From positions 115,568,001 through 115,632,000 of the forward strand of contig OX597818.1 in NCBI GenBank assembly GCA_951406725.2: 64,000 nucleotides of DNA, in the 5' to 3' direction. Under the pieces are notes generated by a model. The model saw nothing but the letters and a program-made list of their open reading frames with translations, was not told the origin of the DNA and made no database searches. The translations under genes were made by a program, and so were the position numbers. Source of the stretch: Octopus vulgaris (lineage: Eukaryota). How positions within the stretch are numbered: position 1 is the stretch's first letter; every line of letters starts with the position of its first letter. Below are positions 1 through 64,000 of this stretch, one piece after another.

Positions 1-1223
1 ACAGAACAAGTATCGAACTTCAAGATAAATACAAAGGGTTGATTCGTTCGACTCAAATCTTCAAGGCAGTGCCCCAGCATGGCCACAGTCCAATGACTGA
101 AACGACCATAGGAAGTTGAAAAGAAAAGGAAAATAAAACAGCAAAATAGAAGTATAAGATGAAAGAGAAGAAAGTAGAGATAGAAGAGAAACGAAAATAG
201 AAAATAGAATAAAAAACAAAGGAGAGAAGATCCATCTTAATCGAGAAGAACTGTATACAGCCTATGATACCAGCCCAATAAATTACCTGCAATCAATCTA
301 TAGATTCTCCATAAAAACTCCCTAAGGATTGAATGGTAAAGCCAGCCTAGTTGTATTTGAACCTAGAAATGGGAAACAAATTGAATTAGATAGCATAAAG
401 AACATTTAGTGTTACTCTCCACGGCCCCCACAAACCAAGCTGGAGTCAATAACAACAACAACAACAATAATAGCTGTTGTTCTTGTCACTGCGTCATGGT
501 AGAAAGGAATGGGGTTGGGTGGTCTATTTTAGATTCATTCTTATGCTATAATCATTTGGTTTTCCTTAAGCCTCTAAGAGAACCTTAGAACCTTGTTCAA
601 CAATTTTTTAAAGTACTTGGAGCAAATTCCAAGTGCATAGGAATTGTTTAGGGTGCATCTGTGCTTAATCTTTTTTTTTCTTTCAGCATACCAAGTGCAG
701 GCATGGTTGTGTAGTTAAGTTAAGAAGTTTGCTTCCAAAACCACATGGCTTCAGGTTCAATCCTACTGAACAGTACCCTGGGCAAGTATCGGTTCCGAGA
801 TGACCAAAGTCTTGAAAGTGGATTTGGTAGGCAGAAACTGAAAAAAATTCCATAGAGTATGTCTCAGCCATAGAGTATGTCTCAGCACAAAGAGACAGAA
901 AGACACATACACACAACCACAAAATGGGTTTCTTCCATTTTCTGTCTACAAAAATTCACTCATACAGCTTTGGTCGACTCAAGGCCACAGTAGAAGGCAC
1001 TTGCCTAAAGTGTCAAGCAATGGGATTGAACCCAAAACTACATGATTGAGAAGTAAACTACTCAAACACACAGCCTAATTAACTAGCAGCTATCATAGAA
1101 GCATCTCACTATTATCTCTTTACCATCTCTGCTAGAACTTTAAGAGTAAGGAGGTTAAGTACCAAAGTTTCATTTCCCACCAGGAATGCATTTTGCCTTT
1201 TACAAACGTGATAGCCTCTACAC

Positions 1224-1411
1224 CAGAGGCTCTCAGCTGCAGTTCCCAGGGCCACATGTGGCCCGCGAGCATAAATCTGTGACCTCCAATCATTTTCCCT
1301 TTATAAATATATATATTTTTTAACTGGCTTTTTTTACTTTTTTGATGTGGCCCCTTAAAAAAAATCCAGCTTTAGATCTGGTTCAGATATTAAGGAGTTT
1401 GGGAACCACAG
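1224..1411. mobile_element. hAT/Charlie-like MITE (degenerate)
   Basis: Starts CAGAGGCTCTCA and ends GTTTGGGAACCACAG, with an internal GGGCCACATGTGGCCCGCG motif. Flanked by near-identical 8-mers CTCTACAC (1216-1223) and CTTTATAC (1412-1419), which fit the Charlie-type 8-bp target-site duplication (TSD). Confidence 0.55.
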
Positions 1412-1517
1412 CTTTATACAGTCATTTAACCTACTAGAAATAGCAGGTCAATCTCCTCCAAATCCTACCCTACTTTTAAAAAACGGGAGGACATATTAGA
1501 TAATGGGATACACCTAG

Positions 1518-1840
1518 TGAAGGCACACAGCTCAGTGGCTAGAGCATCAGGGTTACAATCCTGGGGTTGCAAGTTCAATTCCTGGACTGGATTGTGTATT
1601 GTTTTTTTGAGCAAGACACTTTATTTCATGTTGCTCCAGTTCACTCATCTGTAGAAATGAGCTGTGATGTCACTGATGCCAAGCTGTATCGGCCTTTGCC
1701 TTTCCCTTGGATAACATCAGTGGCATGGAGAATGGAGGTTGGTATGCAAGGGCGACTGCTGGTCTTCCATAAACAACCTTGCCCAGACTTGTGCCTCGGA
1801 GGTAACTTTCTAGGTGCAAACCCATGGTCATTCATGATCA
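1518..1840 (+). mobile_element. tRNA-derived SINE with CORE-like centre (family D)
   Basis: A-box-like CAGCTCAGTGG and B-box-like AGTTCAATTCC, then TTGAGCAAGACACTTTATTTC (CORE-like). A second copy lies on the minus strand at ~3525-3806. Confidence 0.7.
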
Positions 1841-2794
1841 AAAAAAAAAAAAAAGATGAGATGATCACAGTTAAGAATGCTTCTGATCAAGGCTGACCTG
1901 GGAGCTGACCAACAGCAACATGAACAGCAATAACAACCTGTAGCCATTGCAATTAGATTAGCAGTAAATTACTCTCCAAGCATCGCAGTTTACCTCCATC
2001 CTCGGCTGCTGTTTGCTACAGCAATTACTCTGGTTTAATTGTCTTGTGTAGTAAATAGTTTACAGTTTCACAGTTCTATTGCTGCTCAATACAAACTGGC
2101 CGGATCAATATCTGCTGAAACAGGTTAGGCTTCTCCAAGAGCACACATTCTGTTACTGGGGTTGGCTGTTTGTTTTTGTTTTTGTTTTGTTTTGTTTGTT
2201 TGTTTTTTTGCATTTTGATTTTTTTTTTTTGTCTTTTGTATGTTTATATTTTTTTTCACTTTCCTCGTTAGGCAGAGGGAGAGGGGTTGTTGTTCTGCTG
2301 CGAGTGGGTGGTTTGACATGATGCATGTGATGTCAGCAGCACTAGCAGAAGCAGCAGTAGTAATCGTAGTAGTAGTAGTAGTAGTAGTAACAGTGGTGGT
2401 ATGGTGAGTATGGTAATGTTAATGGAAGGGAAACAAAGCAACAGCAACAACAACAACAAAAAAAAACAGCAAGTGGTTCTCGAAATGTGCAACATTTCTG
2501 CATGGGCTGGTATATCGTTGAAAAAGTGAACATGATCACTTTGGTAATCATCTTCACCAGCATCATCAACATCATCATCATTTTCTATCATCACCACCAC
2601 CACAGCCATTGTTGTCATTTTTATTGCATCTCTCATAATCAGTCGAGGTCATCATAATCAATCGAAAGTCATCAATACCATCATGTAACAAGGCTGTCCT
2701 ACATGACCACCCAACCTGCATAATGAAGCTAGGAGTCAACTCATCCTCATTAAACCCTCAACAACATCTCTAATAAGAGCAACATATTCACATT

Positions 2795-3016
2795 TCAACC
2801 CTTTAGCATTCAGATTATCAAATGTAATGCTTATTTATCCACATTGTTGACAATTAATTAAGTATTATCTTCTAGCTTAGCAATCTCAATGATGTGACTG
2901 CTTGTTTTTAGAATGACATGTGGGGTAGGTATGAAAGGCCAGATCTGGTTGGTTTACAAGTAAGACAGGTAGAATATCTGGGCCAGGTATGGCCAATTTA
3001 AATGCCAAAAGCTTAA
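2795..3016. mobile_element. TTAA-flanked piggyBac-like MITE (family G)
   Basis: Ends CCCTTTAGCATT...AATGCCAAAAGCTTAA. Related copies at 27830-27992 (TTAA on both sides, internally deleted), ~61934-62110 and ~4232-4300. Confidence 0.65.
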
Positions 3017-3194
3017 GCAGATGAATGTTAAATGTAACATTCATGCCTTTCCAAAGGACACAAGCACAAAGTTACAATGTTTAAACTGTTAACGTCCCAC
3101 TATGTGGCATCTTAGGCAAGTGTCTTCTACTATAGCCTCGGGCCAACCAAAACCTTGTGAGTGGATGTGGTAGACAGAAACTGAAAGAAGCCCA

Positions 3195-3420
3195 CCATCA
3201 TCATCGTTCAACGTCCGCTTTCCATGCTAGCATGGGTTGGACGGTTCAACCGGGGTCTGGGAAACCAGGAGGCTGCACTAGGCTCCAGTCTGATCTGGCA
3301 GTGTTTCTACAGCTGGATGCCCTTCCTAATGCCAACCACTCCGTGAGAGTAGTGGGTGCTTTTTACGTGCCACTGGCACAAGGGCCTGAGGAGGCTGGCA
3401 ACACCCACAATTGGCTGGTG
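3195..3420 (-). mobile_element. RTE-type LINE 3' end (family C) with (GAT)n tail
   Basis: Reverse complement of ...GCACCCACTACTCTCACGGAGTGGTTGGCATTAGGAAGGGCATCCAGCTGTAGAAAC...CCATGCTAGCATGGAAAGCGGACGTTGAACGATGATG. More than 10 5'-truncated copies in the window. Confidence 0.75.
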
Positions 3421-3469
3421 CTTTATATGTGTGTGTATGTATATATGTGTGTGTGTGTGTATGTATGTA

Positions 3470-3500
<31 letters not shown>

Positions 3501-4649
3501 TTGTGTGTGTGTCTGTGTTTGTCCCCACACCAAGGCACAAGTCTGGGCAAGGATGTTTATGGAAGACCAGCAGTCGCCCATGCGAACCAGCCTCCTCCCT
3601 TCTCCATGCCAACGATGTTGTCCAAAGGAAAAGCAAAGGCCGAAACAGTTTGGCGCCAGTGATGTCACAGCTTATTTCTACAACAGAATGAACTGGAGCA
3701 ACATGAAATAAAGTGTCTTGCTCAAGAACACAACACGCAGCCCAGTCTGGGAATCAAACTCACTACCTCATGCTTGTGAGTACAACGTTCTAACCACTGA
3801 GCCATTCTAGTTTCATGGAATTACACAAATGAGAGATACATTTTTCCCCAAGAGAAGACACCAAGTTTTCACAGAAGATATTTCCAAAAGATCCAGAAAC
3901 TATTCTTGTAAACTTGGAGACTTGCAGAGTCTATGATTAATTGTACCGGTCAAATACAACAGCAAAAAAGCATGCTTATAAGATTCGAACTGAAGAACAG
4001 TCTGCAAGAAGTCCAGTACCACATCTAGTCAGTTGCTGCAGTCTGAGACTGGCTAGAAAATTATAATGCAAACAGCTGTGTCTGCAGAATACTAAAACTG
4101 ATATCTAACATCTTGCTGGTTACGTGTCTGTTCCAAGAATGAGTTCTTCCAAAACTGAGCTTGCCTTTTATATTCCATCCCAAAAATTGATACAAAAAAG
4201 GACCATGGATGTTACAATTAACATTCATCTGCTAAACCTTTTGGCATTTAAACTGGCCCAGATATTCTACCCGTTTTACTTGTAAACAAGCCAAATCCAC
4301 TCTTTCCTTTGGTTTCAAATTTTGGCACAAGGCCAGTAATTTGGGCAAGTGCCTTCTGCTACAGCCCCAGGGTGTTAGCCAATTATATTGGGCTCAAATG
4401 GTACTTATTCTATCAACCCCGAAAGGATGAAAGGCAAAGTTGACTCTGGCAGTATTTGAACTCGGAGCATAAAGTTGGAATAACTGCTGCTAAGCATTTT
4501 TCACAGTGCGGTAACAATTCAGCCAGCTCACCACCTGATGTACCAGGAGTCAAAATCAAACAAAATGCTTGTAGTGGAATTGAAACCTCAACCAATGAAC
4601 AAGTAGATACAAGTTCAATACTTTACAAACTCAGCTATTTTGTTCATAT

Positions 4650-4852
4650 TCTTTGATTTGTTTCAGTCATTTGACAGCAGTCATGCTGGAGCACCGCCTT
4701 TAGTTAAACAAATCAACCCCAGACTTATTCTTTATAAGCCTAGTACTTATTTTTTCGGGGTCTTTTGCTGAACCACTAAGTTACAGAGATGTAAACACAC
4801 CAACATCAGTTGTCAAGCGATGGTGGGGGGGGGGGACAGACACAGACACACA

Positions 4853-4898
<46 letters not shown>

Positions 4899-5035
4899 TG
4901 ACAGGCTTCTTTCAGTTTCCATCTACCAAATCTACTCACAAGGCTATAGTAGAAGACACTTGCCCAAGGTGCCACGCTGTGGGACTGAACCCAGAAACAT
5001 GTGGTTGGTAAGCAAGCTACTTACCACACAGCCAT
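4650..5035 (-). mobile_element. tRNA-derived SINE family A with internal microsatellite
   Basis: Matches the family A copy at 15946-16394 in reverse orientation, with an internal (TA)n(CA)n tract. Confidence 0.85.
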
Positions 5036-5947
5036 TCCAGTGCCTATGTTCACATCCTTGAAAATGCATGAATGCCACAGCAAACATTTTGCAGCAGAAA
5101 GAAATTTCAAGCTTTAGGAGACAACCAGGGAGCATCTATGTGGTTGTTTTATATGCTAGACATAACAGCCAAACCTCCATCAAAGCATCATGTTATTAAG
5201 AAAATAAAGGACACATTAGCTAATAGTCATAAATATACAAAAATGAGACAATCATAGTTGGGATACTTTTCATCATAGGTCTGCTCAATCAGGGTTGACC
5301 TGGGGCTAAACAACAACAGAACCTTGAATGTGATTCTTCAGTAAAATTCCAACAAAGCTGCAATGGGAGAATCACACCCACATATCATATCCGATGGAGA
5401 ATTATGACATCATAGCAAGCACATCTGGAACTGGATGTATGCAATATGCTGATTCACTGCGATCCAGTTCAGTTCAGAGATATTGATAATCTATGCTGGT
5501 ATAATGAAAGTGGAGGATTCGCTTCCCAAGTGGAAAGAGTAAAATCAATAACACCAGAAACAGCAATTAATACAATAATAACATGATTACATTGACATAA
5601 ATAAATACCAGTCTGCATGCAGTTTAAGTGTGGAGAGAGCAGCATCCAGCCTTGTGATGGTGACTGTTCAGGGGAAAATAATAGCGGTTTCTGAATTTCT
5701 GAACCAGGTCATGCAGGCACAGACGTGGATGCATGGTTAATAAGTGTGTTTAGCATTTTACATGTTTCCAGGTCTGATCATACTGTGCAGCGCATTGGGC
5801 AAATATTGTCTACCAAAACCTCAGGTTAATAACCCAAGCCTTGTGAATAATAATTGGATTGATGGAAACTGTATGGAATGGGCTTCCATGCAGAATCTGT
5901 CAGTTTTGTGGGTAGTAAAGTGATTCTGATTTCTGGCTAAATACTAC

Positions 5948-6166
5948 CTATTTCTTTACTACCCACAAGGGGCTAAACAAGGACAGACAAAGGGATTAAG
6001 TCGATTACATCGACCCCAGTGTGTAACTGGTACTTAATTTATTAACCCCGAAAGGATGAAAGGCAAAGTCGACCTCGGAGGAATTTGAACTCAGAACGTA
6101 ACGGCAGATGAAATACTGTTATACATTTCACCCAGCATGCTAACAATTCTGCCAGCTCGCCGCCTT
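5948..6166 (-). mobile_element. tRNA-derived SINE family B
   Basis: Reverse complement of AAGGCGGCGAGCTGGCAGAA...GTTCTGAGTTCAAATTCC...GACTTTGCCTTTCATCCTTTCGGGG...AAGTACCAG...CCCCTTGTGGGTAGTAAAGAAAT. Other copies at ~8267-8475, 10436-10640, 20600-20990 (tandem pair), 21911-22143, 36410-37078, 38172-38398, 54385-54520, 57325-57680, 58780-59200, 59745-59890 and 62980-63185. Confidence 0.85.
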
Positions 6167-7169
6167 AATACTTTGGTTAAATACTACCACCATGGGACGG
6201 CTTTAGTGGAATCCAAAGAATCCACTTTGTTCCAGATATTTCAACCATATTTTTCATCTCAGAATAACCAGTGGTTGTTTCTTACTCCCTTTATTCTCTC
6301 CCAGTCTTGAAGTCCCAGCAAATATTGCAGGCACTTCCCTTTCTTCTTTGATTAAACGTTAAAAAAAGGATTTGAGAAAAGCTGGAATTTTTTCTGCAAC
6401 ACTTGTTGATAGCAATAGTTCTGAACAAGCAGACCTACTAGCAAAAGAAATCCAGGAATGACCATCCCATCTGTTATTCAGACATAGTCTAAGACTGAAT
6501 TATCCAAAGTGTCTTTCTTATTTTTAAAGGTAGACTAGTATAATCTGAAGGAGATTTTGGCTGCAATTTCTAGCAAATAAAGATGCCATGTTCATATTCC
6601 CATGTACAAGAAGTTTGTGGATGGACTAACACACAAGATTATTCAAACCAGTCTCCTTAAACAATAACCAAAGAGGAAAATGAAGGAAGTTCGAAAACCA
6701 ATAATGATCTCTGCAGTTCTTACTAACTATTAGGGGATCGTTAACCCAGGTGTGAAACAGGTGCCACTAAGTGAGGGCACTTATGAATAATTGAGTCAGA
6801 AGAACAAATAAAACTAGCCTACGGGGTCAGTAATAAATAAGCTGTCACCAGCACTATATTGTGCTTAGCCATGGCACCACTCTCAACTGGCACAGTCCAC
6901 CTAGCTGTAGAAGGTGCAACCACAGAGATGATCTGTTCATTGCTGGTCATTGCATTCGCACTGTAAAACTGACAAATGATTTATTGGTTTAAAGAATCAA
7001 GTTCTACTCTTTCCTTGGATGCTGTCAGAAGAAGAGTTGTATCAAACATGATGGTCACCCATGGATGGATACTATTGCTCAAGAGACATCAAGTATTTGA
7101 CTTGATCAACAGTTGCAACATACAGTAATGTTCTAGTTTCTAATACAGGGTAAGTTCAATGTGCCCCAC

Positions 7170-7327
7170 AGCTGTGGTCGTGTGGTAAGAAGTTTGCTTC
7201 CCGACCACATGGATCCGGGTTCAGTCCCACAGAATGGCACCCCTAAAGCAAGTGTCTTCTACTATAACTTTAGGCCAACCAAAAGCCTTCTGAGTGGATC
7301 TGGTAGACAGAAACTGAAAGAAAACTG

Positions 7328-7380
<53 letters not shown>

Positions 7381-7560
7381 TGTTTTTGCCCCCACTATTT
7401 GACAACTGGTGTTGGTTTGTTTTCATCCCTGTAACTTAGCAGCTCAGCAAAAGAGATTGATAGAATAAGTACTGGCATCGATTTGTCCAACTAAGGTTCG
7501 TCAAAGCAGTGCCCCAGCCTGGCCACAGCCTAATGACTGAAACAAGTAAAAGATAAAAGA
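7170..7560 (+). mobile_element. SINE family A with internal (TG)n
   Basis: Degenerate full-length copy with a (TG)~25 tract at ~7327-7379. Confidence 0.8.
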
Positions 7561-8510
7561 ACTCCAAAAGAAGTACACACACTTCTTGACCTTCTTCCGA
7601 AGCAAACCCGTAGAGCTTAGCCATGAGAGGTCCTTAATTATGTAGACACCAACTTAATTGTGAAATGCCAATCTCTTTTTTGGCTACAGAATTCCTCTTT
7701 CAATGAAAATTGGAGAAGTGAATGCAATCTTATTATTTGGTGTGGCAAAGGGAAAAAAAAAGGAACCAAGAAACATAGAATTAAGTCTAAAATACTTTGG
7801 CACAGCTCCAGCATGGCTTCAGCTGTGAAGGCTAAAATGAACTAAAGAACTCGTTGAGCATACATTAAGATGCCTCCTGCTAACACAAGATGTGGGTGTA
7901 GCAGATATGGTCGAAAATATGCCAGTAATGAAACATATGTGCAAACACAGATAAAAATTTTAAAAGACAGAACGAAACCCGAACAGAGCATAAGTTTGTT
8001 TTTTTTTTATAATTTACTATTATACAATTATAATTTGACCATGTTGTTATCATTTTAAAGGTAAAGGTTAAAATAAACTTTAAAACTACTCTTTATAATA
8101 TATACCTATTCCTGTTGCTTTCATCAGTAGCATGCATCTGTATATAATTGCTTAAGTAGAGCAAGAGATGTGATGTGCTGATAAAGATTTTGGCAACTTG
8201 GTTTCAAACTTGGTCGTCATTCTCAGTTGGAACTCCTTTATATTGTTAACATCTTCCAGTAGAGCTAAGGCAGCGAGCTGGCAGAATCGTTAACACACCA
8301 GGTAAAATGCTTAGTGGCATTTCATCCTTTATTATGTTCTGAGTTCAAATTCTGCCATGGTTGGCGTTGCCTTTCTTCCTTTCATGGTCGATAAAATAAG
8401 TACCAGTTGAACACTGGGGCTGATGTAATCAACTTGCCCCCTCCCCCAAATTTGCTGGCCTTGTGCCAAAATTTCAAATCAGTATTGTCCAGTAGAGTTG
8501 ACCTGCCTTT

Positions 8511-8854
8511 TAATAATAATAATGAAATTATTGTGCATAGAGCTCAGGTGAACTACAACTCGTTAAAGGTACACATACAGTACCTAGAATTACGTACAAA
8601 AATCAGGAAAGGGAATGGAGTGAGAGTTATGATATACATGTGTGCATGTGTATGGAGGGGGGGATATCAGGTGTGGTGTTCGTGAATTTCAGGAAGCATG
8701 GAGGTTTTAAAGGATGCAATGTCTTAGCAACTAACAACTGATACAGGTAGCTTGTTCCACGCTTCAGTAACTCTGAGTGTCAAAAAAAAAAATGTTTCTG
8801 AAAGTCATGGGAGCTGTGCTGTTTTCTGACTTTGTAGGCATGCCCACGTGTGTT
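8511..8854 (-). mobile_element. CR1-clade LINE 3' fragment
   Basis: Minus strand reads TRGHAYKVRKQHSSHDFQKHFF..LRVTEAWNKLP (CR1-type ORF2 C-terminus), followed by a 3' UTR and (TAT)n tail. Homologous to 46770-47275. Confidence 0.75.
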
Positions 8855-9284
8855 TTACCCTCCCAGAGTTGATAAATTAAGAACCAAAAATATACTGGAG
8901 GGAGGGATGATTTAATCAACTGCCCCCTCCCTCAAATTTTATGGTTACACACTACATATGTTAAAAATCAATATCTTAAGAAAGAAAAACGCAAATGAGC
9001 TCCAACATATCTATTCGCTCCCCTTAAAAAACTTGAAGATTCTGTGCCAGGTTTACTGAGCTTATACAAGGAATGGCTGTGTGGTAAGAAGCCTGCTTCC
9101 CAACCACATGGTTCTGGGTTCAGTCCCACTCCATGGCACTTTGGGCAAGTGTTTTCTACTACAGCCTCGGGCCAACTAAAGCCTTGCAAGTAGATTTGGT
9201 AGATGGAAACTGAAAGAATCCTACCATATCACCATCATCATCATTTAACATCCATCTTCCATGCTAGCATGGGTGGGACAGTAC

Positions 9285-9322
<38 letters not shown>

Positions 9323-10991
9323 TATGTGTGTGTGTACATATGTACACACGTATGTATGTATTTGTGTGTCTGTGGTTGTCCTGCCAACATTACTTGACAA
9401 CTGACATTGGTGTTTTTACTCCTCGTAATTTAGCTACAGCAGAAAATACTTGCCCAGGGTGCCACTGTAAGACTGAACCGAGAACCACGTGGTTGGGGAA
9501 GCAAGCATCTTACACACAAAGCCAATGTTTGTAGCTGATTGGATTAAACCCAGTATATTACTGGTTCTTTTTTCATCAAATCTGAAAGTGTCAAGCTGAA
9601 AGACAAATGCCAGTACTCTGTGACATTTAAAACTCCAAACTGTGAAGGAGAGAAACAAAACTAAAAAGAGGTAATGCATTGAGTTGTGTGAACTTTTCAA
9701 TCAGCCACCTACACAGCTTTTTACATTATTAAATTCTATAAATAGTTCTTAACATTTCTTCTTTATATATACAATTCTCTCAGTTCCCATTAATAATTCC
9801 TCTTAAAGCAAAAACTTGCTCCCATTTGAAAAATTCTCCCCTACCTTCCTTAACATGGAAAAAAAAATGTCATAATAAGTCGTATGAGAATAATAGCAAG
9901 AATTAAGAAAATGTAGATAGAGGTTCTTACTGTAGTGTTTATATATAATTCTTGGAATTTTTATTTTGATTTTTTATTGTGATTATGTTCATGGTATTTA
10001 CAGACACTTAAAAGCCTGGTTGGTTTTATTAGATGTTTAGAAGTCAAGTGGGCTTGACGAATTTAACAGAGCCTTAACATTACAGTGGCTTTGATTATAC
10101 ATATTTAACCTTGGCAGAGGCCACACAAAGAGAGTGGATTCAAAGAAACTGGTGAAAGAAAATCTGTGTCAGCAAAGATTAAGCTAAAACTGTCTGAGAG
10201 TGAAGATGATTAGGGAGAGTGCTTTTGTCATTTACTTTCCTACAGCTCAAGCAACGACCCATTTTTTTCTCTTAGAGACATGAGTAAAAGCCTGAGAGCC
10301 AACAAATTCTTCACTCTTTACAGCAACTGTTTTCCTATTCTCCAGTAACCCACGCTTTTGTAGCATTTGTCGTGAGTTGAAGTGTTGTCGGTCGGTCTGA
10401 CGTGATGACTGGCTCAGTTGCTGAATGATAAATATCTATTTCTTTACTACCCACAAGGGGTTAAACACAGAGGGGACAAACAAGGACACACAAACGGATT
10501 AAGTCGATTACACTGACCCCAGTTCGTAACTGGTACTTAATTTATCGACCCCGAAAGGATGAAAGGCAAAGTCGACCTCGGCAGAATTTGAACTCAGAAC
10601 GTAACGGCAGAAGAAATACGGTTACGCATTTCGCCCAGTGTGGGAGGTAATATGCCTACTGCATCACTTTGTTTAAGGTTATTATTTAGTCCTTGAGTAC
10701 TTTTACTGGAATTAACTTGGTGGCAAAGATCTTGACCAGGTGCCAGGCTCAACATTCTTCCTGCTGATATTAACCTGAAGATGATCAGACTAAACATCGG
10801 CTGCTTCAAGATCAATGCTCTGAGAGGCTTAATATACATTATGACCACTGGCCAGCTTCCTCTGATTAAGCTACAAAACAAACAAAACTGTGGCCGCTCA
10901 CTGGCGTTTTCTCCATTTTCCCCACAATGGGGAAAAAAATCAAACAATTAACAATATCAACAAACAACAATAACGAACAATTAATTAAAGT

Positions 10992-11250
10992 CCTACGCTT
11001 CAGCCACCATATTCTGGGCCTTATAAAGTTATCAAAAAGGAACCCAAGTATTTTGTCTTTGATATTGGAGGTAAACAAAATACGGTATCGATTGATCGTT
11101 CGAAAAAAGCCTTCATTGAGGAGGACTTAGGTTCAATTCCCTCCGTTCCTCACCAACTCCAGCAAACACCACAGATTCTGCACAACCCCAACACACCAAA
11201 TCAAGAAGAACAGTTCAATGGTCCGCAAGGTTTGTGCCAAGTTTTTCGGG
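10992..11250 (+). pseudogene. Ty3/Gypsy integrase C-terminal (GPY/F) remnant
   Basis: Plus frame from 10992 reads PTLQPPYSGPYKVIKKEPKYFVFDIGGKQNTVSIDRSKKAF, matching the Gypsy LQPPYxGPY...VSIDRLK motif. Not in the ORF track because it has no start codon. Confidence 0.75.
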
Positions 11251-11528
11251 TAAGTCCCGAACTCTTAACCTACCCATCTTCTTAAATGAAATGCATACAT
11301 CAACACATAACTCACATGACTGCATCACCCACATACAACCCAAAGAAATCAACAAACATTTTGTATACATAAAGAAAAAAAAAGGAGAACAAAAAAAAAA
11401 TGTTGTTCCACATCAACGAAAAACTTTCTGTATGAACAATTTACTGAACATTTCACAAGCGAACTTTTTCGATGAACATTTCTTTCATTTTTTTGCTCCA
11501 GGCCATATGCACAATGTACGGAACTTAC

Positions 11529-11726
11529 CTTGCAAAACAGAGGTAACATGTTGTAGAGTTTATCCTCCTGTTCTTTCTGAGTAACATTTCCTTGTGGCTG
11601 GCGGAACTCCGCAAATAGTTTCCTCAGATGCATCAAACCAAGTGCATTATCCTGCGAGCTGATTGCCACAGAGGCCGACGGCTCTGGTGTTGCCCGAGGG
11701 CTAACTAGCTTCCGCATAAAACTCAT
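11529..11726 (-). CDS. WDFY3: First coding exon of WD repeat and FYVE domain-containing protein 3 (Alfy / blue cheese; BEACH autophagy scaffold)
   Basis: 66 aa MSFMRKLVSP...SQDNALGLMHLRKLFAEFRQPQGNVTQKEQEDKLYNMLPLFCK matches the WDFY3 N-terminus as I recall it (human: QDNALGLMHLRRLFTELCHPPRHMTQKEQEEKLYMMLPVFNR). It ends in a phase-0 donor AAG|GTAAGT (GT at 11528-11527). No further coding exon was recognised in 1-11528. Confidence 0.93.
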
Positions 11727-11777
11727 TTTCTTTTCTCAGCCGGTAACAGCTGCAAGATAAAAGTAAAAAAAAAAAAA
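11727..11777 (-). other. WDFY3: WDFY3 5' UTR part of the exon (11727-11749) and its splice acceptor
   Basis: Minus strand TTTTTTTTTTTTTACTTTTATCTTGCAG|CTGTTACCGGCTGAGAAAAGAAAATG. A polypyrimidine tract with AG at 11751-11750 implies at least one upstream non-coding exon. Confidence 0.8.
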
Positions 11778-12504
11778 TTACTCTAAGTATTTATCATATT
11801 TTGTTTCAATTTCTTTTATTTCTTAGTTTGGGGAGGGGCAATTCCATAGCTTTAAGAAGATACTGAAGACTGAGGAAAGCATTTAATTACCAAAATCAGA
11901 CCATTAAACACTAACATTTCAAGTTTTTGATTTAGTTTCAGAGAAGGAAAATATGGCTGAAAAGAGAAAATGGGACATGCAAGTTCTGAAAGGAAACAGA
12001 TGAATATTTTGTATAGAATCTGGTACATGAGATGTGATTTAAAGTCAGTGTAATGTAGAGAATGTTGATACATCGATGGGTTTAGGGAGAATGTGGTAAG
12101 TAGAGATCATTTTCAGAAGGACAGCATTCATTGTAAAGATAAGAGCAAAGACAAAGAGGAAACCCTTTATATCAACCAAGTAAAAAGGTGAAATTTTGAC
12201 AAAAGAGACTAACAGGGTAAGTACCATAATTTGGAGAATGTATAATCATCAATTATGTTTCACATAATAAAATCCAAGAGATATATATTGTATACGGTGC
12301 GAATGTAGTTTCTTTACAAACTGCCCTTTAGTCTCTGATTTAAGTCATCAGACCCCACCTTTACATGATAACCATTCATTAACTTATGCTACAAATACCA
12401 ACATATGTAAATATATACACAGATGAAAGCACAAGGTGATGGCTAACCTTATAACATAACCAAAACTTCTGCACGTTTTACAAATAATAGGTAAATAATA
12501 CACA

Positions 12505-12851
12505 GCACCGCCTTGACTGGTTTCCATGTTGGTGGCATGTAAAAACCACCAATCGATCATGGCTGTTGCCAACCTCCCCTGGCACCTGTGCCAATGGCAC
12601 GTAAAAAGCACCATCCATATGTGGTCGATGCCAGCGCCACCTTGACTGGCTTCTGTGCCGGTGGCATGTAAAAAGCACCCACTACACTCACGGAGTGGTT
12701 GGCATTAGGATGTGCATCCAGCTGTAGAAACACTGCCAGATCAGACTGGAGCCTGGTGCAGCCTCCTGGCTTCCCAGACCCCGGTCGAACCGTCCAACCC
12801 ATGCTAGCATGGAAAACAGATGTTAAACGATGATGATGATGATGATGATGA
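12505..12851 (+). mobile_element. RTE-type LINE 3' end (family C), longer copy
   Basis: Three GTGCCGGTGGCACGTAAAAAGCACC-like subrepeats, then the family C body and a (GAT)n tail at ~12828-12851. Confidence 0.8.
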
Positions 12852-13298
12852 CACAACATCCATTTTTGCCAATACAATTTTCTTTGCATAATACTCTTTC
12901 TTTGCATGCTTTCAATAATATAAATTATAGCTGTAGCATTGCATACAGATGCAATATTTGATGCATCTTATGTTTCAACAATCATTTGGCACAGCTAAGA
13001 TCTTCTTGCTTTTACTTTGTATCACAACTAATGAACAATAGCACTATCAGTTACAACTGTCCAAACTGCCAATCAGGCCTTGCTTACTAGGATTGCCTCA
13101 AACCACTAAAGCTCCGTTCTCTACAACACCACTATGAAATGCTATACTGTTTATATATTGTGTAGAATGTACCATCAGAATCACTCAAACTATGTGAGTA
13201 TCAAGTTTAAAAAATTACTCATCACAACACATTATCAGCTGGCAACACGATTATTTTTTTTGTTGCCCTTCTTTATTCAACACTATCTGGAAACAGAT

Positions 13299-13565
13299 AG
13301 AGTGCGGGCTACTAACCCCAAGATTCCAAGTTCAATTCCAGGCAGTGACCTAAATAATAATAATAATAATAACATAAAAAAATATCTTAGGAATCAGAAC
13401 CTATGTTCGAAATTTCCCCCAGACACCTGATGAAGGCTGGAGGGTATATCAGCCGAAATGTTGTGTTAACAATAAACAAGGTGAGGACATATATCCGTCA
13501 AATGTAAACAATGTAAAGAATGTAAATAATGTACATAATTCCTCGTCTCTTAAATATAGAACTGT
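13299..13565 (+). mobile_element. tRNA-head + hammerhead retroposon (family H), copy 1
   Basis: Partial tRNA-like head (GGGCTACTAACCC...AGTTCAATTCC...TGACC), (AAT)n linker, hammerhead at 13422-13467 and the shared 3' end ...TCTCTTAAATATAGAACTGT. Confidence 0.8.
13422..13467 (+). ncRNA. Minimal type I hammerhead ribozyme motif
   Basis: GACAC-CUGAUGA-A-GGCUG(GAGGGUAUAU)CAGCC-GAAA-UG-UU-GUGUU. Stem I GACAC/GUGUU and stem II GGCUG/CAGCC are intact; there is a C>U (CpG decay) in the stem III palindrome. Confidence 0.7.
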
Positions 13566-14543
13566 ACTAAGCATTTTGCCTGGCATGCTAATAATTCTGC
13601 CAACTCGCTGCCTTAGAAAGAATTATTAACATTGCATAGTGAGTACTCTTTACATGTGTGTCAGTGCGTGAGTGTGTGTGTGTGTGTGTACAGCTGTGAT
13701 ATCTGAAGATGACAGGAGATTTCCCAAATGTAACAACAGTTAATTTGTTGAACATGCAAGATAAAAATAAATGCTTTCAAATAATGTATATATAAAAAAA
13801 ATGTATATGCAAACAATGAAAATCTCGAGGATCTGAAATATAGATTATTAATCACAAGAAACAACTAGAGACATCTGGATAATAACATCGAATGAAATAT
13901 GCTTATTTAGTTACCTCGTTAATTAAAAAGGAGGCAGCCATAGTTTGACAGGTATAAAAAAATCCCAATGTACAAATAAAATTAATCTGCCACCTGGAAA
14001 TTACTAAAAGGCTTAACCAAATTTTGTTGGGTCTTGGGAGTGTCATGATGCCAATAATAACATATGCACAGGTTCAATTTCACTTCTATATTGTTAGTCA
14101 ATTGGTTGAATATCTTACTGTGAATTCACATCAAGAATCTCGCAAACAAAATACAAAATCAACTTAACTACAGATCAAACTTAAATATTGATTTCAAATC
14201 TTGACACAAGGTCTGCTTTTCAGGGGAGGGGGGATGAGTTGACCTCATTGACCCCCATGCTCAACAGGTACTTATTTTTATCAACCCTGAAAGGGCAAAA
14301 GGTAAAAATCAACCTCAGTGGAAACTGAACTCGGAATGTAAAGAGCCAACATTGAATGCGTTATCCCAATGAATATTTGCAAAATTTTAAAAAGAGAAAT
14401 AACAAGAATTTATCAGCAAAAAATAACAATAACAATACTAACATTCTACTAAGGATTTGTGTTTTTATTGTTTTATATTCTTGATTATAAGATGGACTGT
14501 TTTGTAGAGGGAAAATTGCTGGCCAGTCTGTGGGAGTGACTAG

Positions 14544-14772
14544 TTAACTCTTTCGTTACAATATTTCTGTTGAGATGCTCTGTGTCTCTTTCAATTATTT
14601 TAAATATAACAAAGAATTTAGTAAAATAACTTAGTTATCATTAAGCTAGTGTTAGGAGCACAAATTGTGACTAAGGTTTGGTGGAAGATTTTAATTCAAA
14701 ACTTATGAAAACAAGATATTTGTACTACAGAGCCACAGGTGGTTTCAGCCAGGTTGGTATCGAAAGGGTTAA
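14544..14772. mobile_element. TTAA-flanked piggyBac-like MITE (family E, ~230 bp)
   Basis: TTAA-CTCTTTCG...CGAAAGGG-TTAA. Copies at 40413-40642, 45126-45846 (x3), 53708-54386 and 61277-61512. Confidence 0.8.
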
Positions 14773-14879
14773 TGAATGAAAATGTATTCCTTGAGCTGCA
14801 TGAAAAAGTAACTGAACAACACCCACAAACATTTAACAGAAGATTTTATCATCACACATAAAGTCAAACTGCATAGGTC

Positions 14880-15200
14880 TTTTACTAATAACAACAGCAA
14901 TAATTAAATACTGGTAGAGATATACTACTTGGAGTCTACTACAAGATTTTGATATGGCAAGTGACCATCTACCATCTATTTTAACCATTTGGCATTGGTG
15001 AGAATGGTGCAGCTGCCTCAACATTCTACGTGGCAAGCGGTAAGATGTGTGAATGACTTGGCTGGTCTCAACACTCTGCACAGAGGTAAGGCAACAAAAT
15101 CGGCTTTTTTAAGAGCACAAGAAGAAGAATCTAGGAGGCTGAATTACACGATGGCTTGGCACTGATTGGATGTTTAACAGACTGATCACATAAAATAAGC
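14880..15200 (+). pseudogene. Very degenerate LINE AP-endonuclease remnant
   Basis: Plus-strand DFDMASDHLPSILTI (~14944-14989) resembles the APE C-terminal SDH motif. The flanking frames are broken. Confidence 0.3.
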
Positions 15201-15945
15201 TGGTTCGGTTATGATGTCTGACCTAGTGGGTCTTGTTTCAAATCACCACTACAGAAGTTTGACCCATATGATATCAACCTGCCTATGGCCACCTTTGATT
15301 CAGAGTGGTTGGCATTAGGAAGGGCATTGAGCTGTAGAAACCTTGCCAGATTAGATTGGAGCTTGGCGCAGCCTACTGGCCCTCCAATCCCCAGTCAAAC
15401 CATGCAACCCATGCCAGCATGGAAAACAGACACTAAACGATGATGATAATGATACAATATGCTTTAATATTTGTATATTAATTAATAATCATGGAAGATT
15501 GAAATTACTCAGTGTTACTACTTAAAGTTACACAAATATTTTTGATAATAGGTCTGTTCATATGGAAGTGTCCCGGGGCTAAACAACAACAACAAGTTTC
15601 CTACAACTAGAATCCATGTTACATTTGTAGCCAAGAAGTTATTTTGCAGCTCTTATCTCTTATTTTAAATCAACTTCGAAAACCCAAACTGAACTAGCAA
15701 ATTAATTGGGCCATTTCATCAACTAATTTAGCTTCTGGAAAAAAAAAAAAATTCTTTAAATATTAAGAATATAAAAAATTCCATTGCCACTGCAGCTACA
15801 TAGATGCTGCTGAAAAAAAAGGAGAAAAACGGAATCAGCATCACCATCCACTCCAGGCCTGAAAATATTCCAGTTATTTGGTATTTGGCAATCATTATTA
15901 TCATTGGTGGTATGCTGATAAAGGATTACAAATATTATGTGCATA

Positions 15946-16115
15946 TGCGGGAGTGGCTGTGTGGTAAGTAGCTCGCTAACCAACCACATGGTTCTGGGTT
16001 CAGTCCTACTGTGTGGCATCTTGGGCAAGTGTCTTCTGCTATAGCCTCGGGGCCGACCAATGCCTTGTGAGTGGATTTGGTAGATGGAAACTGAAAGAAG
16101 CCTGTCGTATATATG

Positions 16116-16190
<75 letters not shown>

Positions 16191-16394
16191 TTGTGTGTCT
16201 GTCCCCCTAGCATTGCTTGACAACCGATGCTGGTGTGTTTAGGTCCCCGTCACTTAGCCGTTCGGCAAAAGAGACCGATAGAATAAGTACTGGGCTTACA
16301 AAGAATAAGTCCCGGGGTCGATTTGCTTGACTAAAGGCGGTGCTCCAGCATGGCCGCAGTCAAATGACTGAAACTAGTAAAAGAGAGAAAAGAG
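15946..16394 (+). mobile_element. SINE family A, full length
   Basis: tRNA-like head GGAGTGGCTGTGTGGTAAG...GGGTTCAGTCC, CORE-like CTTGGGCAAGT, internal (TA)n(TG)n, and a 3' half ending GACTGAAACTAGTAAAAGAG. Confidence 0.9.
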
Positions 16395-16435
16395 ATATGT
16401 ATAAATATATAAACACACACACATATATGTATATA

Positions 16436-16806
16436 TACAGTGATACCTCGCAGTATGAGTTTAATTCGTTCCATGACCGAACTCGTCTTACGATTTACTC
16501 GTTTTACGAATCAATTTTCCCCATTGAAATTAACTAAATTATAATTAATCCGTTCCAGCACCCAAAAAAACACTCAAAATAATTTTCCATGGGTTTCAAT
16601 ACAGAAAAGGTGTAGTTACGTGTAAAATGGCATTTATAAAAAAAGCAAATGCAAAGGAAATATGTAAACTGGTTTTATTAACTGAATAACATTAAAGGCG
16701 AGATGATTTGTGTGCTTGTACTGCGGATTTTCCGCTCATACTTCAAGACAAAAATTCGCACAAGCCTTGGCTCAAAAAGCAAACTGCCTGTACAATGGGT
16801 CACTCA
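16436..16806. mobile_element. Tigger/pogo-like MITE, right end missing where family H begins
   Basis: TA|CAGTGATACCTCG left end and an internal TTTTCCCCATTGAAATTAA motif typical of Tigger-like elements. The right terminal inverted repeat (TIR) is not seen. Confidence 0.55.
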
Positions 16807-16807
16807 T

Positions 16808-17223
16808 GTACATTATCTACATTTGACAGATATTTGTCCTCATCTTGTTTGTTGTTAACACAATGTTTCAGCTGATGTACCCTCCAGCCTTCATCAGGTG
16901 TCTTGGAGAAATTTCAAACATGGGTTCTCATTCCTAAGATATTTTTCAATGTTGTTGTTATTATTATTATTAATATCCAGGTCACTGCCTGGAATCGAAC
17001 TCAGAATCTTGGGGTTAGTAGCCTGAACTCTTAACCACTATGCCATATGACCGTGGGCAATTATGGAGTGAATTTTAGGGCTTACAAATAATAATAATAA
17101 TAACAACAACATCGAAAAATACCTTAGGAATGAGAACCCATGTTCAAAATTTCCCCAAGACACCTGATGAAGGCTGGAGGGTACATCAGCCAAATATCCG
17201 TCAAATGTAGATAATGTAAATAA
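16808..17223. mobile_element. Family H inverted pair (minus arm 16808-~17086 with full tRNA head; plus arm ~17087-17223)
   Basis: Minus arm has a hammerhead at 16857-16902 and a tRNA-like head at 16980-17052 (GGTCA...TGACC acceptor stem, A-box TGGCATAGTGG, B-box GAGTTCGATTCC). Plus arm keeps CTGATGA and stem II but lacks the GAAAC half. Confidence 0.8.
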
Positions 17224-18929
17224 GAATTTATTTAAAATTGCACAAAATGCTGTTGGACAAAAAAATCATCAGACAAAAAGACATTGGACCAAAAGACGTG
17301 GACAAAGTGATGTTGGACAATGTGACATCAGAAGAAAGTTGGGTCGCAGGTGGCATGCTGTAAAAAAAAAAAAAAAAAAAGCACCCATGCTGATGCCACA
17401 TTAAAAGCGCCTAGTATACTCTGTAAAGTGGTTAGCAATGCTAAGGAAGGACATCAAGCCATAGTAACCTTGCCAAAACGGACAACTGAAGTCTGGTACA
17501 GCCCTCTGGCTCGCCAGCTTCTGTCAAACTGTCCGACCGATGTCAGCTTGAAAAACAAGCATTGGATGATGATGATGAGTGAATGAATTAATGAATGAAT
17601 GAAAACAGATGAACTTTATGTTTGACAGAGTAATATCAAAATGCTAACGGGTTAATCCAGTGGATGTGTTTGGCCAGATTAGCAGAGGTTTAGTTAATCT
17701 GGCAGGAAATGAATCTTCTTTCTAAAATCCATTCATTCCTTACTTTAGTTTCTCCAATAACACTTGTATCCCAGTTTTGCACAAATATTCTTCATTGCAC
17801 CAGTTTGGTTATTTTAATAAATCCCAAAAGTATTGAATCAATGACATTGGTTGTTGGTGGTAAACAATTGCTGGTACCAATTAGGAGACAGATAAGAACA
17901 TTCTGGTTTATTGAACAAACATTATTGTTTATCATGAAATATGTATCAGCTTCAGGAAAGCCGAAATAATATCATTAGTCACTGGGGGGAAAACTTTTGA
18001 TATAAAAATAATTAACATCACCACTAAGATAATTAACTAAAATATCAAGGAAAAAAAATACAAAATACAAGGAAAAAACAAGCAACGGAACAAAAACAGT
18101 GTAGCCCAGTAGATTATATTTTCATTAAAATTTGGCCAGCCAAAGGCAATTGTGTTGATATTGAAATTGTATTTACTAAAGAACTTTAAAATATTTCAGT
18201 GTGGAAAAGGAAACAGCAAAATGCTAATAGAGATGAATAATAGGGGTAAAAGAAAAAAAAGAAACAAAAACTGCTGCCACTGTTAAATTAGTCATTAACT
18301 ACATTGTCCCCTTAATTAGTGACTAATTAGAGAATTCTTCATATTGTACGATAGTATAGCTTAATAGGAGCGTCTTCCTTTTTTGTCGCATTTTATGGAG
18401 AAACCCAAGTAGATAAACGCTGACTGTTAAACTGATAATCTAATATGCTAACATACTGACATTCTTGGGAGAATATTAATCGATTCTGTATTGAAACAAA
18501 TTCCTTTGATTCGGTAACATCTAAGTCAACACGTGTTTCTGTGAAAACCAACACTCTAAGATATAGAAAATCAAACTGGTGAATCAAATTATTAATGCTA
18601 TCATCATCATCATCGCTACTACTGACTCCAATGTTTCTGCAACCTCCTGTTAATCAAATGCCGGGTTATTTTCCATGACGATATAACAGTAGAACCACTT
18701 CTTTGATTAAACCTAACTCTTTATCCTTTCAACTGACCCTTGTACAATTTTCAATGCCACATTCCAAATCTATTTACATCAGTGGTTCTCAGCAAGGTTC
18801 CATATGAACATTGAGGGTCCACATAAGATTTCATTGTTGAAACCAGGGCTGTGGGGTCAGAGTTGGAAACAATTAAGAGGTAGTTGGAGTCAGAGTCGGT
18901 AAAAGTATACCAACTCTGACTCAGTGGGT

Positions 18930-19186
18930 TTAGTAAGTTACGGGGATGTAAACACACCACCATCGGTTGTCAAGCGATGTTGGGGGGACAAACACAGACA
19001 CATAAACATACACACACATACATATATACGACGGGCTTCTTTCAGTTTCCATCTACCAAATCCACTCACAAGGCTTTGGTCGGCCCAAGGCTATAGTAGA
19101 AAACACTTGGCCAAGGCGCCATGCAGTGGAACTGAACCTGGAACCATGTGGTTGGTAAGCAAGCTACTTACCACATAGCCACTCCT
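18930..19186 (-). mobile_element. SINE family A (3'-truncated)
   Basis: Reverse-orientation family A head, CORE-like block and short microsatellite. Confidence 0.85.
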
Positions 19187-21910
19187 GGCTATTTATAATT
19201 TTTAAATATTTGCTCCCAACAACACAGCCAATAAACGAAGGCTATTGTAGATTCATCAGCTAATAAAGTGGTATTCATTATATTCTATCTCTATCTCTTA
19301 TTTACTTGTAAAACCTCCCTCGCTGCACCTTCATTTACATAATAGATGCATTCAAAAAGAACCAACCAGACAATCTAAAATTCACCATTACAGTATCTCA
19401 GATCTCTGAGATGTTATTTGAGAAGTTTACTGCACCAAATTACACATAAAAAATGTCATCGTAATACAAGCAGAATCATTGACAGTCAAGTGTAGGAAAT
19501 ATAAAGCAGAGAGATTAAAAGTTTACGCAAACCAATAAATCAACGACCAAATGTTAAAGAGCAACTAAACGTTGTTAATAATGATTTCACTGTTTCACAC
19601 ACGAAGACGCACATTACTATGAAGTGAAGAAGACCATGTGGCACATAAGAGCCTCATGTTAGGACTTTTATTGTGGTGTAGTAAGGAAATTCACCTGACA
19701 TGCACCACCGTCGCAACGGTCAACAGTATGGAACAGCATCTGGTTGTCAAGATAATCCGACAAAGCAGTATGGTGAGAAATATCACCAAATGTGTCAATA
19801 GACACAGCAGATGAGCCCAATAATGGAACCTATACATCAGTCACAGGTGAACTGCAATCCGTGGGTATGTATATATGTATGTATGTATTATGTATGTGTG
19901 TGTGTGTGTGTGTATATGTTTGTGTGTCTGTGTTTGTCCCCCCCCCACCATCACTTGACAACCGATGCTGCTGTGGTTACGTCCCCATAACTTAGCAATT
20001 CGGCAAAGAGGCCGATAGAATAAGTACTGGGCTTACAAAGAATAAGTCCTGGGGTTGATTTGTACGACTAAAGGCAGTGCTCCAGCATGGCTGCAGTGAA
20101 ATGACTGAAACAAGTAAAAGGATAAAAAGGCTATCACTAATACCAACGCAGCAAACTAACTCCCAACGGATACAGTGTTATTTAGAAGCGAAGGAAACAA
20201 CCAACAGCCTACAAACAGATAACAACCTATGGACGAGCATTACTTCAAACGAAACATAACATTATATTCAAAAATCATAAACGTGATTTCCTTACCAATC
20301 CCAAATGCTGACTAATAAATATTTCCAGCAAAAAGTAGAATCATTAAAAAAAATATTGTAGATTCTATCAATTTGGTTGTAGCATTAAACAGGTCGCTAC
20401 TGTTCAGTTCTGGAATAATAGTATATCTATCCTACCATCGTGTACTTCAGTTATGTAGATAATGAGCGGGGGGTTTTGGGGGGGGGGGGATTTTTTTCTA
20501 ATTTATGTTGTGTGACATAGCAGTTTTCTGGTTTTATTCTGATTAGTGATTCTAGCATTAATTAATATGCAAGCAAGAAAGTCTTTGCTATTTTTATATA
20601 TTTCTTTACTGCCCACAAGGGGCTAAACATAGAGGGAACAAACAAGGACAGACAAACGGATTAAGTCGATTACATCGACCACAGTGCGAAACCGGTACTT
20701 TATTTATCGACCCCGAAAGGATGAAAGGCAAAGTCGACTTCGGCGGAATTTGAACTCAGAACATAATGGCAGACGAAATACCTATTTCTTTACTACCCAC
20801 AAGGGGCTACACAGAGAGAGGACAAACAAGGATAGACAAACGGATTAAGTGGATTATATCGACCCCAGTGCGTAACTGGTACTTTATTTATTTACCCCGA
20901 AAGGATGAAAGGCAAATTCGACCTCGGCAGAATTTGAACTCAGAACGTAACGACAGACGAAATAGCTAACATTTCTGCCAGCTCGCCACTGTCTTTGCTA
21001 TTTTATAATGGTTCCATTTGGAGCTCAGCATGTCAGCCAAATATTGTTTGATGTAGCTCAAGGATCCAATGATACAGACAAAGTTTGTGAATTGACAAGA
21101 ATGTATATTCTAAATTTGCTGCAGAAGAGATTCTGTTCTATAGAGTTTGGTTGATCATGCCATGGAATTTATTACAAAAGGTGTTTATCAACAGATTAAT
21201 GGAATCAGAATTAAAGACTACAGTTAATGCAAATCAAAGTATAGCTAATTTATTAGATATAACTCTAGATTTAAATATTACCCTATAAATCCAACAAGAA
21301 ATTTTAGTACGTTAATATAAATTCCAGTCAAATTCTGAGAGTCATAAAAGACTTCATGACAACAATAAGTGCATATCCCCTGATAAGGGACCCTATTATC
21401 GTGCTGCACATTATTAGAAAAGCAGTGGCTTTAAAGATATAATATATTGCATACAACATAAATATTCATAGATGTTAAAATAGGAAGGGAAATATTACGT
21501 GGTACAATCTTTCCTACAGTTTAAATATACATTTTAATGTCAGCAGAATTTTCCCATAAATAAGCATTTTACTATACACCATAGGTATCATGAAGTCTTC
21601 AATAAAAATGTTAAAGGGAACTACAGTTGCACCAAAAACTTAGCTTCTGTTCCCTGTATAAACAAATGAAACACATTCTTTATGAACACATTAAATTCTT
21701 CCCCTGTATGTAATTGTAACAACCATATCTGTCCCCTGTGTCTTGAGCTACAGTCTTTTGCAAATACCAATAAAACACTAAGCTATAGAGAGTTCACTAA
21801 AAATCCTTTTAAAAATGGATTCTCACAAAAATATTTTAAATTCAAAGACTCTTTACTGTTTTCACTATCCAAATATACAAGAGTTTAAAGGATGATAATA
21901 TTAATAATTA

Positions 21911-22143
21911 AAGGCGGCGAGCTGGCAGAAACGTTAGCACACCAGGCAAAATGCTTAGCAGTATTTTGTCTGTCTTAACGTTCTGAGTTCAAATTCTGCC
22001 AAGGTCGACTTTGTCTTTCATCCTTTCAGGGTCGATTAAACAAGTACCAGTTATGCACTGGAGTCAATGTAATTGACTTAATCCCTGTGTCTGTCCTTGT
22101 TTATTCCCTCTATGTTTAGACCCCTGTGGGCAATAAAGAAATA
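21911..22143 (+). mobile_element. SINE family B, full length
   Basis: AAGGCGGCGAGCTGGCAGAAACG...CCCTGTGGGCAATAAAGAAATA. Confidence 0.9.
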
Positions 22144-22744
22144 ATATTAATAATTAAAAGATTGAACAGGCCATTGTAGAAGAAGCTTCTCCCAAAATAA
22201 ATGGTTCCCGGAAGTGAGAGCTCTGTCTCTTGAAATACAATATTCTACAACAGCCTTTTGTAATTCTAAGCAAAGAACTGACCTGTTGAATTCTTGCAGA
22301 CAGTTCCAAAAAAATTTTCCCGTTAGTTGGTAGATGGAAATTCCTCAATAGAATATTAATTCAAACATAATGAACTGGCCATACTTTAAAAGATTGTCCC
22401 CTGTGTCAAAAACAATAATGCATTCATAAACACTTCCCCCTACTCACATGATATTTGTTCTTTCTTTTTCTTTTTTTTTAGCACAAGATACAGAGGAGAT
22501 GAATACAATGGATTTTTCTAATTTGTTTTGGGTGTTTTTCATAATTTTAACAGCAACCAATCAAATCTCAAAGTGTTTTTAAAGTGTTTCAACAGCAACC
22601 AATCATATCACAAAGTGTTTTCAACTACTTTGGCTAATATTTGTCATGTTGATGCTTTTTAAAAATCATTTTTTTAAAAATCAGAAATATTAAAACCCAA
22701 GTTGCAATTCAAGAAACTTTTAATAACACATCATTCTTTTGGCG

Positions 22745-23106
22745 GAGGTAAAGGACATGCACTGCACCCGCTTTCAGTTATTTTTTGTGGAAGGGGGGCC
22801 CTACAGAAACCTGCTTTTTTGGCTGCAGAGATTCCGAATCTGCTAAAAAAAAAAAAAAAAAAAAACAAATCAGCATTTCAAAATTTAAATTCTAATAATC
22901 TCCATATTTTTCTATGTATTTCACCCCACAAAAATTACTAAAAAAAGTGAAAAATTGGTGGGGAGAAATTAAAATTTTGAAAAGCAAATTTTTTTTTTTT
23001 TTTTTGCAGATTCGCAATCACCACAGTCAAAAAAATGGGTTTCTGTAGAAAAAAAAAAACAAAACAAAGAAAAACTGAATTGGGGTGCAGTCCATATCCT
23101 TTACTC
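22745..23106. mobile_element. Foldback MITE with long imperfect TIRs (GAG...CTC ends, possibly Sola-like)
   Basis: GAGGTAAAGGACATGCACTGCACCC...CTACAGAAACC...GAATCTGC(T)(A)n mirrors (T)nGCAGATTC...GGTTTCTGTAG...GGGTGCAGTCCATATCCTTTTACTC. Confidence 0.6.
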
Positions 23107-23219
23107 ATGGTGCCATGCAGTGTGGCTGAACCCAAAACCCAGTGGGCTGGAAAGCAAGCTTCTTAACCATAGAGCCAAGCAATATAAATATTAATTTTTA
23201 AAAAAACTTCAAATATACA

Positions 23220-23590
23220 GGTGTCGGAGTGGCTATGTGGTAAGTAGCTTGTTTACCAACCACATGTTTCTGGGTTCAATCCCACTGTGTGGCACCTTGG
23301 GCAAGTGTCTTTTACTATAGCCTTGGGCCGACCAAAGCCTTGTGAGTGGATTTGGTAGACGGAAACATATACATATATGTGTGTGTGTGTATGTTTGTGT
23401 GTCTGTGTGTGTGTCACCAATATCGATTGACAACCGATGCTGGTGTGGTTATGTTCCCATAACTTAGTGGTTCGGCAAAAGAGACCGATAGAATAAGTAC
23501 TAAGTCCTGGGGTCAATTTGCTCGACTAAAGGCGGTGCTCCAGTATGGCCACAGTCAAATGACTGAAACAAGTAAAAGAGTAAAAGAGAG
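23220..23590 (+). mobile_element. SINE family A, full length
   Basis: Matches the 15946-16394 copy, with a short internal microsatellite. Confidence 0.85.
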
Positions 23591-24012
23591 TATAAGATAA
23601 AATGGATGTAAAACAAAGGGTCAACCACACAAAACATTTTATGCAAGGGGAAATAATGCAGTTTCCCAGCATAAAATTACACACACACACAAACACACAT
23701 ATAACCAATAATTTATGCACAACAGCATGAATATTCAAATTTATAGACATATATTAATTGTCTTGTATAGGACTGTTTACAGTTGAGAAATATCTACACA
23801 CTGTTGGCCTAGTTCTCATTGCAGACCAAACAGCAAAATGTATAAAATCTGGAAAAGATTATACACAGAATAATATAAGTGAATGTTAGAGATGAAAACA
23901 AAGTACAATGGCAGTTTTGTTTAGTGAACGGAAGGGCTTCATAAGGGACTGGAAGACCAGGATCTATTAATACAGATCCAAATTTATTTTTAGAAGCAGA
24001 ATAAACAATAAT

Positions 24013-24340
24013 CTAGCATGGGTTGGACGAATGATTGAAGGCTGGCGAACCAGATGGCTGACAAGGTTTCTACAGCTGGATGCCCTTCCTAATGCCAACC
24101 ACTCCGAGAGTGTAGTGGGTGCTTTTTACATGCCACCAGCACGGGGCCAGTCAGGTGGTACTGGCAACAACCTCGCTCGAATCTTTTACACATGCCACCG
24201 GCACAGGTGCCAGTAAGGCGACGCTGGTAACAATCACACTTGAATGGTGTCTTTTACGTGCCACCGGCACAGAGGTCAGATAGCCGCTCTGGCAACGATC
24301 ATGCTCGGATGGTGCTCTTAATACCCTACTAGCACAGGGC
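24013..24340 (-). mobile_element. RTE-type LINE 3' end (family C)
   Basis: Family C body plus GTGCC(A/G)GTGGCAC subrepeats in reverse orientation. Confidence 0.75.
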
Positions 24341-24835
24341 TCGAGGAAGAAAATCAGAACTTCAGATAAAAGACAAGAAAGACACATAGAAAAGGAATCT
24401 CATAAATCTATCACAGACACAGATTACTTTTAGTAAAATAGCTTTTGTTTATAGAAGGAGAAATGTGTGCAGAGACGGAGATCAATTTTAAAAGTTCATT
24501 TTAGCATGACTATTTTGATAGCCTTCCAAAGTTGTTAATCCAGATGATTTGGTTATCTTTCTTTCACTGAGGCCATCCAAATACTGTGAGGTAGATTTCA
24601 AGGATGAGAAAAGAAGATTAAAAAAAAAAATTGCTATTGGTTGCAGGCTTCTTGCTACTACAGTATCCGTCATCTCAAAGAAGCGGCAAAGCCAGATATG
24701 TTATGGCTGTCTTTTGGGACAGCACCATCCACTTTGTTCTCCAACAGTATAATGCTCAGGAAGTGAAAAAGTCTTTAACGTTTTGAGCCTTCACTCTTCC
24801 ACAGAAAGGAACACAGAAATTAACAAGGAGAGAAA

Positions 24836-24866
<31 letters not shown>

Positions 24867-25437
24867 ACACACACACAATGGGCTTCCATACAGTTTTTGT
24901 CAACCAAATTCATTCACAAGACATTGTTTGGCTCAGAAGAAGACACTTGCCCAAGGTGCCATGCAGTGGGACAGAACCTGAAACCACATGGTTGCTAAGC
25001 AAGCTTCTTAACCACAAAGCAATTCCCTTGCCTATAAACTTTCTCTCTCTTTCTCTCTCTTACCTTGCAACTAATACTTTATCTTTGCCACTCTTAGACG
25101 GAGAAGAGGAGTCTCAAAATATTAGCTTCTTCATTCCTCACACGAAAAGAGATAATTAATATCCCGAGAATAAATAGATTCAGGGAAAATTTGATATGTT
25201 TTTTGTTAAGTAACAGATTTGTTCAAACTCTCAGCTCAAACTGGAAACAAAATGTAAATACAATGAACTGACTATCTCATACATCTCAGCTAAATGATAT
25301 CAGAAATCCTACTAACGTATTTTATATGACTTCAGATATCTCCTGTAAATGAAAATATTCCTTAAAATAAAACTCAAATTAATAGGACTGCTATCTGAAT
25401 AGAAAGTAAGTCACATGGGCTAAAGAAAAGCAGAGGT

Positions 25438-25750
25438 GTTCTATATTTAAGAGATGAGGAATTAGGTACATTATTTACATTATTTATATTTGAAGGACAC
25501 TTGTCCCCATCTTGTTCGTTGCCAACACATTTCAGCTGATACACCCTCCAGCCCTCATCAGGTGTCCCGGAGAAATCTCAAACCTGGCCTCCCACTCCTA
25601 AGGCACGTTTTTCAATGCTTTTATTATTATTATTATTATTATTCAGATCACTGCCCGGAATCAAACTCAGAATCTTAGGTTTAACCATGGGCATATGGCA
25701 TAGTGGTTAAGAGCACGGGCTACTAACCCCAAGATTCCGAGCCCAATTCC
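25438..25750. mobile_element. Family H inverted pair, T>C (A>G on minus strand) hypermutated
   Basis: Minus arm 25438-~25683 has a degenerate hammerhead at 25524-25566. A plus-strand tRNA head follows at ~25689-25750. Confidence 0.8.
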
Positions 25751-25757
25751 ATATAGG

Positions 25758-25822
25758 AACTGTGAGTGGATTTGGTAGACAGAAACTGAAAGAAGCCCGT
25801 CGTGTATGTATGTATGTATATG

Positions 25823-25895
<73 letters not shown>

Positions 25896-26112
25896 TTGTG
25901 TGTCTGTGTTTGTCCCCCCAGCATCGCTTGACAACTGATGCTGGTGTGTTTACGTCCTCATAACTTAGCAGTTTGGCAAAAAAGACTGATAGAATAAGTA
26001 CTAGGCTTACAAAGAATAAGTCCTGAGGTCGATTTGCTCGACTAAAGGCGACGCTCGAGCATAGCCACAGTCAAATGACTGAAACAAGTAAAAGAGTAAA
26101 AAAAGAGTAAAG
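25758..26112 (+). mobile_element. SINE family A (5'-truncated) with long (TG)n
   Basis: TGTGAGTGGATTTGGTAGAC...(TG)n...GACTGAAACAAGTAAAAGAG. Confidence 0.85.
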
Positions 26113-26175
26113 AGTATGGGCTTTTGGAAAATCCTACATAATGTGTGTGTGTGTGTCTATACATGTATATATATC

Positions 26176-26210
<35 letters not shown>

Positions 26211-26829
26211 GTGTACATATATACATAGACATACATACATTCACACACACATATGTCTAACTGATGCCATCATCATTTAATGGATGTTTGATGATGCCTA
26301 TTGCATGGTAGCTTGTGAAGGATGAACTCTGTTGGTTTGCTATTTTTCTTTGCCACTAATTACTAAAACAAAATAAAAACGAAAACACAATTAATTAAAA
26401 CTGAGACAATTAAAGTCCAGGTAATAATCACAGCTGTTGAAGTATCAACAACTGAACTTGCGAACAATGTGGTCAATTGGATAGCTGCTTGACCTAATAG
26501 CCATCAGTCTTATTTTCAAGTGATACGGCTGTTCTTCACTTAATAGGGTTAACCATTTCAAGTAGAGAGAGATCAGCCGATCTTAAACATATTTGAACTG
26601 TCACATATGACAGGTTTATAGACACCTGAAGGCTAGTTCAGATGATCACTTATATGGAAGAATCTCAACCATTTTTGGTCATTTCAGCTTGTGTCATTGA
26701 AGACAAGATTAATAACAAAAGATGAAAGACTACAAAGGCAGTAAAGGAGACAACATTAATGGGTACTACAAGCAGACATAAACTTGAAGAGAAAGAAGAA
26801 AATATTTGATTGAATATTTTTAGTTATGA

Positions 26830-27225
26830 CTAGCAGTATCGCCCGGCGTTGCTCGGGTTTGTAAGGGAAATAACTATATAAGCATTTTTAGAGATGTAAA
26901 GTATAATAGCCATCTCAATATGGCTAACCACAAAAGGGGGGGTGTTACTGTAGCTTTTTACGTTCTGAGATTTAATAATACATTTTTAGAGAGTTACTTC
27001 CCTTATATATGCCAAAAATGCATTAAAAAATGGGAAAAATTGATGGTAAATTTTTTTTTAAATCGTAGACTCATCATAGACGCGCTAATACCCAGAAGGG
27101 CTCGATATGAATCACGACTATAAGATACCCGGTTTTGGTTAAACTGCACCGCAAAATGTGGGAGTAGTTAGGAATCTAAATCGTAGGAGACAGACAGCAC
27201 ACAACCTCTCTTTTATATATAAAGA
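26830..27225 (-). mobile_element. Non-autonomous Helitron
   Basis: On the minus strand it starts TC(TTTATATATAAAAG) and ends with the hairpin CCCGAGCAACGCCGGG (26842-26857) followed by CTAG. It sits between A and T with no TSD, and CpGs are retained. Confidence 0.85.
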
Positions 27226-28562
27226 TTACAAAGACTAAATTAAAACTAACCTTATTCTTTATGCAACAGTCATTAGTCTCCCTATTATTGGAGATTAGTC
27301 GTTTACTCAACAATGTAATGACAACAATATTGAAAATAAGATTCTACATACATGTTATCAAAATATACTCCAGGGACTATTCAGATAGCTTTCTAAAAGT
27401 AAAAGGTAGTTTCTGTTACTAAGGTGACCTAATTAGTACTGGAAGTGACTTCAGTGAAAGTATAATAACTAGACTAATAAAATGATTTAAGAAGTTCAAG
27501 ATGTTACTCCTGTTGGCAACAGAGGGCCTCTATCTGCACAAAAGGTAGAAACAAAGGTCGTATGTGTGATAAGTGTCATACTAGGCAATGACGAAGCATA
27601 AACCTAAAAATGAAAGAGAATTTTAATCAGCTGGAGAGAAATTCACTGAATATTGATTTGATGTGACTTTATCAGCAAAGGAAAGGCTGTGAACTTGGGA
27701 CATTTTCAGTGCCTTTGACAAATATGGGAGGAAGAAAGGAAGTTACCCCCATGACTGGAGAACTGAGCTAAATGCATACATCAACATAAACTGCTGAGGC
27801 CAAGTGAGGGTTTTAAACTAGGTTCTGGATTAACACTTTAGCATTCAGATTATTCTGTTAAAAGTAATGCTTATTTATTCATATTATTTTGAATTGATCA
27901 TGGATTATCTTGTAGTATCTGGTTGGTCTGAACATTAAAAACAGGTAGAATATTTGGGCCAGTCACGGCTGGCTTAAATGCTAAAGGGTTAAGTCAAACA
28001 ACCTTTCACACCGTGTCCATTGACCAACTTCACTCAGAAAGTTGATACAAGGCTGGATGACACTTGCCAGAAGTAATATACAGTGGCATTAAACCTAAAA
28101 CCACATAGTTGCAAAGCAAATTCAACCATATTTCGTTTTGGGATTTGGTTTGCAAGATTCTGGTGTGTTTACGTCCCCATCACTTAGCAGTTTGGCAAGA
28201 GAGACCGATAGAATAAGTACTAGGCTTACAAAGAATAAGTCCTGGGGTTGATTTGCTCAACTAAAGACAGTGAAAAGACTTAAAAAGGTTACAAGATGCA
28301 ACAAAAATTTTAGGAAAATAAAAATAAGAAATAAGTGGAAATTTTACCGGTGAGTGTGTTAAATTATAAGGCACTAAAAGAACTCCCTAGACACAACGGA
28401 AAATTCAACCATGTTAGAAAAAGGAGGGATACATTGAATAATGTGGCGCATGGTAAACTATTTCCTGAAAGGTGAAGAAAACAAATAAGGCAGGATGGCC
28501 AAAGCTGGAAAGTCTTTCATTATATATCTGCTCCATCTGGTTTAAAGAACAACAGCAACAGA

Positions 28563-28760
28563 AGTGGAGGCGCAATGGCCCAGTGGTTAGGGGAGCAGAC
28601 TCGTGGCCATAAGAACGCGGTTTTGATTCCCAGACCAGGCATTGTGAGTGTTTATTGAGTAAAAACACCTGAGCTCCACGAGGCTCCGGCGTGGGGTGGG
28701 GAGGGGGTTTGGATTAACCCCGCTGTACTCTTTCACCACATTACACTCTCACTCTTTCTT
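28563..28760 (+). mobile_element. tRNA(Arg)-like SINE (family R)
   Basis: GTGGAGGCGCAATGGCCCAGTGGTTAGGG..GACTCG..GTTTTGATTCCC head. A longer copy lies at ~61581-61890. Confidence 0.7.
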
Positions 28761-29258
28761 CCTACTTCTGCCACAAAGCAGAGGAACCATGGTGTAACCC
28801 ACTATGGTGTGGTAAACTTTCAGACCCTAGTGTAGATTGCGAATCCTCTGTACCCCAGGATGGTTCTACTCTCCATCCATTAAAAGCCACTGTTTACGGA
28901 ACGAGAATAATAACATAGCTTGTGGGGCTAATGGTGTGAGTCCTGATTGGAAGAAGAAGAGGAAGAAGAAGACAACAACAGCAACAACAACATTACTGAA
29001 TTGAAAAGCAAGCGAACACCATGTAAACAACTACTACTACTGCTGCTGCTACTACTACAACTTTACACTGCAGCAAAATCCTAAAGCCCTATTCCAAATC
29101 AATGATTAAACTTTTAAGTTACCAGCCAATCATCAACGCAATCATAATCATTTCATGTAACACCTATGATCCAATGATGATAGAAGATAACAGCAGCTAC
29201 TACTACTACTACTACTGCTATTACTACCACTACAACCACCAAATCAATTGTTGCCTCA

Positions 29259-29291
29259 CAGCTGTTACCATGGTAACACATCTTGTTTATC
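29259..29291. promoter_or_regulatory. Candidate enhancer motifs: perfect RFX X-box with overlapping E-box and Forkhead-like site
   Basis: GTTACCATGGTAAC at 29264-29277 (16-bp palindrome 29263-29278), CAGCTG at 29259-29264 and TGTTTAT just downstream, all in non-TE sequence. Confidence 0.35.
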
Positions 29292-29573
29292 TGTATTTAA
29301 CGAACTGACTCTCAAATGTCAGTTAATACACCCACAGCCACATTAAAGAACAAAAGCTGCTAAACATGCAATACACACACACACACACACGCACATGCAA
29401 CACACCTGTTAAATAGATACGATGGGAGAATGAGTGGGGGAGGGAAGTCACACCTGTCATTAAGAATTGATGGCTTGTCAGTCATTGTAACAGGAGTTCA
29501 AAACAGAAAATGTAATTCAAATAGATCCTGAGCCCCAGGGGAACTTTTAAGGACTAATATTGACATTTCACAC

Positions 29574-29622
<49 letters not shown>

Positions 29623-30870
29623 AGCGTGCAACACACATACACACACGTGGCGGGGGTGGGGTGGGGGGATTGATTGCATAGCATGAAGCAGATGAGAAAG
29701 AAATCTTCCACTGAACAGGATGGCAGTTTATCATTAGATAACATTCCCCCAATGATCTGATGGAAGTATGACTGACTGCTGAGGTGTAGAATAAAGCAGT
29801 CTCCCAAGAGAAGAAGGTAAATAAAAAGCATTCATCTGAGACTAAACAACATCAACGAGATGTAAAAAAGAAGCTGAGAAAGTAGTCTCTACATGGTCAC
29901 TAGATCTGCTAGAAATAGCAGCTAAATCTCCCTCAAATCAGATTATGCGTTACACCATCTTATATAAAGAGAGGACACATTGGTTAATATAGCCGTAGAT
30001 ATACATTAAATAATATAACCCAAGATACACTTTGGAGCGTATTTGGAAAGTCTGCCGAAAAAATTTTTGCTACAGGAAAATTCGCTTCAGGATTTTGGGC
30101 CATAGGAAAGTTCACCACAAGACAATTTCACAGAAAAAAAATAATGAATTGTTCCCTTGGTATAGAATTTTTCCAACCAACCTATCTATTAGATTACTAG
30201 AATCAAACGGTAGTAAACAATGTTCAGCAAAAGAGACCGATAGAATAAGTCCTAGGCTTACAAAGAATAAGTCCTGGGGTCGATTTGTTCGACTAAAGGC
30301 GGTGCTCCAGTATGGCTGCAGTCCAATGACTGAAACAAGTAAAGGAATAAAAGAACAAAAGAAATGATTAATAAAACACAACAACTAAACATAAATTCTT
30401 CCGACTCGACTTTCTACTTGAAATCCTGTCACGGTTGATTTTGCCTTTCATTCCTCTAGGGGTCAATAAAGGCAAAGTACCAGTCAAGTACTGGGGTCAT
30501 CTGCAGAAACTAACCTTAAACTGCTAACCTTTTGCCTGTATTAGAAACAATTGTTGTATCAGGATTCTGCTGATATTACAAAAAAAAAATCATTATCTTA
30601 ACAATATGTTTAAAGACATCTAACGAAGGCACTTTTATTGTTTAAATTATCATATATTCGAATTAATTTGCTTAAATTCTTCAATTACCATTGTTGTGTC
30701 GTGGCCCAGTTGCATGTTCAGGTAACATTAATCAATACAGCAAGGAAGTCAGATCAATAAATGTAAAGTATATGTTAAACTATCAACTTGTCATTGTATT
30801 TATTTTTAACGTTATGTGGTGGGGAAGCAAGAGGCAAGGTGTTTATTTCTTATCATATTTACTCTCTCTT

Positions 30871-30901
<31 letters not shown>

Positions 30902-32033
30902 TTCACGCTGTCTATTTTTCTTGTCGTCTCATTCTTTCTTGCTCCTTATCAATCTCAAACAAGAGCTCTCTCTCTCTCTCTAGCTTCTCTCAGCAACTCA
31001 CATTTTTTCCTTCACCACTTCTCACCTTTGTTTTTTTCCCCCACTTTCTTTCTCTCCTTCTCTCTCTCTCTCTCTCTCTACCTATCTTTCTAACTGTCTA
31101 TTTCTTTCAATAGCTCTCATTCTTTCTCTCTCCCTAACAATTTCTAACAAGCTCTTTTCTTATCTCCCCATTTCTTCTCCTTCGTTCTCTCTCTCTCTCT
31201 TTCTCCAGCTTCTTCCCCCACCAGCTCACACATTTTCTCTTTCACTACTTCTCTCTCCCCCTACACACACACACACACACACACCATCTCTTCCATTCAT
31301 TTCTCTCATTCTTTTTCTTGCCTTCTCATCAATTTTCTTCCTCTTCCATTCTCTCCAAGCAATATATAAATAAATAAATACACAAACCATAATTTATAAA
31401 CCTTCTCCTCATTCTCCAAACTATTTCATACATTTTTGATCAGCAGACAGATATATCTTTGGTATTTATTTAGTAAGCTCTCGAGAATGAACAGAATAAA
31501 ACTTAGTCTAGCAGAGTTTGGAACTCGGAAGCACAGGATACCAAACTACAGGCCAAAATTACAGGTATATTCACAGTGCTTTGTTTCAAAGCTATATTGT
31601 ACTGAAGAACATAATTTTAATGTCCATTTTCCTATGCTTGCATGGCTCAGATGGAGTTGACTGAAGTGGGTTGTCTACAGCTGGATGCCCTTCCTGTCAC
31701 CAACCCTCATTTGTTTCTAAGCAAGGTAATATTTCCCCAAGGTCAGACATGTTTTTACAGAATATTAGAAATGAATCGCGTCCATTTACCATATCATGTG
31801 AAGTCAAGAAAAGACACAAACATACACACACACACTAACACATGCACACACACACATATATATATACAAACCTGTGTATATCTGTGTGTGTATGTGTGTG
31901 TGTGTGCACATATATATATAATTCAAAGAGAGTTAGAGGTTGTGAATGCAACCAACTAAGGGATAATATCTATCCAATATACTGCTGGTAGAATACCCAA
32001 TTATTAATACACAAGTGTTGGTTATTGTGTGGC

Positions 32034-32316
32034 AATTACCCTACTGAGTATAATAATTAGGTGAGGGTAATAAGTGGTTTTACCCTTAATTTATATGGCA
32101 AGAAGAAAATGGAGGGAATCCAGAGGTAGTATTCTTCAACTGTTAGACATTGTATTATGTCTGTTTATTTTAAACAGTTCAGATAATATATAAATACATG
32201 TGTAAAGTACCAGTAATTACTTACTTCTGGATTCTCTCCATTTTCTTCTTGCCATATAAATTAAGGGTAAAACCACTTATTACCCTCGCCTAATTATTAT
32301 ACTCAGTAAGGTAATT
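32034..32316. repeat. Near-perfect inverted repeat, ~95-bp arms
   Basis: AATTACCCTACTGAGTATAATAATTAGG...GAATCCAGAGGTA (32034-32128) is the reverse complement of 32222-32316, with a few transitions. Confidence 0.9.
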
Positions 32317-34346
32317 ACATATAAAATATATATATTTGACTTCTCCTGTGCAAAATCAAAACCATGCCAAAAACTGACCTCACCTGTGCAGGTGCCACTT
32401 AAAAAGCACTCAGCCCACTCTGCAGAGTAGTTGGTATTAGGAATGGCATCCAAACGTAAAGACCCTGCCAAAACAGACACAGAAGTATGGTGCAGGCTTT
32501 CACCTGACCAGCTCCTGTTAAACTGTCCCTCCCATGCTAGCATGGAAGGGGGACATTAAATGATGATGATATATATAACAAGCTTCTTTTGGTTTCCATC
32601 AACTCACTCCACTCACAAGGCTTTGGTCAGCCTAGGGTTATAATAAAAGACACTTGCCCAAGTGGAACTGAAGTGGAACTGAACCTGAAACTAAATGGTT
32701 AGGTGACAAGCTTCTGAACCACTCATTCATGCTTGGATATCTATAGATGCAGCATGAAGTTTTGTCAGTGAACAGGTCGCGGTCTCAAAGCGAAGGAAAT
32801 ATTTTGGCAAATGAAATTTAAACGTTGAAGTGAATCTAACGGTTTTTGTGTGTTTCTTAAATGGCTTATAAACACCTTCCACGCTGCAACTGTTTTCGTT
32901 CCAACACACGATCTCAGATCAGGTCACTTGCTATGCAAGTACATCTCCATAATATATATTTATATAAGATATGGGGAGAATTCACCAAAAAAAAAAAAAC
33001 AAAAGACAAAGACAGGTGTATCAGTTTAACACTTGGGGAAGTGAAAAAGTCTTTAACGTTTGGAGTATCTCTATAAAAACAAGATGATAACACCTGTCTA
33101 TTTACAGGCAATTTTGGCTAAAATCTGTCGGAAAGTTCTGTTTGTACAGTATAGCATGATATTCCACAAATCATAAATATCAGTAAGACAACTTAAACAA
33201 TGCACACTTGTAAGCAGTTACATAGTATAATTTGATAAAGGAAAAATTAAGCCACAGCACAGCACTGTCGCCTTTCATTCTGTTACAATTCAAGATGGTG
33301 GCAATAAAATTAGTGTTAATGCTTTTAATTATCTATTTCAAATATAATTATATTGGATTACTAAAATCAGAAGCTTTATAACATATTAGACACCGAGAAG
33401 CAGGCAAGCTGTCTTAATGCTCTTAATCTAATAGATTAAACTAATATATAATTCAAATGTACATAGAAAACAAAACAAAAAAAAAGCCATGACATTCTAA
33501 AACAAAATGTCTCTTAGCACACTAATAAAATTAAATAAAACACTAAAAAAAAAAGTTTTAAAAAAAATAAAAGAAAAGAGGAGACATTTAAATGTTTTTG
33601 CTGTTAAATCTTTTGATTGATTTCTGTGAATTGAAAGATCTTATCAATAGCTGGGCAATCCTGGAAAATTTTATTGTGTCTTTGAAATTGGTAATCTTTT
33701 GAAAACCCGTCATGTTTTATCTCTCACAAACAGATAATTTTTACATTGAAAATATATATAAAGCCACCAATGTTTGTAAAGAATCTCTACAAAAACATAA
33801 AGGTGATTCCATACAACCTGTTCATGACAGCATGTAATTTAGAAGAATGTGACCCACACAAAGCCAATGAAATATCTATTTATTTTTATTGTTTCGTAAC
33901 AGATAAAATTTTATAAGGTGATAAACATCATCGAGATAATGGAAGATAGTTTATCTAAGCACAGGCATGGCTGTGTGGTAAGAGGTTTACTTCCCAACCA
34001 CATGGTTCCAGGTTCAGTCCCATTGCATGGCGTCTGGGCAGGGGTTTTCTACTATAGCTACGGGCTAAACAAAGTTTTTGGTAGACAAAAACTGTAAGCG
34101 TCTTAGTGTGTATGCGTCTTAGAGTCTACGTATGTCCCCCAACACTGCCTGGCAACTGGTGTTGGTTTGTTTACATCCCTGTAACTTAGCAGTCTGGTAA
34201 AAGAGAACGATAGAATAAATACCAGTCTTAGAAAAGAAAGAAAGTAATACTGGGGCTGATTCACTCGACTAAAATTCTTCAAGGCAATGCCCCAGCTTGG
34301 TCACAATGACTGAAACAAGACAAAAGAAGAAAAAAAATTTTTATCA

Positions 34347-34731
34347 GGCGTAGGAGTGGCTGTGTGGTAAGTAGCTTGCTTACGAACCACATGGTTCCAG
34401 GTTCAGTCCCACCGCATGGCACCTTGGGCAAGTGTCTTCTACTATAGCCTCGGGCCAACCAAAGCCTTTTGAGTGGATTTGGTAGATGGAAACTGAAAGA
34501 AGCCCGTCGTATATATGTATGTATATGTGTGTGTGTGTGTGTAATTGTTTGTATGTCTGTGTTTGTCCCCCCAACATCACTTGACAACTGATGCTGGTGT
34601 GTTTACGTCCCCATAACATAGCAGTTCAGCAAACGAGACCAATAGAATAAGTACAAGGCATACAAAGTCGATTTGCTCGACTAAAGGCGGTGCTCCAGCA
34701 TGGCCACAAGTAAAAGTAAAAGAGTAAAGAG
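34347..34731 (+). mobile_element. SINE family A (preceded by an older copy at ~33960-34325)
   Basis: GGCGTAGGAGTGGCTGTGTGGTAAG head and a full body. Confidence 0.9.
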
Positions 34732-35369
34732 TGTTAAACCTGACTGAGATAATAGAGGATTAAAGTGTGATAGTTTATCTATCGATAGTTTCCAATCGTT
34801 TTTCCATCAATCACAGACTTTTTTCTTTTGTTTTTTAAGTATTTGATTTTACTTAGAATACAATCAGAACCTACACCTTCTATCTCCTTTTGTGTTTTTC
34901 TCTTTTGCTAATTCATCTTTCATGTTTCCCATAATAACCATATGAACTGATATCAAAAGCTTTGTGATCTATCTATTATTTTCAAATATAACGTCTATTT
35001 TTAACAGGATACTTTCAACTTGTTTCATTTTAATTTTTTTTTTTTTTAACACAGCCAATTTTTTTTTTTTTTTTCTGATTGAAATAATTTCTGAATTAGA
35101 TAAAATATCAGTAAAAGACCGTCTCCTCCTCCTCCTCACCCCCCCCATCTCCACCTCCATGTTATTTTTGCATCAGAATCTGAAGGTAATCGTGTTGCAA
35201 AATCATGATGTAATTTCAAGCAGACAATTTTAATACAAGCACACACACACACATCATCATCACTGTCATCATCATCGTTTAACGTCTGCTTTCCATGCTG
35301 GCATTGGTTGAACAGTTTGACTGAGGACTAGCAAGCCAGGAGGCTGTACTAGGCTCCAACCTAATCTGA

Positions 35370-35420
35370 CATATATATATATATATACACACACACAAAC
35401 ACATATATATATACACACAC

Positions 35421-35453
<33 letters not shown>

Positions 35454-35458
35454 TATAT

Positions 35459-35497
<39 letters not shown>

Positions 35498-35532
35498 TAT
35501 ATACACACACACACACACACACATATATATAC

Positions 35533-35603
<71 letters not shown>

Positions 35604-35655
35604 ACACAGTATGCCAAATGTATGTGTGTCTAAGTTATATATTCATGATCAATGA

Positions 35656-35702
<47 letters not shown>
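35370..35702. repeat. Compound (TA)n/(CA)n/(TG)n microsatellite
   Basis: Directly visible; source of several spurious C/V/Y/I-rich ORFs. Confidence 0.95.
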
Positions 35703-35704
<2 letters not shown>

Positions 35705-36409
35705 CTTATACATTTATATGTGTGTGTGTACTGTCATCATTTAACATCCATTTTCCTTCCAGTCTATGCCAGCATGGAAAATGGACATATGATGATGATG
35801 CACAAATACACACACATATGCACACATTCTATGTCACTATCATGGAGTGCATGTGCATGTGTGTGTGTGTGTGATCATGAGTTTTACATTAGCTTTTCCA
35901 CCCAGGTATGGATTGGATGAAACCACAGCTGAGGAATTATGAAAGGGTCTCTAAATGGCATCACCCTATGACAGGATGCCCTCCTTGATGTCAATGTTTA
36001 CTTGTCTTCCAATTAAGGTACTCTATCATCATCATCATCGTTTAATGTCCACTTTCCATGCTGAATAAAATACCACACCTAAAATCTGTTTAACAACAGA
36101 CATACATTAAATATGTGACATTGATGTTTACATTATTGAGCTGCTCTGAACTCAGAATTTGAATTTTGCTTTACTTGTATAACACTGTTACATATCAGTA
36201 GATAGATTTTATGTTATCTGTATAAACTTCAGGCAAGCGATTTGAATTTGTTTGAAGAGTGGCTTAAATAGACATCACTCATGAGCTGAAATATCAATAC
36301 TTTTCATTCTCATTCACCTCCTGGGCAATTCATTTCATCTTGCTTTGAAGTATACTGTGTTTTTTAATGTTCTATGTCTTTAAAAGAGACTTTGCCAGGA
36401 TGAAATATT

Positions 36410-37078
36410 CTTTTCTACTCTAGGCACAAGACCTGAAATTTGTGGGGAGGGAGCCAGTCAATTAGATCGACCACAGTACACAACTGACACTTAATTTATC
36501 AACCCCAAAAGGATGGAAGGCAAAATCGACCTCAGTGGAATTTGAACTCAGAATGTAAAGACAGACAAAATACTGCTAAGCATTTCACCCAGTGTGCTAA
36601 TGTTTCTGCCAGCTCGCTGCCTTTGATATTATAAATATTTTTTCCTACTCTAGACACAAGGCCTGAAATTTTTTTGGGGGGAGGGGAGGGCAGTCGATTA
36701 GATCAACCCCAGTACGCAACTGGTACTTAATTTATTAACTCCGAAAGGATGAAAGGCAAAGTCAATCTGTATTTCAAGAGACAGAACTCTCACCTGGAAC
36801 CATTTATTTTGGGAGATGCTTCTTCTACAATGGCCTGTTCAATCTTTTAATTATTAATATTTATTTCTTTATTGCCCACAGGGGGCTAAACAGAGGGGAT
36901 AAACAAGGACAGATAAAGGGATTAAGTCGATTACATCGACTCAAGTGCATAACTGGTACTTGTTTAATCGACCCCAAAAGGATGAAAGGCAAAGTCAACC
37001 TTGGTGGAATTTGAACTCAGAACGTAAAGACAGACGAAATACCAGTGTGCTAACGTTTCTGCCAGCTCGCTGCCTTTC
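36410..37078 (-). mobile_element. Three-unit SINE B composite with 15-bp TSD
   Basis: CCAGGATGAAATATT at 36395-36409 and 37079-37093 flanks three B units plus ~95 bp of captured flank. Confidence 0.75.
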
Positions 37079-39182
37079 CCAGGATGAAATATTGCAGTCA
37101 AGAAATATTTAACAACACACTTATATTAAGTATGAGACATTGACAATGTTAGTATTGCATAGCTGGTTGAATATTCCATTCAATATTCCATGTTCTCTTA
37201 ACATTACTGTCCAAATCAATAGTGCATGTGATAAGGTACAGTCCATTAGACAGACATCTACACAGCAGGAGTGAATTCAGAATCTTGTGAGTGGAGACTT
37301 AACTACTTGTAGGCACAGGTGCAGCTGCATAGAAAAGAAGCTTGCTTTGCTAGCTTGTGTTTTGAGTTCAGTCCCACAGTGCAGCATATTGGGCAAATGT
37401 CTTTTACTGTAGTCTTAGTCTAACCAAAGCTTTATGACCTGGAATTCAGGCCTCAAAAACATGCCCCAGCACATCTGGGGTGGTGGCACCATCGTAGGCA
37501 TGCCTCACATGCATCCGCTTTGGTCATCTGTTTACACTCCTGGCACTATTCGCCAGTGCATGCGCGTATCGCCACCACGTTGGCTGCCCTACCCTGTCTT
37601 TGCCCATTTAGTTTCATTTTCCAGTGGCGAAGAGGGCGTCAGTGCTCTAGCATCTGATCTGTTTGGATTGGGAAATTGTTATTATTATTATTATCATCAT
37701 TATCATCATCACCATCATCATTATTATTATTAGTGCGTTTTTTAAGTGTAGGCATGGTTGTGTGGTTAAGGATTTCATTTTGTAATCCTGTGATTTCTGG
37801 TTCAATTCAATAATGTGGCACTTTAGGCAAGCATCTTTTACTATTACCCTAGGCTAGCCAATGCCTTATAAGAGAATCTGATAGATTGAAATTGCAATAA
37901 GCCTGTCATGCATGCATACATGTATGTATATGAGTCTATATATACATACGTCTACATCTGCTCACTCATGTCACCCAAGCTGCTAGAAACAACAGCAAAT
38001 CTCCATCAAATGACATTGAAGGAAAAACCTGGAATTAATAAATACTATTGTACACACACAACACTGCAATAAGATAGGAAAGTCTTCAATGGTTGGAAAG
38101 TCTTCAATTATAAATTAGCTCAGTAATGGTTCATTTGGGGCTAAACAACAACACAGACCTAATTTTTTAATTATTTCTTTATTGCCCACAAGGGGCTAAA
38201 CATAGAGGGGACAAATAAGGACAGACAAAGGGATTAAATCAATTACATAGACCCCACTGCATAACTGGTACTTAATTTATTGACCCCGAAAGGATGAAAG
38301 GCAAAGTCGACCTCAGCAGAATTTGAACTCAGAACGTAACGACAGATGAAATACCGCTAAGCATTTCACCCAGCGTGTTAACAATTCTGCCAGCTCGCGA
38401 TACCTTATCCCACAAAAAAAAAAAAAATAGAGAGTTCTCACACCTATCTGCCAGGCCATGAAATTTGTGTTAAGTAGCAGCCCTTAAAAGCCAGTCAAAG
38501 CTCAAAGGGCATACTTATATTTTATACTACAACAGTAGGGAGAAGGGATTATAAGACAAAAGTTCCCAAATCCTAAATCCCAAACACAGATATGATTAAC
38601 TTTAGAACTAATCCCTTTTCTCCCCACCTTTTTTTTTTTCTCTTTTTGCATTAAGCAAACTCCACACTAAACATTATTTAAAGATCACCATTCACTCTAG
38701 AAGTTATAATTAAATGGGAATGAAATTAAATCAAAAAAAATCTGCATAATAATAATATTATCTGCAACTTAATTATCTCTAATCCAGAGAAACAAGAGAA
38801 ATACATTTTACATTTTTTCCTTTTTTTTTCTTTTTTTTTTTGTTGTTATAATTCATATTTTGAACAGAAATCAATATTAGATGTGAGAAAGCAATATTAA
38901 ACTGCTTTTAGTTTTCCTTTTTGTTTTGTTTTTTTTTTCCTTTTATCCTTGTTGGCCTTGATCTGGCCAGATCTGACTGGCCTGGTGCAGCCTTCGGGCT
39001 TCCCAGACCCCAGTTGAACCGTCCAACCCATGCTAGCATGGAAAGCAGACGTTAAACGATGATGATGATGATGATGATCCTGGTTTTAGCTATTGAACAC
39101 AGGTCATACTGGAGCACCAGAACACCATCTGTAACAGGTTCTTGTTGATAAACTCAACCCTCTATATGGTTAACTCCTGAAT

Positions 39183-39216
<34 letters not shown>

Positions 39217-39691
39217 TTTTTTATCAAGCGAATACAACCCTGGGCAAGTGTATGCAAGTGATGGTCAATCTGAACGCCTGTTGACATCATTGGGAAAAAT
39301 AAAGGATTCCAGTAAAGAGCTGATCTAAAGAAGAAGGGTTTAGTAGGGGTTTTAGGGAAGGCATGTAGCTTACTAGTAAGGGTACTTGGTTTGTTGACTC
39401 CTGACAGTGAACCGTGCCCTTGAACAAGACACTTGGTTTCACACTGCTTCAGTTCGATCAGCTGGCAAAAACTGAATGGCACCTGTAATTCTAAGGAGCA
39501 GACTTATCACATTATGTCATGCTGAATCTCCCTTAGAACTATGTTAGGGGTATGTGTGTCTGAGGTGAGCTCAGCCACTTGCATGTTAATTTCATGAGCA
39601 AGTTGCTCTGTTGATCAGATCAACTAGAACCCACGTTGTCATAACCAACAGAGTGCCACTTAGTAGGGGATTTGGAAAGTGAAACACAGTA

Positions 39692-40109
39692 TTCTTTTAT
39701 TCTTTTAGTTGTTTCAGTCATTTGACTGTGGCCATGCTGGATCACCGCCTTTAGTCGAGCAAATCGACCCCAGGACTTATTCTTTGTAAGCCTAGCACTT
39801 ATTTTACTGGTCTCTCTTGCCGAACCGCTAAGTTACGGGGACGTTAACACACCAGCATCAGTTGTCAAGCAATGTTGTGGCGACAAACACAGACACACAA
39901 ACATACACATATATACATATATACATACATACATACATATATATATGTGACGAGCTTCTTTCAGTTTCCGTCTACCAAATCCACTCACAAGGCTTTGGTC
40001 AGCCCAAGGCTATAGTAGAAGACACTTGCCCATGGTGCCATGCAGTAGGACTGAACCCAGAACCATGTGGTTGGGAAGCAAGCTACTTACCACACAGCCA
40101 CTCCTGCAC
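39692..40109 (-). mobile_element. SINE family A, full length
   Basis: Reverse-orientation full copy. Confidence 0.9.
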
Positions 40110-40129
40110 TGTGTGGTAAGTAGCTTGAG

Positions 40130-41790
40130 CAGGAGATAATGAAGAAAAGAAGTTTGGTAGAGAGATAGGGTTTTCTAGTGATATTGAAGAGGCATGCATC
40201 TAGCAAATTCAGAGAAACAGGCATCATTGTGCCAGTAATAGAAGAGATGAGATGAAATGAAGCAATGGCAGGATTATAGTATGTTCATGTATGAATTTCT
40301 GCCAATCATTCAAAAGACCTTCTTTTAAACGTAGTCTAAAATGGCTGTGAAGAATAGCAACACTAACCACAACATGTGAGGAGTAATATAATGCAGTCAA
40401 AAACACCATACCTTAACCGTTTTGTGACCATATTTCTGTGGAGATGCTCTGTGTTTCTTTCAATTAATTTTATATATAACAAAGAATTTAGTAAAATAAC
40501 TTAGTTATCATTCAGCTAGCATTAGGAACATCAATTGTGATTAAGGTTTGATGGAAGATTTTAATTCAGAACTTATGAAAACAAGACATTTTTACTACAG
40601 AGCCAGAGGCAGTTTTAGCTAGGTTGGTATCAAAAGGGTTAAGAATTGTCTGGTTGAGCGGCAGAATTGTTACCATACCATGCAAAATATTTTGTAGCAT
40701 TTTGTCTGTCTGTACATTTTGAATTCAAGCACCACCAAGGTTGATTTTGCCTTTCAGGATCAATAAAATAAGTACTAGTTAAATACTGGGGTCGAAGTAA
40801 TTGACTTATTCCCTCCCACAAAATTGTTGGCCTTGTGTCAAAATTTGAACTCAATTATTATCTGCTGGTCAAGGAGAAGTCTAACACTTGAAACAATAAT
40901 ATATATGAAAGATGGCAGCCACAAGAGTTCATTAGAGGTTATGAAAATCATTGCAACTTGAAGGGTTTTAGAGAGAGTGAGTTACAAGACTGTTTGTTTC
41001 ATATATGTAGTGATTGTATCCTAAAGCTGTATCAGAACTCTAAAGAGGTTTCCAAGATATCTGTTCATGCAGGCACTGTCAGTGAAGCATGTAGAGAATG
41101 GTTAGTTAAAGACAAGTAAGAGATGGTATCATCTGCCCATGAATAAGCATTGATACAAGAGACAGCAAGAAGATCATTAACCCATTCATGCTGAAATTTT
41201 TCTAGTGAATGAAATTGCTTGAAAATTCACAGATTCTATTATTTTGACCCAAATAACTAATGGAAAGAAATTTCATTGAAAACCGTTTGATACAGACTAC
41301 ATATGCATTAAGAACCTGCTTCATTCTTTTATACAGATCATACACAAATCACAATTTGTATCAAGTATTTGTTTAATACCCTTATAAATTAAGTGTCAGT
41401 TAAAACGGACAAGTGGCTTCAATGGGTTAATGTACAGAAGGAACTATGTAGAGGATGCCATTAAACCTTGGGAGTAGACTAAGAATGATAGAGAGAACAA
41501 GACAGGAACCCTGTCAGGAAATGCTAGAATGGACTAGTCTGGAAAGAAACTTCCAGTCCAAAAAATGAGAAATAAATGGAACCAACAGAGAGAGAAGTTG
41601 GCAAAACATTTTTGAAGCTAGATATAGTCAAAAGATGTCAAGAGTAACAGCACTGTTTATTTCCAAGTTGCTTTGAGCAAAACACCACTGGTTTGTGATA
41701 TGAAAGGAAGACAAATGTCTGGTAGATTTGGCTTTAATGAAAACAGTAGTGGTGGTCATTGAGGTAGGAGAGAGATTTGAAGTGATGAAG
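40130..41790 (-). pseudogene. Degenerate LINE reverse-transcriptase remnant interrupted by MITEs and a SINE
   Basis: Removing the 41177-41430 MITE at its TTAA restores minus-strand FLLYINDLLAVSCINAYSWADDT, which matches the RT LFxLYINDL...YADD motifs. Outer limits are approximate. Confidence 0.6.
41177..41430. mobile_element. TTAA-flanked piggyBac-like MITE (third family)
   Basis: TTAA-CCCATT...AATGGG-TTAA. Excising it restores the LINE RT frame, which confirms the TSD. Confidence 0.75.
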
Positions 41791-42040
41791 GAGGTGGTTG
41801 CTTGCAACCAACTACAACACGTTTATAAGCTGAAACATAAATGTAGACAAACAAATTAACTGTGACAGAGACAGATGGACATTTTAGGAAGAAAAAAACA
41901 AACATTGACAGACAACCAAACAGTAAAAGACAAATATGAGTCAACAGATAATAATGAATAGAAAGACAAAGACAGACAAGATGCTACAATTAAACAAATC
42001 AATATATACATACATACATACATACATATGTATATATATA

Positions 42041-42205
42041 GGTGCATGAGTGGCTGTGTGGTAAGTAGCTTGTTTACCAACCACATGGTTCCGGGTTCAG
42101 TACCACTGCATGGCACCTTGGGCAAGTGTCTTCCACTATGGCCTCGGGCTGACCAAAGCCTTGTGAGTGGATTTGGTAGACGGAAACTGAAAGAAGCCCG
42201 TCGTA

Positions 42206-42236
<31 letters not shown>

Positions 42237-42451
42237 GCGTGTGTGTGTTTGTGTGTCTGTGTTTGTCCCCCTAGCATTGCTTGACAACCCATGCTGGTGT
42301 GTTTATGTCCCCGTTACTTAGTGGTTTGGCAAAAGAGACCGATGGAATAAGTACTGGGCTTTACAAAAGAATAATTCCCGGGGCCGAGTTGCTCGATTAA
42401 AGGCGGTGCTCCAGCATGGCCGCAGTCAAATGACTGAAACAAGTAAAAGAG
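42041..42451 (+). mobile_element. SINE family A, full length
   Basis: Full head, body and tail, with an internal (TA)n tract. Confidence 0.9.
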
Positions 42452-42469
<18 letters not shown>

Positions 42470-42482
<13 letters not shown>

Positions 42483-43152
42483 TAGAAAAAAAACACTGAA
42501 CAATTACATTACACCATCTAAAAAATTACATATAATAGAAATAGTAAAACTAAAATAACAATAATATACCGATGATTAAGTAAATTGCAAAAACAATACT
42601 AAAAACGTATATAATTGGTTGTACATATATACGTTTTTATTATTTTTTGGCAATTTACTTAATCATCGGTATATTATTGTAATTTTAATTTCAATATTTC
42701 TATTATATGTAATTTTCTAGATGGTGTAATTTAATTATTCATTTTGAATTGATAAAAGGTGTTTTTTTCTAATTTTTATATATATATATATATATTATAT
42801 TGTGTGAAATTTGATTTAGTATTTCTAAATTGAATTTTTCCCTGTAAGTTAGGATTAATATTCCCTCAAATAACTATTATTATTATATATATATATATAT
42901 ATAAGATATAAACTCAAATTAGGCAATCATACTCACAGAGCTACAAATTCAACTTAAAATGCATATACATACATTAATGTGTATCAACACATATTTTTTT
43001 AAATATTTATAAAATATAAATATACATAAAAATACATGTAAATAAAACCCATGTGGGATACATATGGAAGGAAGTGTGAGAAAAATATATACCCATTTTA
43101 ATTAGACTATATAACTGTATGAGTATGATTGCCTAATTTGAGTTTATATCTT
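42470..43152. repeat. Two adjacent AT-rich inverted repeats embedded in (TA)n
   Basis: Arms ~42470-42613 / 42626-42782 with a 12-nt loop, and arms ~42903-42967 / 43088-43152. Confidence 0.85.
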
Positions 43153-45125
43153 AATTCTTATCTTTTGTCTCCGGTTTCACCTGAGCACTTCTCAAGTAGT
43201 TCTATATTTTTCATAAGCAAAAGCAATAATGTTATATATGTACCTGCATACTTGAAGATCTACGTCGTGCGGAAACAAATGTAGTGATTAAAAGATAAAT
43301 GTCCAACCATATCCCTTGTAGTTCATTCCAATTTTTTCAATTATCTATTCACACACGACAGAAGCGCAGATGCAAACCTGGAAGTAAGTATAATACGACT
43401 ACCGGAGAGCAAAGGGTGAAATCTGAAGGTGGACAAGCTTTATATTGTAATCTACTACATTCTTAACAGAATATACCGTAACTTACACATACATATATAT
43501 ACATACATGTATACATGCATACATATCATTTAAATATATATGAGCATGTCTAGATATGTAACTATATGCATGAGAATACATACATTAAACATACAAATCT
43601 GCACATACATACATACATGCATACATAGATACATGCATACATATATAAATATACATATATACATGCATATATATATACATACATATATAAATATACATAT
43701 ATACATGCATATATATATACATACATATATACATACATCATCATCATCATGTATATATATATATGATATATATGTATGCATATATGTGCATATATATATA
43801 GATATTTATATATATATACATACATCGTGTCATCATTTAACGTGTTTAATGATGATATGTGTGTGTGATGATATATATACTGATCTGTTTAACCATTTAT
43901 AACAGTGGAACTTGACGTCCGGAAAGTTATAAAAAAACAGTGTGTGTGTGTGTATACACACATGCATGCTATGCATATTTCAAATAAAACTGATCCAATA
44001 AACTTAATTAAATAAATTTAATTAAATAATATATTTCTTTTTTTTTTTTCCTGTTTGCCTTGCACTGATGTCGGTATATCTGTCTCTGTTACCTCATCCG
44101 ATTCTTCCCAACTGTTAACAGCTGCAGCTCTGAACGTTAGGAAGAGGAAACATGCACTACGCACAGAGTGCAGCGTGCCTAGTGTGGTATATAATAAAGT
44201 ATAATGCATGTGTAATGTAATGTAGTGCATCGGTATTTGCACTTGGATCTACAGCTGCCACGAAGTCTCTTTCCTCTTCCTCTTCCTCCCCCTCCGCTGC
44301 ACACTGAATGAAGGCTAATAATAGTATCAACAGAGCCGCTACACAAGAATATTTTAAATAAATCTTGTTTCTCTTAGTAGTGGAAAGAAAATCAATAACA
44401 GAAGTATATAAATAGACCGGATAGTTATAGCAGTATAAATATATATATATCGTGACAGAGAGAGAGAGAGAGAAGGAGAACAATGTCTGAGGCAGAGCAA
44501 CACAGACTCAGATTTGTAAATGCATAGACAGACGCTGCTTGAAAAGACAGGACTTCGTCTGGTTTAGAGTATTTTAATAAATAGAAGGCAGACAATGCTT
44601 GTCAGTCATTGAGCTGTATGTTCTAACGAATAAAGGAACCACATTTTGGTTCAGTGATTGTTTTGTTTGTTCTTTTGGTGGAGGAGGGGTATTTTAAAGT
44701 TAATATTTAATCAATAAATAAAATGGATGACATGCATCAATCATCACGATGCTCGTTCAACTCAGTCACAGATGAAGAAATTATGAAAATATCAACAACA
44801 AAAACAACCTGTTCTGTTCCATAAAATGGATGTTTTTTGTTCTGTTATGAAACTGAGGAGAGAATTGAGAATGCAAGACTAGAAGTTCAATAAAAACTAA
44901 ATATTGAAAATTCACTCTTGCTTTGTTTTGTTTTTTTTGTTTTTGTTTTTTTAATTATATCAAAATTAGGATTTTTCTCTGACATAGCCAGAGAAAGACT
45001 GGTTGGTCTCCAAGACTGGTTGGAAGATGGAAGATTGAATCCTTTTATTCTTTTGATGGTTTCAGTCATAGGATGGCAGCCATGCTGGAGTACCAGCTTC
45101 ATAGTTTATCAGTTTTATTGTCACT

Positions 45126-45846
45126 TTAACCTTTTCGTTATCAACCCAGCTGAAACCATCTCTAGCTCTGTAGTACAAAATATCTTGTTTTCATAAGTTT
45201 TGAATTAAAATCTTCAAACCTTAGTAACAATTTATGTTCCTAACATTAGCTTAATGATAATGAAGTCATTTTACTAAATTCTTTCTTATATTTAAAATTA
45301 ATTAAAAGAAAACAGAGCATCTCAAAAGAAATATGGTCACAAAAGGGTTAAAATATATAATAGAGAAACAATTCTTAACCCTTTCGATACCAACCTGGCT
45401 GAAACCACCTGTGGCTCTGTAGTACAAATATCTTGTTTTCATAAGTTTTGAATTAAAATCTTCCACCAAACCTTAGTCACAATTTATGTTCCTAACACTA
45501 GCGTAATGATAACTAAGTTATTTTACTAAATTCTTTGCTATATTTAAAATTAATTGGAAGAAACACAGAGCATCTCAACAGAAATATGGTCACAAAAGGG
45601 TTAAAATATATAATAGAGAAACCCTTTCGATACCAACCTGGCTGAAACCACCTGTGGCTCTGTAGTACAAATATCTTGTTTTCATAAGTTTTAAATTAAA
45701 ATCTTCCACAAACCTTAGTAACAATTTATGTTCCTAACATTAGCTTAATGATAACTAAGTTATTTTACTAAATTCTTTCTTATATTTAAAATTAATTAAA
45801 AGAAACACAGAGCATCTCAACAGAAATACAGTAATGAAAGGGCTAA
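45126..45846. mobile_element. Tandem trimer of family E MITE
   Basis: Units at 45126-45351, 45375-45604 and ~45621-45846, joined by AATATATAATAGAGAA(ACAATTC). Confidence 0.9.
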
Positions 45847-46769
45847 GGCTGGAAGTAGGTCTATGATTGAGTTTGTAGCTGCTGGTCATTCCTGATTGTA
45901 ACCCTGAATGGTAGCTCCAGTATCAGCGTTAGGAGTTTATCCCTTTTTTGTTTATTTTTTTGCATGTTTCAGTAGAGGTCCCTTTTACATTTCTGATTTC
46001 TTTAAGCAGGTAGCTGAACAGTTGAAGACCTTTAAATATCAAACAGATTGGTACAATAGAGTGTTTCTGGACTCAATTACAGACATCCCAAACTGTTGTA
46101 GGTTGTGTTAGACTGGATGAAATATTAAGGATTCCAAACAGACCTGGTGAAATATTCCCAAGTTCTTTTAAAGTAAATGATGCCAGCCTTTTTCGCAGTG
46201 CAACCAATATGAAGTGAAGTGTCCTATCGAAGACCAACACAATCTTTTTGACAAGTTATCACCTGTCTTTTACCTTTTACTTGTTTCAATCATTAGACTA
46301 CGGCCATGAATTTTTAGTCTAATGAATCAGCCCCAGAACTTGGAGCCTTTTAAAACCTGATACTTATTCTATCAATCTCTTTTGCTAAACTACTAAGTTA
46401 CAGGGATGTTGACAAACTAACACCAGTTGTCAATCAGTGGTGGAGGACAAACAAAGGCACACTTACAGACATACATACAATTACACACAAATATATATAT
46501 ACACACACATACACACACACACACGACAGGCTTCTTTCAGTTTCCGTCTACCAAATCCACTCGCAAGGCTTTGGTCAGCCCAAGGCTATAGTAGAAGACA
46601 CTTGCCCAAAGTGCCACACCCAGAGCCATGTGGTTGGGAAGCATACAGCCACTTACCACACTGCAACAGCAAAACAGCTTAGAACAAATTTTGAAATGGT
46701 TCTGTTGTACCATATCAGAGCACAGCATCCAAGATTCATCCCCTGGCACTGAATGTTGACTGAAGGTTT

Positions 46770-47275
46770 ATAATAATAATGAAATTACTGTATACAGTGC
46801 TCAGGTGCACCACAACTTGTCAAAAGTGTGTATAAAGCATATGCAGTAATGTACAAGTGTCTGGGAAGTGGACAATGTATGAGTCAGACACATGGGTGTA
46901 TAGAGGAGAGAAAATCAGGTGTAGTGTTGGCGAATCTCAGGAAGCATGGAAGTTTTGAAGGATGCAGTGCTCCGACAACTAACAACTGATGCTGGCAGTT
47001 TGTTCTATGCTTCAGCAACTCTTAGCGTGAAAAAATGTTTCTGAAAGTCATGGAAGGAGCTGTGCTGTTTTCTGACTTTGTAAACATGTCCACGGGTGTT
47101 AGAGAGATGGAGTGTGAAAAGGTGCTCAGAGTTATTGTTAGTAAAATGGTTAATAATTTTATGGGTGTCTGCCAAGTCAGCTGCCAGATGTCGGAGTTTC
47201 ACTGTCTCCATACCCAGGGAAGTAAGGCATTCAGTAAAGCGTTCAGGGAAGTAAGGCGTTTGTATTACTACACCT
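46770..47275 (-). mobile_element. CR1-clade LINE 3' fragment
   Basis: ORF 47005-47211 reads ...LAADLADTHKIINHF...SNTRGHVYKVRKQHSSFHDFQKHFFTLRVAEA*NKLP, followed by a 3' UTR and (TAT)n tail. Confidence 0.8.
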
Positions 47276-47973
47276 AATCTATATGGAATGTTAAAAATTT
47301 TTCACATAAAATTCAAAAATAAATCTAAAAGACTCATAATTCTTTTCTATTGTAGGCACAAGGCCCAAAATCTTTTTTTGGGGGAGTGGGGTCATTCAAT
47401 TAGATCAACCCCAGAATGCAACTGGTACTTAATTTATCGACCTCGAAAGGATGAAAGACAACTTCGACCTTGACAGAATTTGAAAAAGATTAGTAATAAT
47501 TATAAAACGGCATTATTATGTATAACTTTCCCAGGACCTGCAGCTGTAGAATTTTCCCCTCCATTACCCACTTTCACCTGACAATAAAATAACTGCAGCC
47601 CTCTTCGTATATGTTCCAAAATACTGCATAGGTTGGAATGACAAAAAAAAAAATTTGAAAAATAAAAATAAAAGGTACCGCATATTTGTCACTTGTTGAT
47701 GTATGAGTTTCAAATGTCACATCTGTCGTACAGTGAGACCAGGGTTCCACTTGACATTTAACACTTTTGTTAGCAAGACTGTTACCAATCAGCAAGTGCC
47801 AGCTGCAAAGAGCAAAAGCAGTGGGGGGTAGAGGGGGGGATTGCAGCCAAGAAACACTTTGTAAACTACACAGCATTATCAACATGTACCAGTGTGTGAT
47901 GGGCAGCAATTACAAGAAGGCAGCAGAAATCAAACCAAGAATATACCTCACAAGTTTCATCATCGTTACCGTA

Positions 47974-48517
47974 GGCGTAGGAGTGGCTGTGTGGTAAGTA
48001 GCTTGCTTACCAATCATATGGTTCCAGGTTCAGTCCCACTGCGTGGCACCTTGGGCAAGTGTCTTCTACTATAGCGTCGGGCCGACCAAAGCCTTGTGAG
48101 TGGATTTGGTAGACAGAAACTGAAAGAATCCCATCGTATATATCATCATCATCATCGTTTAACATCTGTTTTCCATGCAAGCATGGGTTGGACGGTTTGA
48201 CCGGGGTGTGGGAAGCCAGGAGGATGCACCAGGCTCCAGTCTGATCTGGCAGTGTTTCTACAGCTGGATGCCCTTCCTAACGCCAACCACTCCATGAGTG
48301 TAGTGGGTGCTTTGTATTTGTTTGTGTGTCTGTGTTTGTCTCCCCAACATCGCCTGACAACTGATGTTGGTGTGTTTACATCCCCATAACTAGGTGGTTT
48401 GGCAAAAGAGGCTGATAGAATAAGTACTAGACTTACAAAGAATAAGTCCTGAGGTCGATTTGCTTGACTAAAGGCAGTGCTCCAGCATGGCCACAGTCAA
48501 ATGACTGAAACAAGTAA
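47974..48517 (+). mobile_element. SINE family A with a family C fragment inserted at its microsatellite
   Basis: Family A halves flank a reverse-orientation C fragment at ~48143-48312. Confidence 0.85.
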
Positions 48518-48875
48518 TTCCCATTAGGCTAACACAACATATTCATCATTACAATCAGCAATAACCTCCACCACCAACCAGCTAACGAGAGGGTCATTAT
48601 GGCTTCCCAAAAGCTGCTAGAAAGAGCTGTCAAATCACCTCAAGTCAATGCTTGCTTTTTACCGTAAATCTCAAGATTACACTGGATATTGCAATTCAAG
48701 ATGCAAAGGAGGATAGGACGGTAATTGATGGAACACCTTGGATCAAGGGTCAGCTCAACAGCATCAACCTTGACCCTATAAATCTATTTCTGCAATGACA
48801 TCATTGCCACCATAGTCAAAAGGTTTCCAGCATTTAGTTTACCTTTACTTCCTAATTGCAAGGAGCAATAGACCC

Positions 48876-49099
48876 TATTTACATTATTTACATTTGACGG
48901 ATATTTGTCCTCATCTTGTTTGTTGTTAACAATGTTTTGACTGATATACCCTGCAGCCTTCATCAAGTGTCTTGGGGAAATTTCGAAACTGGGTTCTCAT
49001 ACCTAAGGTATTTTTCAATGTTATTATTATTGTTATTATTATTCAGGTCACTGCCTGGAATAGAACTCAAAATCTTGGGGTTAGTAGCCCACACTCTTA
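48876..49099 (-). mobile_element. Family H copy (hammerhead degenerate)
   Basis: Partial tRNA head and (AAT)n linker; the core reads TTGATGA...AAAAC instead of CTGATGA...GAAAC. Confidence 0.8.
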
Positions 49100-49335
49100 T
49101 CCGTCCAGAAACACTCCCCAAACTTTCCCATTACTTATAAACCCTCTTGCTTTTCTCACTCCAACACCTCTGACCATCAAAGCTTTCCTCACTCCATCCA
49201 TCTACACAAACCGAGGTCTGCATCTGGTTCTGCTACATACCACTTCTGCCTTTATCGCTCTCCTTACCATCTGCTCCTCATCCATCCTCTCCATATGGCC
49301 AAACCATCTCAACATTCGTCTATCCATTTTGGTTG
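49100..49335 (-). pseudogene. RTE-clade LINE ORF C-terminal remnant
   Basis: Minus strand KMDRRMLRWFGHMERMDEEQMVRRAIKAEV...RPRFV*MDGVRKAL contains the RTE LRWFGHxxRM motif. Confidence 0.75.
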
Positions 49336-50396
49336 TTAGTTTTTCTCTCATTCCTGTCAGGCCCTAGAGCTGATATTGGGGGTTGCGTTCTATGCCTTGA
49401 CCCAAGCAGAGGACAGGGCTCACCTCTTTGAGGTGGGAGATGAATGGAATGCCTGGTGTGTGTCTTGTTGTGACTACCCCCTCCTAAAACAAAGGGGGAA
49501 TAGGCCTGGATATAAAATAAAAAAATTAATATTGCAAGGCATCTTTGTCAGACAGGATGTTTTGCAGTATCTCTTTTAGCTCTTTAAGTTATGATGGCCA
49601 TATCTGGAATGCTATAAGTACCAACTTGTATCAGCCTCTTCACCCCAGCAACATAGGTGGTATGAAGAAGGAAAACTTGCAAACACGAGCAGCAGCAGCT
49701 GCCTTCCATAAAAGGGAAAAAAAACTTTAGCTTGTACTTCGAAGAGGAACTTCCCAATTTCAGATCAAAAATTCTCATTGAGACATTAGAGGTCCCAAAC
49801 ATAAAATCTCCAGCACCATCATCATTTAACGTTCATGTTCCATGCTGGGATGCATTTGACAGTTTGACAAGGATTCAACAGGTCCAAGGATTCCACCAAG
49901 CTTCACTGTCCGCTTCAACATGGTTTCTACAGCTGAATGCCCTGCCAAATGCCAACCACTTCACAGCATGTACCAGGTGCTTTTTCTTGCTACAGGCACT
50001 ATAATTTCATAGACTGAATTAGTTTGTAATCATACTGTTTAGTATTCTAAATAATTTTATCCAAAAGACATGATGGGGAATAGTAAAAGACTGATCTCTT
50101 GAAATTTATGTATTCCCTTTATGAGTTTATAATCCAAGCACTTTTCAATGCCAAATTAAAAATTGATTAACGCACCTAAAGTAGGAAAGTCAGTTCCTCC
50201 ACAGATGTTGTGTCTATTCTCCAAGGTTAACTGAACTAAATTTATTTATTAGTCATAACATACTGATGATAAAAACAGTGTCTTCGGATCTGCTTGTGCT
50301 GCATTTCTGGAAATAACATCTGTTAATTCACTGCCAAACTTTCCTTAAACTGTTACTGAGTTTCACTGAACTGGGTTGTGTGTATGTATATGTATG

Positions 50397-50435
<39 letters not shown>

Positions 50436-50607
50436 CCATTTATCTTTTCCACCCACCATTCCTGGATGGGTTTTAGGGAATCCCCAGACACCTCCCCCAT
50501 AGGATCCTATAAGAAGCAATCATCATTATGTGTTCTGACCAGATTCCCAAGTGTGACAAACTGAGGCTATGGATATTATCCAAACATCACATTATTGTTG
50601 TGTATAC

Positions 50608-50659
<52 letters not shown>

Positions 50660-50703
50660 AGAGAGAGAGAAAGACAAACAGACAGAGAGATAGATAAATA
50701 TAT

Positions 50704-50747
<44 letters not shown>

Positions 50748-50753
<6 letters not shown>

Positions 50754-50973
50754 GTTGGTGCATAATTATTGCGGTTTTTTTCAACAAATTTTATTCAACA
50801 ATAACAATGTTTAACAAAAACATCTTTAAATGACAGTCTGACTGTCTTCCAAGCAAATGGGAAGCAGTAATTGAAGTAGATGGTGAATATGCTCCAGAAT
50901 AATCATTTAAAGATGTTTTGGTTCAATAAAATTTGTTGAAAAAAAGCCGCAATAATTATGCACCAACCCAATA
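50748..50973 (+). mobile_element. Mariner internal-deletion derivative
   Basis: TA-flanked TIRs TTGGGTTGGTGCATAATTATTGCGG (Hsmar1-like) and a transposase C-terminal remnant LPSKWEAVIEVDGEYAPE* at 50846-50902. Confidence 0.85.
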
Positions 50974-51367
50974 CACACACAGAATGCGCTTCATTCAGTT
51001 TCTGTCTACCGAATCCACTCACAAGGCTTTGGTCAGCCTGAGATTATTCTAGAAGACACCTGCCCAAGGTGCCATGCAGTGGGACTGAACCCAGTAGTAC
51101 CTTGTGTTTGGGAAGCAAGCTTCTTACCACAAACACATGTTATGCTTATATAAATATTGCCAGCCTCGCCTGGCCTCTGTGCCAGTGGCACGTAAAAAGC
51201 ACCCACTACACTCATGGAGTGGTTGGTGTTAGGAAGGGCATCCAGCCATAGAAACATTGCCAGACCAGACTGGGCCTGGTGCAGCTTTCTGGCTTCCCAG
51301 ACCCCAGTTGCACTGTCCAACACATGCTAGCATGGAAAACGGACGCTAAACGATGATGATGATGATG

Positions 51368-51402
<35 letters not shown>

Positions 51403-51789
51403 AGAAAAAAAATCATTATTTAAGGAAGACTTGGTTCCTATTTCTAACTAGTCGAGCAAACAAAGGAGTTCCTGATTAGTGCAAAATACACAAAATAAAC
51501 AGTCTTGAGTGTGAATGAACTTATCTCATATCTGTGTAAAAAGATCAAATAAATAGGAATTTAATTTTGAAAAATGGGAAAAAAATGTTTAAAAATTTCT
51601 AACCACAAATAGATTTATCAGTTTCCCCTGGTGTGCGGTTCCCAGCAGAATGTCATGTAAACATAATGTAATTTCCTATTGTAGCATCTCATTATTTTTA
51701 ATTATGCTTTTGCATATATTTGACTAAAGACTAACAAAGATTCATGAAAAAGGATTCAGTTTTATTCATATATCAATCTATCTATACAG

Positions 51790-52645
51790 ACAGGCAGATA
51801 GATAGACACACACATATATATACATACATACATACATATATATACATATATATATATATACATACATATATATATATACATACATATATATATATACATA
51901 CATACAAACATATATACATACATACATACACACATATACTTACACACACATATACATACATACACATACATACATACATATACATACATATACATACATA
52001 CGCATACATACATATACATACATATGCATACATACATATACATACATATGCATACATACATATACATACATATGCATACATACATATGCATACAAACATA
52101 TATACATATATATACACACACATATACATATATATACACACACACACATATACATATATAAATACATACATATACATATACATATATATATACACACATA
52201 CATATATATACATATACACAAATAAATACACTTTCACATGTATACATATGAATATACAAACATACACACCTATGTATATAAATATACACAAACACACACA
52301 TATATACACACCTATCTGAATATACAAACTTATACACACATATCTGCATACACATATGATGAAGTCATACAAACACACCCACACATTTACATATAGACAT
52401 ACGCCTGCATATACACACACTAACACACATACTTATGATCTACACACACACACACACACAAACAAAAATTTATACACACACTCACACACACTTATTTAGA
52501 CATACATTCTCATCTCTGTACCTACATTAATATCTGCATAATTCACATACTTTCACTTCATTTCTGTTTCACTCAATTTCTCTCTCTCACTCACACACAC
52601 ACACACACACACACACACATGCACACACATGCACACACATGCACA
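51790..52645. repeat. Long degenerate (TA/CA/TACA) compound microsatellite
   Basis: Directly visible; includes an 18-bp ACATATGCATACATACAT-type subrepeat around 52000-52090. Confidence 0.95.
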
Positions 52646-52947
52646 AAGGCTCACACACAGCATTTGCTGACAAACAAACTAATTCAAGAGAATTTCAAAA
52701 TACATTTAAAACCTTATGTTACAGCAGAAATTTCACAGGAAAAAGCAAAATTTGGAATAATCACATCATACAGGCACACAGGCATGGCTGCATGGGAAGT
52801 AGCTTTCTTACCAACCACATGGCTCTGGGTTCAGTCCCACTGCATGGCACCTTGAACAAGTGTCTTCTACTATAGCCTTGGACCAACCAACTATAGCCTT
52901 GTGAGTGGATTTGGTAGACGGAAACTGAAAGAAGCCCATGGTGTGTT

Positions 52948-52985
<38 letters not shown>

Positions 52986-52991
52986 TATATA

Positions 52992-53144
52992 GGCGCAGGT
53001 GTGGCTGCATGGTAAGTAGCTTGCTTATCAACCACGTGGTTCCGGGTTCAATCCCACTACATGGCACCTTGGCCAAATGTCTCCTACTATAGCCTCGGAC
53101 CGACCAAAGCCTTGTGAGTGGATTTGGTAGATGGAAACTGAAAG

Positions 53145-53182
<38 letters not shown>

Positions 53183-53390
53183 GTGTGTGTCTGTGTTTGT
53201 CCCCCCACCATCGCTTGACATCCGATGTTGGTGTGTTCACGTAGCTGTAACTTAACGGTTCGGCAAAAGAGACTGATAGAATAAGTACTAGGCTTACAAA
53301 GAATAAGTCCTGGGGTCGATTTGTTCGACTAAAGGCAGTGCTCCAGCATGGCCGCAGTCAAATGACTGAAACAAATAAGAGAATAAAAGA
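52992..53390 (+). mobile_element. SINE family A, full length (5' half of another copy at ~52780-52950)
   Basis: Head GGCGCAGGTGTGGCTG, internal (TG)n and full tail. Confidence 0.9.
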
Positions 53391-53707
53391 AAACAGAGAA
53401 TGTGTCAAACAGATGTCTGAAAGAATTGTCAGGAATGGCAGCCATACTGTTGTCATCAATCAACACTTCTGAGAGTAAATGAATTCTTGGAAAGTGGGCC
53501 ACATGAGGGCTGCTCTACGAACAAACATTCAAAGTAATTTTTCATTTAGGAATGCTATTCAGAACATCCTGTGCTCCACAGTTTACCCATGGCTGGTCTA
53601 TACAGTCATGCAAAATCTGCTAGAGAGAGCAACCAAGTCACGTTTAAAAATACACCCATGTCTTCTGAACCTGAAGGACACATTAGATAATGTAATCCTT
53701 GATATTC

Positions 53708-54386
53708 TTAACCCTTTTGATACCAACCAGGCTGAAACCAGCTCTGGCTCTGTAGTATAAATGTCTTGTTTTCATAATGAAAGGCATTCTGTCCATGACC
53801 ATCTTGTCGTTATCATTCAGCTAGTGTTAGGAACATAAATTGTGACTAAGGTTTGAGGGAAGATTTTAATTCAAAACTTATGAAAACAAGACATTGGTAC
53901 CCAGAACCAGAGGTGGTTTTGGCCAGGTTGGTAACAATAGTGTTAAGAATTGTTTCTCTATTATATATTTTAACCCTCTTGTGACCATATTTCTGTTGAG
54001 ATGCTCTGTGTTTCTTTCAATTAATTTTCAATATAACAAAGGACGGTTCAACTGGGGTCTGGCAAGCCCGAAGGCTGCACCAGGCCAGTCAGATCTGTAG
54101 AAACACTGCCAGATCTGACTGGCCTGGTGCAGCCTTCGGGCTTGCCAGACCCCAGTTGAACCGCCCAACCCATGCTAGCATGGAAAGCGGACGTTAAACG
54201 ATGATGATGATGATGATGATGATGAAAGGATTTAGTAAAATAAAGTAGTTATCATTAAGCTAGTGTTAGGAACATAAATTGTGACTAAGGTTTAGTGGAA
54301 GATGTTAATTCAAAACTTATGAAAACAAGACATTTGTACCCAGAGCCAGAGGCGGTTTTGGCCGGGTTGGTAACGAAAGGGTTAAC
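53708..54386. mobile_element. Rearranged family E MITE cluster with nested foldback C insertion
   Basis: Left-end fragment 53708-53777, inverted partial unit to 53946, a 23-bp spacer, then unit 53970-54386 interrupted at 54041-54224. Confidence 0.75.
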
Positions 54387-56567
54387 TGGTACTTAACTAA
54401 TCTACCCTGAAAGGATGAAAGGCAAAGTCGACCTTGGCTGAATTTGAACTCAGAACGTAGCAACAGATGAAATACAGCTAAGTATATTGCCCAGCATGCT
54501 AAGGATTCTGCCAGCTCACCAAAAATGATAATTTTTTTTAATATAAGCACAAGGTTCTGAGGAAGGATATAGTCTATTGAATCTAGACAGGTGGTACTCC
54601 ATCTATTGATACCCTGAAGGGATGATAGAATCAGTCAGCAGATTTTGAACTCTGATTGCAAAGAAACAGCACTATATATATCCTTTTATATAACTTTTAT
54701 AAAACTATAAGAATAACATATACTGGAATAAGGGAGAGGAAAACATTTCCTGCAAAAAAAATAAATGAATAAATAAATAGCAAAAAAATGAACTTGCTTG
54801 TTTCCCCTTCTGCCTCCTCCCCTCTTCATCCTCTCTGTCAGTCAATACTTAGTCAAAAGTTTATAAATTATGAGGTTAATCCTCAGGAAATAATGAAATA
54901 AATCAACATCATAAGGTTGACCTAATTTATAGGAATACAACAGGAACATCTTCAAAATAAATATACAGGCTGAACATGGCAAGTTTATCAATGGGGCAGC
55001 TGATAAACACAGAGGAGGGGGAGGAGGAGGAGGAGTTGGTTGGTTGGTGATTGATAGTGGTTGATGGGGTAATGGTGGTGGTGGTGGTGATGGTTGATGT
55101 GGTGATGGTGCCAGTGGTGGTTGTAATGGTTCATGACGATGACGATGATGGTAGTGTTGATGATGGTTGAATATGAATGTGATGCCGGCTGATGTAGTAT
55201 AGATCCTACTCTAGTTATCATTGTACTTGTTTAACCCAGATCAGTCCTAATCAATCAGACTTATAATGAAAGGCATTCCGTCCATGACCATCTCGTCGGT
55301 TTTCCTTCACCTAGGGAACTTAGAGCTACATTATTCAATGTGTCATTTTCAAAGACAATAAAATGTGATTTGAGGGAAATTTGGTTGCTATTTCTAGCTG
55401 GTAAAACTACACAGAGATTACTTCATCGACTTAAGATCATGGTGGTGGTGGTGGTGGAGATGATGGAAGTGGTTGATGCTATAATGATGATGATGATAAT
55501 GATTGATGTGAAATCCTGATGATGATGATGATGATTAAGATAATGGAGATAATGGTATCATCAAACACCCCTCCCTTTCTCCCCCCACTCCCTGACAAAG
55601 TATTAAGTATAATACTGGCCAGATTAAGATATCCTTGCAGAGAGAACCAGATTTTTTGTAGAGCAAGAAAGAAAGATAACATGTAAACAGACAAAACATA
55701 TTTGATAAAAACATATATATACATATATATATTATTATTATTAATATATATATACATATATATAAAGCCAACATGAAAAATAAACATAGATTATGTAAGG
55801 CAAAGTGGTTAGCAAGAGCTGGAGTGGGGATGAGCGTACTAGGTTATGGTTGAGATGAATGTAGGTGAAGTAGAAGATGAAGAAGATGATGCCAAACACA
55901 TATGTGTAAATGAGCATCAGTCTGTGTATGTATGGGTGCCTATGTGCTTATAAGAGTGTGTGTGTGTGTGTATTTCCTTTCTCTAAAACTTTTATGACAC
56001 CAACGTAGAAAACAAAAAAAAACCAACGCAAAAGAATAAAACAGATTTTAAAAATATATATTTTTGAAAAAGTTAGAAAAATTCCAGAACGTTAATTTTC
56101 TTTTTTTTTTTTTTTTTTTTTTACTTTATTTCAATTTTTTTTCCACTTTTTTTTCTTTCCAACCTATGGAGGATAGAAAGAGATAAGTAGAACTTGGGAA
56201 GTAAACAAGAACCAAGGTGTGAAGAATTCAAGACATAAAAAAAAGAGAGAAAGAAGGAAAGAAAGAAAGAAGGGAAAGACAAAATCAAAGAATTACACAA
56301 AGATATTCTATAGTAATATTACAAGAGGAACGGTTAAGTGATATTCATCTCCTTATAATAATCAAACTATCAATCATTCTAACTTCACCGATAATATCCA
56401 TTACCGTAAGAACATAAAACTGATTTTTACGAACACCCATTGAGTAACCTGCTCCAACTCCATCGATTTTCAAACATCAACAACAGTTTGGCTTTTGCGC
56501 TCAAGAGCTCTTTTGTACAACAACACAGATTTGCTTCTAGAAATTTGTATGTGTACAGTACAGCACG

Positions 56568-56702
56568 TAGTAGTAGTAGTAGTAGATGTGGTAGTAGCAG
56601 CAGTAGTAGTAATAGTAGTAGTAGAGATAGTAGCAGTACTAGTGGTAGTGGTAACAGCAGCACCATAGTTGCAGGAGATGTAGTACAGCCCTGCTTGACC
56701 AG

Positions 56703-56760
<58 letters not shown>

Positions 56761-56854
56761 CACCATAGATATAGATGTAGTACAGCCCTGCTTGACCAGG
56801 TAGTGGTGGTGGTAGTAGTGGTAGTAGTAGTAGTTGCAGTAGTAGTGGTGGTGT

Positions 56855-56908
<54 letters not shown>

Positions 56909-56996
56909 CAGCAGCAGCACTAGTAATAGTAGTAGTAGCAGCGGCAGCACCATAGATATAGATGTAGTACAGCCCTGCTTGACCAGGTAGTAGTAG
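56568..56996. repeat. (TAG)n/(TGG)n tract with three copies of a ~42-bp unique unit
   Basis: AGCACCATAGATATAGATGTAGTACAGCCCTGCTTGACCAGG at ~56659 (variant), 56759 and 56946. Confidence 0.9.
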
Positions 56997-57212
56997 AGCT
57001 CTGATTGACCAGAAGTATTCCGATCCTAACCCTCCTGCCCCTATCTTTCAGGCACAATATATAATATAAAGGTACTCAGTAAAATCTGGACTTCGTTTTC
57101 TAACACAGTAGAATACGATCTGAGGAAACTTGGCTCTTATTTCTGTTATTTTGATCAACTGCTTAGATGCAAATATTTTTACAGCTGGATTCACTTTCTA
57201 CCGAAGCACTGA

Positions 57213-57245
<33 letters not shown>

Positions 57246-57760
57246 CTCAATTTTTTTTTTTTACTTGCTTCAGTTATTTGACTGCAACCATGCTGGAGCA
57301 CCACCTTTAGTTGAGCAAATTGCACCGAGGTCAACTTTGCCTTTCATCCTTTCGGAGTCGATAAATTAAGTACCAGTTGCATACTGGGGTCAATCTAATT
57401 GACTGGCCCCCTTCCCCAAAATTTCAGGCCTTGTGCCTAGAGTAGAAAAGATTATTGTCAGCTTGGATAGGGCAGCGAGCTGGCAGAATCATTAACACAC
57501 CAGACAAAATGCTTAGTGGTATGTAATCTGTCTTTACATTCTGAGTTCAAATTCCACTGAGGTCAACTTTGCCTTTCGTCTTTTCAGATTCGATAAATTA
57601 AGTACCAGTTGCATATTGGGGTCAATCTAATCAACTGGCCCCCTCCCCCAAAATTTCAGGCCTTGTGCCTAGAGTAGAAAAGAAAGATGTGTGTGCAAAC
57701 ATGAATGTAGAAAGGATTTACATAGCTATGGGTACGGAGACACATGCCTAAGATGCAAGC

Positions 57761-57801
<41 letters not shown>

Positions 57802-59440
57802 CACACACACACGCACACACACATTTAGCAAATATGCTGAATAGTTTCAATGTCTTAAGCACTTAAATCATCTCCATAGTTAACATTTTTCTCACTTGCA
57901 AGTTTCTTCAAACGTTCCATAAGGTTTTATATTTTTAAATGGAGAGAGAAAGAGGTAGAGAGAGAGGCAGAGAGACAGACAGAGAATGAAAGAGAAAGAG
58001 TAGGAGGGAGAGAGGGAGAGGTTGTGTTTGTTGGGAGTCTATCAGCTGTCTTCCTATAATTATTTAGACACCATTAAGTCTTGCATGACTGAACTCAACT
58101 GAACTCACATGACATCCGAGAAGCCACTGCATGGTTACATGACCTGCTAGACATAGCAACCAGATCTCCCTGAAATCTCACAAGTCATTGGTCAATGTGG
58201 TAGAAGATATAAAAAACAACAAAAAAAAACAAAACAAAAAGGAAACAACAACAGGCTGGTCAATACTGGAATGCAATATGTAGGATCATGGTTGACTTGG
58301 GTTAAATAACAACAACATCAATATTCTAACAAAGAAATTCATAGAATATTTTCAATGAGCATCTTATCTCCTAGTATTACACTTCTTTGTTTGGGTTCCT
58401 TCTTCTCTGGAAGTAAGCAGATTAGATGACATTTCATTACCATATTTATTTTCTTTTGGCAATAGGAGAAGCAGAAGGAGGAGAAGAAGAGGGGAAAAGA
58501 AAGAAGTGCTGGATGCGTGAGTCGGGGAGAGGGGTGAATGTGCAGTGAGGAGGAGAGATTTGGTTTCTAACAAGGCAGGTTGCACACACAACACACAGTC
58601 TTGGAATCTCCATAACAAATGCTAACATCCAAAAGTATTAAAGACTAAGAATTATTTTTAAAGATGTTTGCATTTTCAGCAACTACATCCAAGCGATAAT
58701 CATAAAAATGATCATTTCTGTTAATAATAATAATAATAATAATAATAATGATGATGATGATGACAATAAAAATAAGGGTTTCAAATTTTGCCAGAAGGGC
58801 AGCAATTTTGGGGGAGGGGGTGAATCGATTAAATTGACCCCAGTGTTCAACAGGTACTTATTTTATTGACCCAAAGTCGACCTTGGCAGAATTTGAACTC
58901 AGAACATAAAGACAAACGAAATGCTGCCAAGCATTATTCCCGACGTTCTAACAATTCTGCCAGCTTACAGACTTAATAATGACAATTCTTTCTACTGGAA
59001 GCACAAGGCCTCAGATTTAGGGGAAGGGATTAAGTCAATTACATCGATCCCAGTGTGTAACTGGTACTTATTCAATCAACTCCGAAAGGATGAAAGGCAA
59101 AGTCGACCTCGGCAGAATTTGAACTCAGAACATAACAGCAGACGAAATACCACTAAACCTTTTGCCCTGCACACTAACAGCTCTGCCAGCTTGCCACCTT
59201 AATAATAATGCTTTCCAATTTTGGTATAAGGCTAGCAATTTTTGAGGGAAGGGGTTAAATAATTTTATCAACCTCAGTACTCAACAGGTATTTATTTTAT
59301 CAACTTTGAAAGAACGAAAGGCAGAGTGGACTTGGAAGAATTTGAAATCAAAATGCAAAGACACACGAAATGCCGCTAAGCTTTATATTCAGCGTAGTAA
59401 CAATCCTGCTAGCTTGCTCCTTAATAATATAAATAATAAT

Positions 59441-59712
59441 ACCATTATAGATATAGCATGTCCAGCTGACAACTAGGTATGCAATAAGGAAGGAAGAAAA
59501 GTCAATAGATATAACAGGTTAGCTTGGGAGGTTAAGCAGTTGTGGTCACTGAAAAAGGTGGTAGTAGTACCAATAATTGTCGGAGCCCTGAGAACAGTGA
59601 GTAAAAATCTTGATAAGTTCATGGAACAAATAGGAGCTGCGATAAGGATGGAGCACTTGCAGAAAACAGCACTGCTTAGAACCGCTCAAATACTCCAGAT
59701 CGTGCTTGAAAA
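59441..59712 (+). pseudogene. R4/Dong-type non-LTR restriction-like endonuclease C-terminal remnant
   Basis: IIDIACPADN*VCNKE..KVNRYNRLAWEVKQLWSLKKVVVVPIIVGALRTVSK...LQKTALLRTAQIL. A second fragment at ~59930-60108 follows a (TAA)n tract. Confidence 0.8.
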
Positions 59713-60472
59713 ATATGGGGTGTTACCATAGTTCACTGGTAGGGGCTAAGTCAATTACATCAACCCCAGTGCTCGACTGGTGCTTATTTGATTGACACCG
59801 AAAAGATGAAAGGCAAAGTAGACTTTGACGGAATTTTAACTCAGAACATAACGATGGATGAAATACCACTAAGCATTTTGCCTGGCATGTTAAAATAATA
59901 ATCATAATAATAATAACAATAATAATAATAATCCCTTAAAATTTGAAATTGCAAGAATTTGAAATATGAAAACTAGTGCATTAGGGACTATGAGTAATGG
60001 TTATAGATAAATAGTGGAAGGTGATCGGAATGGAATGGAATGTTCTGTAGAGCTTCTACAGAAAGTTTGCCTCTCAGAACAGGGAAGATTATCAGAAGGG
60101 TTTAGGGCAGTTGACAGATTATTGAAAGCTTATGGATATCATCATCATCGGAAAGCGGACACTAAACGATGATGATGATGATGATAGTAACCAGTTACCC
60201 ACATAGATTCAACCAGGAATAAAACGAAACCAGAGTCAAATAATGGTTTATGGTTTCGGCTGAAGGTCAGCAATTCTATGGGGAAGGGATTAGTTAATCC
60301 CATTGATATTTTGTTATCAACCCCAGAGGAATAAAATGTAAAGTGTGTCTGTGTCTGTGTGTATGTAAATATGTGTATATATGTACGAGTGTTTACGTAT
60401 CTATCTACTAATATACACTCACATATTCATACACATCACATATATACACATGCATATATACATATATTTTTC

Positions 60473-60797
60473 ACAGTTCTATATTTAAGAGATGAGGAAT
60501 TATTTACATTATTTACATTCGATGGATATTTGTCCTCACCTTGTTTGTTGTTAACACAACGTTTCGGCTGATATACCCTCCAGCCTTCATCAGGTGTCTT
60601 GGGGAAGTTTCGAACCTGGGTTCTCATTCATAAGGTAATTTTAATAATAATAATAATTACTTCAAAAAATACCCTAGGAATGAGAACCCAGGTTGGAAAT
60701 TTCCCCAAGACACCTGTTGAAGGCTGGAGGGTAAATCGGCTGAAATGTTGTGTTAACAACAAGATGAGGACAAAATATCCATCAAATGTAAATAATG
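60473..60797. mobile_element. Family H inverted pair without tRNA heads
   Basis: Minus arm 60473-~60642 and plus arm ~60660-60797 meet at (AAT)n. The plus-arm core is mutated to CTGTTGA. Confidence 0.85.
60553..60598 (-). ncRNA. Minimal type I hammerhead ribozyme, intact core
   Basis: GACAC-CUGAUGA-A-GGCUG(GAGGGUAUAU)CAGCC-GAAA-CG-UU-GUGUU. All core nucleotides are present, with palindromic AACGUU in place of stem III. Confidence 0.8.
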
Positions 60798-61276
60798 AAT
60801 ATATTTTTCATTCTATATTTTTTCAACTTTTCATTAATCACATTCTTACAGATTGTCCTTTGGAATTAAAAACCATGGCATTAAGAATTCAGATCTACTA
60901 AGATTTTTGCAATCTTGGCACCTTATCTCCATTATGCCATAGACATTAAAAAGTCAGGACCTCCATTAATTGAGTTCCTTCACATAACGCAGAGGTCAAA
61001 AGGCAGACATTTCCATTATCTACTTTCATGGTGCTATCAGTCCTAAGTGCATTTTCACACATACACACAATCTCTCCATGGCCCTCCCTCATCCTCACAC
61101 ACACATATGAATGCAGCAGCAACAAGCACTTCACTGATGTAGAGTAATTAAAAGAATTAAACTGAAAAAGAATAACAAAATACAAACTATAACATAGATA
61201 ACAAAAATTACTTTCAGTGATGTGTTTCATGTCACATTAACAAAAATATGTTATTTTATAGGGGGGGGGGTCAGCT

Positions 61277-61512
61277 TAACCCTTTCATTACCAACCCAGC
61301 TAACCCCCACCCCCCGGCTCTGGCTCTGAGTACAAATGTCTTGTTTTCACAAGTTTTGAATGAAAATCTTCTACCAAACCTTAGTCACAATTTATGCTCC
61401 TAACACTAGCTGAATGATAACTAAGTTATTTTACTAATTTCTTTGTTATATTTAAAATTAATTGAAAGAAACACAGAGCATCTCAACAGAAATACAATAA
61501 CAAAAGGGTTAA
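61277..61512. mobile_element. Family E MITE
   Basis: TTAACCCTTTC...AAAAGGGTTAA. Confidence 0.85.
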
Positions 61513-63294
61513 TCTGTAATTCTGCAGATTAAAGAGATTGAAATAGTAGCACTCCAAACATTAAAGGGACATGGAAAATAGTGGAGGTGCAAAGGCCCAG
61601 TGGTTAGGGCAGCGGACTCGCGGTCAGAGAATGGCAGTTTCGATTCCCAGACTGGGCGTTGTGTGTTTATTGAGCGGAAACACCTAAAAGCTCCATGAAG
61701 CTCCAGCAGGGGGTGGTGGTGATCCCTGTTGTACTCTTTCGCCCCAACTTTCTCTTACTCTTTCTTCCTGTTTCTTGAGTAACGCTGGCGTCCAGTCCAG
61801 CTGGGGGGAACACATACACCACAGAAACTGTGAAACCGGGCCCATGAACCTGGCTAGGCTTGAAAAGGGTGACGTTTATCGTTTTTAACATGGAAAATAC
61901 ATGTTAGCCATTCACACAGACTTTTGGCTTCAATTAACCTTTTAGCATTCAGATTACTTTATCAAAGTAATGTCTATTTATTCATATTGTGTGAATTAAT
62001 CATGTGTTATCACGTAGCTTTGGGATTTCAATAACATAATTCTTTACTTTTAGAATGACACTGTTGGGTAGATATGAGGGCCCAGATAAGGCTGGTTCGA
62101 ACATAAAATACTTGTTGGATATCGTCATCATCATTTAACATCCATTGTCCATGGATCAACCAAATCCACTGACATGGCTTTGGTCAGCCCAGGGTTATAG
62201 CAGAAGACGCTTGCTCATGGAGCCACACAGTGAGACTGAACCCAGAACCTTATGGTTGGTAAGCAAGCTTCTTACCACACTGCATGCAGTTTTATACTGC
62301 ATCGTATCGTTTTACAGTTTTATTTATTGTTTTATGCTACATTATTCTGTCATCTTATTTGAACAAAAAGCTAAAATGCAAAGCAAAAAATCTAAAAATA
62401 AAGTCTATTAATTTGAGTCATAAAAACATGGAGATTATCATGACAATCAATAAATCTATGGAGCTGAGAATACATTTGTAATGATTCCACTCAAAACAAC
62501 ATGCTTGTGACATCATAACATCGGTATCTGGCTTACTGTCTCTATTGGCTTCTTGAGAAGATTTTTGTTGGTAGTGGTGAAGGCAGTGGTGGTGTTGGTG
62601 GTGATGGTGTTGCTGTTTGGTTTTATTTTTTGGTGGATGAAAGAAAGACAGGAAAGTGGGTAGTGTAATGCATTCGTCAAATATATTAACTTATGCTTTT
62701 TCTAGCCATTTAGAAGGAAAATGGGAGTGAAAAGAGAGGAAATAGGAAGAAGAAAAATAAACAAAAGGACAACAGAACATTTGAAAAGAGAAAAAAATAT
62801 AAAAAGGAAGGAAAAAAACAGAAGAAAGAAAGTAGAGGCTTGCATATATATATATATGATGTATGTGCTGGGTGGACCCATAGTCATGATGGGTATATAG
62901 GGCTTCGTATATATGTACCCCAGCATCATCTTGATGGTGTGTGCTGCTCTCTCACACAGTAATAGTAATAATAATGATAATCCTTTCTACTAAAGACAGA
63001 AGGCCTGGAATTTGGTGGGGGAAGGGACTGGTCAATTACATCGACCCCAGTGTTCAACTGGTACTTATTTTATCGATGCCCCAAAGGATGAAAGGTAAAG
63101 CTGGCCCCTGGAGGAATTTGAGCTGGGAATATAAAGATGGACAAAATAAGCATTTTGCCCAATACACTAACGATTCTACCAGTTCACAAGAAGGAGAAGA
63201 AGTTCTTTGAAATTGTCCTCCACGTTTTGGACCACAAGGGCTCAAGACATGGAGGACGATATCAAAGGATGAGTTACAGGACACAAAACAAAAC

Positions 63295-63852
63295 ATCATC
63301 ATTGTTTAACGTCTGTTTTCCATGCTGGCATGGGTTGGATGGTTTGACTGGGAACCGGCAAGTCAGGAAGCCACACAAGGCTCCAATCTGATCTGGCAAT
63401 GTTTCTACAGCTGGATGCCCTTCCTAACGCCAACCACTCCGAGAGTGTAGTGAGTGCTTTTTATATGCCACCGGCACAGGACCAGTCAGGCAGCACTGGC
63501 ATTGGCCACATTCGGATTGTACCTTTTATGTGCCACCAGCACGGTGAGCCAGTCAGGCGGCACTGGCAACAAACCACACAAGAATGGTGCCATGCAAAAA
63601 CAAAAAATACAACAGATGGAGTTTCCATCGATCAGAAAATCAGAATAGAGAACCCAGTAGAACTATTGGACTCAGTTTGTCCTCAGCAGTTAGAGCCCAT
63701 GTTTCACTGCCATGTAGCATGGCTGTTCATTCACATGCGTCATACAGTCTACCTTTTATTCTGAGCGTGAGGCCCTTTGTCACCAGCAGAGGTAGGAGCT
63801 CTCTGAACTTCGCCCAGGCTATTCTTATTCTGGCAGCTACACTTTCAGAGCT
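63295..63852 (-). mobile_element. RTE LINE: ORF fragment (~63670-63852) followed by family C 3' UTR (~63295-63570)
   Basis: SSESVAARIRIAWAKFRELLPLLVTKGLTLRIKGRLYDACE*TAMLHGSETWA is typical RTE post-RT sequence. The family C body and (GAT)n tail lie downstream on the same strand. Confidence 0.8.
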
Positions 63853-63869
63853 ATACACACACACACACC

Positions 63870-63917
<48 letters not shown>

Positions 63918-64000
63918 AACAAACTGGAGGAAAGAACTCCTTCAAATTCACTGGTATACCATATAAATATTGCTATAATTCAATAATGAAGATAAATTAA

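Follow-up and report, generated by a model that had tools for sequence, protein, structure and literature searches.

Family H, a short repeat of the Octopus vulgaris genome that joins a tRNA-like head to a hammerhead ribozyme motif, is the pseudo-LTR of an autonomous Penelope/Poseidon element and not a free-standing SINE. Its copies pile up at the 5' boundary of the head, which points to an RNA start at this position. The cassette resembling a tRNA, with which the pseudo-LTR opens on its 5' side, is rather likely to be an internal Pol III promoter that starts the element RNA. The element works like a SINE factory inside a Penelope-like element (PLE), yet it is not a SINE family. Both the transcription of PLEs and the reason why most genomic PLE hammerheads are solo fragments are poorly known. 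The cassette provides a sharp marker of the apparent RNA start, and the internal-priming model established for an anole element then predicts exactly the copies of about 280 nt that are observed.

The window, a 64,000-nucleotide stretch of contig OX597818.1, contains five related copies, at 13299-13565 (+), 16806-17090 (-), 25438-25683 (-), 48876-49102 (-) and 60473-60642 (-). They are 76-90% identical, in agreement with a first-pass annotation that had assigned five loci to one family. A hammerhead seed search of the window (up to 2 mismatches) gave 8 matches, compared with 1.3 expected and a number that 0 of 100 shuffles reach; seven of these matches are family H, and one, at 1883, is unrelated. 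The seven hammerhead-bearing arms are spread over the five loci, three of which are inverted pairs, a feature that the first-pass annotation had missed. The features are as follows, the inner and outer tail ends being two alternative 3' ends:

13299-13565, + strand: solo pseudo-LTR, 5'-truncated within the head (+21), with the outer tail end (by sequence comparison)
13422-13467, + strand: minimal hammerhead with stem I, core, extra A after A9, stem II and GAAA (by sequence and column counts); its palindrome has decayed through a CpG change, and the predicted cut is after 13462
16806-17090, - strand: main arm with the final ORF codons, spacer, full head, (AAT)n, hammerhead and inner tail end
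17082-17084, - strand: stop codon of the PLE ORF, followed by a 29-nt spacer at 17053-17081
16980-17058, - strand: tRNA-Arg-like head, with nt 1 at 17052, the A box at 17035-17045 and the B box at about 16991-17002
17058, - strand: putative RNA start G(-6) of the 16.8-kb arm
17090-17223, + strand: inverted partner arm with linker, 5' half of the hammerhead, internal deletion and inner tail end
25438-25683, - strand: diverged arm with the outer tail end and a degenerate hammerhead
25685-25751, + strand: inverted head arm starting at -4, the instance in the window of the head-start hot spot
48876-49102, - strand: solo pseudo-LTR cut off at head +16, with core C3 changed and the inner tail end
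60473-60642, - strand: arm with an intact hammerhead (60553-60598) and the outer tail end; its open 50-codon frame is the N-terminus of the PLE protein
60659-60803, + strand: inverted partner arm that stops at the inner tail end

The 73-nt head at 16980-17052 (-) and its absence at 60.5 kb are as the first-pass annotation described them, as are the (AAT)n linker and the 3' end common to three loci. The same holds for the absence of a simple-repeat or poly(A) tail, the copies ending at the PLE tail. The annotation was mistaken in finding no ORF, as the body of the repeat is an open frame, and its translation can be aligned to the N-terminal part of a PLE protein of full length. The 16.8-kb copy, which extends 38 nt upstream of the head, takes in the ORF stop codon together with the spacer. 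No further ORF piece of the PLE was found in the window by BLAST, and no target-site duplication was seen by eye at the five loci. Elsewhere in the window, at 54061-54145, lies a near-perfect GC-rich inverted repeat with arms of about 35 bp, for which Rfam gives only a sub-threshold miRNA-like match.

Searching with the bases upstream of the head yielded loci in which the head follows coding sequence. One of these has a 569-codon open frame that ends just before the head and is accompanied by an inverted 5'-truncated partner. Among 7,999 scored proteins, 2,992 are relatives of this frame, many of them 810-855 aa long and some with a Pfam GIY-YIG domain. The Pfam RVT_1 profile matches one copy with E 3e-11 and a second with 2e-6, the latter below the cut-off, and a PDB search with the element protein returned weak RT matches only. 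The Pfam GIY-YIG profile has no match in the octopus copies, the motif being visible by alignment with homologues that carry PF01541: DKG, the YxDD region and C-terminal GIY-YIG-type motifs align with eight homologues, three of which carry this domain. The C-terminal endonuclease reads CxC..Y.GET..EH..DH in the alignment, and by inspection a linker zinc finger is absent. DKG, an RT core and GIY-YIG without the linker zinc finger fit the Penelope/Poseidon clade as delimited in PMC8557442; membership of the element in this group is secure. The single ORF with RT and C-terminal GIY-YIG, DKG and no linker zinc finger resembles PAc-type Penelope/Poseidon elements as outlined in PMC11167929 and PMC8557442, and differs from Neptune and Nematis, which have an extra zinc finger between RT and EN that is not seen by inspection of the octopus element.

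In the unit, the ORF stop is followed by 29 nt, the tRNA-like head, (AAT)n, an ATG, the hammerhead, the tail and the rest of the ORF (RT, GIY-YIG); since the ATG precedes the hammerhead, hammerhead and tail make up the first ~55 codons. Several lines of evidence support this order. The distance from stop to head is 27-30 nt in 42 ORF-bearing arms. Of 30 RT-selected loci, 17 have the head about 670-890 nt beyond the RT match, and one more, which has an internal deletion, has it at 180 nt. On the other side, the terminal bases ...TATAGAACTGT run straight into the 5' part of the ORF; the tail adjoins the ORF start directly in most of 37 ORF-start loci and also in five longer loci, and two loci, L212 and L221, form partial tandems. 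Read through the hammerhead, the frame stays open and is 40% identical over 211 aa to the N-terminus of homologue P0003, including PKRCVNN. The 3' ends of 126 arms fall into 65 at the inner tail end, 59 at the outer and 2 elsewhere; Penelope/Poseidon elements have an optional tail of 30-40 bp, which the octopus element matches with its two 3' ends. PLEs are known for inverted partner arms and for a choice between two 3' ends, and the octopus element has both. Taken together, the stop spacing, the tail-ORF junction, the open hammerhead frame, the two 3' ends and the anole parallel identify family H as a pseudo-LTR. The first-pass annotation had correctly linked the family to PLEs. It had pictured a separate non-autonomous SINE/retrozyme hybrid, and had named a head inside a long autonomous PLE as grounds for refuting this; the stop-to-head spacing in the 42 arms places the head in just such an element.

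The anole parallel is close. In Poseidon of Anolis (PAc), hammerhead and ORF start overlap, and the tail is delimited by two internal sites from which reverse transcription sets out (PMC11167929); insertion in vitro did not depend on cleavage, for which protein was required. The octopus element shares with PAc-type PLEs the pseudo-LTR, the inverted 5'-truncated partner, the two-site tail in the 5' end of the ORF and the hammerhead over the ORF start. Unlike in PAc, the 5' edge of the octopus pseudo-LTR bears a tRNA-derived A/B-box cassette with (AAT)n, where most copies start, and the ATG precedes stem I, so that the whole hammerhead is coding.

The head is colinear with the host tRNA-Arg(TCG), with 42 of 73 positions identical without gaps and an alignment score of 41 against a shuffle maximum of 29. 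This is the best match among 34 host tRNA hits, a set without Asn, His or Ser(GCT) genes, and it leaves the earlier description of the head as Ser/Asn-like unsupported. The A and B boxes are kept, the cloverleaf is lost (folding z -0.6 and +0.6), and ARAGORN, a tRNA gene finder of the kind the annotation had suggested, calls no tRNA here. Head-start and ORF-linked copies do not differ in their B box, which is intact in 15/17 and 17/20, respectively. The head sequence is likewise the same in 24 head-start and 49 ORF-linked arms, where column counts give no diagnostic site. A 12-nt B-box deletion, considered as a class marker, was frequent only in the set whose query carried it (12/29) and was dismissed as a selection effect. 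No related free-standing SINE head was found in 664 kb at E<1e-4, and ARAGORN, which misses the octopus head too, called no tRNA on eight distant metagenome PLE loci. The unusual trait of the element, an autonomous PLE, is that a cassette derived from a tRNA sits where its RNA apparently starts. In the literature we found no report of a tRNA-derived segment in a PLE pseudo-LTR and no description of a PLE-mobilised tRNA SINE; this comparison covered publications, and the family may be catalogued in Repbase, Dfam or SINEBase. The main text of a 2026 octopus repeat annotation (PMC13282606) has 0 mentions of a hammerhead.

Where does the element RNA begin? The furthest 5' point was scored in 44 loci not selected for 5' extent (29 found by body similarity, 10 random and 5 from the window): 25 stop at -10 to +5 of the head, 5 continue further upstream and 14 stop earlier. 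Among the loci that reach the head, 25/30 stop within 16 nt of its start, compared with about 3% expected from a background truncation of 0.002 per nt, or 3.2% per 16 nt, in 27 upstream-extending loci (counted without the query locus, a duplicate and a locus that had no score). The probability of such an excess is about 6e-33, and 4e-10 even at a tenfold hazard; the random and window loci alone place 7/9 at the hot spot. Judged by eye, about 12/25 of the hot-spot junctions are symmetric fold-backs at a GCCC-NN-GGGC hairpin and about 13/25 are not, and in one locus a template jump occurs exactly at G(-6). Both kinds of junction, fold-back and non-fold-back, would be explained if the RNA began at about -6, which is 13 nt ahead of the A box. 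A spacing of 13 nt from start to A box suits a type 2 Pol III promoter. Two loci (L200/L236 and L209/L237) run from the head start through the tail into the ORF and stop 230-340 nt into it; a copy spanning the entire ORF from a head start was not found. Three of the five ORF-start loci that extend as far as the head continue beyond it (to -54, -180 and -397), which indicates that longer read-through RNAs also served as templates.

The Pol III idea of the first-pass annotation likely survives in another form, with the cassette as the putative promoter of the PLE itself. The RNA would begin at about G(-6) wherever a pseudo-LTR precedes an ORF, and the PLE protein would initiate reverse transcription from within the RNA, at one or the other tail end, as anole Poseidon does in vitro. 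From the first tail, only ~280 nt would be copied before the RNA 5' end is reached, and there the cDNA may fold back on the GCCC-NN-GGGC hairpin, jump template or join the target; the outcome would be tens of thousands of SINE-sized solo copies without a separate SINE lineage. Priming at a downstream tail would give the rarer ORF-bearing, 5'-truncated copies, and the inserted short copies are probably dead ends. A bolder version, which we regard as rather unlikely as a whole, is that an autonomous PLE swapped its promoter for a captured tRNA-Arg cassette, that Pol III transcribes the whole 2.7 kb and that the ORF was purged of TTTT; the element would then be its own SINE, one promoter yielding both an uncapped mRNA with the ribozyme in its first codons and a flood of solo pseudo-LTRs.

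The distribution of four-base runs lends modest support to the Pol III reading. Conserved runs on the sense strand of the 2.7-kb unit number 0 for T4, 0 for G4, 30 for A4 and 7 for C4; that G4 is missing as well counts against the argument. The modal coding sequence of 2,340 nt has 0 T4 where synonymous-codon nulls expect 3.1 (P0 0.023) or 4.3 (P0 0.006). Eight distant PLE ORFs, used as a control, have 41 T4 with 40.5 expected. In the first 1.7-kb segment alone the depletion is not significant (P0 0.10), and L091, the copy used as frame, has 3 T4 with 3.1 expected. Two RNA-seq runs (about 6 in 100 reads of each) cover both directions at equal depth, following copy number, and show no start or end peak at the head or at the ribozyme cut, in libraries of a type ill-suited to short unpolyadenylated RNA. 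Both runs contain the fold-back at the hot-spot hairpin, with 293 and 248 reads having loose ends at L077:773, possibly from one transcribed locus. Go-back joints in the RNA reflect the permuted reference, and among the joints listed the tail-to-head joint occurs 0 times, the library type being unsuited to circles.

The main competing explanation is that the head is a dead passenger, namely an old, AAT-tailed retrocopy of a tRNA or short SINE that lies in the 3' UTR of an ordinary PLE with Pol II transcription, and that the pile-up stems from the GC hairpin or from a chance Pol II start; family H would then belong to an ordinary PLE family. We consider this doubtful, with a limited chance of being right. 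A hairpin of 4-5 bp does sit exactly at the hot spot, where it is used by about half of the junctions and could itself attract them, and fold-backs at small palindromes occur elsewhere too (L043); however, about 13/25 of the hot-spot ends and the template jump at G(-6) bypass it. Read-through tandems exist, the two RNA-seq runs, of a library type unsuited to short unpolyadenylated RNA, contain no visible Pol III product, and the promoter of D. virilis Penelope is internal, LINE-like and within the pseudo-LTR, with an intron (PMC2377424). Against a passenger, the start lies 13 nt before an A box that is intact although the cloverleaf is lost, and the T4 depletion, modestly significant, is missing from the control PLE ORFs.

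It is improbable that family H is a separate non-autonomous SINE/retrozyme lineage, whose own short copies would be Pol III-transcribed and re-mobilised in trans by the PLE protein. The majority of copies are short and start at the head, just 1 of 10 random loci reaches into the ORF and the short unit is without T4, all of which would suit such a lineage. However, the head belongs to the autonomous element, no diagnostic site separates the 24 head-start from the 49 ORF-linked arms, and the divergences of both classes are similar. In addition, the template of anole Poseidon must reach +172 of the ORF, past the main priming site (in the assays reported in PMC11167929), and by analogy tail-ended copies may lack what is needed. 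Nor do the 44 loci contain tandem arrays of the short unit, all being single or inverted; such arrays define metazoan retrozymes (PMC7229834). Very improbable is a third possibility, in which RNase P cleaves the head as a tRNA mimic and so sets the 5' end of an RNA processed from a longer transcript. The 5' ends do cluster near tRNA position 1 of a segment colinear with a 73-nt tRNA, but neither a cloverleaf nor an acceptor stem is predicted, and many ends lie at -5 to -8, upstream of the expected RNase P cut.

For the favoured promoter reading, the nearest analogues of the cassette are the non-autonomous TRIMp3 LTR elements (Cassandra, Helenus and Ajax; PMC10886601). In both, a small-RNA-derived segment with A/B boxes, which in octopus is a putative Pol III promoter, lies in the terminal repeat and is not a functional tRNA. 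TRIMp3 are proposed to have originated by SINE insertion into a terminal repeat, and their autonomous partners are expected to use Pol II (PMC10886601). They are non-autonomous LTR elements with PBS, PPT and target-site duplications, whereas the octopus cassette lies in a protein-coding PLE: in place of two LTRs with PBS and PPT around a non-coding interior, the octopus interior is a PLE ORF. If Pol III transcription is confirmed, the element would correspond among PLEs to what TRIMp3 are among LTR elements, with the difference that it is autonomous, and would show one way in which repeats that look like SINEs can arise without a SINE.

Like tRNA-derived SINEs as defined in PMC3531059, family H has a length of about 280 nt, a tRNA head, a high copy number and a 3' part in common with an autonomous partner. 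Unlike in those SINEs, the octopus head is also common to the partner, a simple-repeat tail is absent and insertions are inverted in the PLE manner; with its head in the autonomous element, the family is not an independent non-autonomous lineage. The tRNA-derived SINEs of octopus include OK, OR1 and OR2 (Ohshima and Okada 1994), of which OR1 and OR2 are cited as CORE-SINEs. Short repeats with a type I hammerhead also occur among metazoan non-LTR retrozymes (PMC7229834). Those retrozymes consist of tandemly arranged units, have canonical hammerheads and form circular RNAs, whereas the octopus copies lie dispersed, singly or as inverted pairs, and bear the minimal motif of PLEs; tandem monomers with a canonical type I hammerhead were not present at the 44 loci. 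The Sm-alpha repeat of schistosomes is another short repeat with a type I hammerhead.

The hammerhead is of the standard minimal PLE type that is already known. As the annotation had stated, it is a minimal dimer-type motif, and it matches the type defined in PMC4209133 in its 5-bp stem I, the extra base between A9 and 10.1, the G10.1-C11.1 pair, the palindromic 15.2-16.2 without stem III, and its occurrence mostly as single motifs of truncated PLEs. Compared by sequence with that type, no difference was seen; stem II has 5-6 bp in octopus. The AACGUU palindrome that had been claimed is present in full, as AACGTT with an intact core, in the 60.5-kb (-) arm and not in the other six of the seven arms. 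Rfam scans called neither a hammerhead nor a tRNA at family H copies; with ARAGORN silent as well, both identities rest on motif inspection and pairwise comparison. Energy folding yielded neither an active monomer nor an active dimer hammerhead.

All 11 core positions are intact in 63/107 arms, 33/107 having the CG palindrome in addition. Excess conservation of the core, for which the annotation had suggested a check, was rejected: the core is not more conserved than its flanks (96.3% vs 95.1% at non-CpG sites, with CpG at 82%), and the hammerheads of inserted copies decay neutrally. The sole frequent non-CpG variant within the motif is at the free position N7, which fits selection on source elements only. 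In 109 arms, N7 is T in 89, A in 18 and C in 2, and A occurs in 8/27 scored RT-selected arms compared with 0/15 random and window arms, a dimorphism hinting at two source lineages. Where a pseudo-LTR precedes an ORF (L074, L077, L083, L090 and many loci of the series L199-L235), its start often lies 3' of the predicted cut, and these starts are scattered and not at the cut itself. In distant PLE relatives on metagenome contigs L193, L194 and L197, the ORF match is followed at a distance of about 150 nt by a motif that resembles the hammerhead.

Copies were found in 10/60 evenly spaced 10-kb stretches, which for a genome of 2.8 Gb gives about 47,000 loci (95% range 22,000-86,000), which could be mis-filed as a tRNA SINE. 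The mean difference from the column majority is 4.6-8.0%, depending on the set, with CpG decay, indicating that the family is old and mostly inactive. Sequencing runs X1-X20 (12 studies, six organism labels) contain 28-62% of the words of the element; all 30 bins are covered by run X18, which has a different organism label, and the element thus occurs under more than one label. Linker-truncated copies (L024, L079, L023, L006 and L126) often lie next to other repeat families at the side where these end in (AAT)n, which points to microsatellite homology at the joint or to a preferred target. At about 1610-1640 of L051, three CCCTAA telomeric units lie within the end of the PLE ORF, and L018 is similar, the units being shortly upstream of a head-start copy. 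In L091, a 201-codon frame at 6978-7580 (-) resembles, by eye, a fragment of a Tc1/mariner transposase.

Follow-up and report, generated by a model that had tools for sequence, protein, structure and literature searches.

A strand-specific A-to-G cluster in one copy of a hairpin-forming octopus repeat: a possible footprint of ADAR editing in germline DNA

The window analyzed here is a stretch of 64,000 nucleotides from Octopus vulgaris (contig OX597818.1, positions 115,568,001 to 115,632,000 of the forward strand). A WDFY3-like gene has its first coding exon in the window, on the minus strand, and its exons share between 48 and 92% identity with a snail protein. The gene runs on the minus strand to 115.40 Mb, with a 69-kb intron after the first coding exon, and T/A skew suggests that the 5' untranslated region reaches about 100 kb further. 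Because low CpG and a T/A skew of unchanged sign extend across the window and past it to about 115.69 Mb, a copy of repeat family H located at 25.5 kb probably lies in a 5' intron of the WDFY3-like transcript, in sense orientation. A CpG-rich patch at 20.5 kb was considered as the host promoter, but the continuation of the skew to about 115.69 Mb argues against this. The patch consists of CpG-rich unique DNA at 20100-20450 and 20600-20990; a site resembling a splice donor lies near 20290 on the minus strand, and the CpGs of two SINE copies are preserved. It might be an alternative promoter or a non-coding exon. The features that matter for what follows are these:

11526-11726, minus strand: first coding exon of the WDFY3-like gene (tblastn)
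13299-13562, plus strand: H copy in opposite orientation, 12 kb from the 25.5 kb copy and its possible partner in a minus-strand pre-mRNA (predicted pairing)
25438-25751, element sense on the minus strand: the 25.5 kb H copy, with tRNA-like head, (AAT)n, hammerhead body, tail and short inverted head arm (alignments)
25438-25497, minus strand: 3' part of the element, AU-rich and unaltered (0 of 25 T changed), with the tail of about 23 nt
25498-25618, minus strand: A>G cluster, read as T>C on the plus strand (16 sites)
25522-25566, minus strand: minimal type I hammerhead motif in decayed form, with its core at 25555-25561 (sequence compared with the features in PMC4209133)
25622-25642, minus strand: (AAT)n spacer at the head-body boundary (sequence)
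25645-25685, minus strand: main arm of the tRNA-like head, 5'-truncated, with one A>G at 25656
25686-25751, plus strand: inverted head arm, with TT>CC at 25742-3
60476-60803, no strand assigned: unchanged two-arm H copy, an example of a read-through hairpin (-195.5 kcal/mol, z=-23)

Read on the minus strand at 25.5 kb, family H is organized as a tRNA-like head, (AAT)n, a minimal type I hammerhead and a tail. Motifs resembling A and B boxes can be recognized by eye in the head; neither a tRNA nor a hammerhead was called in H by ARAGORN and Rfam. When the 60.5 kb copy was compared by eye with the features described in PMC4209133 for the minimal type I hammerheads of Penelope-like elements, the core, the bulged base after position 9, the G-C closing pair, a palindromic helix III and a short helix I could all be assigned. 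At 25.5 kb the bulged base (25554) is one of the changed sites, and the region of the cleavage site is shortened, as it is in several other H copies. Penelope-like insertions are further described in PMC8557442 as having an inverted, 5'-truncated second copy and a tail of 30-40 nt at one end only. In H, 52 head-to-head arm pairs were found in 93 loci (from the first 100 of 3912 matches); 31 of these pairs have a tail on one arm and none on both, the tail being about 23 nt long as against the published 30-40. As the hammerhead features and the inverted arms with a one-sided tail match the published architecture, H is likely a non-autonomous Penelope-type element, judged by sequence. A minimal type I hammerhead, an inverted 5'-truncated second copy and a tail at one end are common to H and to the Penelope-like elements and animal retrozymes as described in PMC4209133, PMC8557442 and 10.64898/2026.07.22.740005, whereas H differs from these descriptions in lacking an ORF, in its tRNA-like head and in being arranged head-to-head instead of in tandem. 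Two-arm copies are present in the window at 16806-17222 and 60476-60803, and genome-wide the family represents a supply of near-perfect RNA hairpins.

Relative to the column majorities of 29 other copies, the 25.5 kb copy has 18 substitutions in 144 scored columns (25470-25621), and 16 of them are T>C on the plus strand. These 16 are located at 25498, 25500, 25507, 25517, 25522, 25523, 25542, 25554, 25567, 25568, 25577, 25589, 25592, 25595, 25604 and 25618, and one of them hinges on the placement of a 2-nt insertion at 25606-7, although both placements tried still give a count of 16. By the same comparison each of the other 29 copies has between 0 and 4 T>C. Within 25498-25618, C has replaced T at 16 of 48 majority-T sites, whereas none of 22 majority-A sites is now G (Fisher p=0.0014); the strand coherence of A>G on the hammerhead-sense strand that had been reported in the first-pass annotation is thus upheld. 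With the T>C at 25656, 25742 and 25743 outside the main cluster the total rises to about 19, within the earlier estimate of 18-20. The distribution is narrower than the roughly 250 bp first described, since 16 of the 19 changes fall inside 121 bp. Both arms had been said to be affected; the second arm does carry changes, but these are just two adjacent sites, with a probability of about 1.7% of arising by chance. This doublet at 25742-3 is A>G on the minus strand, yet T>C in the inverted arm's own sense, and the inverted head arm and the main head pair as a 23-bp helix in minus-strand RNA (z=-3.8). What had been called a handful of other changes amounts to about 12 substitutions over 25438-25752, indeed mostly G>A in the head.

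The edge of the cluster at 25498 is abrupt. Beyond it none of 20 A has changed (p=2e-4), and when only positions up to column 142 are counted the figure is 0 of 12 (p=0.006). The flanking SINEs have no excess of T>C (3 of 33 T in one and 1 of 53 in the other). The letters of the junction at 25752-25763 are similar to the end of the H tail as well as to a deleted part of the SINE next to it. The cluster ranks top among the 99,522 repeat columns scored over about 500 kb, and the only other near-pure cluster among the top ten is that of a second H copy, L072, the region of which had been fetched because of L072 itself.

The background set comprised the 146 arms of the 93 loci mentioned above, drawn from the first 100 of 3912 core-motif matches, and the rates exclude the selection motif and five polymorphic columns. 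Sense A>G (96 of 6343) and T>C (60 of 3341) do not differ in these ordinary arms (p=0.31). The A>G rate is 1.5% per A, with a maximum of 4 per arm and no strand bias; 66 arms have none, 48 have one, 23 have two, 7 have three and 2 have four, a Poisson-like distribution at the level of chance. At this rate the probability of at least 16 changes in 59 is 7e-16. Variants shared between arms in 50 ordinary pairs (4 A>G versus 0 T>C) are not significant either. Since the counts per arm match chance and both strands are equal, ordinary H copies show no editing signal, and low-level editing of such copies was rejected.

The first-pass annotation regarded a sequencing or consensus artefact as the main alternative and proposed that the Cs be sought in genomic data. 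Four sequencing runs were compared, of which X3 alone has a contig across the cluster; the kind of X3 was guessed as DNA. This contig (109 nt, depth 29) is identical to the window over 25535-25612 and includes nine T>C sites, from 25542 to 25604. X3 represents another sample, since 5 of 400 sites in its flank contig do not agree with the window. As an independent run is identical over 25535-25612, the nine sites are not an assembly error, and an artefact is ruled out there. They are inherited and are present in the germline of a second sample. In X1 and X15 the unique flank is uncovered, and in X7 the flank and the end of the element are covered, with no contig over 25590-25614; such gaps in coverage speak neither for nor against the changes. 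That an artefact of sequencing or assembly, or GC-biased gene conversion, made the Cs is very improbable, even though the cluster contig comes from one run in four of guessed DNA status and takes in nine of the 19 sites. GC-biased conversion was rejected on strand purity, because it would be expected to alter A and T on both strands and A is changed at 0 of 22 sites.

Equally far-fetched is a derivation of the C alleles from a diverged source copy or subfamily. Several of the sites do recur in other copies, namely L072, L073 and L071 (among these sites body columns 17, 23, 58 and 70, and head column 73). The nearest other copies, from 40 scored of 2278 candidates, are only 82-87% identical, however, and of 3912 eligible copies the 25.5 kb copy alone matched four of seven, or three of six, chosen core changes. 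L072 lacks the marks of the 25.5 kb copy that are not A>G and has A>G sites of its own, and in a subfamily changes other than A>G would be expected too. No set of copies was found to have the alleles in common, so that the subfamily reading, which it had been proposed to check, is largely refuted.

A search of the genome (2.8 Gb, 227 contigs) for further strand-biased copies was carried out with screens spanning parts of the H body only. Five sense screens gave 11, 1, 1, 3 and 1 matches, and four antisense screens gave 6, 1, 0 and 1. A screen of this kind had been proposed earlier. Two further copies have A>G on the sense strand, L072 clearly and L073 more weakly; ordinary copies are without an editing signal. 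No clear antisense hypermutated copy was seen in the four screens of parts of the H body. Given this coverage, the number of copies is a lower bound. With the 25.5 kb copy removed, the recurrence of two sense versus no antisense copies is not significant.

L072 (C4:61643939) is single-armed. In its body A>G is found at 10 of 43 A and T>C at none, and in its head A>G is found at 3 of 12; four of the A>G in the body were forced by the search and one is at an ambiguous alignment, and the non-forced A>G (6 of 37) remain significant (p=2e-5). L072 is likely a separate event, because the other marks of the 25.5 kb copy are absent from it. The domain around it is poor in CpG, its skew is that of the plus strand and CAP exons lie on the plus strand as well, so that L072 appears to lie in sense in an intron of the CAP gene. 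L073 (C2:190895733) has two arms with A>G at 6 of 54 and 5 of 53; four of these are shared, as is one G>A. As the arms lie on opposite DNA strands, the shared sense A>G would predate the formation of the arms, barring conversion between them. The p-value of 2e-6 for L073 is overstated, since on one arm the search had forced three of the four sites in common. Further A>G is present in its head. Three other copies were not counted as hypermutated: L069 (4 T>C, three of them forced, and 3 G>A), L071 (4 A>G and 3 T>C) and L074 (the 3 forced sites only). Among the copies with an AA>GG doublet 10 of 11 were ordinary, and among those with a TT>CC doublet all 6 were.

The bases next to the changed A provide a further comparison. 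In the 25.5 kb copy A is changed in 4 of 6 cases after U, 8 of 20 after A, 2 of 9 after C and 2 of 13 after G. This copy alone does not give a significant depletion of 5' G (2 of 13 versus 14 of 35, p=0.17), nor a significant difference between W and S (p=0.065). When pooled with the non-forced sites of L072 and of one L073 arm, the values are G 2 of 31, C 4 of 25, A 12 of 37 and U 6 of 13, and 5' G is depleted (2 of 31 versus 22 of 75, p=0.01); the check on the neighbor preference of ADAR called for earlier is therefore positive for the pooled copies and not for the 25.5 kb copy by itself. No excess of 3' G is seen in the pooled data (5 of 21 versus 19 of 85, p=1.0). At 12 of the 16 changed sites the context is WA (5' A or U). 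The mutation signature of polymerase eta is A>G at WA on either strand, not tied to repeats, and a polymerase with this preference is an alternative that the first-pass annotation did not include and whose context is similar to that of ADAR. According to PMC5625713, 5' G is strongly depleted at edited sites in all species, metazoans including octopus, and octopus is exceptional both in its hyper-editing and in a much reduced preference for 3' G. There, 3' G makes up 20-25% of the edited sites in octopus; in the 25.5 kb copy it is found at 4 of 16.

We favor, with modest confidence, the reading that a hairpin RNA of the element was edited by ADAR and copied into germline DNA at insertion. About half of the H loci have head-to-head arms, and RNA reading through them would form a long hairpin. 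The H monomer has no helix longer than 9 bp, and in its fold pairing is no higher at changed than at unchanged A (0.31 versus 0.34); ADAR would therefore need a long partner strand. Hyper-editing from A to I may have taken place in such a read-through RNA, or in a sense transcript that had paired with antisense H RNA. Reverse transcriptase puts C opposite I, which is established chemistry, and the edited RNA may have been the insertion template of a Penelope-type reverse transcriptase that started at the tail, passed along the body and went on into the inverted head. We propose that the doublet at 25742-3 is altered on the same strand because copying ran on into the inverted head. It cannot stem from an edited sense RNA copied by fold-back, since it is T>C in the sense of its own arm. 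It is compatible with chance, or with an RNA of the minus strand that contains both arms and would have the doublet within the 23-bp helix; such an RNA might arise by read-through of the 25.5 kb locus or of a two-arm source. The product would then have been inherited, as it is at the nine sites in the second sample.

The unchanged 3' end might be the part of the element past the reach of the partner arm in the source RNA. The stop at 25498 demands an unusually short partner arm, however; of 52 shorter arms, the 9 that do not extend beyond column 125 could yield an unedited 3' end, and only these end so early. The edge at 25498 and the 2-nt insertion at 25606-7 are features that the proposed mechanism leaves unexplained. 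In its favor are the purity of the cluster, the confinement of the changes to the element and the pooled depletion of 5' G, which matches the metazoan pattern. The adenosine deaminase domain PF02137 is found at four genomic loci, a match at the level of the domain that could denote ADAR1, ADAR2 or ADAT. Taken together, one type of change on one strand, its 33% density and the pooled context make ADAR hyper-editing fixed in DNA, as first suggested, the best reading, whether the edits entered at insertion or afterwards. The context of the 25.5 kb copy alone, the lack of a 3' G excess and the WA preference common to polymerase eta count against it, as do the fact that L073 also shares a G>A, so that conversion between its arms could explain the sharing, and the host-sense orientation of both the 25.5 kb copy and L072, which the following alternative predicts too.

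An unedited insertion might have been altered in place, if editing took place in the minus-strand pre-mRNA of the host, at the stretches paired with inverted H arms nearby, and was passed into the DNA by RNA-templated repair of the locus, or if ADAR deaminated the DNA strand of an RNA-DNA hybrid. It is kept alive because the sense of the element equals the inferred sense of the host both here (WDFY3-like) and at L072 (CAP-like gene), although two matches out of two have a 25% chance. Both arms are altered on one strand, the head changes lie in or beside the 23-bp helix of the 25.5 kb locus, and a repair tract would account for the sharp edge at 25498; ADAR1 has also been claimed as a DNA mutator (10.1101/2020.02.11.943845). 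Against this, the sense changes common to the two arms of L073 lie on opposite DNA strands, the four antisense screens gave no clear cluster, neighboring repeats of the same transcript are unchanged, and no nearby partner matches the edited span. We regard alteration in place as rather unlikely. If edits on host pre-mRNA had been written back to the same germline locus by RNA-templated repair, the editing of a cephalopod transcript would heritably mutate its own gene; we hold this version to be unlikely, and know of no established case of RNA-templated repair in the germline. A tract of DNA-level errors, made at insertion or repair by a polymerase of the eta type (WA to WG) or by the reverse transcriptase of the element under nucleotide imbalance, would suit the 5' A or U at 12 of 16 sites. 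The doublet at 25742-3 would likewise follow if C had been placed opposite A in both arms of a nascent plus strand, and error-prone polymerases are known to leave clusters coordinated by strand. Here, however, a third of the A are changed with 2 other substitutions in the span, far above the error rates of such polymerases, and C opposite A is an unfavored mispair. The 4 sites with 5' C or G do not fit a WA preference, slippage would favor the 5' G that is depleted here, and neither the confinement to the element nor the sense-only recurrence in all three copies is predicted. Such an error tract thus seems improbable, and the ADAR-edited hairpin RNA remains our preferred source of the cluster.

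Comparable footprints are known from other systems. ADAR-linked A-to-G hypermutation of retroviral DNA was described for RAV-1 (Felder 1994) and avian leukosis virus (Hajjar and Linial 1995), both as cited in PMC8586724. As in the 25.5 kb copy, the changes are clustered A-to-G of the RNA strand that entered DNA by reverse transcription, but the avian cases are exogenous retroviruses, whereas the present one is a non-coding, non-LTR element, probably of Penelope type, in the germline of an invertebrate. The 'DNA editing' by APOBEC3 described in PMC2873906 likewise leaves the footprint of a host deaminase as a one-type, one-strand cluster in single retroelement copies; there cytidine deaminases produce G-to-A on cDNA, whereas here the change is A-to-G and RNA is the likely substrate. 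No sense G-to-A cluster of the APOBEC type was found in the 25.5 kb copy, which has sense A>G instead and one G>A in the body. Hyper-edited octopus repeats and the palindromic Harbinger of frog (PMC5625713; 10.1101/2020.01.19.911685) resemble it in their dense A-to-G, hairpin repeats and depleted 5' G, but are described as edited in RNA only, whereas the changes at 25.5 kb are in genomic DNA. ADAR1 restricts L1 independently of editing according to PMC5974252, the available text of which describes no fixed A-to-G copies. In the main texts covered by an incomplete literature search, no report was found in which Penelope-type or other non-LTR copies carry a fixed ADAR footprint.

If the preferred reading is true, ADAR meets the RNA of mobile elements in the germline, and edited RNA can become inherited DNA in the most heavily edited lineage known. 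Such copies would be datable fossils of past editing, accessible to a simple genome screen in parallel to the APOBEC footprints of vertebrates. The 25.5 kb event is rare and probably functionless, and the effect on the genome is small, with 3 candidate copies as against about 3900 eligible at one motif.

In addition, two G>A-rich stretches were observed (L035:1293, 12 of 25; L168:2920, 12 of 28) amid many other changes, and these are probably old copies or misassigned members of a subfamily. A 1243-aa open frame with a reverse transcriptase domain at L172:1731-5459 (minus strand) is probably a young LINE. The T/A skew flips near 115.69 Mb, which might mark a divergent promoter, and USPL1-like peptidase C98 exons are found on the plus strand at 115.745-115.76 Mb.
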